In this document: one piece after another, positions 1-64,000 of the stretch | Layout: each line of letters opens with the position of its first letter | How positions within the stretch are numbered: the stretch's first letter is position 1 | DNA from: an uncultured delta proteobacterium | GTDB taxonomy: Bacteria; Desulfobacterota; Desulfobacteria; Desulfobacterales; Desulfatirhabdiaceae | Length of the DNA stretch: 64,000 bases | Direction of reading: 5' to 3' | NCBI GenBank assembly: GCA_963845015.1 | Contig: CAWJRD010000008.1 | Location: 3,993-67,992, forward strand | Position numbers and translations under genes: made by a program | Notes under the pieces: generated by a model | Database searches by the model: none | The model's input: only the letters and a program-made list of their open reading frames with translations | What the model was told of the DNA's origin: nothing

Positions 1-1409
1 CCCATGCTGATGCTTTGTATCGGCATCATCATCGGAATCAATATATACAATCAGAACCGGCTTATTCGAAGCCAAACCCAACAGGCATGTGAAAGTCTGG
101 CTGCTACCATAGAAAGCAGCTCTTTTGATGCTTTGGCCGTGGGCAACAACAACGAAGTCCGAAAGCAGTTCAGCCGTTTGAAAGAACAGGCTGCGGGCAT
201 TGAGGTCTCCATTTTCGATTTTAACGGAGACATCACCTTTGCCTCGGAGCCGGCCATGGCGCATCAGAGTATCCGTTCTCTCCTGTTCAATAATCAGGCA
301 TCGGAGGCTGTCATCCGAATGCTGCAAGACGGCAAAGCGCCTGCCGAATCTTTTGAAGAGATTATCAATCAAAAGTCTTATCTGAGTTTGATCCGGCCCA
401 TTCTGAACGCGGAAAACTGCCACCATTGCCATGGGAGTCCCGAAAAATTCTCGGCGGCATCCATATCCGGACTTCGACCCAGGCCACCCTTTCCGAAGCG
501 CAGCGGGCGCGGAATCAAGGAATCCTCGTGGGGTTTGCCGGGCTGATGATTCTGGCGCTGGCGATCTACGGGTTGTTTCACAAGATGGTCAATCAACCGG
601 TTAAAACGATTCTGGACCTGGCTGGAAAGATGCGGCAGGGAGACTTCACCCATGCGGCGCCGGTTAAGTCCACGGACGAAATCAGCCATTTGTGCGCCCG
701 CATGAACCTGGTCAATGAAAGCCTTTGCAGCATGATCCGGGGGATATTTGCCGCCTCTCAAAGTGTTGCGTCGGCAGCTTCCCAGCAGGCCGCTTCCATT
801 GAAGAGACCAGCGCCTCTCTGGAGGAGCTTGCGGCGATGACCCAGATGAATACCGATAACGCCATCATGGCGGAAAGCTTCATGCGCGATTCCTCGGCCA
901 AGGTGCATCAGGTCAACCAGATCATGTCGGAATTGAATGGTTCCATGGCGAACATTTCGCAATCCAGCGAGGAAATTTCCAAGATAGCCAGTACCATAGA
1001 AGGAATTGCCTTTCAGACCAATCTGCTGGCGCTGAACGCTGCCGTCGAGGCGGCCAGGGCCGGAGAGGCCGGCGCCGGATTCGCCGTGGTTGCAGAAGAG
1101 GTGCGCAATCTGGCGATGCGAACGGCTGCTGCGGCCAGAAATACATCGGAACTCATCGAATTATCCGTTGGTAACGTCCATCACGGCAGTGCCCTGGCCG
1201 ACAGGACGGTTGAGGCTTTCAAGGGTCTTTCAGAGAGCGCCGACAAGGTTTCCGCCCTGATGGGTGAAATAACGGGTTCATCCAGGGAACAGTCTTCGGG
1301 TATTACGCAGATCAATGAGGCAGTGCGCGAGATGAACACCGCCATCCAGCAGAACGCCGCCACGGCAGAACAATTGGCTTCTTCGATCGGCGCGTTCAAA
1401 TTTCAATAA
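1..1409 (+). CDS. Methyl-accepting chemotaxis protein with a periplasmic c-type-heme sensor domain. The N-terminus may be cut by the window edge, and there is one frame junction near 435-445.
   Basis: ORF 4..546 gives a TM helix plus a sensor domain ending [14 protein letters not shown] (CXXCH). ORF 426..1409, in another frame, continues with [10 protein letters not shown], a second TM ([16 protein letters not shown]), a HAMP domain ([18 protein letters not shown]) and the MCP signalling domain ([37 protein letters not shown]). Confidence 0.85.
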
Positions 1410-1426
1410 TCAGGCAGAGAAACGAT

Positions 1427-2753
1427 ATGCGCGAATCCGCTCCACAGCCCCGGACATCCATTCGGGTCGCAGCCGACGACATGTTCCTGCCGGTCGTCAT
1501 GGCCTTTGTAGAACAGTCGTCTCTGGCGCTGGGGCTGGGAAAACCCGAAACCCTCAAGATGACATTGGCGTCGGAAGAGCTTTTTCTTCACCTGTGCCGG
1601 GTGGTCGTTCCAGGCCGGGATGAGGTCAGAATCCGGTGTGTCCGGAAAGGGCATTTCGTTCAGGCAGATTTCTCGTTTCCCGAGACCGGCTTCAACATGC
1701 AGGCGTTCAATCTGACCGCAACGCCCCGGCCTTTGGAACTTGCCGATTTCGATGACATGCGGCTGATATTGGCGTCCCGGTCCGTGGACCGGCTTAAAAT
1801 TCGTAGAACAGGAAATCACCTGCGGATTTCCCTGATCAAGGAGAAGAAATACCCCCTGGCGCAGGAATTGGCGGAGCTTCCCGCACCTTTTGCCGGCAGT
1901 GACTTTGCGATCCGTTGCCCCGGCCCCGATGAATTGAAGTTTCTGACCCCGCTAACCCGGGCGTTTTATCCCGATCGTTGCTTGCCGGTATTTTTTCAAT
2001 ATCCGGGAATGCTGGTCGATATGGTGCAAAGCGGTCTGTACCATGCCCTGATCGCGGCGGGGCCGGCCGGTGAAATTATCGGCGGAATGCTCTGGCATTT
2101 GCTGAGCGACCGGACTGTTGAAGCCGTCGGGCCTTATGTTTTTGGCGATTTGGAATCAGACCGGATTGCCGGGTCCCTGATCGAAGCCTGTGTCAGCGAG
2201 GCGGGAAGAACATCTGCCATTGCCATGATCTGTCACCCGCCTGCAGCCGGCCCCTGTTCTGAATATTTTGAATTTTTAGGCGATATGGACCGGTATTCGG
2301 CCGCCGGCGTTCTGATCCGGCAACCCGCATGGTTCCGCCTGATGCATGAGGACATGGGCTGCGTGGCGTGGGCGCCGGCGGAGATTGAGGCGTATCTGCG
2401 GGATACTTACAGCCGGTTGTTTCTGCCCCGCGAAATCCGCAAGGTTGACGATGACGGTGAAAACCAGTCCGCGCACTCGGTGTTGTCAACCCAGATTGAC
2501 CGCACGAGATCGCAGGTCGATCTGGATATCCTGTGGCCGGGAGTGGACATGGAGGACAATCTGATTCGGCATCTTGAGCTGTTTCGAAATGAGGGGATCC
2601 GCAATGTGGTGTTTGAGATCGATCTGGGGTGCGCCTGGAAGTCGGCTGTCGTTCCCTGTTTGTTGAGAAACGGGTTCCGACCGGTTCTGGTTCTGCCCTA
2701 TGCCGGGTCAAGGCGATATCCTTTTGTTTCAATTGCTTTTGTGCATGCCATGA
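1427..2753 (+). CDS. Two-part protein: a SpoIIAB-like (anti-sigma kinase fold) N-terminus plus a GNAT-like acetyltransferase-family body. The stop codon is restored only after removing one extra base near 2708.
   Basis: ORF 1427..3202 reads through into the next gene. Dropping t2708 gives LVLPYAGQGDILLFQLLLCMP* with TGA at 2751-2753. That end aligns with the end of the paralogue at 3967..4912 (DDDGILMQKLLSAP*). The family assignment is from memory and was not searched. Confidence 0.45.
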
Positions 2754-3868
2754 GGTGTTCGGTTTCATTTCAGCATCTGGCCCCTGAGTACGTACAGCGG
2801 TTTGAGGCCTATGTTCCCAGCAGGCCGGACGATGAGCTGAAAAAAAAATTCGGTTGCTCCCGTCTTTTCCGGCTGAACAACAATGAAAACCCGCTGGGGC
2901 CCTGTCCGTCGGCAGCCAGGGTGATCCGCGGGTTTGACCCCTCCCAGGCGTCCATCTACCCCAGCGGCGACTGCTGGCATCTGCGGCGGAAACTGGCTGA
3001 AAAGCACGGCATGGAGCCGGACCAGTTTCTGATCGGAAACGGCGCCAATGAAGTCATCGCATTTGTCATCAAGGCGTTCTGCCAGAAGGGAGACAACATT
3101 ATTACCGCGGACAAGACGTTTGCGGTCTATGAATGGGTGGCGGAATTTTCGGGAATCGAAGCCCGCAGGGTCTCCGATGAAAGATTATGGATTCGACGAT
3201 GACGGAAATGATCCGAAGAATCGATGCGCGCACAAAAATCCTGTTTGTCTGCAACCCCAACAACCCCACCGGAACCTACTGGGATTCCGCGAAACTGCAG
3301 GGGGTTTTTAAACCGCGTCAACGGCAGGCAAATTGTCGTGGTGGACGAAGCCTACTGTGAGTTTGTTGAAAATCCGGATTTCCCGGACGGTATGGCGATG
3401 ATTGCCGAGTATCCCAATCTGGTGGTGTTTCGGACATTTTCCAAGATGCATGCGCTGGCCGGGCTGCGGATCGGTTATCTGGCCGGGTCCCGCGAGGCCG
3501 TCGATATCATCCGCCGCACCTGCGTGGTCTATTCGGTCAATACGCTGGCTCAGGCCGCCGCCCTGGCGGTTCTTGAAGACAGCGGGGAACATGTGCAGCA
3601 TACCCGGGACCTGGTCCGGCGGCAGAAGCAGGCGCTCACCGGACATCTTACCGGCCTGGGGCTCCCGTTTCTTTGCGGCGAGGGCAATTTTGTCATGATC
3701 CGGCTTCCCATGAGCGACAGCCTGGCCTATCGCAGGCTCATGATGCAGGGGGTCATGATCCGCCCCATGACCGGATTCCGGTTTCCGAACTGGATCCGGG
3801 TGACAATGGCCTTGCCGGATGCCATGGATGCGTTTATGACGGGTCTGGAAAAGATTCTGAAAACATAA
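2750..3868 (+). CDS. Class-II PLP aminotransferase, histidinol-phosphate aminotransferase (HisC) family, with three +1 frame junctions.
   Basis: ATG 2750 overlaps the corrected upstream stop (ATGA). Motifs: FRLNNNENPLGP, NPNNPTG, VVVDEAYCEF, and the PLP-lysine motif RTFSKMHALAGLRIGY. Junctions lie at about 3175, about 3203 and the G-run at 3297-3301. Confidence 0.8.
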
Positions 3869-3966
3869 CGGATGCGGGATCGGCAGCCGGGATGAAACAG
3901 TCGGCGGCATTATCTGGAGCCGATATGATTTGAAAAAAACGGTGAATGTAAAGGAGATATTTAAAT

Positions 3967-4912
3967 ATGACTGACGCAGCGGCGCCCGTAGACATCGCTC
4001 CCGGACAAACCTGGGAAATCGATTTGCTTCGCCCTGAAGATGCAACCGGCGTTGTGAGATTATTCCGTACCGTATATGGCGACGGCTACCCGGTTCAGGC
4101 CTTCGTCGATCCGCAGGAGCTGATTCGGGCCAATGCGGAAAAGCGGATCATCTCCAGCGTGGCCCGAACCCCGTCGCGGCGACATTGTCGGCCACAATGC
4201 CATGTTTGCCAGTGCGCCCTATCAGCGGATTTATGAATCCGGCGCCGGTCTGGTGCACCCCTTGTACCGGAGCGGCGGAATTGTCGGAAAGGCGGTTCAG
4301 CACGGCCGGGATCTGGCGGCAGAGCGTTTTCGGCCTGGATGCGCTTTTCGGGGAAACCGTATGCAACCATACCCATATGCAGAAAGTGGTTCTCGGCCTG
4401 GGCTGGCATTACCTGCGCCATCGAAGTGGACCTGATGCCGGCCGAGGCCTATACCCGGGAAAAAAGCGCCCCGGGCCGGGTCTCCGCCCTGATGGATTAT
4501 ATCTGCCTGAAAAAAACAGAAAAGCAGGTGTTCATCCCTGAGGAATGCCGGGATATTTTTCAGATGATTTATTCGGAATATCCGGAAACCCGGCATCAGA
4601 AACCGTTCGGTTGACGGTGTGCCGGATCATTTGAAAACCGAGCTGGCCACATCTGTTTTTGAGTTTGCACGCGTGGCCCGCATCATGATCCGGACCGCGG
4701 GACATGACCTTGCCGAGGCGCTGAATGCTGCTGAGAAAAACGTATTGGCCCGGGGCGCCTCTGTGATTCAGGTCTGGGCGAATTTGTCCTGGCCCTGGAT
4801 CGGGCAGATCGTTCATCTGCTGCATGAAAAGGGATATTTTACCGGCGGCGTCCTTCCCCGATGGTTTGATGACGACGGCATCCTGATGCAGAAACTCTTA
4901 TCAGCCCCCTGA
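3967..4912 (+). pseudogene. GNAT-like acetyltransferase-family protein, paralogue of the body of 1427..2753. It is broken into 5 frame segments, so it is either a pseudogene or an error-ridden CDS.
   Basis: The segments 3967.., 4133.., 4185.., 4339.. and 4619..4912 follow one another with +1 offsets. They read continuously: WEIDLLRPEDATGVVRLFRTVYGDGYP ... GDIVGHNAMFASAPYQRIYESGAGLVHPLYR ... VFIPEECRDIFQMIYSEY ... GYFTGGVLPRWFDDDGILMQKLLSAP*. Confidence 0.5.
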
Positions 4913-5007
4913 CTGGGAAACGATCCGGCTGCATGCCGATCGCGCCAGGCAGATACTGGAGTTTGTCCGGGCGGATTACCTGGCGGTTCAGCTCTGGAAA
5001 GTGACAC

Positions 5008-6227
5008 GTGACCCAACCCCAAAAATTGTATTCAGCCGAATTTATATCCCTGATCTTTATTCTGTTTTTCGGTTTCTGCAACATGTCCGTGTTCTACAGC
5101 TTTTACGGCTATCTGGAACGCCTGGGCATTTCCGCGGAATGGCGGGGCATTGTTGTGGGCCTTGAGCCCATGACCGCTTTTTTTCTGCGTCCGGCAGTCG
5201 GCGTCTTTATCCATGCCGGAAACGCGATGGGGTTTCTTCGGTTCTCGATGATCCTGCTGGCCTTGATTCTGTGCGCCTACACGGTGACGGTCTCGCTGCC
5301 GGGTCTGATTCTGCTCAGAATCTGTCATGGGGCCGCATTCGTCACGCTGGTTTCGGCCGGCGTCGCGCTGCTGGTTCATTTCATTCCGCGGGAAAAAAGC
5401 GCTCAGGGGTTCGGCGTCATGAGCCTGGCCAGCCTCATCCCCTATGCCGTGGCGCCGATGCTGACCGAAATCGCGCTCCGTCATTTCCGCAATGAGGCGC
5501 TCATCTATGCCCTGGTTTCAATTCTGGCCATCCCCGGAATCGCCCTGATTTTTGCCGTGGGTCCCCGGATCCGGAACCTGCTTGTCAAAATGGACCCGGG
5601 CTATTTGCAGCGGCCGGCAATCGGGCAGTTGTGGCAGAATATCCGCCAGGTTCCGGTAATTCTGATTCTGGCCATGAATCTGCTCGTATTCTTCACCTAT
5701 GCCACGGTATTCTATTTCATCAAATCGTTTCTGGTGGTTCAGGGCATGGGGCAGGATGTCGGGATTTTCTTTGCGGTGTCGATGGGCGTCATGATCGTCA
5801 TCCGGACGGGATTCGGGCGGGTGATGGATTCGGGGAACAAGGTCCGGACCCTCGGGGCAATGGCGCTTTTTCTGGCGGCTGTTTGTGCGCTGATGCCCTG
5901 GGTCGATTCGCTCTCCAAGTTGTCTCTGGCGGCCGGTTTGTTACGGCATGGCGATGGGGGGCATCCTGCCCCTGCTCAATTCAATCATGTTCGAGTGCTC
6001 TTCCAGGCAGTTTCAGGGAATCAACAGCAATCTCATGCTGTTCATGATGGATGCCGGATTATTCTTTATGCCCGGTGATCATGGGGACAATTCTGGCATC
6101 CGGCGGATCATTCACGCTGCTGTTTCTGATCTGTTCGGCAACAACGCTGGCCCTGACGGCGCTTCTGGCCGGCCTGAGCCGATGGCAATCCGGCCATACG
6201 GCGCTTGGTGCGGGAGGTGGAAGATGA
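5008..6227 (+). CDS. MFS-type transporter with two +1 frame junctions near 5945 and 6065.
   Basis: The protein is a run of hydrophobic helices throughout (LIFILFFGFCNMSVFYSFYGYL, ILLALILCAYTVTV, and so on). The corrected C-terminus VIMGTILASGGSFTLLFLICSATTLALTALLAGLSRW ends at TGA 6225-6227, overlapping the next ATG. Confidence 0.65.
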
Positions 6228-8525
6228 CGCGTGATATTCCCGCGGTGGGAGGTTCTTTTCCCCGCTTTGATGCCCGGTCCAAGGTGAGCGGCGCGGAAAA
6301 ATACGCCGCGGACTGTTATGCGCCGGATATGCTGTGGGCCGGCGCCAGGCGGGCCGGAGTGGCGCACGGCAGAATTCTGGCGGTTCACACGAATGATGCC
6401 GAAAGCGTTCCCGGCGTTTTCCGCGTATTGACCCGAAAGGATGTTCCCGGAACCAACCGCCAGGGAATCGTTCACAAGGATCAGCCGGTTCTGGCGGGTG
6501 AAAAAATCCGGCACTGCGGAGAGCCGGTTGCCCTGGTTCTGGCCGAAAACCGGAAGTCCCTGAAACAGGCCCTGTCCCGGATACGGCTCGATGTGGAGCC
6601 TTTGCCCGGGGTGTTTGATCCGGAAGCGGCGCTGAAACCCGGTGCCCCCCTGGTCCATGCGGCCGGAAACACGCTGCTCTCCGCGGTGATCCGAAACAGG
6701 CGATGCGGACAAAGCATTTTCGGACTGCGATGTCATTCTGGAAGACTGTTTTGAAGTCCCGTTTCAGGAACACGCATTCCTGGAAACCGAAAACGGCTTG
6801 GCGCGGCAGAATCCGGACGGGTCCCTGGTCATGACGGTTTCAACCCAGGCGCCGTTCCGGGATCGGATGGAGATCGGCCATGCGCTGGGGCTTGAATTTT
6901 CTGCCATCCGCATCATCAGCCCTTATCTGGGGGGCGGGTTCGGCGGCAAGGACGGCGCCACGGTCCAGTGCCTGCTGGCCCTTGCCGCGATGAACGCAAA
7001 TGGCCGGCCCGTAAAAATGTGGTGGGACCGGGAAGAAAGCTTTGTCGCCGGATACAAACGGCATGCGGCCAGGCTCTACTATAAACTGGGCGCGGCGGCA
7101 GACGGAACACTCGTAAGCCTGGAATGCCGGATGTACTATGACACCGGCGCCTATGCCCATCTGGGCGGCGAAGTCCTGGAACTGGGCATGGAGCATGCGG
7201 GCGGGCCGTATCGCATTCCCCACGTGCTGATCCAGGGCTGGAGCGTTTATACCAACAATCCGGTTGGCGGCGCCATGCGCGGGTTCGGCGTATCCCAGGT
7301 GGCCTTTGCCATCGAACAGATGATGAACCGGCTGGCGGAAAAACTTTGCATGGATCCCTTGGATCTGCGGCTGAAAAACGCGCTGAGGCGCGGAGACCGG
7401 AACAGCTCGGGCGTTACCCTGGTGCATTCCACGGGGATCATCCCCTGCCTGAAAACCATCAGACAGCATCCATTGTGGTTAAGTCAGGCGGACTGGAAGG
7501 CTCGGGCCGGCCGGTTCAAGCGCCGGGGCGTGGGCGTTTGCGCCGTGTTCAATGCCATGGGATACGGCAGGGGCCTGCCGGATTCGGCCATCGCCAAGGT
7601 CGAGCTGACACGGGATGGCCGGATACGGGTCTATTGCGGGGTATCGGACATGGGGCAGGGCAATGCCAGCGCCTTTGTCCAGATCGCCGGCGAGATTTTA
7701 TGCCAGGATACCCGTCAACTGGAGCTGATTTTGCCGGATACGGAAAGAACCCACCCTTGCGGGTCTTCGTCGGCGGGCCGCACCACATATACCTACGGCA
7801 ATGCCCTGATCCGGGCCTGCCGGCAATTGAAGGAAAAGCTGATCCACCGGGCGTCTCTGGTTTTGTTTCTCGATGAACCCGCGGGGCTTGTGCTTCTGCC
7901 CGGCCGGGTCCGGCATCTGCCTTCGGGCCGGGAAGTATCCTTTTCAGCGCTTGCGGCCATGCTGCCGGATTCGGACCGGATGGCCATCGATCAGCATGTC
8001 ATGACGGTGGCGTTGGACGGGAATCTGGACGCCAGCGGGTTTGTCCTGGGATTCCCCCATGTGCTCTTTTCATATTCGGCCCATTTCGCCGGGATTGAAA
8101 TCGATGCGTTGACCGGAGGGGTTTCGGTCCTGTTTTATCTGGCCGTTACCGATGCCGGACGGATCATCAATCCCCAGGGGGTGGAGCAGCAGGTTCAGGG
8201 GGCCGTGGCTCAGGGCATGGGATATGCCTTGCATGAGGATGTCCGGCTTCGGGACGGCAAGATCCTGAATCCGTCTTTCAGCGATTATATCATTCCAACG
8301 GCACTGGATGTACCGGATGTTGCGTCGCTGACCGTTGAGAACGTCGAATCGACCGGCCCTTTCGGCATGAAAGGCATGGGGGAGGTCGTCATGAACGGAC
8401 CCTTGCCGGTAATTGCGGGCGCGGTTCTGGATGCGGTGGGCGCGTGGTTCACCCGATCCCCGGTTACGGCCGAGCGGATACTGGCGGCGCTGGATGTGAA
8501 CAAGGGTGCGGGGAGGAAACCGTGA
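6224..8525 (+). CDS. Molybdopterin-binding large subunit of a xanthine dehydrogenase / aldehyde oxidoreductase family enzyme, with one extra base near 6698.
   Basis: RBS gggagg, then ATG 6224. Sequence: GGSFPRFDARSKVSGAEKYAADCY, GEPVALVLAE, then after the junction GDADKAFSDCDVILEDCFEVPFQEHAFLETENG, PYLGGGFGGKDG, GAMRGFG, GMKGMGEV. Confidence 0.85.
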
Positions 8526-8998
8526 GCATAAACTGTAAAATCAACGGGAAGAATACAGAGATCCCAGGGCCTTTGGATCGACGGGTGGTGGATGTGCTTC
8601 GTGAAGATCTGGGGTTGACCGGAACCAAGGAAGGCTGCGGCGCCGGGGAGTGCGGGGCATGCACGATTCTGGTGGACGGAGAGCCCCGCCTGTCCTGCCT
8701 GATGATGGCTGCCCAGCTTCAGGATAAAGCCATTATCACGATCGAGGGAATCGGGGAACCCGAGGCGCTTCACCCGGTACAGGAGGCTTTTGTGGAACAG
8801 GGGGCCGTGCAATGCGGGTTCTGTACGCCCGGAATGGTGCTTTCCGCCGTTCATCTGCTCAGATGTCATCCAAAGCCCGACCGCAACGAAATTCGCCGGG
8901 CGCTTAGCGGCAATCTCTGCCGGTGTACCGGATACGTTAAAATCGTGGATGCCGTGGAAGCCGCCGCCAGAACCGTGGCTGAAGAGAGCAAGCCATGA
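8522..8998 (+). CDS. [2Fe-2S]-binding small subunit of the molybdenum hydroxylase.
   Basis: GTG 8522 overlaps the upstream stop (GTGA). Cysteine motifs: GCGAGECGACTILVDG and QCGFCTPGMV...GNLCRCTGY. Confidence 0.9.
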   Translation: MSINCKINGKNTEIPGPLDRRVVDVLREDLGLTGTKEGCGAGECGACTILVDGEPRLSCLMMAAQLQDKAIITIEGIGEPEALHPVQEAFVEQGAVQCGFCTPGMVLSAVHLLRCHPKPDRNEIRRALSGNLCRCTGYVKIVDAVEAAARTVAEESKP

Positions 8999-9846
8999 AC
9001 CAGGTCCTGCTGCCCCGATCGCTGAATGGTCTCTGGGCCATCATGCGCGATTTGCCGGATGCGGCGGTTTATGCCGGCGGCACCGATCTTCTGGTAAAAA
9101 TGAGAAGCGGATCAATCCCGCCGAAAGACCTGATCTGTCTGGAAAGGATTGCGGCGCTGAAAGGGGTTGTGGATCACGGGGACCGGATGGTTATTCTTGC
9201 CTGTACGACCTTCAGCCAACTGCTTGACGAACCTGCAATCACAAAGGATCTTCCGGTTCTTGCCCATGCCATTGCCTCTATTGGCTCCCCGCTGATCCGA
9301 AACATGGGAACCATCGGCGGAAACATCTGTACGGCATCTCCTGCCGGAGACACCCTTGCGCCGCTTTACGCGCTGAATGCCCAAGTCGAGCTGGCCTCCG
9401 AGACCGGAGTGCGGCGCCTTCCCATCAGCCGGTTTATCCTGGGGCCCGGCCAGACGCTTCTTGAAACCGGCGAGATTCTATCGGCGATTCACATCGAAAA
9501 ACCCCATCCAAAAGCCATCCAGCATTTCGAGAAGGTCGGTCGCCGTAACGCCCTGGCCTGCTCCCTGGCCAGCATGGCGGCCGTTCTCCGAGTGTCGGAT
9601 GACGGCATTGTCATGGCCGCTTCCCTGGCATGGGGCAGCGTGGGGCCGACGGTCATCACCTGCCCCGAGGCGGCGGACAGGCTGATCGGTCAGCCGCTTT
9701 CCCTGGATCGATTGGCCGAAGCTGCCGCCATCGTTCAAAAAGCGGTTTGCCCCATTACGGACATCCGGGCCACGGCGGACTTTCGCCGCGCAGTTGCGGG
9801 AAATCTGCTTCTTCGGCTCTGTGATTCAAAAAAGAGAACCCCATAA
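8995..9846 (+). CDS. FAD-binding (CoxM/XdhB-like) medium subunit of the molybdenum hydroxylase.
   Basis: ATGA overlap with the small subunit. Motifs: AGGTDLLVKM, RNMGTIGGNICTASPAGD, and the C-terminal DIRATADFRRAVAGNLL. Confidence 0.85.
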   Translation: MNQVLLPRSLNGLWAIMRDLPDAAVYAGGTDLLVKMRSGSIPPKDLICLERIAALKGVVDHGDRMVILACTTFSQLLDEPAITKDLPVLAHAIASIGSPLIRNMGTIGGNICTASPAGDTLAPLYALNAQVELASETGVRRLPISRFILGPGQTLLETGEILSAIHIEKPHPKAIQHFEKVGRRNALACSLASMAAVLRVSDDGIVMAASLAWGSVGPTVITCPEAADRLIGQPLSLDRLAEAAAIVQKAVCPITDIRATADFRRAVAGNLLLRLCDSKKRTP

Positions 9847-10010
9847 CTGCGATCATGCACATCATCAACAGGGTGCTTAAAACTTTAGAAAACCGGTCAG
9901 CCAACCTGCACTGCACTGCCCCTCGCTTGCCAAATGGGCTTCTGAGGCTGGAAATGAACCTGGTCGATTGTTAAGCGCACGCGCCATCCTGCCCCCCGGA
10001 CTTTATCACA

Positions 10011-10024
10011 ATATCATAAGATAT
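10011..10024. promoter_or_regulatory. Palindromic site ATATC-N4-GATAT, a candidate activator-binding (UAS) site.
   Basis: The sequence is atatcataagatat. The same arms recur 77 bp downstream. It lies about 310 bp upstream of the sigma54 -24 element. Confidence 0.3.
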
Positions 10025-10087
10025 ACATGTGATTAATCATATCGTCATCAGGCACCATTGCCCTGCCAATTTATCGGAATAGTCATT

Positions 10088-10102
10088 ATATCATAAAGAT
10101 AT
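10088..10102. promoter_or_regulatory. Palindromic site ATATC-N5-GATAT, the second copy of the candidate UAS.
   Basis: The sequence is atatcataaagatat, about 232 bp upstream of the sigma54 -24 element. Confidence 0.3.
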
Positions 10103-10325
10103 TAAAAAATGAGTCCGATTTCGACAGGCGACTGTCAATCCAATGAACATATTTTTGAAGATTTCTAAAATCTCTCCTGTAAAAAGAAAATGAAATTATC
10201 ATTTAATTTGAATCAATTCCTCCATCTGAAAAATGACCTGTTTCCGATCAACATAAAGAAATGCCATGAATATCCTTAGTGCCCCTTCATAATGCGACAT
10301 TTATTAATTTCAATAAATAATATTA

Positions 10326-10341
10326 TGGCACATATATTGCT
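10326..10341 (+). promoter_or_regulatory. Sigma54 (RpoN) -24/-12 promoter.
   Basis: TGGCACatataTTGCt matches the TGGCAC-N5-TTGCW consensus. GG is at 10327-28 and GC at 10339-40. It lies about 115 nt upstream of ATG 10455, which has the RBS aaggagg at 10447-53. Confidence 0.55.
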
Positions 10342-10454
10342 TTATAGGCAGTTACTGATAATGATAATCAAGTGGATAGATTTTTTTTAAGACAGCAGTA
10401 TCCAGATGATGAGAAATCGATGGTTCGCTGTTATTAACTTCGACACAAGGAGGA

Positions 10455-12627
10455 ATGATGAGAAAACACCCTATCGGCGCAGCATGGGGCATCGGTCTAT
10501 TCATATGTATAATGATGCTCTCGATTGCCGGGCAATCAAACGCGGCAACTGCCCACAATGGGCAGACATGGCAGGGATCACAGACCTGCCTGACCTGCCA
10601 TGAATCCGAAGCACTCGAAATGCACGGCTCCAGCCACTACCAGTGGCAGGGGCAGGCCCTTTACACCGTCAACGGTCCGGATATTCAGGGTAAACTCAAT
10701 ACGGCATTGAACAGTTATTGTATCTCCATTCTTGGAAACTGGAATGCCTGCGGTTCCTGCCATGTCGGCCTCGGGTGCAAAGCCGGAGGCGACCGCCACG
10801 CCTGCCCAGCTTCAGAACATCGATTGCCTGATCTGCCACCAGAAGGACTATAAACGGAAGAAGGACACAACGGCGTCTTTGTTCCGGATACGGCGAACAT
10901 GACCATTACCATGGATCAGGCTGTTCAGACCGTGCATCTGCCGGAGCGCTCCAACTGCATTCAATGTCATGCAAAGGGCGGCGGGGGCGACAACAACAAA
11001 CGCGGCGACATGGCCATGGCCCACGCCACGACGACGGACAGAAATTTTGATGTCCACATGTCCTCCACCGGCGCAAATCTCACCTGCCAGCAGTGCCACA
11101 CGACGCAGAACCACCGGATCGCGGGCCGCGGTTCGGACCTTCGGCAGACAGATCTGGATGTGAAGGTAAACTGCAGTACCGCAACCTGCCACACCAACAA
11201 AATGACTTCAACCGGCCATGCGACCGCGGATGTCAACAAACACGTCAATCGCGTTGCCTGTCAGACCTGTCACATCAAAACCTATGCCAGAAACGCAGCG
11301 GACACGGCCGCAGACCGAATCAACGGAAGTTTACCGTGACTGGACGACTCCGGAGTGGAGTACGGCGCTGAGCCGCTGGGAGCCGACTGATTACCAGAGG
11401 CGGCGATCTGAAGCCGGCATATGCGTTCTGGAACGGCACGAGCTGGAATTACAGCCTGAATGAGTCGGTCCGGTTCGAGGCAGCCACCGGAACCTATCCG
11501 ACTTCCCGTCCGGAAGGCAGCATCAGCGATTCGGGCAGCATGCTGTATCCGTTCAAGTATAAAAAGGCGCTTCAGCCCCTTGCGGACAGCCTGGGCGTGC
11601 TGGTGGCGCTGGATACGTCGGTCTATTTTTCAACGCGGCAATTATGACAGCGCCGTAAAGGCCGGCCTGACGAACATGGGGCATCCCAACACCACCCTGT
11701 ACCAGCAACGTCGATACGGATACCTATCAGCTCATCACCCACGAAGTGATGCCAAAGGGCAATGCCTTGACCTGCACCCAGTGCCACACGTCAACCGCAA
11801 CCCAGATGAACCTGAAGGACATGGGATATGCGATGAAGGGAACGCAGAGCACCACCTGCACCCAGTGTCATGGAAATGAGAGATATGCCTTCTTACACAT
11901 CTCTTCACAGCAAGCATGTCACGGATAAAAAATACGACTGTTCCTGGTGCCACAGCTTCTCGCGGCCCGAACGCGGCCTGAAAATTCCCGCCGGGTCGGG
12001 ATCTGACACAACAGCGCCCAGCGTGACGGTGTTTGCCATTCCATCCACTTCCAGTTCGCTGACGGTGGCGATCAGCGTCTTTACCGCAACGCGACAATGT
12101 TTCGGTAACAGGGTATCTGTTGACCGAGAGTTCAGCCAAGCCTTCAGCGACAGCATCCGGATGGATATCCAGCCAAGCCCGCAAGTTATACATTTGCAAC
12201 CGCGGGCGCCAAAACGCTGTACGCCTGGGCCAAGGATGCGGCCGGAAATGTATCGGCGAGCCGGTCTGACAGCGTCACCATCAGCAGTACATCGTCTGGC
12301 GTGGCGGACATATCGGCGGCAAGCTCCCTGAACATGGGCAGCACTGGCGTGTCCAGATCGGTGACAAAGACCCTGAATATTTCAAACCAGGGTACTGCCA
12401 AGTTGAATGTGACGAAGGTCGAGGTGGTCGGAGCCGATGCTTCCGTCTTTAAAGCATCCGCTACCGCGTTCAGTGTGGATTCGTCCAAATCGTATTCACT
12501 TCAGGTCAGATTTTCGCCAACTTACCGGCGCACGTATACTGCGACCCTCAGAATCTATTCCAATGATCCGGATACGCCGGTGAAGTCCGTAACCCTAACT
12601 GGCAGCGGGAGCAGAGGAGATGATTAA
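10455..12627 (+). pseudogene. Secreted multiheme c-type cytochrome (9 CXXCH plus 1 CX4CH) with C-terminal Ig-like/beta-sandwich domains. It has about 9 frame junctions, so it is either a pseudogene or an error-ridden CDS.
   Basis: Signal peptide: MMRKHPIGAAWGIGLFICIMMLSIAGQSNA-AT. Heme motifs across successive frames: CLTCH, CGSCH, CLICH, CIQCH, CQQCH, CSTATCH, CQTCH, CTQCH, CTQCH, CSWCH. The tail reads TTAPSVTVFAIPSTSSSLTVAISVFTATDNVSVTGYLLTESSAKPSA...AGAKTLYAWAKDAAGNVSAS, followed by NISNQGTAKLNVTKVEVVGADASVF...LRIYSNDPDTPVKSVTLTGSG. Confidence 0.75.
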
Positions 12628-12671
12628 ACACATTCCATTATCTATGTCAGGATTCAGGCACATGTAGACAT

Positions 12672-12698
12672 AAGGCGCCGGTTTATTCCCGGCGCCTT
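12672..12698. terminator. GC-rich hairpin between convergent genes, a possible bidirectional terminator.
   Basis: aaggcgccgg (12672-81) pairs perfectly with ccggcgcctt (12689-98) around a 7-nt loop. There is no clear U-tract. Confidence 0.4.
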
Positions 12699-12888
12699 AA
12701 ACATGATCAAATGGAGGATTTAAAGGAAAAGTAGACAAAAAGTTTTTTTGATCTGGCGGTTCCCTAAGGCGGGGATTCCATGTCCTCGGTTGGCGTTACC
12801 GATCTTCTGAAAAGCGTTTCTGGGAACTGATAATGAAATTATTTCCGGATAACTGAAATTATTTCCTGAATTTCGGAAAGTCTGCGGC

Positions 12889-14178
12889 TTAAATGTATCG
12901 GGTATTTGTCCGGGTGATCCAGGATTTATATCTGTCATCCAGTTTTGAAAAGCCGGATTGAATTCTTTGTCGAATATTCTGATGGGCAGGGGGCGCCTGA
13001 ATGCGCAGGCCGTTTTCCATGGCTTTAATCAAAAGCGGTTCTGTTCCATCAATCATTTCGTTTCGGGTTCCCAGAATATCCGCAACATATCCGCCGGTCC
13101 TGTCCGTTTCCCGGAAAACCTGTTTTTCTCCGGCAAGTGTGATTTTCCCCGGGCTGGTTTTTATGACATCCCGGTCATCATATCTTGCCAATTTATAGAC
13201 CATGTCCAGATAAGGCGTATCTGCGGATACTCCGAGTTTGGTGCCTACGCCGAACGCATCGATGGCTGCTCCGCCGGATAACGCCTTTTCAATCTCGAAC
13301 TCGTCAAAGCCGCTGGTGGCGATGATCTGAACCTGTTCCAGTCCGGCTTCATCCAGAATCCGCCGGACCTTTTTGCTGACTTCCACCATTTCTCCGCTGT
13401 CGATTCGGACGCCTTTCAGCAGATGGCCTTCCCTGGCCATGTCCAGCGCGACTTTAACCGCACTGCGCGCCCCCGCGATCACATCATGGGTATCGATCAA
13501 GAAAATGCAGTTATCGGGAAAGGAACGGGCATAGGCCTGAAATGCTTCAACATCATTTCCAAGCGCCAGGATAAAGGAATGCGCCATGGTGCCGGAAACC
13601 GGTATGCCGTATTTCTTGCCGGCCAGCACGTTGCTGGTTCCGGTAAACCCGGAGATGTAGGCGCTTCGGGCCACCTGCATTCCCGCATCCAGGCCCTGGG
13701 TGCGGCGAAGTGAAAAATCAGCAAGCGGCCTGCCTTTTGCCGCATGCACGCAGCGGAGCGCTTTTGTGGCGATGTTGGTTTGAAATCCAAGGGTATTGAT
13801 CAGAAACGTTTCAACCAACTGGGCCTCGGCAATGGGGGCCGAAACCTCCATCAGCGGTTCATCGGCAAAACAAATCGTTCCTTCGGGCATGGCCCAGATA
13901 TCGCCGGTAAAACGAAAGTCCGAGAGCGAGCGGATAAAGCCTTCGGGAAACAGATTCAGGCTCTGAAGATAATCCAGATCCGACTGCGAGAACCGCATGC
14001 GTTCAAGGCCATAAAGGGCATCCTCAAGACCGGCTGTGACGAAGAATCCCCGATTAAGTTCTGCGGACCCGCGAATAAACAGGGAAAATGTGGCCTTTGC
14101 CGCCAGATGGTTTTCCCAGTAAGCGAGCATCATGGTCAGCTCATACAGGTCCGTGAACAGGGGGCTGAATGATTTCAT
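12889..14178 (-). CDS. pncB: Nicotinate phosphoribosyltransferase.
   Basis: Intact 429-aa ORF: SPLFTDLYELTMMLAYW, FSLRRTQG, GTSNVLAGKKYGIPVSGTMAHSFI, GVRIDSGE, FGVGTKL. Confidence 0.9.
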   Translation of the reverse strand: MKSFSPLFTDLYELTMMLAYWENHLAAKATFSLFIRGSAELNRGFFVTAGLEDALYGLERMRFSQSDLDYLQSLNLFPEGFIRSLSDFRFTGDIWAMPEGTICFADEPLMEVSAPIAEAQLVETFLINTLGFQTNIATKALRCVHAAKGRPLADFSLRRTQGLDAGMQVARSAYISGFTGTSNVLAGKKYGIPVSGTMAHSFILALGNDVEAFQAYARSFPDNCIFLIDTHDVIAGARSAVKVALDMAREGHLLKGVRIDSGEMVEVSKKVRRILDEAGLEQVQIIATSGFDEFEIEKALSGGAAIDAFGVGTKLGVSADTPYLDMVYKLARYDDRDVIKTSPGKITLAGEKQVFRETDRTGGYVADILGTRNEMIDGTEPLLIKAMENGLRIQAPPAHQNIRQRIQSGFSKLDDRYKSWITRTNTRYI

Positions 14179-14251
14179 CTCGATTCATGGAATGACATGG
14201 ATATTTTTGGGTGATAGGTGATCATCCGACGAAGCAGCGCGACAATGCATG

Positions 14252-14449
14252 TTAATCCGGCAGAACCTCTTGCACGCGTCCGATCTGGCCGCTGTCCAGG
14301 CGGACTTTGATTCCGCGGGAATGATAGGCGGCCGATGTCAGAATGTCCTTGACAATCCCGGCGGTGCGTTTGCCGGTTCGCTGATCCGCCTTCAATATGA
14401 TTTCAACGGTTGCGCCGGGACGAATTTCTTTTCGGTGTTGTCCATTCAT
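14252..14449 (-). CDS. YwbE-family small protein (DUF2196).
   Basis: The 65-aa product MNGQHRKEIRPGATVEIILKADQRTGKRTAGIVKDILTSAAYHSRGIKVRLDSGQIGRVQEV starts at ATG 14449. The longer tracked ORF upstream of it has no recognisable features. Confidence 0.7.
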   Translation of the reverse strand: MNGQHRKEIRPGATVEIILKADQRTGKRTAGIVKDILTSAAYHSRGIKVRLDSGQIGRVQEVLPD

Positions 14450-14773
14450 TGATCTTCTCTCTCGGGGTGTGAATTTGAAAGACATTATAGCGCAAGGAGC
14501 GGCCAAAAGCGACAGATAATAAAGTTCAACTATCCTGTTTCGGAATGCTGCCCATGGATTAGCTAATCCACGATCTTCAGATCCAGTGCCGCGATGGCGT
14601 AAATCACGGGAACCATTCCCGTAGGCCACCATCCGTTCCTGGGAAAATTCCAGGTAAACAGCCTCTCCCTGTACGCCCCAGCGGCTAACGCGGAAGATTT
14701 CGGGCAAGGCCTGCTGCACTCGAAAATCGTGTCATCCTCAAAATGGAGTTTTCGTTCGGGCCATTTAAGAAAA

Positions 14774-14802
14774 TTGACATGTTTCGGCGTAGCTGTTATC
14801 GT
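14774..14802 (+). promoter_or_regulatory. Sigma70-like promoter candidate for vapBC.
   Basis: TTGACA (14774-79), a 17-nt spacer, then TATCGT (14797-802). It lies about 35 nt upstream of the vapB start. Confidence 0.3.
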
Positions 14803-14837
14803 ATTTTATAATGTGTAATCATTGAGGGGAGATGTTT

Positions 14838-15087
14838 ATGTTAAGAACACAGATACAGTTGAAAGAAGAACAGGTGGCATTGCTAAAAAATATGGCAGCG
14901 GCCCGGCATCAATCAATGGCTGAAATTATCAGGCAGGCCATTGATTATTTCGCCAAAGCGAAGCATGGAGTGGGGGAGGAAGCCGCGTCGGAGACGGGCA
15001 ATGGCCGCCGCCGGTCACTTCAGATCCGGTGTTAAGGACCTGTCTGTCTCTCATGATTCCTACCTGACAGAGATTTTTGGCGAATGA
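14838..15087 (+). CDS. vapB: Ribbon-helix-helix (CopG/VapB-type) antitoxin with one +1 junction near 14975-14990.
   Basis: RBS gagggga, then ATG 14838. LRTQIQLKEEQVALLKNMAAARHQSMAEIIRQAIDYF is an RHH motif. The corrected tail RRAMAAAGHFRSGVKDLSVSHDSYLTEIFGE* ends in an ATGA overlap with vapC. Confidence 0.65.
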
Positions 15088-15488
15088 GTATTTTTATCGA
15101 CACATCTGGTTTTATTGCGGTTCTGGACAGGGATGATGCGAGTCATGGCGGGGCAGCAAAAACCTGGATGGATATTCTGACGTCCGAAGAAACCCTCGTA
15201 TCAACCAATTATGTCCTTGTGGAAACTTGCGCCCTCGTGCAGAACCGGTTAGGTATGAAAGCAGTAAAGCTGTTTCAGGAAGATATTGTTCCTGTCCTCC
15301 GGATTGAATGGATTGACAAAGCTGTGCATCATGCTTCAATGGGAGTCATGCTTGCTTCCGGGAGGAAAAAGTTGAGCCTTGTTGACTGCGTGAGTTTTGA
15401 AACCATGCGGCTTTTGGGAGTTACAACCGCCTTCACCCTTGACAAGCATTTTAAAGAACAAGGATTCATCTGTCTGCCTTCCGGATAA
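15084..15488 (+). CDS. vapC: PIN-domain toxin (VapC family).
   Basis: MSIFIDTSGFIAVLDRDD, YVLVETCAL, LSLVDCVSFETM. The acidic PIN residues D6, E46 and D102 are in the expected spacing. Confidence 0.85.
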   Translation: MSIFIDTSGFIAVLDRDDASHGGAAKTWMDILTSEETLVSTNYVLVETCALVQNRLGMKAVKLFQEDIVPVLRIEWIDKAVHHASMGVMLASGRKKLSLVDCVSFETMRLLGVTTAFTLDKHFKEQGFICLPSG

Positions 15489-15517
15489 GCTTTTATCTTT
15501 TCAAAAATGTCGCATTT

Positions 15518-17474
15518 TTATGCTGTCAAGCCTGTTTTTATCTTGTAATCCTCGACGGTCAGCAGTTGCCATTGATCCTGTCCCCGCAGTTCCAGCACAT
15601 AGTCGTGATAATCCAGGATGCTGCTTCGGTGGCCGACACTGATATAATGAATATTCAGTTCCTGCAGTTTGCGGTAGAGGCTGGCCTCGTTTTCCCTGTC
15701 CAGTGCGCTGGTGGCTTCATCCAGAACGGCAAACCCGGGGCGGTTGATGATCAGGCGGGCAAAGGCCAGCCGCTGCTGCTCGCCTGATAGACAGGACATC
15801 CGCCCAGGCCAGTTCCGCTTCAAATCCGCCGGACCTCTCCGGCAGATCCGCCAGATTGACGCTCTTCAGAACGTGCCGGAGTTCATCTTCCGGGATCAAT
15901 TGTTCCATCTTGGGATATAGCAGTTGGTCCCGCAGTGAACCCAGCAGCATGTAGGGTTTTTGCGGCAGAAAATAAATTTCCTTCAGGGCGGGCCGCAGGA
16001 TCCCGCCGGATCCTTGCGTCCATAAACCGGCAATGGCGCGAAGGAGCGAGCTTTTCCCAACTCCGCTTTGGCCGACGACAACCAGATTGTCCCTGCCGCT
16101 TAAATCCATAGAAAGACCCTGAAACAGGGTCCTGATTTCTGTTGGGTGTCAGGAGGGTGACATCGCAAGGGCAAACCGGTCGGCCTGATCGGTTGTGATT
16201 CCAGGAACCGACGATGGCGCCGGCGTGATGGCATCGGCAAAGGTTGACAGACGTTCGACCCCGGCGGCAAAATTCGTGATCTGCTCCATTTGGGATACGA
16301 TGAGGGAAAGCGCCGCATAAATCTGGGTGAAGGCGAAATTGGCCTGCACCATGTCTCCATATTCGATCTTCCCGCTGAAATATTGCGGGAACAGCACCAG
16401 AAAGGGCAGGACAACCGGCAGGTAGCTGTAGGCCGTGGTAAATAGGGACAGGTTCCGCTGCCAGCCGATGAGCAGGTTGAAATTTCCCAGTACTTTCTGG
16501 AATCGATCGCCGATCTGGGCGATCTCCGGTTTTTCTCCCTGATAAAAGGCAATCGATTCGGCGTTGTCCCGCACATGCACCAGGGAATACCGAAAGTCCG
16601 CCTCGTAACGCAATTGATTGAAATTCAGGCCGACAAGACGCCGTCCGATCAAAATGGTCAGCAGCGTTCCCGCCAGTGAGTAGCCAAGCACGACGCCGAC
16701 CAGCAGCACCGACTTTGACCAGAGGATGCCGGTAAAGGAAACCAGGTCCATCACCGAACCCAGGAGGATCAACAAAAATCCCAGGGATGTCCGTGTAAAT
16801 GAACGGATATCCTCCATGATCCGCTGATCCGGGTTGTCTATCAGTGCATGGGTTTCGATTTCATAGTAGCTGCGGTTGTTAAAATACTTTCCCAGAAATT
16901 CATTTGTCAGCCACTCCCGCCAGCGCATTCCCAGATAACTCTGCACATATCCATAGAAGGCGACAATGGGGATGCCGATCATGAAGCCGCAAAAATAGAC
17001 GACGACAAAGAGATAGGCCAGATCCTGATTTTTTTGCACCAGGGCATTTGTGAAGTAGTTGGCGATATAACTGAAGGCGACATTGATTCCCGTCACGGAA
17101 AGTGACAGGATAAGGACTGTGGCAAGCAGCGCCCAGCCCTGCCTGCGGCTTCGGATGTGGCGGCCGAAACAGAATGAATATTCCCGCAGGAACAATTAAC
17201 AACCCCGCGATAATCAGCCAGGCTTTGGAATTGAATATTTCTGAAATGATTGAAAACAGAGCCGGAGGCAATCTTTGCGGTCAGAGCCGGTGCAAAGTGA
17301 TTTCCTGCAAATGTCAATCCCGGAGACGATCAGAAAAAGAACGCCGAAAAGAAAAACCAGCAGCATGATCAGCAACAAAAGCATGGCCCAGCCGCCACCG
17401 CGGATGTCCGGGAAAAAATAAGGCTGGGCAATCGTTACAAAGCGTTTCCACAGTGAGCGTTTGATCTGTTCCAT
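15518..17474 (-). pseudogene. Fused permease/ATPase ABC transporter of the YddA/SbmA-like family, with at least 6 frame junctions. It is either a pseudogene or an error-ridden CDS.
   Basis: The segments 17474->17214, 17317.., 17271.., 17195->16149, 16109->15717 and 15823->15518 follow one another. The TM domain reads INVAFSYIANYFTNALVQKNQ..., Walker A is GQSGVGKSSLLRAIAGLW, the signature motif is LSGEQQRLAFARL, and Walker B is FAVLDEATSALD. Confidence 0.75.
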
Positions 17475-17521
17475 AAATCTGAGAAGGCTCCTTTGGGTCA
17501 GTATTCGAGGCAGCCGCCTGT

Positions 17522-20144
17522 TTATTCGGATACTTTAACGGGGGATGCCGTTATCTTGCGTATGAGCTGTGCGGGGACACTGGAAAAACCGCTGATGATC
17601 GCCATGATCACCGTGGCCGAATAGGGAATCGACTGGACCAGGAGTACCATGAGCCACATGAATACATCCGGGGTATCCGAGCCCTGCCGTGCCGCCACGG
17701 TGAAGATGGAAAGCCAGAGGGCCAGGGCGAGCAATCCTTCCTCGCGGGCCGACTGCAATGCGTGAAACAGGGCATGGGCGCGAGCCAGTTTCGGGGTTCG
17801 GAAGAAAGGAATGGACTTTGTGAAAATTCCGAGCAGGATGGCCTTGGAAATCGTGTGTGAAAGAGACAGACCGGCCAGGGCCGAAGCAAAGGTCTGGGAA
17901 ATATTGGCGCCGACTCTGCTGCGGTAAAGATAAATCATTTTTGCCACCTTGAAGATGAAAAGCGACATCGGCATCACCGACAGGATCACCAGGGGCGGGT
18001 CGAATTTCAGGGGCAGCAGGCACATGGCCAGGGACCAGAGCAGCGCGGATATCGTAAACAGCAGGTTGATGCTGTCCGCCATCCAGGGCAGCCAGCCGGC
18101 GATGAAATGGTAACGCTGGCCATAGGTCAGATTGGACCGGCCGGGCAAGAGCAACCTTGCGGCATGGCGGCGCAGAATCTGCATGGCGCCGTAAGCCCAG
18201 CGGAAGCGCTGTTTTTTAAAGTCGATGAAGGTGTCGGGCATGACTCCCCGTCCATAACTTGTGGCGGTGTAGGCGGCTTCATACCCTTTTTCGAAGATTT
18301 TAAGACCCAGTTCGGCATCTTCGGTGATGCACCATTCGGCCCAGCCGTCCACTTCTTCCAGCGTCGATTTGCGCACCATGGTCATGGTGCCGTGCTGAAT
18401 GATGGCGTTGCGTTCGTTGCGGGTTACCATTCCGATATAAAAAAAGCCCCTGTACTCGGCGTAGCACATGGCCTTGAACATGTTTTCGCCGTCATCGCGG
18501 TAATCCTGAGGCGCCTGAACGATGGCAACCGAGGGGTTGATGAACTGGCTTGCCAGGTCCCGCAGCCAGTTGGGTTCAACGATGTAGTCGCTGTCGATGA
18601 CCGCGACCACGACAGCTTCCGGAGCGGTCCTGGCAAGGGCAAAGTTAAGGGCGCCGGCTTTAAAGCCTGCCAGGGGATTCACGTGAAAAAATCGGAATCG
18701 TGCCCCCAGTTTGGCGCAGTGGGCCTCGATCGGCTGCCAGACCAGACGGATCCTGGGTGTTGTTGTCAATGACCAGGACCTCAAATTTCGGGTAATCCAG
18801 CAGCGCCAGGGCGTTCAAGGTTTCCATCAGCATTTCCGGCGGCTCATTGTAGGCCGGTACATGCACCGAAACCATGGGAAGATCTTCGTCGGGTACCAGA
18901 ACCGGCGTAAAAGGTCTTCGTCTGGTCCGCCCATGAGGCTTCGGCCCATTCATGGGCTTCCGTGAGAAGGACGACCACGACGCCGATCATGCCGATAATC
19001 ATTAACAGGCCGACCAGGCCCGTGGTAACCGTAATATACTGCCGGGTGTAGCTGTAAACGATCCACACGCCGGCCGTGGCGGCTGAAAAAGCGATGAGCC
19101 CCAGAAAACTGCGGCCGCGTTTCCGTAAAGTCCGGCTGTCGATCAGAAGCAGTGCAAAGGTGATAACCGCAATCGCCACGGAGATGGCGGCCAGGGTTCG
19201 CCATTCGGGAATTTCAACAATGGGCGTGGTCAGGGGAAATTTGGGTTGCCGATTCACATCAAAGACCCCCCAATAGGCGCCGACCGCTCCCTCGGTGACC
19301 GACTTCCAGGGCTGATCAAAGGCTTCCATCACGTAATAGATGTATTTCTCCTGCTCCGCCCGTGCGATAAAACGCCTCAGAAACGTTGCCTGGTTGGCTG
19401 TCGATGCGACGGCCGCTTTACGGGTTCTGCCATTGCTGGGCCAGCCGACTTCGGTGATGACAACGGGTTTGTCCGGGAAAGTATCCTTCAGCAGATTGAC
19501 ATGATCAACAATATAATCCACGGCCCGGTCCATCTGAATGCCCTCCCAGTAGGGGAGCATGTGCGTTGCAATATAGTCCACGTGCTTGCCAAGCTCCGGA
19601 TGCTTGATCCAGACGTGCCAGGGCTCCGCCGTGCTGACCGGCACCTGGCTGCCAGCCTCGCGAATGCCAGTCCCGCACCCGATCGATATAGTCGCAGAGC
19701 TGCTCACTGGTGACTTCTTCCCGAAGCAGGGACTCATTGCCGACCACAACCCGCACCACATTACGCCAGTTTTCGCGGGTTAACTGAATCACTGTAGCGA
19801 TCTCGGCCTCGTTGCGTTCGAGTGTCCGCACTGATCCAGGCCCCCAGGGTAACGTTCAGCTTATGTTTACGGGCCATGGCAGGAATTCTGGCCTGAACGC
19901 CCTGTACGGTGTAAGTGCGGATGGCGTTGGTCTTATCTGCCAGCAAGGCCAGGTCGGAATCGATTTCGGCCTCGGAAGGCATGATGCCATCGATTGCGCT
20001 TTGCCCTTCCCGAAACGGAGAAAATGAAAATCCCTGAATGCGGGAAGGCCAGGGGGGTTCCTGCTCCGGCCGGTTCAGAAGCGCCCAGAAGCTGATGCAA
20101 ATGACTGCAATGGCGGTACAGATCAGAAAATTGACTCTCGACAT
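17522..20144 (-). pseudogene. NdvB-like bifunctional GH17 glucanase/transglycosylase plus GT2 beta-glucan synthase, with 4 frame junctions. It is either a pseudogene or an error-ridden CDS.
   Basis: The N-terminal TM helix and GH17 part read IQGFSFSPFREGQS, AIRTYTV, VVVGNESL, ITEVGWPSNG, YYVMEAFDQPWK. TM helices follow, then the GT2 part: VSVHVPAYNEPPEM, VLVIDNNT, VAVIDSDY, QAPQDY, and QRFRWAYG (QxxRW). Confidence 0.75.
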
Positions 20145-20574
20145 GGGATTATCCTGAATCACACCGACGCAAAACATCCACGTTGCTTGCACGGGATGTA
20201 TTTCGTTGGATGGCGTAACAAATCGGTGTTCCGCAATCTCGATAATAATCGGAAAACAAAAGAACCGGTTATTGAAATAGAATGATTTGAACGCCGATCA
20301 AGAATGATCAGTTAATTCATAACAATGAATCAAGAACCATGAACTGTCAAGTCGGATATGCAAAAAGCGGAATTTCAGAACGGATGCAGGCGAAGGTCGA
20401 TTGTAATGAATAACATGCCGGAAAAATGATTTTGATCGTGACACTGAATACAGGTATGTTTCAGATAAACTTTTGAGAATACATAAGTCGATTGCGCTGA
20501 AAAACATATTTTTTTGTTGATTTCTGTTTTTTGGAATGTTAGAAAGAACAGATGTAATAAAAAATGATGAACAA

Positions 20575-20650
20575 GCCAGCGTAGCTCAGTTGGTAGAGCT
20601 ACTGATTTGTAATCAGTGGGTCGGGGGTTCGAGTCCCTTCGCTGGCTCCA
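20575..20650 (+). tRNA. tRNA-Thr (anticodon UGU), CCA encoded.
   Basis: Acceptor gccagcg/cgctggc. Anticodon arm actga-ttTGTaa-tcagt. T-loop ttcgagt. Confidence 0.9.
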
Positions 20651-20679
20651 TCAGGCAGATTTGGTGCCTGAATAAAAAA

Positions 20680-20764
20680 GGTGGGGTTCCCGAGTGGCCA
20701 AAGGGAACAGACTGTAAATCTGTCGGCGAAGCCTTCGGAGGTTCGAATCCTCCCCCCACCACCA
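20680..20764 (+). tRNA. tRNA-Tyr (anticodon GUA), long variable arm, CCA encoded.
   Basis: Nearly colinear with E. coli tRNA-Tyr: ggtggggttcccgag...acaga-ctGTAaa-tctgt...ggttcgaatcc...ccccaccacca. Confidence 0.92.
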
Positions 20765-20936
20765 GCCTCAATAAATGTCGTATGTAGGAGATTTCGCCGG
20801 TAAGATCAAGTGAAATCATTATTGTACTACATAGCTTCATCTGCAATGCATACATTTTCTTGAGGAAAGGGATTGTCCCCGAACAGAAGTCGGATAAGGG
20901 GAAGGTCTGTAGGGTGTGATAAATGAATGCCTGTTG

Positions 20937-21012
20937 GCGGGAGTAGCTCAGTTGGTAGAGCTCTAGCCTTCCAAGCTGGATGTCGCGAGTTCGAGTCTCG
21001 TCTCCCGCTCCA
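20937..21012 (+). tRNA. tRNA-Gly (anticodon UCC), CCA encoded.
   Basis: Acceptor gcgggag/ctcccgc. Anticodon arm ctagc-ctTCCaa-gctgg. Confidence 0.9.
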
Positions 21013-21059
21013 TAATTTCAACAGCCCGGCATTCTCTGATTGCCCCAAATTGTCTTATT

Positions 21060-21136
21060 GCCCACGTAGCTCAGTTGGTAGAGCGCTTCCTTGGTAAGGA
21101 AGAGGTTCATCGGTTCGACTCCGATCGTGGGCTCCA
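21060..21136 (+). tRNA. tRNA-Thr (anticodon GGU), CCA encoded.
   Basis: Acceptor gcccacg/cgtgggc. Anticodon arm cttcc-ttGGTaa-ggaag. Confidence 0.9.
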
Positions 21137-21235
21137 ATACAACAGATCAAGATCAGGGATCATACAGAAACGGAAACTATCGCAAAAAAGACGAATGGTT
21201 AAGCCTGAGCATCCGTTTTAATCATTATTCAGTAG

Positions 21236-22443
21236 GGAGGACAGTGAAATGGCGAAGGAAAAGTTTGATCGGTCGAAACCGCATGTGAATGTGGGAACGA
21301 TAGGACATATTGATCACGGGAAGACGACGCTGACAGCGGCGATAACCAAGCATAACGGTTTGAAGGGGATGGCCAAATATGTTCCGTTTGACCAGATTGA
21401 CAAGGCGCCCGAGGAAAAAGAGCGCGGGATCACGATAGCGACCGCGCACGTGGAGTACGAGACCAAGAATCGCCATTATGCGCATGTAGACTGTCCCGGC
21501 CATGCGGACTATATCAAGAACATGATTACGGGCGCGGCCCAGATGGATGGCGCGATACTGGTGGTGGCCGCGGACGACGGACCGATGCCGCAGACCCGGG
21601 AGCACATTTTGCTGGCCCGTCAGGTCGGGGTGCCGACCATGGTGGTTTTTTTGAACAAATGCGACATGGTGGATGATCCGGAACTGATCGAGCTGGTGGA
21701 GCTGGAGCTTCGCGAGCTTTTGAGCAAGTATGATTTTCCGGGCGATGACACGCCGATCATTCGGGGCAGTGCCTTAAAGGCGCTTGAGAGCGATGATCCG
21801 GACAGCGAAGAGGCCAAGTGCATTTTTGAATTGATGGCGGCGATCGATTCTTTTATTCCGGAGCCCAAGCGGGACATCGACAAGCCGTTTTTGATGCCGG
21901 TGGAGGATGTGTTCAGCATATCGGGCCGCGGGACCGTTGTTACGGGCCGCGTGGACCGCGGGAATCGTGAAGGTTGGCGAGGCTGTGGAGATCGTGGGGA
22001 TTCGGCCGACGCAAAAGACCGTGTGTACGGGTGTTGAGATGTTCAGAAAGCTTCTGGATGAGGGTCGTGCGGGAGACAACATCGGGGTTCTGCTGCGGGG
22101 CACCAAGCGCGAGGAAGTGGAGCGGGGACAGGTTGTGGCGCATCCGGGAACGATAACGCCGCACACCAAGTTCAAGGCGGAGGTGTATATTCTGAGCAAG
22201 GAAGAAGGCGGCAGGCACACGCCGTTTTTCAATGGATACCGGCCGCAGTTTTATTTTCGGACAACGGATGTGACAGGGATACTGTCGCTGCCGGAGGGTA
22301 TCGAGATGGTGATGCCCGGAGACAATGTGGCGATAACGGCGGAGCTGATCACGCCGATTGCCATGGAAAAAGAGCTTCGGTTTGCGATTCGTGAAGGCGG
22401 CCGAACCGTGGGCGCAGGCGTCGTCAGCGAAATTCTGGAATAA
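21236..22443 (+). repeat. Direct repeat unit 1 (RBS plus whole tuf ORF), about 1.2 kb, near-identical to 36152..37358.
   Basis: Identity starts at ggaggacagtgaaATG and stops exactly at the TAA. The lengths are 1208 and 1207 nt, and only scattered substitutions were seen (for example F/Y at 21847). Confidence 0.9.
21249..22443 (+). CDS. tuf: Elongation factor Tu, copy 1, with one extra A at 21963/21964.
   Basis: [33 protein letters not shown]. ORFs 21249..22037 and 21907..22443 rejoin at GRVDRG|[12 protein letters not shown]. Copy 2 has gggatcgtg where this copy has gggaatcgtg. Confidence 0.95.
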
Positions 22444-22458
22444 CAAAGGAGTCTTCTC

Positions 22459-22608
22459 GTGAGAGTGATTATTACCCTTGCATGTACGGAATGCAAAAGA
22501 AGAAACTACACCACAACCAAAAATAAGCGGACGACGCCGGACAAGCTGGAGTTCAGCAAATACTGCCGGTTCTGCAAAAAACATATTGCACACAAAGAAA
22601 CCAAATAG
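22459..22608 (+). CDS. rpmG: 50S ribosomal protein L33 (Zn-ribbon form).
   Basis: Starts at GTG and is not in the ORF track because it is under 60 aa. Product: [49 protein letters not shown]. Confidence 0.9.
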
Positions 22609-22670
22609 CCGATATCTCGGGATCCATTGAGCGGAAATTTCAATGGATTTTCTTTGTGAAAGGATTAAAC

Positions 22671-22746
22671 AGGCCAGTAGCTCTAACGGTAGAGCGTCGG
22701 ACTCCAAATCCGAGTGCTGGGGGTTCGAATCCCTCCTGGCCTGCCA
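22671..22746 (+). tRNA. tRNA-Trp (anticodon CCA).
   Basis: Acceptor aggccag/ctggcct. Anticodon arm tcgga-ctCCAaa-tccga. Confidence 0.9.
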
Positions 22747-22762
22747 CATCATTTGATGAGTA

Positions 22763-22827
22763 AAGCTCAAAGAAGGTCAGTGGTGGATACCGGCTGACAG
22801 CGTCCACTTTGAGCTTTCACTTTTTTT
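22763..22827 (+). terminator. Rho-independent terminator after tRNA-Trp.
   Basis: aagctcaaag (22763-72) pairs with ctttgagctt (22807-16). There is an inner gtcag/ctgac stem, followed by tcac and T7 (22821-27). Confidence 0.6.
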
Positions 22828-22836
22828 AGGAGAACA

Positions 22837-23231
22837 ATGGGACGGTTACTCAGAAAAAAAGAACCAGGCCTGAAAAAGAAAAACAAGAGTGATGAAAATA
22901 CATCCGCTGAATCCGAATCCGAAACAGCCGGCTTGAGCCTCACAAATCAATCTACTGCCGGAACTGTAAAAGAAAATCAGCAGAAAATCGCTTCTGTAAA
23001 AAAATCGAATGGCCGGCAGTGCGCATGTTTAAAATCAACAATAAATATGTTGACCAGGCACTGCAATTTCTCAGAGAAGTCAAGGTTGAATTAAAAAAAG
23101 TTGCCTGGCCTTCCCGAAAACAGGCAATGGGCTCTACCATTGTGGTTATCATGCTGGTGCTGCTGGTGTCATTTTTTTTAGGCATCGTGGATATCGGATT
23201 GTCCAGCCTGATTAAAGCTGTCCTGAGCTAG
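22837..23231 (+). CDS. secE: Preprotein translocase SecE with a Lys-rich N-terminal extension of about 60 aa. The two parts join only if the A7 run at 22998-23004 is really A8.
   Basis: The core is FLREVKVELKKVAWPSRKQAMGSTIVVIMLVLLVSFFLGIVDIGLSSLI (23019-frame). The only good RBS (aggag at 22828-32) serves ATG 22837, whereas GTG 23019 has none. Confidence 0.7.
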
Positions 23232-23242
23232 GAGAAAAGCAA

Positions 23243-23773
23243 GTGCCTCTTAAATGGTATATTGTCCATGTTTATTCTGGATTTGAAAATAAAGTCAAGC
23301 TGGCATTGGATGAACGCATAGCGACTTCTCCGCATCCGGAGAAATTCGGTGAAGTGCTTGTGCCGACTGAACAGGTTGTGGAACTGGTTAAAGGGAAACG
23401 GAAGGAGTCCTCCCGCAAATTTTATCCCGGCTATATTCTGGTCAGAGTGGAGTTGGACGATGAAACCTGGCATATTGTCAATGATACGGCAAAGGTAACG
23501 GGATTTCTGGGAGGAAAGGAAAAACCGACGCCGCTTTCAGATGAAGAAGCTGCCCAGATATTGAACCGTATGGAGGCCGGGAAACAGAAACCCAAACCCA
23601 AATTCTATTTTGAACCCGGCGATGAAATTCGCGTCGTTGATGGGCCTTTCTCAAATTTTAATGGAACGGTTGATGAAGTGAACCCGGAAAAGGGGAAAAT
23701 CAGGGTTCTGGTAAGTATTTTCGGGAGAGCCACGCCGGTTGAATTGGAATTTGTCCAAGTCATCAAGTTATAA
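23243..23773 (+). CDS. nusG: Transcription termination/antitermination factor NusG.
   Basis: Starts at GTG. KWYIVHVYSGFENKV, YPGYILVRV, and the KOW motif GDEIRVVDGPFSNFNGTVDEVNPEKGKIRVLVSIFGR. Confidence 0.95.
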   Translation: MPLKWYIVHVYSGFENKVKLALDERIATSPHPEKFGEVLVPTEQVVELVKGKRKESSRKFYPGYILVRVELDDETWHIVNDTAKVTGFLGGKEKPTPLSDEEAAQILNRMEAGKQKPKPKFYFEPGDEIRVVDGPFSNFNGTVDEVNPEKGKIRVLVSIFGRATPVELEFVQVIKL

Positions 23774-23794
23774 TATCAGGAGTATTGAAATACA

Positions 23795-24217
23795 ATGGCC
23801 AAAAAGGTGATTGCACAGATCAAGTTGCAGGTTACGGCTGGAAAAGCCAATCCTTCACCCCCAATCGGTCCGGCATTGGGCCAGCACGGGGTCAATATTA
23901 TGGAATTCTGTAAGGCGTTCAACGCCAGGACCGCCAATGATGAAGGCATGATCATACCGGCTGTCATCACGGTGTACCAGGACAGAACCTTTACATTTAT
24001 CACAAAGACGCCTCCTGCATCTGTTCTCCTAAAGAAAGCAGCCAAAATTGCCAAAGGCGCCGGCGACCCGAAACGTGACAAGGTCGCTAAACTGACAATG
24101 GATCAGATTACAGAAATCGCCAGGCTGAAAATGGTGGATTTGAACGCGAATGATCTGGATGCAGCATGTAAAATTATCATGGGTACAGCCAGAAGTATGG
24201 GGATTGAAGTTGGCTAA
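23795..24217 (+). CDS. rplK: 50S ribosomal protein L11.
   Basis: [43 protein letters not shown]. Confidence 0.97.
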
Positions 24218-24240
24218 AGTAAAAAGGAGTTAAAGGGATT

Positions 24241-24945
24241 ATGCCGAAGCGGGGGAAAAAATACTTAGAATCACAGAAGAAAATTGACATAACGAAACGG
24301 CATGCCTTGGCCGAAGCAGTCCAGGTGGCTCTTGAATCATCTTTTGTCAAATTTGATGAAACAGTGGATGTGGCCGTTCGTCTGGGTGTCGATCCCAGAC
24401 ACGCGGATCAAATGGTTCGAGGAACAGTCGTTCTGCCCAATGGGTTGGGCAAGGAAGTGAAGATTCTCGTGTTTGCCAAAGGCGAAAAGGAAAAAGAAGC
24501 GCTTGAAGCAGGTGCCGATTTTGCAGGCAATGACGAGTTGATAGAAAAAATCAAGGAAGGCTGGACAGGCTTCGATAAGGCTGTGGCAACTCCGGACATG
24601 ATGGGCACGGTTGGTAAAATCGGAAAAATCCTGGGACCCAGAGGATTGATGCCGAATGCCAAAACAGGAACCGTGACCTTCGATGTGGCAAGAGCAGTCA
24701 ATGAGCTTAAGGCCGGAAAAATCGATTTTCGGGTTGAGAAGGCCGGAATTGTTCATGTCCCGGTTGGAAAAGTATCCTTCGGTGTCGAAAAGCTTGTCCA
24801 GAATGTTACGGCCTTTCTTGAAACCATTATCCGCATCAAGCCTTCCACAAGCAAGGGCACTTATTTGAAGGGACTGGCCATTTCAACGACCATGGGGCCA
24901 GGTGTCAAGGTGGATACGGGGTCACTGAAGGACATGATCCGGTAG
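24241..24945 (+). CDS. rplA: 50S ribosomal protein L1.
   Basis: [16 protein letters not shown]...[31 protein letters not shown]. Confidence 0.97.
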
Positions 24946-25244
24946 CGTGTATGCTGTCAATGCTTCGAACGCAGTATAAATTTGATTACAAAGACGATCA
25001 CATAAAGCTGGAACTTTAAACTCGCTTAGCGGATTTAACATAAATCCTCCAAGCGAGTCATTATCCTGTCAAAGACCGTAGGTGCACACGTTTGGTGTTT
25101 AATCGGCATTGCTGGCCTACCGAGATGGGTTTAACGAATTGAAAGAAGCGGATGGTATTCGTCTTTTCAATCCGGTCCATAAAACCTCAAATCGTAATTG
25201 CCTCCGGGATGATAACAGCTGAAGAAAGGAGGTGTAATTAATCT
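24946..25244 (+). promoter_or_regulatory. Putative rplJ (L10) leader region.
   Basis: A 299-nt untranslated gap precedes rplJ, as in L10-leader-regulated operons. It has a strong hairpin at 25020-25058 (actcgctt...aagcgagt with inner ggattta/taaatcc) and gaccgtaggtg...cctaccgag elements. The Rfam RF00557 match has not been tested. Confidence 0.35.
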
Positions 25245-25775
25245 GTGAAATTAGAGAAAAAAAAGCAGATCGTTGCGGATCTTGAGGAGAAATTCGCAAG
25301 ATCCAAGATCGTCATTCTGACAAATTTTAATGGTCTTGATGTGGCAACAATGAGTTCTTTGCGCAGACAGCTCAGAGAAGCCAAGGTTGAATATCGCGTC
25401 GTTAAAAACTCTTTGCTTGCACGTGCTTCGGAAAACAACACGGTTGCATTGATCAAAGACAAATTGAAAGAAGCCAGTGCGGTTGCGTACAGCTTTGATG
25501 ACCCAGTGGCGCCTGCAAAAGTCTTAAGCGCTTTTGCAAAGGAAAATGAGAAGTTTAAGATCAAAGCAGGCGTTCTGCAGGGCAAGGTGCTGAATGCAGA
25601 CGCTATTCTTGCGCTATCGATGCTGCCTTCCCGCGAAGTATTGCTGGGACAGTTGCTGTCTGTCATGGTCGGTGTACCGACCGCGATGGTGCGTGCGTTG
25701 AATAATATTCCCCAAAAATTCCTATATGTATTGACTGCCTTAAAAGATCAAAAAGAACAGGCGATTACAGAATAA
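25245..25775 (+). CDS. rplJ: 50S ribosomal protein L10.
   Basis: Starts at GTG. KLEKKKQIVADLEEKFARSKIVILTNFNGLDVATMSSLRRQLREA. Confidence 0.95.
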   Translation: MKLEKKKQIVADLEEKFARSKIVILTNFNGLDVATMSSLRRQLREAKVEYRVVKNSLLARASENNTVALIKDKLKEASAVAYSFDDPVAPAKVLSAFAKENEKFKIKAGVLQGKVLNADAILALSMLPSREVLLGQLLSVMVGVPTAMVRALNNIPQKFLYVLTALKDQKEQAITE

Positions 25776-25814
25776 GTTGTTTGATGTTGAAGTGTAAACT
25801 GGAGGATACGAACG

Positions 25815-26195
25815 ATGGCTGATATTACAAAAGCAGATGTTATTGAATTTATAGCAAATATGACAGTTCTGGAGCTTTCTGAACTGGTTAAGGAAATGGA
25901 AGAAAAATTTGGTGTTTCCGCAGCAGCTCCTGTTGCGATGGTTGCGGCCGCCAGCGCCGCTGTGGCCGCCCCGGCCGAGGAACAAACCGAATTTACGGCA
26001 ATACTTACCGGCTTTGGAGATAAAAAAATCCAGGTCATCAAGGAAGTCAGGGCGTTAACCGGTCTGGGACTGAAAGAAGCCAAGGATCTGGTTGACGGGG
26101 TGCCAAAACCTGTCAAAGAAGGCGTATCCAAGGAAGAGGCTGAAAAAATCAAAGCCGTAATCGAAGAAGCTGGCGGCCAGGTTGAAATAAAATAG
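25815..26195 (+). CDS. rplL: 50S ribosomal protein L7/L12.
   Basis: [34 protein letters not shown], an Ala-rich hinge, then [24 protein letters not shown]. Confidence 0.97.
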
Positions 26196-26224
26196 CATCA
26201 GGCAAGTTTTCAGGGATTACAAAC

Positions 26225-26265
26225 GGAGATGGGATGAAAGGACTCAGGCCTTAAATCCCATTTCC
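26225..26265 (+). terminator. Hairpin in the rplL-rpoB spacer, a candidate attenuator.
   Basis: ggagatgggat (26225-35) pairs with atcccatttcc (26255-65), giving 11 bp including one G-U. The U-tract is weak (gcttta). The position matches the known rplL-rpoB attenuator of other bacteria. Confidence 0.35.
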
Positions 26266-26296
26266 GCTTTATCGAAACCTTTAATTTGGAGCTGCC

Positions 26297-30405
<4,109 letters not shown>

Positions 30406-30542
30406 TGACTGCGTAAAAGTCCGTCTGATCGACCGCTGACCGTTTCACCGTTACAATTACAAGTGATGCGATGCTACGGTCGAACGGTCAACTGCGATTA
30501 TGACTTTATACGGTTCCAGCAAGAATAATAAGGAGAGAATTT

Positions 30543-33500
30543 TTGGAAACGCTATACGATTTTTTCGCCAAACCCATGGATCCCAAACGGTACACAGGTG
30601 TACGAATTGCCCTGGCATCTCCGGAGCAGATCCTTAAATGGTCCCATGGTGAGATAAAGAAGCCGGAAACCATTAATTATCGAACGTTTAAACCCGAACG
30701 CGATGGGTTGTTCTGCGCAAAAATATTTGGCCCGACAAAAGACTATGAATGTAATTGCGGCAAATACAAACGGATGAAACACCGGGGTGTCATCTGTGAA
30801 AAATGCGGTGTGGAGGTCATACAGTCCAAAGTCCGCCGGGAACGCATGGCGCATATTGAACTGGCCTGTCCCGTGGCGCATATCTGGTTTCTCAAAAGTC
30901 TTCCCAGTAAAATCGGCAACCTGCTGGATCTGACACTTAAAAACCTTGAAAAGGTTCTGTATTTCGATAGCTACATTGTCATTGATCCGAAAGAAACGAC
31001 CCTGGTGCGCGGCCAGCTTCTTTCGGATGATAAATACCGCGATGCCCTGGAAGCATTCGGCCCCAAATTTGAAGCCGGCATCGGCGCCGAAGCCATAAAA
31101 ACGCTGCTGGATGATATTGACCTTCAGGCGATTTATCAGCAGCTTCGGGTCGAAATCCGCACCAGCAATTCATCCGCCAAACGCCAAAAAATGGCCAAGC
31201 GGCTGAAAATCGTGGATGCCTTCAGGCGATCCGGCATCGATCCCACCTGGATGATCATGGATGTCATTCCGGTATTGCCGCCGGATCTGCGGCCCCTGGT
31301 TCCGCTTGAAGGCGGCCGGTTCGCCACTTCCGATCTCAACGATCTATATCGTCGGGTCATCAATCGGAACAACCGGTTGAAACGCCTGATCGAACTGCGG
31401 GCTCCGGATATCATCATTCGAAATGAAAAGCGCATGCTGCAGGAGGCCGTGGATGTTCTTTTTGACAATGGCCGGCATGGAAGGGTCATCACCGGAACCA
31501 ATAAACGTCCGCTGAAATCGCTCAGCGACACGCTGAAGGGAAAGCAGGGCCGGTTTCGCCAGAATCTGCTGGGCAAACGCGTGGATTATTCCGGCAGAAC
31601 GGTTATTACCGTGGGTCCGAATCTCCGGCTTCACCAGTGCGGTCTTCCCAAAAAGATGGCCCTGGAGCTTTTTAAGCCCTTTGTCTATTACCGCCTGGAA
31701 CAAAAGGGGCTGGTGCAAACGGTTAAAAGCGCCAAAAAAATGGTCGAAAGTGAAGATCCCCAGGTCTGGGATACCCTTGATGAAGTGGTGCGCGAATATC
31801 CGGTGATGTTGAACCGTGCGCCCACGCTCCACCGGCTGGGAATTCAGGCTTTTGAGCCGATTTTGATCGAGGGAAAAGCGATTCAACTGCATCCGCTCGT
31901 GTGTACGGCATTCAATGCCGACTTTGACGGTGACCAGATGGCGGTACACATCCCCCTTTCGGTCGAGTCTCAGATTGAAGCCCGCATCCTCATGCTGTCC
32001 AGCAACAACATCCTTTCTCCGGCAAACGGGAGCCCCATCATCGTTCCCAGCCAGGACATCGTTCTGGGTATTTACTATATGACCCGTGAGGTGGCGGGCG
32101 CCAAAGGCGAAGGCATGTTGTTTGCGGGTCCCGAAGAAGTTCGCTCGGCTTATGACGCCGGAGTCGCTGCCCTTCATGCCGGGATAACGGTGCGTATTCA
32201 TGGAAAACGCATGAAGTCAACCGTTGGCAGAATGCTGCTGTGGGAAATCATGCCCAAGGATACGGTGATGGTGCTTCGCCGCATCATGACGGCAACCCGC
32301 GATGAAGCCATGCAGGTAAAGGAAGAACTCGGCGGCGGCGCTTCATTTGCGGCATTGGTCCAAAAGTATTCCCAGCATCCGGACAAAGCGCAAAAGGGGC
32401 TGATCGGCCGGCTCAGAAGCGAGGAGTTCAAGCGGGTATTTCCGGCAACCGAAGAAGAGGTGGACGCGCTGTTTTCGCTGAATCCCGGCGATACCAGCGA
32501 AATCATGAGCTTTGACGACGCCTACCATGTTTTTGAAGTCATTGACCGCATGCCGGAGATTCCCTTTGATGTGATTAACAACGTGATGGATAAAAAGTCG
32601 CTTCGCGATCTGGTCGACTATGCCTACCGCAACCTGGGGCCGAAATCCACTGTCATTCTGGCGGACCGGATTAAAGACATCGGCTACCGGTATTCGACAG
32701 AGGCCGGTCTTTCCATTTCCATCGATGCCATGATTATTCCGGATGCAAAAGCAAAAATATTGAAACTTGCCGAAGAACGGGTCAAGGAAATCGAAAAGCA
32801 ATACACGGAAGGGCTGATTACGCCGGGTGAAAAATATAACAAGGTCGTTGATATCTGGGCCAAGGCTACAGATGATGTGGCCAACGAAATGATGGAAGCC
32901 ATGAAAATGGAAAAAGTCGATAAAGACGGCAAATCCATTTTTCAGGAAAGCATGAATCCCATTTACATGATGGCCGATTCGGGAGCCAGGGGCAGCAAGG
33001 ATCAGATGCGCCAGCTTGCGGGCATGCGCGGACTGATGGCCAAGCCTTCCGGAGAAATCATTGAAACGCCGATTACGGCAAATTTTCGTGAAGGGCTCTC
33101 GGTCCTTCAGTACTTCATCTCGACGCATGGCGCGCGTAAAGGCCTTGCCGACACGGCATTAAAAACAGCCAACTCCGGATACCTGACCCGGCGACTGGCG
33201 GATGTGGCTCAGGATTGCGTGGTCAGTGACGATGACTGCGGGACGCTGATGGGGGTCGATGTCGAGCCCTTGACAGAAGGCGGCGAAGTGATTCAGCGAC
33301 TTGGGGACCGTATTCTGGGGCGCGTGGCCTGTGAAGACATTTTGGATCCCTATACCGATGAAGTTCTGTTTACGACGGGAACCGAACTGGATGAAGTTGC
33401 GGTCAAGATCATTGAAGATGCCGGCCTGAAAAAAGTTCGGATTCGAAGCGTTCTGACCTGCAAATCCGATCATGGCGTTTGCGCCAAGTGCTATGGCCGT

Positions 33501-34956
33501 GATCTGGCGCATGGCCGCACCGTCGAAATCGGACAGGCTGTCGGGATTCTGGCGGCCCAGTCCATCGGGGAGCCGGGAACCCAGTTGACGATGCGCACCT
33601 TTCATATCGGCGGAACAGCCAGCCGCCGCGTGGAACAGGCGGATATCCGCGCGCGGGTGGACGGCACGGTAAAATTTCAGGATCTGGTTGTCGAGGCCAA
33701 TTCTGAAGAACACGAAATTGTCATGAACCGAAAAGGCGGGGAATTTGCCATCATCGGTGAAACCGGGCGAAAACTGGAACAGTTTTCCGTGATCTTTGGC
33801 GCCCATGTTCATGTGAAAGAACGATCAGAAAGTAAAGGTCGGAGATCTGCTGGCAACCTGGGATCCCTTTACCACCCCGATTATTTCGGAAGTCAAGGGC
33901 ACGGTAAAATTCGGTGATATTACACAGAACAAAACCATGCAGGAAAAAGTGGATCCGGTTACCCTGAAATCGAGCCGAACCATTGTCGAGTCCAAAAATA
34001 TCGACGAACGGCCGAGGATTTCGATCAAGGACGCTGACGGAAAGACCGCCAAGCTGCCAAGGTCCAGCGGATGGGCACGGTATATGCTGCCCGTGGACGC
34101 CATCTTGCTGGTTGAAGAAGGGGACGAAGTCAAGGCCGGCGATGTGGTGGCCAAGCTGCCGCGGGCCACGACCAAGACAAAGGACATTACCGGTGGTCTT
34201 CCGCGGGTGGCCGAACTGTTTGAAGTCCGAAAACCCAAGGACATTGCCGTCCTGAGTGAAATCGACGGCTATGTCGCGATTGCAAAGAGCAGCAAGAAGG
34301 GCAAGCAGAAAGTGACCATTACGCCGGTCGATGTCGGCGAGAAGAAAGAGTACCTGATTCCCCGCGGAAAACACATCAATGTGATCGAAGGAGATTATAT
34401 CCGGGCCGGGGAGCCGCTCATCGGCGGGTCCAAAATTCCCCAGGATATTTTGAATATCAAGGGCGAAATCGAACTGGCGCGATATCTGGTAAATGAAGTC
34501 CAGGAGGTTTACAGGCTTCAGGGCGTGCGCATCAACGACAAGCATATCGAGGTCATTGTTCGGCAGATGATGCGCAGGGTGAAGATTACACAGGTCGGAG
34601 ACACCGATTTTATCCAGGACGAGCAGATCGACAAGCTCCGGTTCCAGCAAGTCAACGCAGACATCGTCGATAAAATCTTCGAAGAAGCGGACAGTACCGG
34701 TAAAATTGTTGCCAGGCATGGCGTTCCGGCAAAGGCGGAGCCGCTGATTCTGGGGATCACCAAAGCGTCGCTGAGCACCGAAAGCTTTATTTCAGCAGCT
34801 TCATTTCAGGAAACCACAAAGGTTCTGACGGATGCCAGCATTGCCGGCGCCGTGGATGGCCTTCGCGGCCTGAAAGAAAATGTGATCATGGGAAGAACCA
34901 TTCCCGCGGGCACCGGATTTCCGGCGTATCGCGACATCAGAATCGATGCATCCTGA
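30543..34956 (+). CDS. rpoC: DNA-directed RNA polymerase beta-prime subunit. It starts at TTG, has one extra base near 33822, and carries a parvulin-like insert at 32262-32555 in addition to an SI3-type insert.
   Basis: Zn motif [23 protein letters not shown], the catalytic [35 protein letters not shown], and the trigger loop [16 protein letters not shown]...[13 protein letters not shown]. Confidence 0.97.
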
Positions 34957-34977
34957 AGCAGTAAAGAGACAAAAGAC

Positions 34978-35006
34978 TTGACAAATTGTACGGATCTATA
35001 TAAAAG
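34978..35006 (+). promoter_or_regulatory. Sigma70-like promoter candidate upstream of rpsL.
   Basis: TTGACA (34978-83) is followed by tatataaaag. Possible -10 elements are TATAAA (spacer 15) or TAAAAG (spacer 17). Confidence 0.3.
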
Positions 35007-35068
35007 AACTAATTTTACTTTATGCAAGTTCTAATTTTGTTCCAATAGAAGCGATCGAAGGGGAAAAA

Positions 35069-35440
35069 ATGCCTACAATTAACCAGCTGGTAAGAAAGGG
35101 AAGAGATCGGGTCAAGAAGAAGACCAATACGCCTGCCTTGAAAGGAGCGCCTCAGAAAAGAGGGGTTTGTACCCGAGTATACACTTCAACGCCCAAAAAA
35201 CCGAACTCCGCGCTCAGAAAAGTCGCCAGGGTAAGGCTGACAACCGGTATTGAAATCACGGCGTATATTCCGGGTATCGGACATAACCTTCAGGAGCACT
35301 CGGTTGTTCTGGTTCGCGGGGGCCGCGTGAAAGATCTTCCCGGTGTGCGATATCATATCATCAGAGGAACACTGGATACGCTAGGTGTGGATGACCGGAA
35401 GCAGAGCCGATCAAAATATGGCGCCAAGAAACCCAAATAA
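35069..35440 (+). CDS. rpsL: 30S ribosomal protein S12.
   Basis: [51 protein letters not shown]. Confidence 0.98.
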
Positions 35441-35500
35441 ATTAAGATGTCGATCGCTTAAGGGTTAACAAGTAACTTTTTAGAGAAAATGGTGTAGGAT

Positions 35501-35971
35501 ATGCCCAGACGAAGAGAAATCGCTGAAAGAGTCATCATCGCGGATGCAAAATACGACAGCAAGCTGGTGGCCAAATTTATCAAATCAATCATGCGGGATG
35601 GGAAGAAGAGTATCGCAGAATCAATTCTCTACAATGCTTTCGGTATCATCGAAAAAAAGACGAGCGAAGCACCGCTGAAAACATTCGAACAGGCAGTTGA
35701 TAATGTCAGGCCCATCATTGAGGTAAAGTCCAGGCGCGTGGGCGGGTCAACTTATCAGGTGCCCACGGAGATCCGGCAGTCACGGCGGACAGCCTTGGGA
35801 ATTCGATGGCTCATCGGCTTTGCAAGGAAACGATCCGAGAAAAGCATGGCGGAAAAACTGGCAGCGGAAATAATGGATGCCGCCAACAACAGAGGATCTT
35901 CCGCAAAGAAAAAAGAAGATACCCATAAAATGGCTGAAGCCAATAAAGCCTTTGCGCATTACCGGTGGTAG
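35501..35971 (+). CDS. rpsG: 30S ribosomal protein S7.
   Basis: [40 protein letters not shown]...AHYRW. Confidence 0.98.
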
Positions 35972-36151
35972 TTTCATGGCTGAGGGCAGCCGCCTTCGCG
36001 AGCATGAATCGTACCGAAGTCAGTGCGCTATGAATCATAAGAGATAAGTCGAACTTCGCAGGGATAGGACACGTATTGGAACCGCCCTGCTTCAAAACGA
36101 TTATAAAGTGTACGCTGGCAGCTTGAAAGAAACGGATTGACCGTAATAAAA

Positions 36152-37358
36152 GGAGGACAGTGAAATGGCGAAGGAAAAGTTTGATCGGTCGAAACCGCAT
36201 GTGAATGTGGGAACGATAGGACATATTGATCACGGGAAGACGACGCTGACAGCGGCGATAACCAAGCATAACGGTTTGAAGGGGATGGCCAAATATGTTC
36301 CGTTTGACCAGATTGACAAGGCGCCCGAGGAAAAAGAGCGCGGGATCACGATAGCGACCGCGCACGTGGAGTACGAGACCAAGAATCGCCATTATGCGCA
36401 TGTAGACTGTCCCGGCCATGCGGACTATATCAAGAACATGATTACGGGCGCGGCCCAGATGGACGGCGCGATACTGGTGGTGGCCGCGGACGACGGTCCC
36501 ATGCCGCAGACCCGGGAGCACATTTTGCTGGCCCGTCAGGTCGGGGTGCCGACCATGGTGGTTTTTTTAAACAAATGCGACATGGTGGATGATCCGGAAC
36601 TGATCGAGCTGGTGGAGCTGGAGCTTCGCGAGCTTTTGAGCAAGTATGATTTTCCGGGCGATGATACGCCGATCATTCGGGGCAGTGCATTAAAGGCGCT
36701 TGAGAGCGATGATCCGGACAGCGAAGAGGCCAAGTGCATATTTGAATTGATGGCGGCGATCGATTCCTATATTCCGGAGCCCAAGCGGGACATCGACAAG
36801 CCGTTTTTGATGCCGGTGGAGGATGTATTCAGCATATCGGGTCGCGGGACCGTGGTTACGGGTCGCGTGGACCGCGGGATCGTGAAGGTTGGGGAGGCAG
36901 TGGAGATCGTGGGGATTCGGCCGACGCAAAAGACGGTGTGTACGGGTGTTGAGATGTTCAGAAAGCTTCTGGACGAGGGCCGGGCAGGAGACAACATCGG
37001 GGTTCTGCTGCGGGGCACCAAGCGTGAGGAAGTGGAGCGGGGACAGGTTGTGGCGCATCCGGGAACGATAACGCCGCACACCAAGTTCAAGGCGGAGGTG
37101 TATATTCTGAGCAAGGAAGAAGGCGGCAGGCACACGCCGTTTTTCAATGGGTACCGGCCGCAGTTTTATTTTCGAACAACGGATGTGACAGGGATACTGT
37201 CGCTGCCGGAGGGTATCGAGATGGTGATGCCCGGAGACAATGTGGCGATAACGGCAGAGCTGATCACACCGATTGCCATGGAAAAAGAGCTTCGGTTTGC
37301 GATTCGTGAAGGCGGCCGGACCGTGGGCGCAGGCGTCGTCAGCGAAATTCTGGAATAA
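36152..37358 (+). repeat. Direct repeat unit 2 (RBS plus whole tuf ORF).
   Basis: See 21236..22443. Confidence 0.9.
36165..37358 (+). CDS. tuf: Elongation factor Tu, copy 2 (intact, 397 aa).
   Basis: Full-length ORF with G1-G4 motifs [13 protein letters not shown] and NKCD. It lies directly after rpsG with no fusA between them. Confidence 0.98.
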
Positions 37359-37375
37359 GAAGAGAGACGAATACC

Positions 37376-37687
37376 ATGATTATGAACAGTAAAATCCGAA
37401 TCAGACTTAAGGCGTACGACCATAAACTGCTGGATCAATCGGCATCGGATATTGTGGATACCGCCAACAAAACCGGGGCAAAAGTCATTGGTCCGATTCC
37501 GCTGCCGACCACGATCAATAAAATATGTGTACTGCGCTCTCCGCACGTTGACAAAAAGTCCCGTGAACAATTTGAAATGCGGACGCATAAACGACTGGTT
37601 GATATTCTGGAGCCAACGCAACAGACGGTTGATGCGCTAATGAAGCTGGATCTTTCTCCAGGCGTCGATGTTGAAATTAAACTGTAG
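37376..37687 (+). CDS. rpsJ: 30S ribosomal protein S10.
   Basis: [40 protein letters not shown]. Confidence 0.97.
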
Positions 37688-37702
37688 GGGAACAAAAACG
37701 CG

Positions 37703-38347
37703 ATGTGCAAAGGAATGATAGGAAAAAAACTGGGGATGACAGGCGTTTTCTCTCCAGAAGGACGACATATACCGGTAACGGTTCTTCAAGTGGGGCCTTG
37801 CGTTGTAACACAGATTAAAACTGTGGCGACCGATGGATACAATTCATTGCAACTGGCTTTCGGCTCCAAAAAGAAAACGCATGTAAACAAGCCGATGCCG
37901 GGCCATTTTGGCAAATCCGGCAGCGAAGTCTATGCGCATGTCATGGAGTTTCCCGTGGACAATCCCGCTGAATATACTCTGGGCCAGATGATTCCGCTGG
38001 ATATGTTCGCCATCGGGGATCTGGTCGATGTTTCAGGAATCAGCATCGGAAGGGGCTTTTCCGGTGTGATTCGACGTCACGGGTTCAGCGGCGGCAGAAA
38101 TACGCATGGCAGCCATTGCAAAAGAATTCCCGGCTCCATTGGATGCAGTGCCTGGCCTTCACGTGTTGTCAAAGGAAAGAAACTGCCCGGCCAGTATGGA
38201 AATGTCCATAAAACCGTAAAAAACCTGATGATTGTGGATATACGGCCGGAAGAGCAGGTTATTCTGTTAAAAGGAGCAGTTCCGGGAGCTGAATCCGGAA
38301 TTGTCACCATTAAAAAAACGAAAACCATCAAGAAGGCCAGTGCATAA
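37703..38347 (+). CDS. rplC: 50S ribosomal protein L3.
   Basis: [32 protein letters not shown]...[14 protein letters not shown]. Confidence 0.96.
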
Positions 38348-38407
38348 AAGAAGCATTGATGATTCGATGGTGAAGGGTATACAGGGCCAACGAATGCGAG
38401 GGGATAT

Positions 38408-39032
38408 ATGGCTGTTGTAGATGTATTCAATTGTAAAGCAGAAAAGGTTTCACAGGTGGAACTGGTGGAGGACATTTATAATGTCGAGGTGAAGTCCTGT
38501 GTTCTGCACGAAGTCGTAACCATGCAGTTAGCCAATCGGCGTGCCGGCACATCATCTGTAAAAACCCGATCAGATGTACAGGGCAGCACCAGAAAACTTA
38601 TTTAAACAAAAAGGGACCGGACGCGCCCGAAGAGGGGATATCAAAAGCCCGCTTCTGCGTGGAGGCGGCTCAGTTTTCGGGCCGCATCCCAGATCTTATG
38701 CTTATAAAGTTCCCAAGAAAGTCAGGCGGCTTGCCTTGAAAATGGCTTTAAGCGACAAGGCACAAAGTCAATTTCTTCTGGTACTGGACAAGTTTGATCT
38801 GGAGCAAATCAAAACCCAGCAGGTTGTCCAGATTCTGAATGCCCTGAAAGTTGAAAAGGCGCTGATCATTGCCGACACGGGAGATGAATTTCTGAGGTTG
38901 TCCTGCAGAAACCTTCCGCATGTCAAGGTACTGAAACCTGAAGGTCTCAATGTTTACGATATTATGAAATATAAACACCTGCTGCTGGTTGAGCCCTCAA
39001 TAAAAGCCATTGAAGGGAGACTGCTGAAATGA
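38408..39032 (+). CDS. rplD: 50S ribosomal protein L4, with a +1 junction near 38595.
   Basis: ORF 38408..38605 ([19 protein letters not shown]...) continues in ORF 38574..39032 ([32 protein letters not shown]). Confidence 0.95.
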
Positions 39033-39316
39033 ATTACCATGCCATCATCAAACGACCGGTAGTCAGCGAAAAATCAACCATGCAAAAAGAAGTTTCCAAT
39101 CAGCTTTCTTTTGAGGTGGATCGAAAAGCCAACCGGATCGAGATTAAAAAGGCCATACAAAGCCTGTTCAGTGTTCAGGTGGACGCTGTCCGGACACTGC
39201 AAATCAAAGGCAAATACAAACAACGCGGCCGAATTATCGGAAAACGTAGAGACTGGAAAAAAGCAATCGTCACGCTGAAACCAGGTGAACGCATCGAATT
39301 CTTTGAAGGGATATAA
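39029..39316 (+). CDS. rplW: 50S ribosomal protein L23.
   Basis: ATGA overlap with the upstream gene. [21 protein letters not shown]...[15 protein letters not shown]. Confidence 0.96.
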
Positions 39317-39331
39317 ACCGGGGAAATAATC

Positions 39332-40158
39332 ATGGCTGTTAAGAAGGTAAAACCAACATCACCAGGACGCAGATTTCAAGTGTATTCCACATTTGAAGAA
39401 ATCACGCGATCAACGCCCGAAAAAAGCCTCGTTGAAAGGGTTTCAAAAAATACAGGAGGGCGAAATTCCAATGGCCGAATCACCAGCCGGCATATCGGCG
39501 GGGGACATAAGCAGCATTACCGGATTATTGATTTCAAGCGGGATAAAACCGGCGTGCCGGCCAAGGTCGCCAGCATCGAATATGATCCGAATCGTTCATC
39601 GAGAATCGCGCTGCTGCACTATGCCGATGGTGAAAAACGATATATTCTGGCGCCCGTGAATCTCTCCGTCGGCGATACGGTCATGTCCGGCCCGACAGCG
39701 GATATCAAACCCGGCAACAATCTGCCGCTGGGGAATATTCCGCTGGGAACCCAGATCCACAATATCGAACTCAAAAAAGGAAAAGGCGGGCAGATCGTCC
39801 GAAGTGCCGGTACATTTGCACAGCTGATGGCCAAAGAGGATCGCTACGCGCTCCTGAAACTGCCGTCCGGCGAAGTTCGCATGGTGCTTCTGACCTGTCA
39901 GGCAACGATCGGCCAGGTCGGTAATGTCATTCATGAAAAATTGTCTTTGGGAAAAGCCGGGCGGAAACGCTGGCTGGGAAAACGCCCAAGGTCAGAGGCG
40001 TTGCGATGAACCCCGTTGACCACCCGATGGGCGGCGGTGAAGGCAGGTCTTCCGGCGGAAGGCATCCTTGCTCTCCGTGGGGCACTCCGTCAAAGGGGTA
40101 CAAGACCCGGAAAAACAAACAGACGACGAAGTTCATTGTTAAAAAACGGGTGAAATAA
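39332..40158 (+). CDS. rplB: 50S ribosomal protein L2, with a -1 junction near 39985.
   Basis: [17 protein letters not shown]...GGGHKQHYR. The corrected tail is [44 protein letters not shown]. Confidence 0.96.
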
Positions 40159-40218
40159 ATTTGCAGCAATTTGTTGGTTGACGGATACGATCCGAACTGA
40201 CAAAACTCAGGAGAAGTT

Positions 40219-40500
40219 ATGCCACGGTCGCTAAAAAAAGGTCCATACATCGATTCATATTTGTTGAAAAAAGTTGTGATTGCCCAGGAAACTCGAAGCA
40301 ATCGTGTGGTGAAAACCTGGTCACGTCGTTCTACTATTGTACCTGAAATGGTGGGCATTACGATGGCCGTTCACAATGGCAAAAAATTTGTGCCCGTATT
40401 TGTTTCAGAAGATATGGTAGGCCACAAGCTTGGAGAATTTTCGCCGACAAGGACATTTTACGGCCATACCGGAGATAAAAAAACCAAAGTCAAGAAGTAA
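40219..40500 (+). CDS. rpsS: 30S ribosomal protein S19.
   Basis: [19 protein letters not shown]...[16 protein letters not shown]. Confidence 0.97.
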
Positions 40501-40515
40501 TATTGGAGCAAAAAA

Positions 40516-40863
40516 ATGGCTGAGTTAGATGTGAAAGCTGTGTCAAGATTTGTGCGAATTTCTCCTCGGAAAGTTCAAATACTTGTCGACACCGTAAAAG
40601 GGAAGCCGGTCGAAAAGGGTCTGTATATTCTGAAATTCATGCCGCAGAAAGCAGCCGCGATCGTGGAGAAAATCGTCCGCTCCGCTGTTGCCAATGCCGA
40701 GCAGCGCGCAGGCGTTGATGTGGACGCGCTGATTATCAAGAATATCACCGCTGATCAGGGGCCATCTCTGAAACGCTTCAGCGCCAGAGCCAGAGGCCGT
40801 GGAACTCAAATCATCAAAAGAACCTCACATATCACGGTAACGTTAGCAGAAAAATCGTTCTAA
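40516..40863 (+). CDS. rplV: 50S ribosomal protein L22.
   Basis: VRISPRKVQILVDTVKGKPVEKGLYILKF...RARGRGTQIIKRTSHITV. Confidence 0.96.
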   Translation: MAELDVKAVSRFVRISPRKVQILVDTVKGKPVEKGLYILKFMPQKAAAIVEKIVRSAVANAEQRAGVDVDALIIKNITADQGPSLKRFSARARGRGTQIIKRTSHITVTLAEKSF

Positions 40864-40878
40864 AAAGGAGGATATCGC

Positions 40879-41526
40879 TTGGGCCAGAAAGTAAATCCAA
40901 TTGGGTTGAGATTGGGAATTGTCAAAACGTGGGAGTCACGTTGGTTTGCCAGTAAAAAATATTCGGATTACATTCTTGAGGATTTTAATATCCGAAAATA
41001 CCTGAAAAAAAAGCTAGGTCACGCCGGTGTTTCCAAGATTGAAGTCGAAAGATCTTCCAAACGCGTGAGACTACGCATATTCACATCCCGACCCGGAATC
41101 ATTATTGGAAAAAAAGGCGCAGAGATCGTTCAGCTCAAGCAGGATGTCGAAAAAATGATTTCCCAGGATGTGATTATTGATATTCAGGAAATCAGAAAAC
41201 CGGAATTGGATGCCCAGCTGGTGGCGGAAAATATTGCCCTTCAAATCGTACGGAGAGTGGCTTTCAGGCGTGCGATGAAAAGAGGGATTCAGTCGGCGAT
41301 GCGATTCGGTGCCCAAGGCGTTAAAGTGATCTGCTCCGGCAGACTTGGCGGCGCTGAAATGGCCAGAACCGAACTGTACCGTGAAGGAAGGGTTCCGCTG
41401 CATACCCTTAGAGCCGATATTGATTATGGATTTTCAGAAGCCAATACGACCTACGGGATTGTCGGAATCAAGGTTTTCATATTTAAGGGCGAAATTCTGA
41501 AAAAAGATGCGGTTGAAGTCAGCTAG
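40879..41526 (+). CDS. rpsC: 30S ribosomal protein S3 (TTG start).
   Basis: [23 protein letters not shown]...[16 protein letters not shown]. Confidence 0.97.
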
Positions 41527-41548
41527 TAACGGATAGGAGATACAGGGC

Positions 41549-41965
41549 ATGCTGAGTCCCAAAAAGGTAAAATTTCGAAAACAGCAACGTGGGCGCATGA
41601 GAGGGTTATCCAAGCGCGGGGCCACGTTAAATTACGGAGATTTTGGATTGCAGGCGGTTGAATGCGGCGCAATCAGCTCAAAACAGATTGAGGCCGCCCG
41701 AATTGCCATGACCCGGCACGTAAAACGCGGCGGGAAGTTATGGATCCGGATTTTCCCGGATAAGCCTTTTACGAAAAAACCCGCTGAAGTCCGGATGGGT
41801 AAAGGTAAAGGTGCGCCGGAAGGTTGGGTTGCCGTGATTCGCCCTGGCAGAATCCTCTATGAAATGGAAGGCATTTCCAAAGAGCTTGCTGTGGAAGCGT
41901 TAAGACTTGCATCCCACAAGCTTCCCATAAAAACGCGATTTATCGAGAGGAGCGAGGTGCAATGA
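41549..41965 (+). CDS. rplP: 50S ribosomal protein L16.
   Basis: [24 protein letters not shown]...[16 protein letters not shown]. Confidence 0.97.
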
Positions 41966-42153
41966 AGGCCGGTGAAATCAGAAAGTTGACTCCTGAAGAA
42001 ATGGAACTGAAAGTCGCCAGTATGCAGCAGGAATTGTTCAATCTGCGATTCCAGCACAAAATTGGCCAGCTTGAAAATCCCAAGAAACTCATGTTTCTCA
42101 AACGGGATATCGCAAGATTAATGACCATAAAGAACGAATCCAGGATGTCATAA
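41962..42153 (+). CDS. rpmC: 50S ribosomal protein L29.
   Basis: ATGA overlap with the upstream gene. [40 protein letters not shown]. Confidence 0.95.
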
Positions 42154-42190
42154 GACAGCTAACCCAGGAACTCAAAAGAGAACAGCAGAT

Positions 42191-42448
42191 ATGAAAACTC
42201 GAGGAATGAGAAGGCAGATGGTTGGAAAAGTCATCAGCAACAAAATGGACAAATCCATTGTTGTTCAGGTTGAAAGGCTTGTAAAGCACAAGGTGTATCA
42301 TAAATTTGTAAAGCGCCGTGCGAAATTTGCCGCCCATGACGAAACCAATGCCTGCAGTATTGGCGATAAGGTATTGATTACTGAGTCCAGACCCATCAGT
42401 AAAACCAAAAGATGGCGCGTCAGTGAAATCGTCGAAAAAGCCATTTGA
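42191..42448 (+). CDS. rpsQ: 30S ribosomal protein S17.
   Basis: RRQMVGKVISNKMDKSIVVQVERLVKHKVYHKFVKRRAKFAAHDE. Confidence 0.96.
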   Translation: MKTRGMRRQMVGKVISNKMDKSIVVQVERLVKHKVYHKFVKRRAKFAAHDETNACSIGDKVLITESRPISKTKRWRVSEIVEKAI

Positions 42449-42469
42449 TGATAAAGGAAGGCAAAGAAG

Positions 42470-42838
42470 ATGATTCAGACAGAGACCCAATTAACAGTGG
42501 CAGATAATTCCGGAGCCAAGACTGTTTACTGTTTAAAAGTATTAGGCGGCTCCAGAAGACGGTATGCAAGTGTCGGCGATATTATCGTCGTATCTGTTAA
42601 GGAAGCCATCCCCAATGCCAAGGTAAAAAAAGGGGAAGTATTAAAGGCAGTTGTGGTTCGTACCAAAAAAGAAATCAGAAGACCGGATGGCTCGTTTATC
42701 AGATTCGATGATAATTCCGCCGTACTGATCAATGCCAACCAGGAACCGATCGGAACACGCATTTTTGGCCCGGTGGCCAGAGAGCTTCGATTAAAACGGT
42801 TTATGAAAATCATTTCACTGGCGCCAGAAGTCCTTTAG
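42470..42838 (+). CDS. rplN: 50S ribosomal protein L14.
   Basis: [33 protein letters not shown]. Confidence 0.98.
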
Positions 42839-42887
42839 AAACATAGGATCCTATCGAATCCTGTACTGCCTGTCGGAGAAGCGGCTC

Positions 42888-43217
42888 ATGATAAAAAATA
42901 TATGTCATTTGAAAAAAGATGATAAAGTAAAAGTAATTACCGGCAAAGATTCTGGTAAGGTCAGTAAGGTATTGAAAGTAAATCGAAAAAAATGTCGCGT
43001 TTTGATCGAAAGCGTTAATGTCGTGAAACGGCATACCAAACAGAGCGCAAAAAACAGACAGGGCGGCATCGTGGAGAGTGAAGCGCCGATCCATTGGTCA
43101 AATGTTCTGTTGATGTGCAATAAGTGTATGGCACCGGTTCGGCTGAAAATCAAAAGCCTTGATGATGGCAAAAAAATTCGGGTGTGCCGAAAGTGCAACG
43201 AATTCATAGATAAATAG
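42888..43217 (+). CDS. rplX: 50S ribosomal protein L24, with a C-terminal CxxC...CxxC.
   Basis: The KOW region is [24 protein letters not shown]. The C-terminal part is [49 protein letters not shown]. Confidence 0.95.
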
Positions 43218-43239
43218 GATCGTTTGCCGGAGGAATATC

Positions 43240-43779
43240 ATGTCTCAATTGAAAGAATATTACGGAACGGAAGTTGTCCCCAAGCTGGTTGACGCCTTCC
43301 AGTATAGAAACAGGATGGAAATTCCAAAACTGGATAAAATCGTCCTGAATATGGGGCTGGGTGAAGCCATTCACAATATCAAGATCATGGATGCGGCTGT
43401 TGAGGAATTGAAAGCGATTTCCGGTCAGAAGCCGGTCATTACCCGATCCAAAAAATCCATTGCCGCTTTTAAGCTCAGAGAAGGAATGCCCATCGGATGC
43501 ATGGTCACATTGCGTCACGAGCGAATGTATGATTTCTTTTATAAACTGGTGAATGTGGCGCTTGCGCGGGTTCGTGATTTTAAGGGCATTTCCGGAAAAG
43601 CCTTTGACGGAAGGGGCAATTATACCCTCGGCATTAAAGAGAACACCATTTTCCCTGAATTGAGTTATGACACGATTGACGTGATCAAGGGGCTGAATGT
43701 TACGGTTGTCACCACGGCGAAAACCGATAAAGAGGGCAAAGAGCTTCTTAAACTTTTAGGCATGCCGTTTCGGAATTGA
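43240..43779 (+). CDS. rplE: 50S ribosomal protein L5.
   Basis: [43 protein letters not shown]. Confidence 0.97.
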
Positions 43780-43836
43780 AAATGATGGATGCTGAAAATG
43801 GGCTTACTGATAAGTAGTTTATAAGGGGAGGATGAA

Positions 43837-44022
43837 TTGGCAAAAAAATCGCTGATGAACAAGGCATTGAGAGCCCCAAAGTTCGGGGTCAGAGCGTATA
43901 ACCGGTGTCCAATGTGTGGAAGGCCCAGAGGGTTTATTCGAAAGGTCGGAATCTGCCGGATTTGTTTTCGGAATTTGGCCTCTCAAGGCTCTCTTCCCGG
44001 CATAACCAAATCGAGCTGGTAA
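43837..44022 (+). CDS. rpsN: 30S ribosomal protein S14, type Z (61 aa, Zn-ribbon form, TTG start).
   Basis: [60 protein letters not shown]. Confidence 0.95.
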
Positions 44023-44076
44023 CAGTTCAGGGTTTATGAAAAATTCAAATATTGAAATACGGTATGGGAGAAAGCA

Positions 44077-44476
44077 ATGGCGATTACTGACCCAATTGCA
44101 GATATGATGACACAGGATTCGAAACGCGGGAAAAGCAAAATTCACCAGTGTGGATATTCCGGGTTCGAAGCTGAAAATCGAACTGGCCAAGGTTTTGAAA
44201 AACGAGGGCTACATTCGAAACTATAAATTCGTCAAAGATGAAAAACAGGGGATATTGCGGGTTTACCTGAAATATGCCCAGGGAAACACCAATGCGATCT
44301 ATGGTCTGGAGCGCGTGAGCAAGCCCAGCAGACGAATCTATACAAAAGGCAAGGATATCAAGCCTGTTCTGAATGGACTGGGCATTTCCATTCTTTCGAC
44401 TTCAAAGGGAATATTAACCGACCGGCAAGCCAGAAGCGAAAATGTCGGTGGGGAAATTCTCTGCAAAATATGGTAG
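44077..44476 (+). CDS. rpsH: 30S ribosomal protein S8, with an extra base near 44113.
   Basis: ATG 44077 gives MAITDPIADMMT. The corrected continuation is RIRNAGKAKFTSVDIPGSKLKIELAKVLKNEGYIRNY (ORF 44150..44476). Confidence 0.95.
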
Positions 44477-44491
44477 GATGAGGAGTGAAAC

Positions 44492-45033
44492 ATGTCCAGA
44501 ATAGGTAAAAAACCAATCCCGATTCCCGATAAAGTCAAACTTTCCCTTGTCGGACAATCAGATAACGGTCCAGGGTGAGAAGGGGAAATTGACCCATTGC
44601 CTTCATCCATCTGTTGAAGTTGCGGATAGAGGGTGGCGTCGTTACGGTCAATAAAAAAGCGGAAGATAAAAAAACGGATGCGTTCCAGGGTTTGACGCGT
44701 AGCCTGATCGCCAATATGGTCATCGGCGTCCATACCGGTTTTCAGCGGAATCTGGAAGTAAACGGAATTGGATACCGCGCGTCGGTGAGTGGCAGTGTGC
44801 TGGCCTTGAGTCTTGGATATTCCCATCCGATCAATTTTGATCTGCCTGACGGTATCAGTGCGACGGTCGATAAGACCAATGCGATCACGCTTTCCGGTAT
44901 CGACAAGGAACTTCTTGGCCTAACCGCCGCAAGGATCAGGCAACTCAGAGCTCCGGAGCCGTATAAGGGCAAGGGAATTAAATACGCGGAAGAGCATATT
45001 CAACGAAAAGCTGGAAAGACAGGGACTAAATAG
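44492..45033 (+). CDS. rplF: 50S ribosomal protein L6, with two +1 junctions between 44545 and 44615.
   Basis: MSRIGKKPIPIPDKVKLSL, then QITVQGEKGKLTHCLHPSVEV, then KLRIEGGVVTVNKK...GIGYRASV...PEPYKGKGIKY. Confidence 0.95.
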
Positions 45034-45102
45034 CAAGTGATTGAGAGTGCAGTTTCTTGAACGACCTGCTGAACAATGTAATCTGATAAAGGAATAAACA
45101 GG

Positions 45103-45472
45103 ATGAGTTCAGTTGATGAAAAAAAACAAGCGCGCTTGAAACGAAAGCTGCGGATTCGAAAAAAACTTTCCGGCACCCCCGAGCGCCCGAGGCTCTGCGT
45201 TTTTCGCAGCGCAAAACATATCTACGCCCAAATCATAGATGATTCGAGAGGCCAAACGATGGTGGCCATCTCCACCCTTGATCCGGCGGTCAAAGGCCAG
45301 GGCAAGTTTGACAATAAAGTCGCAAAAGCGGTCTTTATCGGAAAACTTCTCGGTGAAAAAGCCGTCAATATCGGGAATTAAAAAAGTCGTTTTTGATCGC
45401 AACGGGTTTATGTATCATGGCCGGGTAAAGGCTGTCAGTGATGGCGCCCGCGAGGCCGGTCTGGATTTCTGA
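45103..45472 (+). CDS. rplR: 50S ribosomal protein L18, with a +1 junction near 45375.
   Basis: [41 protein letters not shown], then [31 protein letters not shown]. Confidence 0.95.
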
Positions 45473-45489
45473 TTGAAGGAGGAATACAC

Positions 45490-45987
45490 TTGTTCAAACA
45501 AGATAATGTCGATAATCAACTGATTGACAAGGTCGTTCACATCAACCGGGTTGCAAAAGTTGTGAAAGGCGGGCGCAGGTTCAGCTTCAGCGCGATTGTT
45601 GTCGTGGGTGACGGAAATGGCAGCGTCGGATACGGCCTGGGAAAAGCGGGCGAAGTCCCGGAGGCGATTCGAAAGGGCGTCGAACAGGCCAAGAAGAACA
45701 TGTGCAGTGTTCCTTTGATCGAAGGCACCATCCCCTATGAAATTCTGGGGAAATTCGGTGCGGGCAAGGTATTTTTGAAACCCGCATCCGACGGGACCGG
45801 CTTGATTGCCGGCGGGGCGGTTCGGGCGGTACTGGAAGCTGTCGGGGTTCAGAATATCCTGACCAAGTGCATGGGATCCAATAACCCGCACAATGTGGTC
45901 AAGGCGACGATCGACGGCCTCAGAAAACTCCAGAGCCGAGAGCAGGTGGCTGCAAGACGGGGTAAACGGGTAGAAGAACTCTATTGA
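45490..45987 (+). CDS. rpsE: 30S ribosomal protein S5 (TTG start).
   Basis: [53 protein letters not shown]. Confidence 0.97.
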
Positions 45988-46001
45988 AGGGGAAATGCGA
46001 G

Positions 46002-46184
46002 ATGTCCGGTATCCTTACGGTTACAATGATTAAAAGTATGATTGGCAGGCCAGAAAAACACAGAAAAGTGCTTAGAAGCCTGGGACTGACGAAAATGAAC
46101 CAGGCAAAAGAACATGCGGATACGCCTTCAATCCGGGGGATGATCAATACCGTGTCTCACCTGGTAAAAGCCGAGGAGAAGTAG
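46002..46184 (+). CDS. rpmD: 50S ribosomal protein L30.
   Basis: RBS gaagggga, then ATG 46002. MSGILTVTMIKSMIGRPEKHRKVLRSLGLTKMNQAKEHADTPSIRGMINTVSHLV. Confidence 0.93.
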   Translation: MSGILTVTMIKSMIGRPEKHRKVLRSLGLTKMNQAKEHADTPSIRGMINTVSHLVKAEEK

Positions 46185-46628
46185 ATGAGCTTAAATGAAT
46201 TGTCGCCAGCGATTGGAGCCAGAAAAAATCGTAAAAGACTGGGAAGAGGCATGGCCTCCGGCACGGGTAAAACCTCCGGAAAAGGGGCCAAGGGACAGAA
46301 AGCCCGCTCCGGCGGCGGTGTGCGGCCCGGATTTGAAGGCGGCCAGATGCCGATCCATCGCAGACTGCCGAAACGCGGATTTACCAATATCTTTAAAAAA
46401 GTCTATGCCATTGTCAATCTGCGTGAACTTGCCGGGTTTGAGGCCGGTGCGGTCGTGGACGAAGCCAGTTTGATTCAGCGCGGCATCGTCAAGGGAAAAT
46501 TCGATGCCATCAAGGTTTTGGCAAACGGAGAAATTACCGCCGCGATCACGCTCAGGATCGGGCATATCAGTACGGGTGCGAAGGCAAAAATTGAAGCTGC
46601 CGGCGGATCCGTTGAGGTAATCGCATGA
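46185..46628 (+). CDS. rplO: 50S ribosomal protein L15.
   Basis: [56 protein letters not shown]. Confidence 0.97.
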
Positions 46629-47942
46629 TTGGTGGCGGGTTTCAGAATCTTTTTAAAATTCCCGAACTCAAAAAACGCGTATTTTTTACCCTCGGCCTGC
46701 TGATCGTCTACCGGATCGGGGTTCATGTGCCGGTTCCCGGAATTGATGCCGTGGCGCTTGCCAGTTTCTTTGCCAAGGCCAAGGGAACAATACTGGGTCT
46801 TTTTGACATGTTCTCCGGAGGCGCACTGGAACGATTGTCGGTGTTTGCGCTGGGAATCATGCCGTATATCAGCGCATCCATTATTCTTCAGCTCTTGACC
46901 GTCGTCGTTCCCCACCTGGAACGCCTGTCCAAGGAAGGCGAGCAGGGGCGGAAAAAGATCACCCAGTACACGCGATACGGTACGGTGGTCCTCAGCATTA
47001 TTCAGGGATTTGGTATCAGCGTTGGTTTGGAGAGCATGATGGCTCCCGGCGGTGCTCCGGTCGTCCTTGTTCCCGGCTGGGGGTTTCGCCTGCTGACCAT
47101 GATCACCCTGACTTCCGGAACCGCCTTTATCATGTGGCTGGGGGAGCAGATCACGGAAAGAGGAATCGGAAACGGTATTTCTCTGATCATTTTCTCCGGC
47201 ATCGTGGTTCGTGTCCCAAATGCGATCTCCAATACCTTCAGACTGGTGTCAACCGGCGAACTCAGTATCTTTCCCGTGCTGCTGTTGATCGTGCTGATGG
47301 TTGCCGTGGTCGGTTTTATCGTCTTTATTGAACAGGGTCAGCGGCGTATTCCGGTGCAATACGCCAAGCGGGTGATCGGCAGAAAGCTTTACGGAGGGCA
47401 AAGCACCCATCTGCCGCTCAAGATCAATACTTCCGGGGTGATTCCGCCCATATTCGCCTCATCCATCATCATGTTTCCGGCGACTCTGGCCAGCTTCATC
47501 AAGGTGGACTGGGTTCAGAACGTGGCCGCGGCCATAAAGCCCGGGAACTTTTCCTATGAACTGCTTTTTGTCGGGTTTATATTTTTCTTCTGCTATTTTT
47601 ATACGGCTGTTACGTTCAATCCGGTTGATGTTGCAGAGAACATGAAAAAGCACGGCGGGTTTATTCCCGGCATACGGCCGGGAAAAAGGACTGCCGATTA
47701 TATCGACCGGGTGTCTGACCCGCTTGACATTGGGCGGTGCTTCTTATGTGGCTGCCGTATGCGTTCTTCCTTCAATTCTTGTTTCAAATTTCAATGTTCC
47801 GTTTTATTTCGGCGGCACGGCATTGATGATTGTCGTCGGGGTGGCCATCGATACGATGTCGCAGATGGAATCCCACATGCTGACGCGTCATTATGAAGGA
47901 TTCCTGAAAAAGGGCGGCGGTCGACTAAAGGGAAGAACTTAA
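46625..47942 (+). CDS. secY: Preprotein translocase SecY, with a +1 junction near 47715.
   Basis: ATGA overlap with the upstream gene. [47 protein letters not shown], and the corrected tail [19 protein letters not shown]...[24 protein letters not shown]. Confidence 0.96.
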
Positions 47943-47969
47943 TTATTAGCGTTAGCGGAGTGAATGTGT

Positions 47970-48188
47970 ATGCCTAAGGAAGAAGCGATCAAAGTTGAAG
48001 GAAAGGTGCTTGAAACCCTTCCGAATGCCATGTTTAAAGTCGAGTTGGAGAATAAGCATCAGATACTCGCGCATATTTCCGGGAAAATGCGAATGCATTT
48101 CATCAAAATACTGCCTGGAGATAAAGTGACGGTCGAACTATCTCCCTATGACCTTACCCGGGGCAGAATCACTTACCGGTCCAAATAA
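47970..48188 (+). CDS. infA: Translation initiation factor IF-1.
   Basis: [70 protein letters not shown]. Confidence 0.97.
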
Positions 48189-48271
48189 TTATTATCTCTG
48201 AGGCACTGGAAATAATCATAATTCTATGCTATGTTTAGGGGATAAGCCGCAGGGAACAGGAGCGAAAAATA

Positions 48272-48385
48272 ATGAAAGTACGGGCATCAATTAAAAAAAT
48301 ATGCAGCAAGTGTAAGATAATTCGTCGCAAGCAGGTTTTGCGCGTCATTTGTGAAAATAAGCGACACAAACAAAGGCAGGGATAG
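48272..48385 (+). CDS. rpmJ: 50S ribosomal protein L36 (Zn form).
   Basis: Not in the ORF track because it is only 37 aa. Product: [37 protein letters not shown]. Confidence 0.92.
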
Positions 48386-48399
48386 AGGAGGATTTAGCT

Positions 48400-48780
48400 T
48401 TGGCTAGAATTGCTGGTGTAGATTTACCGAAGCGTAAACGGATTGAAGTTGGGCTCACCTATATTTATGGTATCGGGCCGACCACATCAAAAAGCATCCT
48501 GAACAGGCTGAGCATTGACCCGGACACAAAAGTAGATCAGCTTTCAGACATAGATGTCAACAATATCCGTAAAATAATTGACAGCGATTTAAAAGTTGAG
48601 GGTGAACTCCGGACCCAGATATCCATGAGTATTAAAAGATTGATGGATTTAGGATGCTATCGCGGACTTCGTCATCGAAAATCGCTTCCGGTACGGGGTC
48701 AACGGACAAAGACCAACGCACGTACCCGTAAAGGACCTAAACGCGCTGCCGTCAAAAAGAAGGTTGCAGCTAAAAAATAG
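48400..48780 (+). CDS. rpsM: 30S ribosomal protein S13 (TTG start).
   Basis: [33 protein letters not shown]...[28 protein letters not shown]. Confidence 0.97.
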
Positions 48781-48809
48781 GGAACCATAGGAGACAGGGG
48801 CTTTAATCA

Positions 48810-49196
48810 ATGGCAAAAAGAACCCGCATCAAGAAAAAAGAAAAAAAGAATATATCCAGTGGCGTCGTTCATATTCAGTCCACTTTTAACAATACGATCA
48901 TTACGATTACCGATCCGGCCGGCAATGTTCTTTCATGGTCCAGCTCCGGCGTTCAGGGTTTCAAGGGTTCTCGAAAGAGTACGCCTTTTGCCGCGCAGCT
49001 TGCCGCCGAGGATGCCGTTAAAAAGGCACTGGAATATGGGATGAAGACTGTGGAAGTTTTTGTTAAGGGACCTGGCGCCGGACGTGAGTCCGCGCTGCGA
49101 TCTTTGCAGTCTGCTGGATTTAATATTGTTTCAATCAAGGATGTTACGCCCATTCCGCATAATGGCTGCCGACCACCCAAGAGGCGACGCGTTTAG
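48810..49196 (+). CDS. rpsK: 30S ribosomal protein S11.
   Basis: [46 protein letters not shown]. Confidence 0.97.
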
Positions 49197-49247
49197 TTTT
49201 GTGCAATTTTGACCTTTTAGGGTCAACTGGATATAAAGGAGGATGAC

Positions 49248-49877
49248 TTGGCAAGATATATTGGTTCGGTATGCCGGCTATGCCGACGCGAAAATTTAAA
49301 ACTTTTTTTGAAAGGGGATCGATGCTATTCAGACAAATGCGCTTTCGATCGCCGCAGTTTTCCCCCTGGCCAGCATGGGCAGCGAAGAGGCAGAAAAGTC
49401 TCTGATTACGGTATCCAGCTTCGTGAAAAACAAAAAGTCAAGCGCATGTATGGACTTTCGGAAAAACAGTTTCATCTGTTTTTTGAAAGGGCCGAACATC
49501 AGAAGGGCATTACCGGATCGAATCTGCTGATCATGCTGGAAAGACGTCTGGATAATGTCATCTATCGGCTGGGTTTCACGAATTCCAGAACGCAGGGAAG
49601 GCATTTCGTCAGACATGCCCATTTTCTGGTCAATGGAAAACGCGTCGATATTCCCTCTTTTTTGATCAAGCCCGGGGATGTTATTGAACTTCGGGAGTCC
49701 AGTAAAGAGATCAAGGCAATCAGTGATTCTCTTGAGGCCGTAGTCAGAAGAGGCGTACCGCAGTGGCTGGAATTGAAAAAAGACTTGTTCACAGGCAATG
49801 TCAAAAGCCTGCCGGTCCGAGAGGACCTGACCATGCCGATTCAGGAACAGCTTATTGTCGAACTTTATTCAAAATAA
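49248..49877 (+). CDS. rpsD: 30S ribosomal protein S4 (TTG start, Cys4 form).
   Basis: [43 protein letters not shown]...[11 protein letters not shown]. Confidence 0.97.
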
Positions 49878-49962
49878 GCGTCCCGGAGTCTATCAACTGT
49901 CGTGCTATGCGCCAAAAAGACAATATCCGAAAATCCTCTGAAAACAGTCTGGAGAAATCATA

Positions 49963-50987
49963 ATGCCAACCAATGAACTTATGACAATCAACTGGCAGAA
50001 TTTGGTTATGCCGGAAAAGGTTCATGTTACGAGCTCGCCGGATTACGGTAAGTTTGTTTGCGAGCCTCTCGAAAGAGGATTTGGAATCACAATCGGGAAT
50101 ACGCTTCGGCGTATCTTGCTCTCTTCTTTGCATGGTGCTGCCATCGTATCGGTAAAATTTGAAGAGGTGATGCACGAATTCAGCGTTATTCCCGGTGTTC
50201 TGGAAGATGTATCCGAGATTATTCTGAATCTTAAATCCGTGCGGATCAAGGTCAGGGATGCCGGTCCCCATACGATTCGTATTGAGCGATCCGGAGAATG
50301 CACGGTTAAAGCCGGTGATATCATCAGTGATGATGGCCGTTGCGAAATTCTGAATCCGGACATGCACATCGCGACTTTATCCGAAAAAGCAACGCTGAAT
50401 ATGACCATGACCGTAAAGCTCGGAAAAGGCTATGCATTATCCGAAGCCAACAAGGATCCGAATGAGCCGGTCGGTACAATTCCGATTGACGCGGTGTTTT
50501 CGCCGATCAACAAAGTGGTTTATGTTGTCGGAAATGCCCGGGTCGCGCCAGCGAACCGACTATGACAAATTGACACTGGAAGTCTGGACGGATGGCAGCG
50601 TTCTTCCCGAGGATGCGGTATCTTACGCTGCCAAGATCATGAAGGAGCAATTGACCAAATTCGTCAATTTTGATGAGCTCATGATTCCAGAAGCCGACGG
50701 ACGCGGTCCAGGATACCTGACAAATCAGCCGTTTAACGAAAATCTGCTTAGAAGTGTCGAAGAACTCGAGCTTTCCGTTCGCAGCGCCAATTGTTTGAAA
50801 AATGCCGATATCTTTAAAATTTATCAGCTTGTCAGTAAAACTGAAGCGTGAAATGCTGAAGACAAAAAACTTTGGCCGCAAATCGTTAAATGAAATCAAA
50901 GCGGTTCTGGGTGAAATGAAACTATCTCTGGGGATGAAGCTGGATGGTTTTAATCCTCCTGAGGATGATATACAGCAAGGAGAGTAA
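49963..50987 (+). CDS. rpoA: DNA-directed RNA polymerase alpha subunit, with two +1 junctions near 50545 and 50849.
   Basis: [33 protein letters not shown], then [18 protein letters not shown]...[17 protein letters not shown], then [19 protein letters not shown]. Confidence 0.96.
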
Positions 50988-50995
50988 ACAGGGCT

Positions 50996-51524
50996 ATGAG
51001 ACATGGAAAAGCCGGATTAAAATTAGGACGTATCAAGCAGCCATCGTAAGGCGATGTTCAGAAATATGGTCACTTCCTTGTTCAAGTATGATCGTATTAC
51101 GACAACGGATGTTAAAGCAAAAGAACTGAAACGATGGGCCGATGATCTGATCACGCTGGCAAAACGTGGTGATCTTCATGCCCAGCGTCAGGCACTTGCG
51201 ATCATCACTGAAAAAGAAGTCGCCTATAAACTGTTTAATGAGGCGGCCGATCGCTATGGCGATATTCATGGCGGTTATACGATCATCGCAAAAATCGGAA
51301 ACCGTCCGGGCGATGCTGCGCCGATTTCCATTATCGAGCTGGTTGCCAGAGAAAAAAGCAAGCCCCTTCAGCCGCGCTCCCGAAAAGCCGCCAAAACTGC
51401 TGAAACCAAAAAGAAAGTGGAAAAACCAAAAGAGGCGGCCGTGAGAAACCAGCACCTGCTGCTTCGGAGCCGCAAACCGAAAACGCATGAAAAACCGCCA
51501 TGCTTTGCACTGAAGATTAAATAA
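50996..51524 (+). CDS. rplQ: 50S ribosomal protein L17, with a +1 junction near 51035-51050. The Lys/Ala-rich C-terminal tail is of uncertain frame, so the end may instead be about 51487.
   Basis: ATG 50996 gives [12 protein letters not shown], followed by [50 protein letters not shown]. Confidence 0.9.
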
Positions 51525-51556
51525 TACTTTCTTTACTGATTATATTTCCTAAAAAA

Positions 51557-51592
51557 GGGTTCCTGGCACTCGATGCTCGGAGCCCTTTTTTT
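51557..51592 (+). terminator. Rho-independent terminator ending the alpha operon.
   Basis: gggttcc (51557-63) pairs with ggagccc (51579-85), with one G-U, followed by T7 (51586-92). Confidence 0.65.
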
Positions 51593-51674
51593 ATTGCATC
51601 TTTTGATCCGGAAATCATCTTGACTCATCCCCTGCGACGTGCGAAAACGTCATAATCTTTGATTGCAACAGCGT

Positions 51675-53445
<1,771 letters not shown>

Positions 53446-53449
<4 letters not shown>

Positions 53450-56139
53450 CTATCCGTAATCTTGATTGCATGTTCAACCCTTCTTCCGTCGCCCTGGTGG
53501 GCGCGAGTCAAAAACCGGGCTCCATCGGTGCCGTCCTGGCGCGTAATCTGGTGAGCGCCGGCTTTAAAGGTGACATTTTTTTCGTTAACCCGAAGTACAA
53601 AATCATCGAAGGGCTTCCCGCCTATCCGGATCTGGACAGTTTGCCAAAAACGCCGGATCTTGCCGTGATCGCCACGCCGCCGGATACCGTCCCCCGACTG
53701 ATTGAAAAACTCGGCATCAGGGGCACCCGGTCGGCCGTGGTGATAACGGCCGGATTCCGCGAAGGCGGCACCGACGAAGGACAACGGCTGTGCGCCCAAA
53801 TGCTCGACTCGGCCCGTCCCCACCTGATGCGCATCTTGGGCCCCAACTGCATGGGGATCATGGTGCCCGGGGCGGGCCTTAATGCGAGTTTCGGGCATAT
53901 ACAACCCCTCAAGGGGAATATCGCGTTTGTCGCCCAGTCGGGCGCGGTTCAGACTACCGTACTCGACTGGGCCACGTCGAAGGGAATCGGGTTTTCACAT
54001 TTCGTATCCGTGGGCAACATGTCGGATGTCGATTTCGGCGACATGCTCGATTATCTGGCCACCGATTCCAATGCCAAGGCGATACTGCTCTACATCGAGA
54101 ACGTCACCCATGCCCGAAAGTTCATGTCCGCGGCCCGGGCGGCCGCCCGGATGAAACCTGTGGTCGTGGTCAAGGCAGGCCGCCACTCCGAGGGCGCCCG
54201 GGCCGCCGCTTCCCATACCGGCGCATTGGCCGGCGCCGATGAAGTATACAACGCCGCCTTTCAGCGGGCCGGAATGCTGCGGGTGATGGACATGCAGGCG
54301 CTCTTCGATGCCGTGGAAACCCTGGCCATGTCCCATCCGTTTCCGGGAGATCGTCTGGCCATTTTGACCAATGGCGGCGGTATGGGCGTTCTGGCCACCG
54401 ATGTTCTGATCGATAAAAAGGGGCGGCTGGCCGATCTGTCTCCTGAAACCATAGCCCGCCTGAACAGCGTGCTCCCGCGCACGTGGTCGCACAATAACCC
54501 GGTGGACATCATCGGCGATGCACCGCAGGGCCGCTATGTCGATGCGTTAAAGGCGCTCCTTGATGATGAGGGGGTGGATGCCCTGCTTGTTTTAAACTGC
54601 CCCACGGCCGTGGCCTCGAGCACGGAGGTCGCACGGGCGGTTGTCGACACGCTGAAAGAAAGCGGTTCAAAGGCGAGCTCCCGGGGCATTTTCACGAGCT
54701 GGCTGGGGATGGATTCCGCCCGCGAGGCCCGCAGGATATTTACTGAAAACAGGATTCCGACCTATGAAACACCGGACGAAGCGATTCGCGGATTCATGCA
54801 GATGGTGCGCTACCGCCGCAGCCAGGAAATGCTCATGGAGACGCCCCCCAACATCCCGGAAGTCTTCGAGCCGGAAACGGAGAAGGCCCGCGGGATTGTG
54901 AACAAGGCTCTGTCTCAAGGCCGTACATGGCTTACCGAGACCGAGGCAAAAGCCGTTCTGGCCGCTTACAAAATTCCCGTGGTCCGGACATACGAAGCGG
55001 CGACACCCGAACAGGCGGGAGAGATCGCCGCCGGGCTGGGTGAATCGGTGGCGTTAAAGATTCTGTCCCCGGATATTACCCACAAGTCTGACGTGGGGGG
55101 AGTGGCATTGAATCTTGCCTCCGAAGAATCGGTGAAAAAAACCGCTCGGCTCATGCAGGAACGCATCCGCGAGAGACTGCCAGGGGTGATGATGTCGGGA
55201 TTTACGGTACAGCCGATGGTGCACCGCCCCAACGCCAGGGAACTGATTGTCGGGGCGACTGATGATGTGCAGTTCGGTCCGGTGATTCTGTTCGGCCAGG
55301 GCGGTACGGCCGTTGAGGTGATTCAGGATAAGGCCATTGCCCTGCCGCCGCTTAACATGAAGCTTGCCCGGGAAGTAATGAGCCGCACGCGCGTATACCG
55401 CCTGCTTGAAGGTTACCGTGACAGGCCGGCCGCGGATCTGGACAGCATTGCGCTGACCCTGGTCAAGGTGTCGCAACTGATCTGCGATATCGCGGATATC
55501 GCCGAAATGGATATCAATCCGCTGCTTGCCGATGAACAGGGAGTGATGGCACTGGACGCACGCATCAAGGTGGTCAAATCGCTTCTGCCTGCCGCGCAGC
55601 GCCTGGCGATTTGTCCTTACCCCAAGGAGCTTGAGGAGACGCTTACGCTTTCCGATGGCCAAACGCTGCTGCTTCGCCCCATACGGCCGGAGGACGAACC
55701 GGCGCTTCATGCGCTTTTCTCCAGACTCTCCATGGACGAGATCCGCCTGCGATTTCTGCATCCCATGAAAGTGTTGCCCCATAACATGGCTGCGCGTTTG
55801 ACCCAGATAGACTATGATCGGGAGATGGCGCTGGTCCTTTGCGAGCCGACCGCTCAAAAAGAACCGGAGCTGTATGGCGTGGTGCGGTTTGCGGCGGATC
55901 CGGACAACGCACGCGCGGAATTCGCCATCCTCATTCGCCGCGACATGACCGGCATGGGCCTGGGCCCGATGCTCATGCGCCGCATCATCGATTATGCCAG
56001 GAACCGGGGTATCGGGGAGCTTTTCGGGGAAGTGCTGGCCGAGAATAGGCCCATGCTGAGGATCTGCGAGGCTTTCGGATTTAAAAAAAGACGCGATCCG
56101 GAAGACCCCGGCGTGATGATCGTTTCGTTGGCGCTGTGA
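53446..56139 (+). CDS. pat: Pat/Pka-type protein lysine acetyltransferase, made of an NDP-forming acyl-CoA-synthetase-like body plus a C-terminal GNAT domain. It is intact at 897 aa.
   Basis: ATGA overlap with acs. [39 protein letters not shown], an ATP-grasp part ([19 protein letters not shown]), and a GNAT tail ([32 protein letters not shown]). Confidence 0.85.
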
Positions 56140-56163
56140 GGGCCGCGGGTGATTCGAGAAGGG

Positions 56164-56415
56164 CTATGGGCTGCATTTCGATTTCAAATATGCGATGCAG
56201 CCCTTTAGCGTTGCAAGCTGCGGGTAGTCTTCCTCGGGAATTTCCACTTTAAGCTGCGTCTGAAGCGCAACAGCGAAGTTCATGAAATCGACTGAATCGA
56301 AATCGAACTGGTTTCGCAACCGATCGGCGGGATCGAGATTCTCGATATCCGCTTCCGGCGCAATCTTGCCGATAAGCTCCAGGGCCACTTTTTTGATTTG
56401 ATCTTCGGTCAGCAT
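56164..56415 (-). CDS. Acyl-carrier-protein-like (phosphopantetheine-binding) protein.
   Basis: An 83-aa product with FDFDSVDFMNF (DSx motif) in the expected position of a 4-helix ACP. Confidence 0.6.
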   Translation of the reverse strand: MLTEDQIKKVALELIGKIAPEADIENLDPADRLRNQFDFDSVDFMNFAVALQTQLKVEIPEEDYPQLATLKGCIAYLKSKCSP

Positions 56416-56571
56416 TTATCGCACTTTCGGTTTGAGTTTTATTGTTCTTGTAATGATATCTCTTAAAACCATCAAACCAGTCAATAAAAAAGTTGAAACA
56501 CTGCCTGATGGTTTCGATAAAATCCGGGACATCGTCATTCCGGCGAAAGCCGGAGGCTGCTGTAATTGCTT

Positions 56572-56599
56572 TTGACAATCAACAATCATTTATTATACA
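56572..56599 (+). promoter_or_regulatory. Sigma70-like promoter candidate for the CoA-transferase operon.
   Basis: TTGACA (56572-77), a 16-nt spacer, then TATACA (56594-99), in the divergent 300-bp intergenic region. Confidence 0.25.
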
Positions 56600-56716
56600 G
56601 TTAAATCAATGTCTGAATAACCTGAATATCATGAATGGCTTGACAGTACCCTGACGCTGTGCTTTATTCCCTATAGCCTCAACATGCTTACTTTTCTTTG
56701 AAGAGGATTCCCATAG

Positions 56717-57595
56717 GTGACAATTTCGAAATTGATGAACATGGCGGAAGCCATATCGCAATGGGTGGCGGATGGATCTTCCGTGGCGATGGGCACGACC
56801 CTGGAAACCGCCATCCCTTTTGCTGCCGGGCATGAGATCATGCGCCAGGGAAAGAAGCATCTGACCCTGATCGGGCCCATATCCGATATCCTGTTCGATC
56901 AGATAATCGGGGCCGGTTGCGTGCAGCGGGTCCGGGCCGCGTGGGTGGGAAATGTGATCACCGGCGTGGGGTATAATTTTCGCCGGGCCGTGGAACAGCA
57001 ACAGATCGATGTCGAGGATCATTCGAATCTGACCATTTCGATGGCCCTTCAGGCCGGGGCCATGGGCGTGTCTTTCCTGCCGACCCGAACAGCCCTCGGC
57101 AGCGATCTGTTTGCGAACAATCCGGCACTGAAGACCGTTACATGCCCGTTTACCGGCCAAACACACGCCGCGGTCGCGGCCATTGTTCCGGATGTCGCCA
57201 TTGTCCATGTTCAAAGATCGGATGCCTTCGGCAATGCCCATGCCTGGGGCAATATGGGCATCACCCGCGAGGCCTGCATGGCAAGCCGGCATGTGATCAT
57301 CACCGCCGAAGAAATCGTATCCACCGAGATGATCACCCGTGACCCCAATCGCATTCTGACGCCCGGATTCAAGGTCCGCGCCGTCGTCCACGCGCCCTGG
57401 GGAGCGCATCCTTCCCCGATGCCGGGATGTTATAACCGGGATCATGCCGTTTTTCTGGACTACCAGGCAAAGAGCCGCACTCCGGAATTGTTCGCGGCCT
57501 GGACGGACAAGTGGATTCGCGCCGTTTCTTCGATTCATCAGTATGTCGAGATGATCGGGGATGCATGTCACACGCCTGTCGATAACCCATCATGA
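56717..57595 (+). CDS. CoA-transferase subunit A (family I, glutaconate/3-oxoacid type).
   Basis: Starts at GTG. KLMNMAEAISQWVADGSSVAMG, IDVEDHSNLTISMALQAGAMGVSFLPTR, AIVHVQRSDAFGNAH. Confidence 0.8.
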   Translation: MTISKLMNMAEAISQWVADGSSVAMGTTLETAIPFAAGHEIMRQGKKHLTLIGPISDILFDQIIGAGCVQRVRAAWVGNVITGVGYNFRRAVEQQQIDVEDHSNLTISMALQAGAMGVSFLPTRTALGSDLFANNPALKTVTCPFTGQTHAAVAAIVPDVAIVHVQRSDAFGNAHAWGNMGITREACMASRHVIITAEEIVSTEMITRDPNRILTPGFKVRAVVHAPWGAHPSPMPGCYNRDHAVFLDYQAKSRTPELFAAWTDKWIRAVSSIHQYVEMIGDACHTPVDNPS

Positions 57596-58389
57596 TATTT
57601 CGGAGCCGGTTGATTATGGATACTGATCCGGTTTACACACAATCCGAGCTGATGGTCGCCGCGGCGTCCCGGGAAATTGCCGATGGCGAGGTTGTTTTTG
57701 TCGGCATGCGGCTGCCGCTTCTGGGCTTTCTGGTGGCCAAAAGCCTCCAGGCCCCGAATGCCGTCGGCGTTTACGAACTGGGGATCATCCGCGATACGGT
57801 GGCTCCGGAACCCATATTGACGATGGGGGACCTGCCGAACCTCTACCGGTCCCAGTGGCTGGCCGATACCCGGGATACGATGTCGCTGCTCCAGCAGGGG
57901 CTCGTGGATGTCAGTTTCATCGGCGGCGCGCAGGTGGACATGTTCGGAAACCTGAACACCACGCTCACCGGCAGTGCCGGAGCCATCGCCACCCGGCTTC
58001 CGGGAAGCGGGGGGGCCTGCGACCTGGCCTGCCTGGCGCACCGTCACATCATCATCATGTCCCACGAGAAGCGCCGGTTTGTACCCAGGGTGGATTATAT
58101 CACCTCTCCCGGGTATGGAGACGGCAAGGGCTGGCGCGAGTCGGTCGGTCTGGTTCGCGGCGGTCCATCGGCAGTCATCACCACGCTGGGGATTTTTTCT
58201 TTTGACCCGCAGACCTGTGAAATGGTGTTGACTTCGGTGCATCCCGGCGTCACGGTTGAAACGATAAAAGAAAAAACCGGCTGGCCGGTCCGCATTTCCG
58301 CCGGGCTGTCCCGGACGCCGCCGCCGACATTGCAGGAACTTTCCGCGCTGCGCCGGTTCGACCCGGACCGGTATTGGACAGGTAAATAA
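57592..58389 (+). CDS. CoA-transferase subunit B.
   Basis: ATGA overlap with the upstream gene. ELMVAAASREIADGEVVFVGMRLP, FIGGAQVDMFGNLN, RLPGSGGACD, VITTLGIFSFDPQTCEMVLTSVHPG. Confidence 0.8.
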   Translation: MIFRSRLIMDTDPVYTQSELMVAAASREIADGEVVFVGMRLPLLGFLVAKSLQAPNAVGVYELGIIRDTVAPEPILTMGDLPNLYRSQWLADTRDTMSLLQQGLVDVSFIGGAQVDMFGNLNTTLTGSAGAIATRLPGSGGACDLACLAHRHIIIMSHEKRRFVPRVDYITSPGYGDGKGWRESVGLVRGGPSAVITTLGIFSFDPQTCEMVLTSVHPGVTVETIKEKTGWPVRISAGLSRTPPPTLQELSALRRFDPDRYWTGK

Positions 58390-58391
58390 AC

Positions 58392-59684
58392 ATGCAAATG
58401 ACCCCTGACCCTGAAATCAAAAGGTATCGCTGGATCATCTTCTGGGTTCTGGCCTTTGGCTACATTCTGGTGTATTTTCACAGACTCTGTCCGGCCGTGG
58501 TTGCCGTGGATATGATGAAAGACCTTCAGACCGGAGGCGGCCTGACCGGTTTTTTGTCCGCCGCTTATTTTTACTCCTATGCGGCCATGCAGCTTCCCGC
58601 GGGGCTCCTTTCCGATTCATGGGGCCCCCGCAACACGATCACGGTGTTTTTTCTGGTGGCGTTTGTCGGCTCCGTACTGCTGGGATTTGCCTCCTCCGCG
58701 GCAATGGCCATTGCCGGAAGGCTCCTGGTCGGCGTCGGGGTGGCCATGCTCTTTGTGCCGACCTTGAAAATCCTGTCCGAATGGTTCACGCCCGTCGAGT
58801 TTGCGCCCATGAGCGGGATTCTGATGGCCATGGGGGGCATCGGGTCCCTGTCGGCCACAACCCCCCTGGTGCTGCTTTCCGGCGCGATCGGCTGGCGGAT
58901 GTCCTTCGTGGCCGTGGGCGTGCTCACCCTGGTTCTGTCCCTGCTGGTCTGGATATTTGTACGGGACTGCCCCGAGGACATGGGCTGGGTGTCCCTGAAT
59001 GCCTCCGCCAAGGCAGCGGCCCCTGCCATCACCCTGATGGCAGGCTTCCGCACGGTCGTTTCCTGCCCGCATTTCTGGCCCCTGGCCATCTGGTTTTTTT
59101 TCGACTGCGCCATTTTTTTTACTTTCGGCGGGCTCTGGGGCGGGCCGTACTTCATGCACATTTACCATTTGTCCAAAGCCCAGTCCGGCTATATCCTTTC
59201 GATGCTGGCGATCGGCCTTGTCATCGGCAGCCCGCTTCTCAGCTTTCTGTCCAACCGGGTATTTCACGCCCGTAAGCCCGTGCTTCTCATTTCATCATGC
59301 ATTGTACTGGCGATTACCGCAATACTCTCCTTTAACGTCGATCGCATCCCCGTTTATGGATTGTATCTGATATGCCTGGGATTGGGGATGTTTGCCAGCG
59401 CCATCGTGGTCATCGGATTCACTTCGGCCAAGGAGCTGTTTCCGGTACAGATCGCCGGAACCGCCACCGGTCTGGTCAACCTGTTTCCGTTTGCCGGCGG
59501 GGCCGTATTCCAGCCGTTTACCGGCTATTTGCTGGAGAGATCGGGAAGTGTGAACGGGGCTTTTACCCTGGCCGGATATCAGCAGATGTTCAATGCGCTG
59601 CTGATCAGCGCCGCCATTGCGATGCTGGCCTGCTGCTTTATCAAGGAGACTTTCCCAGCCCCTGCAAGATCTTCCGTGCCCTGA
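58392..59684 (+). CDS. MFS transporter (430 aa, intact).
   Basis: A 12-TM pattern, with the MFS loop motif GLLSDSWGPRNT and AGRLLVGVGVA. Confidence 0.8.
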   Translation: MQMTPDPEIKRYRWIIFWVLAFGYILVYFHRLCPAVVAVDMMKDLQTGGGLTGFLSAAYFYSYAAMQLPAGLLSDSWGPRNTITVFFLVAFVGSVLLGFASSAAMAIAGRLLVGVGVAMLFVPTLKILSEWFTPVEFAPMSGILMAMGGIGSLSATTPLVLLSGAIGWRMSFVAVGVLTLVLSLLVWIFVRDCPEDMGWVSLNASAKAAAPAITLMAGFRTVVSCPHFWPLAIWFFFDCAIFFTFGGLWGGPYFMHIYHLSKAQSGYILSMLAIGLVIGSPLLSFLSNRVFHARKPVLLISSCIVLAITAILSFNVDRIPVYGLYLICLGLGMFASAIVVIGFTSAKELFPVQIAGTATGLVNLFPFAGGAVFQPFTGYLLERSGSVNGAFTLAGYQQMFNALLISAAIAMLACCFIKETFPAPARSSVP

Positions 59685-59846
59685 TCCGGGTCTGTGAGCT
59701 GGCGCGTCGGTTTTCGTTTAATTTTGGATCCGGGGAAATTATGCTTGACAAAGAAAATAATAGCTGCAATATAGCTTATAAATATTCTTTGGCGAATGAA
59801 TCAAATTTATTAACTTAGGATCAGATAAACATCAAAGGAGGCAAGC

Positions 59847-60932
59847 ATGACAGGTAAAAAATTGACAACCGTAACAATCTTGGGTGTACTCAGTCTGTTT
59901 TTGATGGTCAGTTTCGCGACAGCCGCGGGTCCCCCGCCCCTGGATCAATGGAAGCCTGCTTTTGATCCGTCAACCGCCAAGTATAAAGCTGTAATTTCAA
60001 ATGTCTCGCATCCGGCGATTCGCGGGGTTTATTTCGGGTTTGCCCTGCGGGATGAGTTGTGGAAACGCACCAATGGCCAGATTTATATCGATTACAAACC
60101 CTTTTCGATGCTGGGCGGCGAAGTGGAGGTTTTAAATCAGCTCCAGATGGGCGCACTCCAGGGAATGGGCGTCAGCTCCGTGGCTTCCACCAATCTGGGA
60201 CCCCGGTTCGGCGTGGTGAATATGCCCTTTCTGGTCGACTCCTTTGACAAGCTCGATAAATTTGTCGGAAATGAAAAACTCTTTTCCCATTTCATGAATG
60301 CCATGGACCATCAGGGCATCATGGGCCTGGACATCACCGGTTACGGCAATTACGGCTGGGCAACGATGACGCCGTGCAAGACCATCGAGGATGCCAAGAA
60401 ACTCAAAATACGGATCGCCGAGGCGGCGGTCAATCAGCTTATTTACAAATCCTGGGGATTCAACCCCGTGGTCATGCCCTGGCCGGATGTCTCCATTGCC
60501 CTGAAACAGGGGGTTATTGACGGACTGGATCACACGCCCATGGTGTGCAACATCACCAAAAAATTCGAGGATGCCAAGTTCTTTACCCAGATCAATTATG
60601 CCCAGGGCCTGTTTATCTGGGTCATTAACAAGGCGTGGTTCAACACCCTTCCCGCTGATCTGCAGAAAATATTCAAGGAAACCGCAAAAGAAATAGCAGC
60701 AAAGATCCGGCAGGAAACCCGCCAGCAGGAAACAGACGAAATTGCAAAAGCCAAGGCAGCCGGCATCGAGTTCTTCAAGCTTTCGGATGCTGAAATGGCG
60801 ACGTTGCGCCATCAGGGAAATGTCGTTTATAAAGATTATGCACCTGAAATCAATAAGCTGTATGACGGCGATAAATACCGTCCCGCGGATTATCTGAAAG
60901 AAGTTCAGGATTTCCTCGGTTATCAGCCTTAA
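59847..60932 (+). CDS. dctP: TRAP transporter substrate-binding protein (DctP family).
   Basis: A signal peptide followed by YIDYKPFSMLGGEVEVLNQLQMGALQG, MPFLVDSFDK and LKIRIAEAAVN. Confidence 0.85.
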   Translation: MTGKKLTTVTILGVLSLFLMVSFATAAGPPPLDQWKPAFDPSTAKYKAVISNVSHPAIRGVYFGFALRDELWKRTNGQIYIDYKPFSMLGGEVEVLNQLQMGALQGMGVSSVASTNLGPRFGVVNMPFLVDSFDKLDKFVGNEKLFSHFMNAMDHQGIMGLDITGYGNYGWATMTPCKTIEDAKKLKIRIAEAAVNQLIYKSWGFNPVVMPWPDVSIALKQGVIDGLDHTPMVCNITKKFEDAKFFTQINYAQGLFIWVINKAWFNTLPADLQKIFKETAKEIAAKIRQETRQQETDEIAKAKAAGIEFFKLSDAEMATLRHQGNVVYKDYAPEINKLYDGDKYRPADYLKEVQDFLGYQP

Positions 60933-60947
60933 GCCAGCGTTACATTT

Positions 60948-60989
60948 GGGTCTGTTCCGGAAAAAGCCGGAGCTGTCCGGAACAGACCC
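60948..60989 (+). terminator. Intra-operon stem-loop after dctP, a candidate attenuator or mRNA-stabilising hairpin.
   Basis: A perfect 13-bp stem: gggtctgttccgg (60948-60) pairs with ccggaacagaccc (60977-89) around a 16-nt loop, followed by atctttcattt. Confidence 0.5.
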
Positions 60990-61025
60990 ATCTTTCATTT
61001 CATTAAACGATCAAGGATAAGATTC

Positions 61026-61529
61026 ATGCTGAAACAGATAATGAATACCGTGGACAAAGGCCTGTCATTATTTGAAGACTGGACCCTGTTTCTGACGGTA
61101 ATGGCGGCGCTGTTGGCCTTGTTCGCCAATGTGATTCTGCGGTATGGCTTCAATTACACCCTGGCCTGGTCCGAAGAACTCGTCAAGCTGGTGATCATCT
61201 ATACGACGTTTATCGGTTGCAGCGCCTCGATCAAAAACCGGTCCATGATCAAGGTGGACGTGCTGCTGCAGCTCGTTCCCAAAACCCGGTTCCCCCTGAT
61301 TGTTTTCAGCCATCTGGCGATCATCGTTTTTTCGCTGATCATGCTGGTCTACGGGTGGAAGATGGCCGCTCAGCAGGCAACCACCGGCCAGTCAACCATC
61401 ATCATGGGAATTCCGATGGTCTATCTTTACGCCTTGATGCCGCTGATGGGAGGCTTGATGCTGATACGATCCCTTCAGGTGCTCTATCAGGACATTGCCG
61501 CGGAAATGGCCAAAAAAACAACGGCTTGA
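61026..61529 (+). CDS. dctQ: TRAP transporter small permease (DctQ family).
   Basis: 167 aa with 4 TM helices. It has the typical W-EEL motif (YTLAWSEELVKLVIIYTTFIG). Confidence 0.8.
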   Translation: MLKQIMNTVDKGLSLFEDWTLFLTVMAALLALFANVILRYGFNYTLAWSEELVKLVIIYTTFIGCSASIKNRSMIKVDVLLQLVPKTRFPLIVFSHLAIIVFSLIMLVYGWKMAAQQATTGQSTIIMGIPMVYLYALMPLMGGLMLIRSLQVLYQDIAAEMAKKTTA

Positions 61530-61601
61530 AATCAACAGAAAACTAAAGCGATTCGCTTTCGGATTTCTGCTTTTACCGATTGAAATGGAGATATCTGGTT
61601 T

Positions 61602-62892
61602 ATGGAATGGAGCTATATAATTCCGCTGTTGATTCTGCTGGGCACCATGGCCACCTTTATTCCCGTGTTCATGTGCCTGTTTTACACCTCCTTGCTCTGC
61701 GTTCTGGCGTTTACCGATTACCCCATCATCCTGCTGGTTCAGAGCATTTTTAAAAGCATGGACAATTTCGCCCTGGTCGTGGTGTTGTTTTTCATTCTCT
61801 GCGGCAATATCATGACTACCGGCACCATCGTCGAAAAACTGATCAAGTTCACCAATGTGCTGGTGAGCTGGCTACCCGGCGGACTGGGGATGGCCGGCGT
61901 CATTGCCTGCGCCATATTCGGTGCAATTTCCGGCTCCACCGTCGCAACGGTCGTGGCCCTTGGCGGGTTCATGATTCCTGCGCTGATGGCCAATGGCTAT
62001 CGGAAAACATTACAGCGTCGGGCTCATGACGACATCCGGCAATCTGGGGGTGATCATTCCGCCCAGCATCGGCATGATTCTTTTCAGCATGATCAGCAAC
62101 TGCTCGCTGCAGGGGCTTTTTTTGACCGGCTTTGTTCCCGGCATCATGATTACGGTCGCCACCTGTATCTATACTTTTTTTGTTTTCAGGAACGATAAGA
62201 GAGTTGTGCGGATGCCGGTGCCGAAGTTTGCCGATATCTGGGTCGCATTCAAGGAATGCTTCTGGTCCCTGATGCTGCCCGTTGTGATTTTCGTCGGCAT
62301 TTACACCGGGATATTCACCGCCAACGAGGCGGCGGTCATATCCTGCGTCTATGCGTTTATCGTGGAGCTATTTATCCATAAATCCATGAAATTCGAGCAG
62401 GTGAAAAAAGTGGTCGTGGGGTCCGCCGTCACATCGGCATCCCTTTTGATCATCGTGGGCGGCGCCACCTGTTTCGGCAGGTACCTGGCCCTTGAATCCA
62501 TTCCGGCAAAAATCACCGAAGCCGTGACGGCCGGCATCCATTCGCCGATGGTCTTTCTTCTGGTCATCAATCTGGTGCTTCTGGTGGTCGGAATGCTGAT
62601 GGACATCATCTCCGCCACGCTGATCATCGGCCCGATCTGTATTCCGCTGCTGATTGCCTTTGGCATCGATCCCATCCACTTCGGGCTGATCATGACGGTC
62701 AACCTGGCCATCGGGTACTGCACGCCGCCGGTAGGGGTCAGTCTCTATATCGCCGGAGCCATCGCCAAACGCGATATTATGTTTGTCACCAAATCGGCGT
62801 TTCCGTTTCTCATCATTCAGATATCCATTTTGTTCCTGATCACCTATTTTCCCGGAACTGATCATGTGGCTGCCCAGGCTCTTCGGTTTTGA
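61602..62892 (+). CDS. dctM: TRAP transporter large permease (DctM family), with a +1 junction near 61995.
   Basis: ORF 61602..62198 (AIFGAISGSTVATVVALGGFMIPAL) continues in ORF 61993..62892 (GLMTTSGNLGVIIPPSIGMILF...PIHFGLIMTVNLAIGYCTPPVG). Confidence 0.85.
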
Positions 62893-62954
62893 AACCGGAG
62901 TGGCGACTGTCGGCGGCGGCAACTGATTCCAGGATCGGCCAGTCAGAACTGAAG

Positions 62955-62999
62955 CCATTTCGCTGATTTCCAAGCGCTATCTTGGAAACAGCGAAATGG
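62955..62999 (+). terminator. Long hairpin after dctM, a probable operon terminator or stabiliser.
   Basis: ccatttcgctgatttccaag pairs with cttggaaacagcgaaatgg, giving 19 bp with one bulged A and a 6-nt loop. There is no U-tract. Confidence 0.45.
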
Positions 63000-63067
63000 T
63001 CTGAGCCCGACGTATGGCCCCATTCAAATGGATAGCCCCTGTTTTTATCATTAAGGAGATTGCAGCA

Positions 63068-63626
63068 ATGGGAGATTCAAAATCTTATATCAAAGGCAAG
63101 CATATTCTGGCGGTTGATGATGAAGAAGATGTTCTGGAAACCATCGAAGATATTCTGGAAGGGGCGGTCCTGGATCGCGCCAAGGATTATGATACCGCTT
63201 CCCGGAAAATCCGGGATACACGTCTATGATCTGGCCATACTGGATATCATGGGGGTGAACGGGCTGCAGCTTCTTGAGGAAACAGTCGCCAAAGGAATCC
63301 CCACGGTCATGTTGACCGCCCATGCCGTCAATCCGGAAACCCTGATGACGTCCATCCGCAAAGGGGCCATTTCCTACCTTCCCAAGGAAGTGCTGTCGGA
63401 GCTGGACACCCTGCTGAACGAGCTTCTGGACGCCAGAGCTCAGGGGCAGCCGCCCTGGCGCCTCCTGTTCGATAAGCTGGGGAAATACTTTGATGAACGC
63501 TTTGGAAAGGACTGGAAAGAAAAGGACATGGCGTTCTGGTCCGATTTCAGCCGCACCTACCAGATCGGCAAAGGAATCCAGGAAAGGTTGCAGCATGACC
63601 CCACGATTCAGGGAAAAGGAATTTAG
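63068..63626 (+). CDS. Response regulator with a CheY-like receiver and a C-terminal domain of unknown type, with a +1 junction near 63220.
   Basis: ILAVDDEEDVLETIEDIL, then YDLAILDIMGVNGLQLLEE...PTVMLTAHA...GAISYLPK. Confidence 0.75.
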
Positions 63627-63662
63627 AGAAATCAGAGCGTTACTTTCGAATTTTTATGCATC

Positions 63663-64000
63663 TCACAGGAAGAAATAGGTGGCCAGCAGGCCGGTGATGC
63701 TCATGGTGATGGTGTAAGGCAGGGCCAGTAAGACCATTCGGCCATAGCTCAGGCGAATGACCGGGGCCAGAGCCGAGGTCAGTAGAAAGAGAAATGCCGC
63801 CTGACCGTTGGGCGTGGCGACGCTGGGGATGTTGGTGCCGGTGTTGATCGCAACGGCCAGCTTGTCAAACTGTTCCATGATGGTCCGGGCCTGTCCCGCG
63901 GCTTCCTGAGGCAGGGCTGCAAACACTTCGGAGCGGGCCATATGGGGAGCGGTCAATTTTTCCATGAGCTGCGCGCCGCTCATTCCGATATCGGGAATAA
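63663..64000 (-). CDS. nhaB: Na+/H+ antiporter NhaB, C-terminal part. The gene continues beyond the window.
   Basis: [50 protein letters not shown] closely matches my recollection of the E. coli NhaB C-terminus ([50 protein letters not shown]). Confidence 0.7.

Follow-up and report, generated by a model that had tools for sequence, protein, structure and literature searches.

Lineage-specific inserts are the chief difference between bacterial RNA polymerases (RNAPs), and the rpoC gene described here raises the question of what the β′ subunit of an uncultured delta proteobacterium carries between two of its conserved segments, and in what capacity. In the window, i.e., the whole 64,000-nucleotide stretch of DNA that was analyzed, rpoC (RNA polymerase β′) occupies 30543..34956 on the forward strand, as indicated by the ORF list, by Pfam Rpb1 domains 1-5, and by comparison with L004, a close relative whose DNA is 94.5% identical to the window. 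As sequenced, one extra base, a single G relative to L004 at 33819..33819 (+), splits the gene into two ORFs (30543-33917 and 33937-34956); its repaired product is 1470 aa long. The extra G is best explained as a mistake of sequencing or assembly, unrelated to the biology of the insert. We rejected both a pseudogene and a programmed frameshift: 1-nt errors of the same type are present in rpoB, where removal of the extra bases at 29237 and 29751 restores a 1368-aa RpoB, and in tuf, which is split in the window, and L004 is free of them at rpoB and rpoC.

Positions 32262-32555 (+) translate without a stop codon into 98 residues, in frame with the rpoC ORF 30543..33917 and corresponding to β′ residues 574-671. 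With the catalytic NADFDGD motif (31914..31934, +; β′ residues 458-464, the numbering being identical in E. coli) as a position reference, the insert is bounded directly on its N-terminal side by a conserved 15-residue β′ block (32217..32261, +; residues 559-573, E. coli 572-586) and directly on its C-terminal side by a conserved 20-residue block (32556..32615, +; residues 672-691, E. coli 587-606). Alignment of E. coli MG1655 RpoC with the L004 protein yielded a single clean 98-residue gap between G586 and L587. A preliminary description of the window had proposed that two blocks adjacent in E. coli β′ stand about 98 in-frame codons apart here, and both this gap and the exact 98-residue translation bear it out. 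The blocks join directly ('IVPKR-LPFESINKV') in P0032, one of three related RpoC fragments without the insert (P0024, P0029, and P0032). The trigger-loop SI3 (β′In6-type) region, placed approximately at 33624..34176 (+) by alignment with E. coli 943-1130, is distinct from the insert; the L004 protein aligns over that E. coli region with no large gap, consistent with the earlier statement that an SI3-type insert is present separately.

The inserted segment proved to be a parvulin domain from end to end, as had been suggested by its resemblance to PpiC. It matched PF00639 (Rotamase) at E=5.2e-10 and 40.6 bits, over profile positions 17-97 of 97, and PF13616 at 24.5 bits; both scores lie above the curated Pfam cut-offs (21.7 and 22.5 bits, respectively), so that residues 574-671 pass the rotamase-family check proposed for them. 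The PF00639 match persisted, at 34.9 bits, when the whole 1124-aa ORF was scored. A PDB sequence search with the insert retrieved PrsA parvulin domains at E=1e-6, and matched PpiC (PDB 1jns) weakly (E=0.27). The AF2 model of the insert (pLDDT 92.8, pTM 0.84) has the predicted topology β1-α1-α2-α3-β2-α4-α5-β3-β4, that is, a four-stranded-sheet parvulin fold in which the N- and C-terminal strands are adjacent. The insert has no linkers, because β1 begins and β4 ends exactly at the junctions, and the parvulin domain covers all 98 aa with no surplus sequence (Pfam, AF2). In Foldseek, the best 50 PDB matches were all parvulins (probability 1.00), with TM values of 0.77-0.84 for PrsA, 0.75 for SurA, and about 0.7 for Pin1; no RNAP chain was among these 50, and the SurA P1-peptide structure 2pv1 was among the matches. 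A 221-aa model of the insert plus its flanks (insert pLDDT 81-94, pTM 0.54) was uninformative on packing because the flanks were poorly modelled. The closest non-RNAP relatives found by HMM search were PrsA-like lipoprotein foldases (P0161, P0128), which scored about 60 bits versus more than 100 bits for full-length RpoC inserts, and roughly half of what insert-bearing RpoC fragments scored; this relationship suggests a PrsA/SurA-type parvulin as the donor.

The 1-nt insertions in rpoB (two) and rpoC (one), together with the split tuf, might be taken to mean that the insert is itself a sequencing artefact or an assembly chimera, with a fragment of a parvulin gene mis-joined into rpoC. We consider the likelihood of this to be negligible. 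No indels were found within the insert or close to it when it was compared with L004, and the insert occurs at the identical site, to the codon, in 62 GTDB species-representative genomes, all of them MAGs or SAGs, which derive from many independent studies and varied assemblers, including short-read SPAdes- and MEGAHIT-style ones. At most of these loci rpoC is an uninterrupted ORF of approximately 1465-1483 aa (e.g., 1470 aa in L010 and 1465 aa in L037). Purifying selection on the insert and its co-divergence with the flanks, described below, argue in the same direction. The labels of the 62 genomes are nearly all Desulfobacterales, Desulfobacteraceae, or Deltaproteobacteria, with a few broader ones and one Nitrospinaceae, in agreement with the Desulfobacterales origin presumed in the preliminary description. 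While the locus search that recovered these genomes was built on a five-sequence alignment and two peptide patterns, a pattern-free HMM search yielded additional insert-bearing RpoC fragments, and one 90%-identity protein cluster with the insert has 110 public members. A protein word search with the insert only gave 0 matches, and its profile version gave one fragment; so sparse a result stems from the way words are indexed and from full-length RpoC being clustered, and does not mean that the insert is rare. In the N-terminal flank, the insert-bearing proteins were on average 87% similar among themselves and 80% or less similar to insert-less ones; this comparison over 164 columns is consistent with monophyly of the carriers but is a weak test of it.

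Distances in the insert and in the flanks were correlated (Pearson 0.85), and in view of this co-divergence and the lack of surplus sequence an intein seems improbable. The insert evolves approximately 2.5-fold faster than the flanks, and its dN/dS (0.10-0.19) is three to five times higher than theirs (0.02-0.06). Such rates would suit a domain that is merely tolerated as a passenger after landing in a permissive loop at the surface, that neither binds a particular ligand nor takes part in regulation, and that is kept only since its unfolding or deletion would harm an essential enzyme. Variability at the pocket rim and at most surface positions points the same way, as does the insertion site: the junction between G586 and L587 is the C-terminal edge of β′-bD4, inside the pore-1 domain β′-uD3 (domain map, Table 2, PMC11515920), and the bD4/uD3 region is known to tolerate insertions, namely bD4 in bacteria, aD2 in archaea, and further bD4 inserts in some lineages (PMC11515920). 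We nevertheless regard the passenger account as possible but doubtful. The insert is full length in all 62 genomes and in the fragments, down to approximately 30% identity, with no deletion or truncation; a dN/dS in this range still denotes strong constraint; and several charged positions outside the core, D41, R52, and E55 among them, are highly conserved (partly through pattern bias).

We compared active-site and pocket residues across 63 insert sequences, using Pin1 and PpiC as references, together with a PrsA reference from the PDB search. At the three catalytic positions (Pin1 H59, C113, and H157), the window has Arg, His, and His. Insert R7 (32280..32282, +) is the equivalent of Pin1 H59, the first His of the dual-His motif, which is His in 45 of the 63 sequences, Arg in 17, and Ser in one. 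The replacement of this first His noted in the preliminary description therefore holds for the sub-clade of the window (Arg, 17/63) but not for its relatives generally. The catalytic Cys/Asp position (Pin1 C113) is insert H39 (32376..32378, +), in the context YSQH, and is Gly in 29 sequences, Ser in 18, His in 12, Asp in two, and Ala and Val in one each; L048 ('FSDD') is an example of an Asp-retaining member, and a GDIG motif is found in L056 and L061. The second His (Pin1 H157) corresponds to insert H89 (32526..32528, +), and is His in 55/63 and Asn in 8/63. That description had also counted the Asp of GGDLG as an active-site loss. The site is indeed degenerate, but the residue was misassigned, since that Asp corresponds to Pin1 D121, which is non-catalytic; the true catalytic Cys/Asp (Pin1 C113, the PrsA Asp, and the PpiC Cys) sits in the motif (Y/F/H)-S-x-[C/D].

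The hydrophobic pocket (32403..32441, +), by comparison, is kept in the window as I48 (Pin1 L122), F56 (M130), and F60 (F134). The L122 equivalent is Ile, Leu, or Val in 62 of the 63 sequences, and the equivalents of M130 and F134 are Phe in all 63; F56 and F60 are mostly kept as well in the HMM-found fragments outside the pattern selection. These conserved Phe residues of the pocket double as residues of the fold core. Conservation of R-x-x-E-F-K-R-x-F and AYH is partly a matter of ascertainment, since two peptide patterns served to retrieve the 62 genomes. The pocket-rim equivalents of Pin1 L61, T152, and S154 vary across the clade, the basic phosphate-binding loop of Pin1 (K63/R68/R69) is absent or gapped, and a six-residue extension follows the pocket helix. 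From the retained pocket, we infer that the insert may bind proline-containing peptides. Binding of nucleic acid, as in Par14, was considered and rejected in view of the acidity of the insert, whose mean net charge is -6.7.

Could the domain nonetheless be an active prolyl isomerase, acting within RNAP on a Pro bond of the polymerase itself or of a bound factor (σ, NusG, Rho, or Gre/DksA), and so be a bacterial equivalent, working in cis, of Pin1/Ess1 at the Pol II CTD? The domain is complete and confidently folded (AF2, Foldseek), most members have both His residues and all have the hydrophobic Pro pocket, and the few members with Asp at the C113 position or with GDIG could be read in this way. 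Free E. coli PpiC, moreover, co-purifies with NusG, Rho, SuhB, and RpoA (PMC7353009). We consider such activity unlikely. The Cys/Asp position is Gly, Ser, or His in 59/63 sequences and differs between sub-clades; the S154 and T152 equivalents are variable; the first His has additionally become Arg in the sub-clade of the window; and the overall pattern resembles a progressive decay of catalytic residues in a fold that is still under selection. The suggestion that the domain is probably non-catalytic is thus supported by the comparison of sequences, in which Asp occupies the C113 position in only 2/63. As a counterpoint, the conserved His found at that position in the window's sub-clade could conceivably act in catalysis. 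Some substitutions at the catalytic site are tolerated in other parvulins.

Because the catalytic residues are degenerate, a docking or structural module is likelier than an enzyme, and we favor, with a little better than even confidence, the reading that a degenerate parvulin domain has been put to new use, no longer enzymatic, as a module for docking or for the surface of RNAP at a peripheral pore-1 site. According to this proposal, a PrsA/SurA-like parvulin domain would have been inserted once, between the equivalents of G586 and L587, in the ancestor of an uncultured Desulfobacterales clade, and would then have been inherited vertically under purifying selection. Its prolyl isomerase function would have been lost, leaving a surface module comparable to the inactive SurA domain I and PpiD parvulin domains, joined directly, with no linkers, to a peripheral part of the polymerase by the adjacent β1 and β4 strands. 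From the domain maps in two papers (PMC11515920, PMC2675907) we infer that the insert should be peripheral on RNAP; the placement of the B. subtilis ε subunit was uninformative as a guide to its position. Most plausibly, a peptide segment of some partner protein would dock on the domain there, or the domain would shape that face of RNAP sterically. Variability of the pocket rim speaks against there being one conserved ligand, and is equally compatible with a purely structural role. A more specific proposal, in which the insert is a proline-directed clamp or isomerase that binds a Pro segment of NusG, Rho, σ, a secondary-channel factor, or RNAP itself, seems to us distinctly unlikely; in that case, Asp-retaining sub-clades might perhaps also isomerize the bound segment.

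The preliminary description knew of no rotamase fold among catalogued RNAP inserts, and within the literature that we searched this stands: a 2024 survey of β′ lineage-specific inserts lists HABAS, BEAN, and sLC folds only, with no mention of a parvulin, a rotamase, or an isomerase (PMC11515920), and we found no description of a parvulin domain in rpoC in a search that included this survey and Opalka 2010. Proteins with the insert are already public, named simply β′, and Rotamase Pfam matches have been precomputed for them. One partial RpoC is annotated as 'peptidylprolyl isomerase', an instance in which the insert confuses automatic annotation. The organisms that carry the insert are uncultured, and it probably has no enzymatic function.

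With a parvulin domain fixed in β′ of a Desulfobacterales clade, the repertoire of insert folds is wider than has been described, and the insert would provide a clean molecular synapomorphy for the clade that carries it. It also appears to offer a natural case of enzyme-domain reuse, in which fold and pocket persist while catalytic residues decay. The insert is located in pore-1, at the place that Rpb8 occupies in the archaeal and eukaryotic enzymes. It invites comparison with Pin1/Ess1 on Pol II. If the insert binds a partner, it would constitute a new RNAP-factor interface; were the clamp or isomerase interpretation true, it would be a cis-encoded counterpart of Pin1/Ess1 and the CTD, and a new regulatory principle in bacterial transcription.

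Among known systems, the closest in architecture are the RNAP β/β′ inserts, such as E. coli SI3/β′i6 and Thermus β′i2. Like them, the parvulin domain folds independently and occupies, in frame, a surface loop that separates conserved segments; it is apparently also lineage restricted and vertically inherited, and it is, like them, faster evolving than the core and located in the insertion-accepting bD4/pore-1 region. The known inserts are built from recurrent modules (SBHM/HABAS, BBM2/BEAN, and sLC), whereas this one has the fold of a PPIase superfamily and, unlike the usual modules, derives from an enzyme family with a cellular role of its own. Its position at the bD4 edge (E. coli G586/L587) is, in addition, not among the well-populated β′ insertion types.

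With regard to the domain itself, the nearest parallels are SurA domain I and the parvulin domain of PpiD. Both lack PPIase activity, and the peptide-binding site of PpiD is still thought to be important (PMC2956729). They are likewise inserted parvulin domains with adjacent N- and C-terminal strands, degenerate catalytic residues, and a retained pocket. PrsA, too, has its parvulin domain set within the scaffold of a chaperone, and PrsA and SurA are the closest matches to the insert in both sequence and structure. The hosts differ: SurA, PpiD, and PrsA are periplasmic or extracytoplasmic chaperones, whereas the host here is cytoplasmic RNAP with no SurA_N-type module, and the insert differs from their domains in that six extra residues follow the pocket helix and in that its surface is strongly acidic. 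E. coli PpiC (Par10) is likewise a minimal, single-domain, cytoplasmic parvulin of approximately 92 aa, but it is an active, free-standing protein in which His/Cys/His is conserved, and the insert is nearer to PrsA-type domains.

Pin1/Ess1 likewise brings a parvulin fold to the largest subunit of a multisubunit RNA polymerase. Those enzymes are separate, active, and specific for phospho-Ser/Thr-Pro, and their targets in trans are the CTD repeats; the insert is fused in cis and has neither the Pin1 basic loop nor the catalytic Cys/Asp, and a CTD is lacking from bacterial β′. Finally, archaeal Rpo8 is peripheral and lies in a crevice of Rpo1N residues 507-596 (uD3 plus aD2) (PMC2675907), a region homologous to the attachment point of bD4 and of the insert (PMC11515920, Table 2). 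Rpo8/Rpb8 would thus be a positional analogue of the insert, i.e., a small extra domain at the periphery of pore-1, as the domain maps suggest, but Rpb8 is a separate OB-fold subunit with no homology to the parvulin domain described here.

Translation of window positions 32262-32555 (+) reproduced, free of stops, the 98 residues that the preliminary description had placed inside rpoC. The segment lies in frame within a 1124-codon ORF (window 30543-33917) in which Pfam recognizes RNA polymerase Rpb1 domains 1-5. When RpoC of E. coli MG1655 was aligned with that of a close relative of the window, the MAG L004 (94.5% DNA identity), the insert fell opposite one clean gap of 98 residues that separates G586 from L587 in E. 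coli; the NADFDGD catalytic motif is numbered 458-464 in both proteins, and the trigger-loop insert SI3 aligned separately, as had been proposed. The flanking blocks are directly joined in insert-free related RpoC fragments (e.g., '...IVPKR-LPFESINKV...' in P0032), which, together with the E. coli gap, indicates that both the description and its coordinates were correct.

The assignment to the parvulins was confirmed using sequence and structure searches. The 98 residues alone matched the Pfam family PF00639 (Rotamase; E=5.2e-10; 40.6 bits, curated cut-off 21.7) and likewise exceeded the cut-off of PF13616. Sequence searches of the PDB returned PrsA parvulin domains as the best matches (6vj6, E=1e-6), followed by SurA, PpiD, and PpiC. 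An AlphaFold2 model, for which nine related insert sequences were the only input, reached a pLDDT of 92.8 and a pTM of 0.84, with the elements β-α-α-α-β-α-α-β-β. Parvulins made up all top 50 Foldseek matches in the PDB (TM 0.77-0.84 for PrsA, 0.75 for SurA, and ~0.7 for Pin1), with no RNA polymerase chain among them; the SurA P1-peptide complex 2pv1 was also matched. When modelled with 54 and 69 flanking residues, the insert blocks kept a pLDDT of 81-94. As the junctions coincide with the start of β1 and the end of β4, the insert hangs on the polymerase via two adjacent terminal strands, with no linkers. We consider it nearly certain that this is a real, lineage-specific insertion of parvulin fold.

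An assembly chimera, about which the preliminary description had been concerned, is excluded. Scanning a single genome for each GTDB species with peptide patterns, we detected the insert at an identical site in 62 genomes, which stem from many independent projects and mostly have an uninterrupted rpoC ORF (~1465-1483 aa). Independently of those patterns, an HMM search across 1.84 billion representatives recovered further insert-bearing RpoC fragments. The 62 genomes, including that of the Olavius algarvensis Delta 4 symbiont, are all MAGs or SAGs, labelled almost exclusively as Desulfobacterales, Desulfobacteraceae, or Deltaproteobacteria. Compared with L004, the window carries one surplus base each at 29237 and 29751 (rpoB) and at 33819 (rpoC), whose removal restored a 1368-aa RpoB and a 1470-aa RpoC; in addition, tuf copy 1 (21249-22443) is broken into two ORFs that overlap (GTP_EFTU followed by D2+D3). 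The damage to these essential genes seems to be indel error left over from a long-read assembly and not a biological feature, and none of these errors in rpoB, rpoC, or tuf falls within or close to the insert. Within a variable stretch of rpoB (27010-27016), the window and L004 differ in length by 12 nt, in frame, which is probably ordinary variation. The split tuf copy adjoins a tRNA-Thr/Tyr/Gly/Thr cluster, while a second (36165-37358) belongs to a str-operon order rpsL-rpsG-tuf (35069-37358) in which tuf follows rpsG without an intervening fusA, an arrangement also present in a related long-read contig, L065 (9324-11506).

In the contigs L064 and L065 (ENA ERZ25039487 / ERZ25039514; 0.3-1.4 Mb), rpoB and rpoC are shattered by frameshifts into many short called genes, which explains why the protein database yielded only RpoC fragments for the insert-bearing clade. 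Exact look-up identified full-length insert-bearing proteins that are already public, one 90% cluster having 110 members. The insert is already latent in databases, as precomputed Pfam matches and PGAP misnaming: the public names are only 'DNA-directed RNA polymerase subunit beta′', apart from one partial RpoC (NCBI MBU1161171.1, 1002 aa), where the parvulin insert misled automatic annotation and the source name is 'peptidylprolyl isomerase, partial'. That protein clusters with RpoC of L037 (CAXMTB010000006.1), a contig labelled 'uncultured Nitrospinaceae bacterium' whose insert-bearing rpoC is of Desulfobacterales type and whose RpoC groups with proteins of Desulfobacterales MAGs in a 90% cluster; the label is probably a taxonomic mislabel or the result of mis-binning.

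That particular lineages carry their own inserts in β and β′ is well known. For β′, a 2024 survey based on sequence, structures, and AlphaFold models describes only HABAS, BEAN, and sLC modules, and nowhere mentions parvulin, rotamase, or isomerase (PMC11515920). Likewise, a full-text literature search on parvulin/PPIase with rpoC, RNA polymerase, or Desulfobacterales returned no description of such an insert. Within these two sources, the suggestion that this is not a catalogued insert fold was borne out: the insert is of a known kind, with a fold unreported for that kind.

We aligned 63 inserts with (i) Pin1 and PpiC and (ii) B. cereus PrsA, the latter taken from the PDB search. At the position of Pin1 C113, the catalytic Cys/Asp, we found Gly (29), Ser (18), His (12, including the window), Asp (2), Ala (1), and Val (1). 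The predicted degeneracy of the active site therefore holds, but the decisive residue is this one, not the Asp of GGDLG (Pin1 D121), which is Leu in 40/63 and Asp in only 3/63. Similarly, the reported replacement of the first His (H59) by Arg is true of the window but sub-clade-specific (Arg 17/63, His 45/63, Ser 1/63). The second His (H157) is retained in 55 inserts and is Asn in eight. The phosphate-binding loop of Pin1 is absent. The hydrophobic pocket is kept, with I/L/V in 62/63 at L122 and Phe in every insert at both M130 and F134. With the catalytic Cys/Asp lost, that the insert is an active isomerase seems improbable. Surviving residues differ by sub-clade (L048, L056, L061, and L062 inserts); a few members still have Asp at the C113 position (L048, FSDD) or at that of D121 (GDIG in L056 and L061). 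This is consistent with the gradual decay of a once active domain and could let the order of catalytic-residue loss be reconstructed. Pocket-rim positions are variable, such that no single conserved ligand is evident, and the acidic charge (mean net -6.7; window -5) argues against nucleic-acid binding. The only length variant among the 63 is L044 (6001-6318), in which eight additional residues (VNASEQSV) form a loop between helices 1 and 2.

Pairwise dN/dS was 0.10 (window sub-clade) to 0.19 (second sub-clade) for the insert and 0.02-0.06 for flanking rpoC. The insert diverges ~2.5x faster than its flanks, with correlated distances (Pearson 0.85), and its GC is only slightly above that of the rest of rpoC. 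The N-flank averages 87% identity among insert-bearing sequences against <=80% to insert-free relatives, a weak test. Taken together, these data point to one old insertion, vertically inherited under purifying selection. Outside RNA polymerase, the single domains scoring best against the insert HMM were PrsA-like lipoprotein foldases (~60 bits; >100 for full-length RpoC inserts), suggesting a PrsA/SurA-type donor.

The insertion site falls at the C-terminal edge of the bacteria-specific element β′-bD4, which in turn interrupts the universal pore-1 domain β′-uD3; where bacteria have bD4, archaea have another insert, aD2 (Alvarez-Carreño et al. 2024, PMC11515920, Table 2). The archaeal Rpo1N range 507-596, which forms the crevice for the peripheral subunit Rpo8 (PMC2675907), equals uD3 plus aD2. 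From this mapping, and the position of Rpo8, we infer that the insert protrudes from the pore-1 region at a place that is peripheral and exposed to solvent. In the linear sequence, ppGpp site 1 of E. coli β′ (K615-Y626) follows ~30 residues downstream.

The insert is thus a folded, constrained parvulin domain of conserved length that joins the polymerase, linker-free, at a permissive site on its surface. It may be a structural passenger that the polymerase tolerates, a reading we hold possible though doubtful. We somewhat favor a non-enzymatic docking or surface module, which would offer a partner's peptide segment a docking surface or act as a steric or structural element. Transcription factors are conceivable partners, although only as a lead: NusG, Rho, SuhB, and RpoA co-purify with PpiC, the free parvulin of E. 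coli (PMC7353009). The insert is of relevance to RNA polymerase and parvulin specialists, tempered by its probable lack of catalysis and its uncultured hosts. Precedent for a non-enzymatic role comes from SurA domain I and the PpiD parvulin domain, which are inactive yet, like the insert, embedded in larger proteins; the peptide-binding site of PpiD is still thought to matter (PMC2956729).
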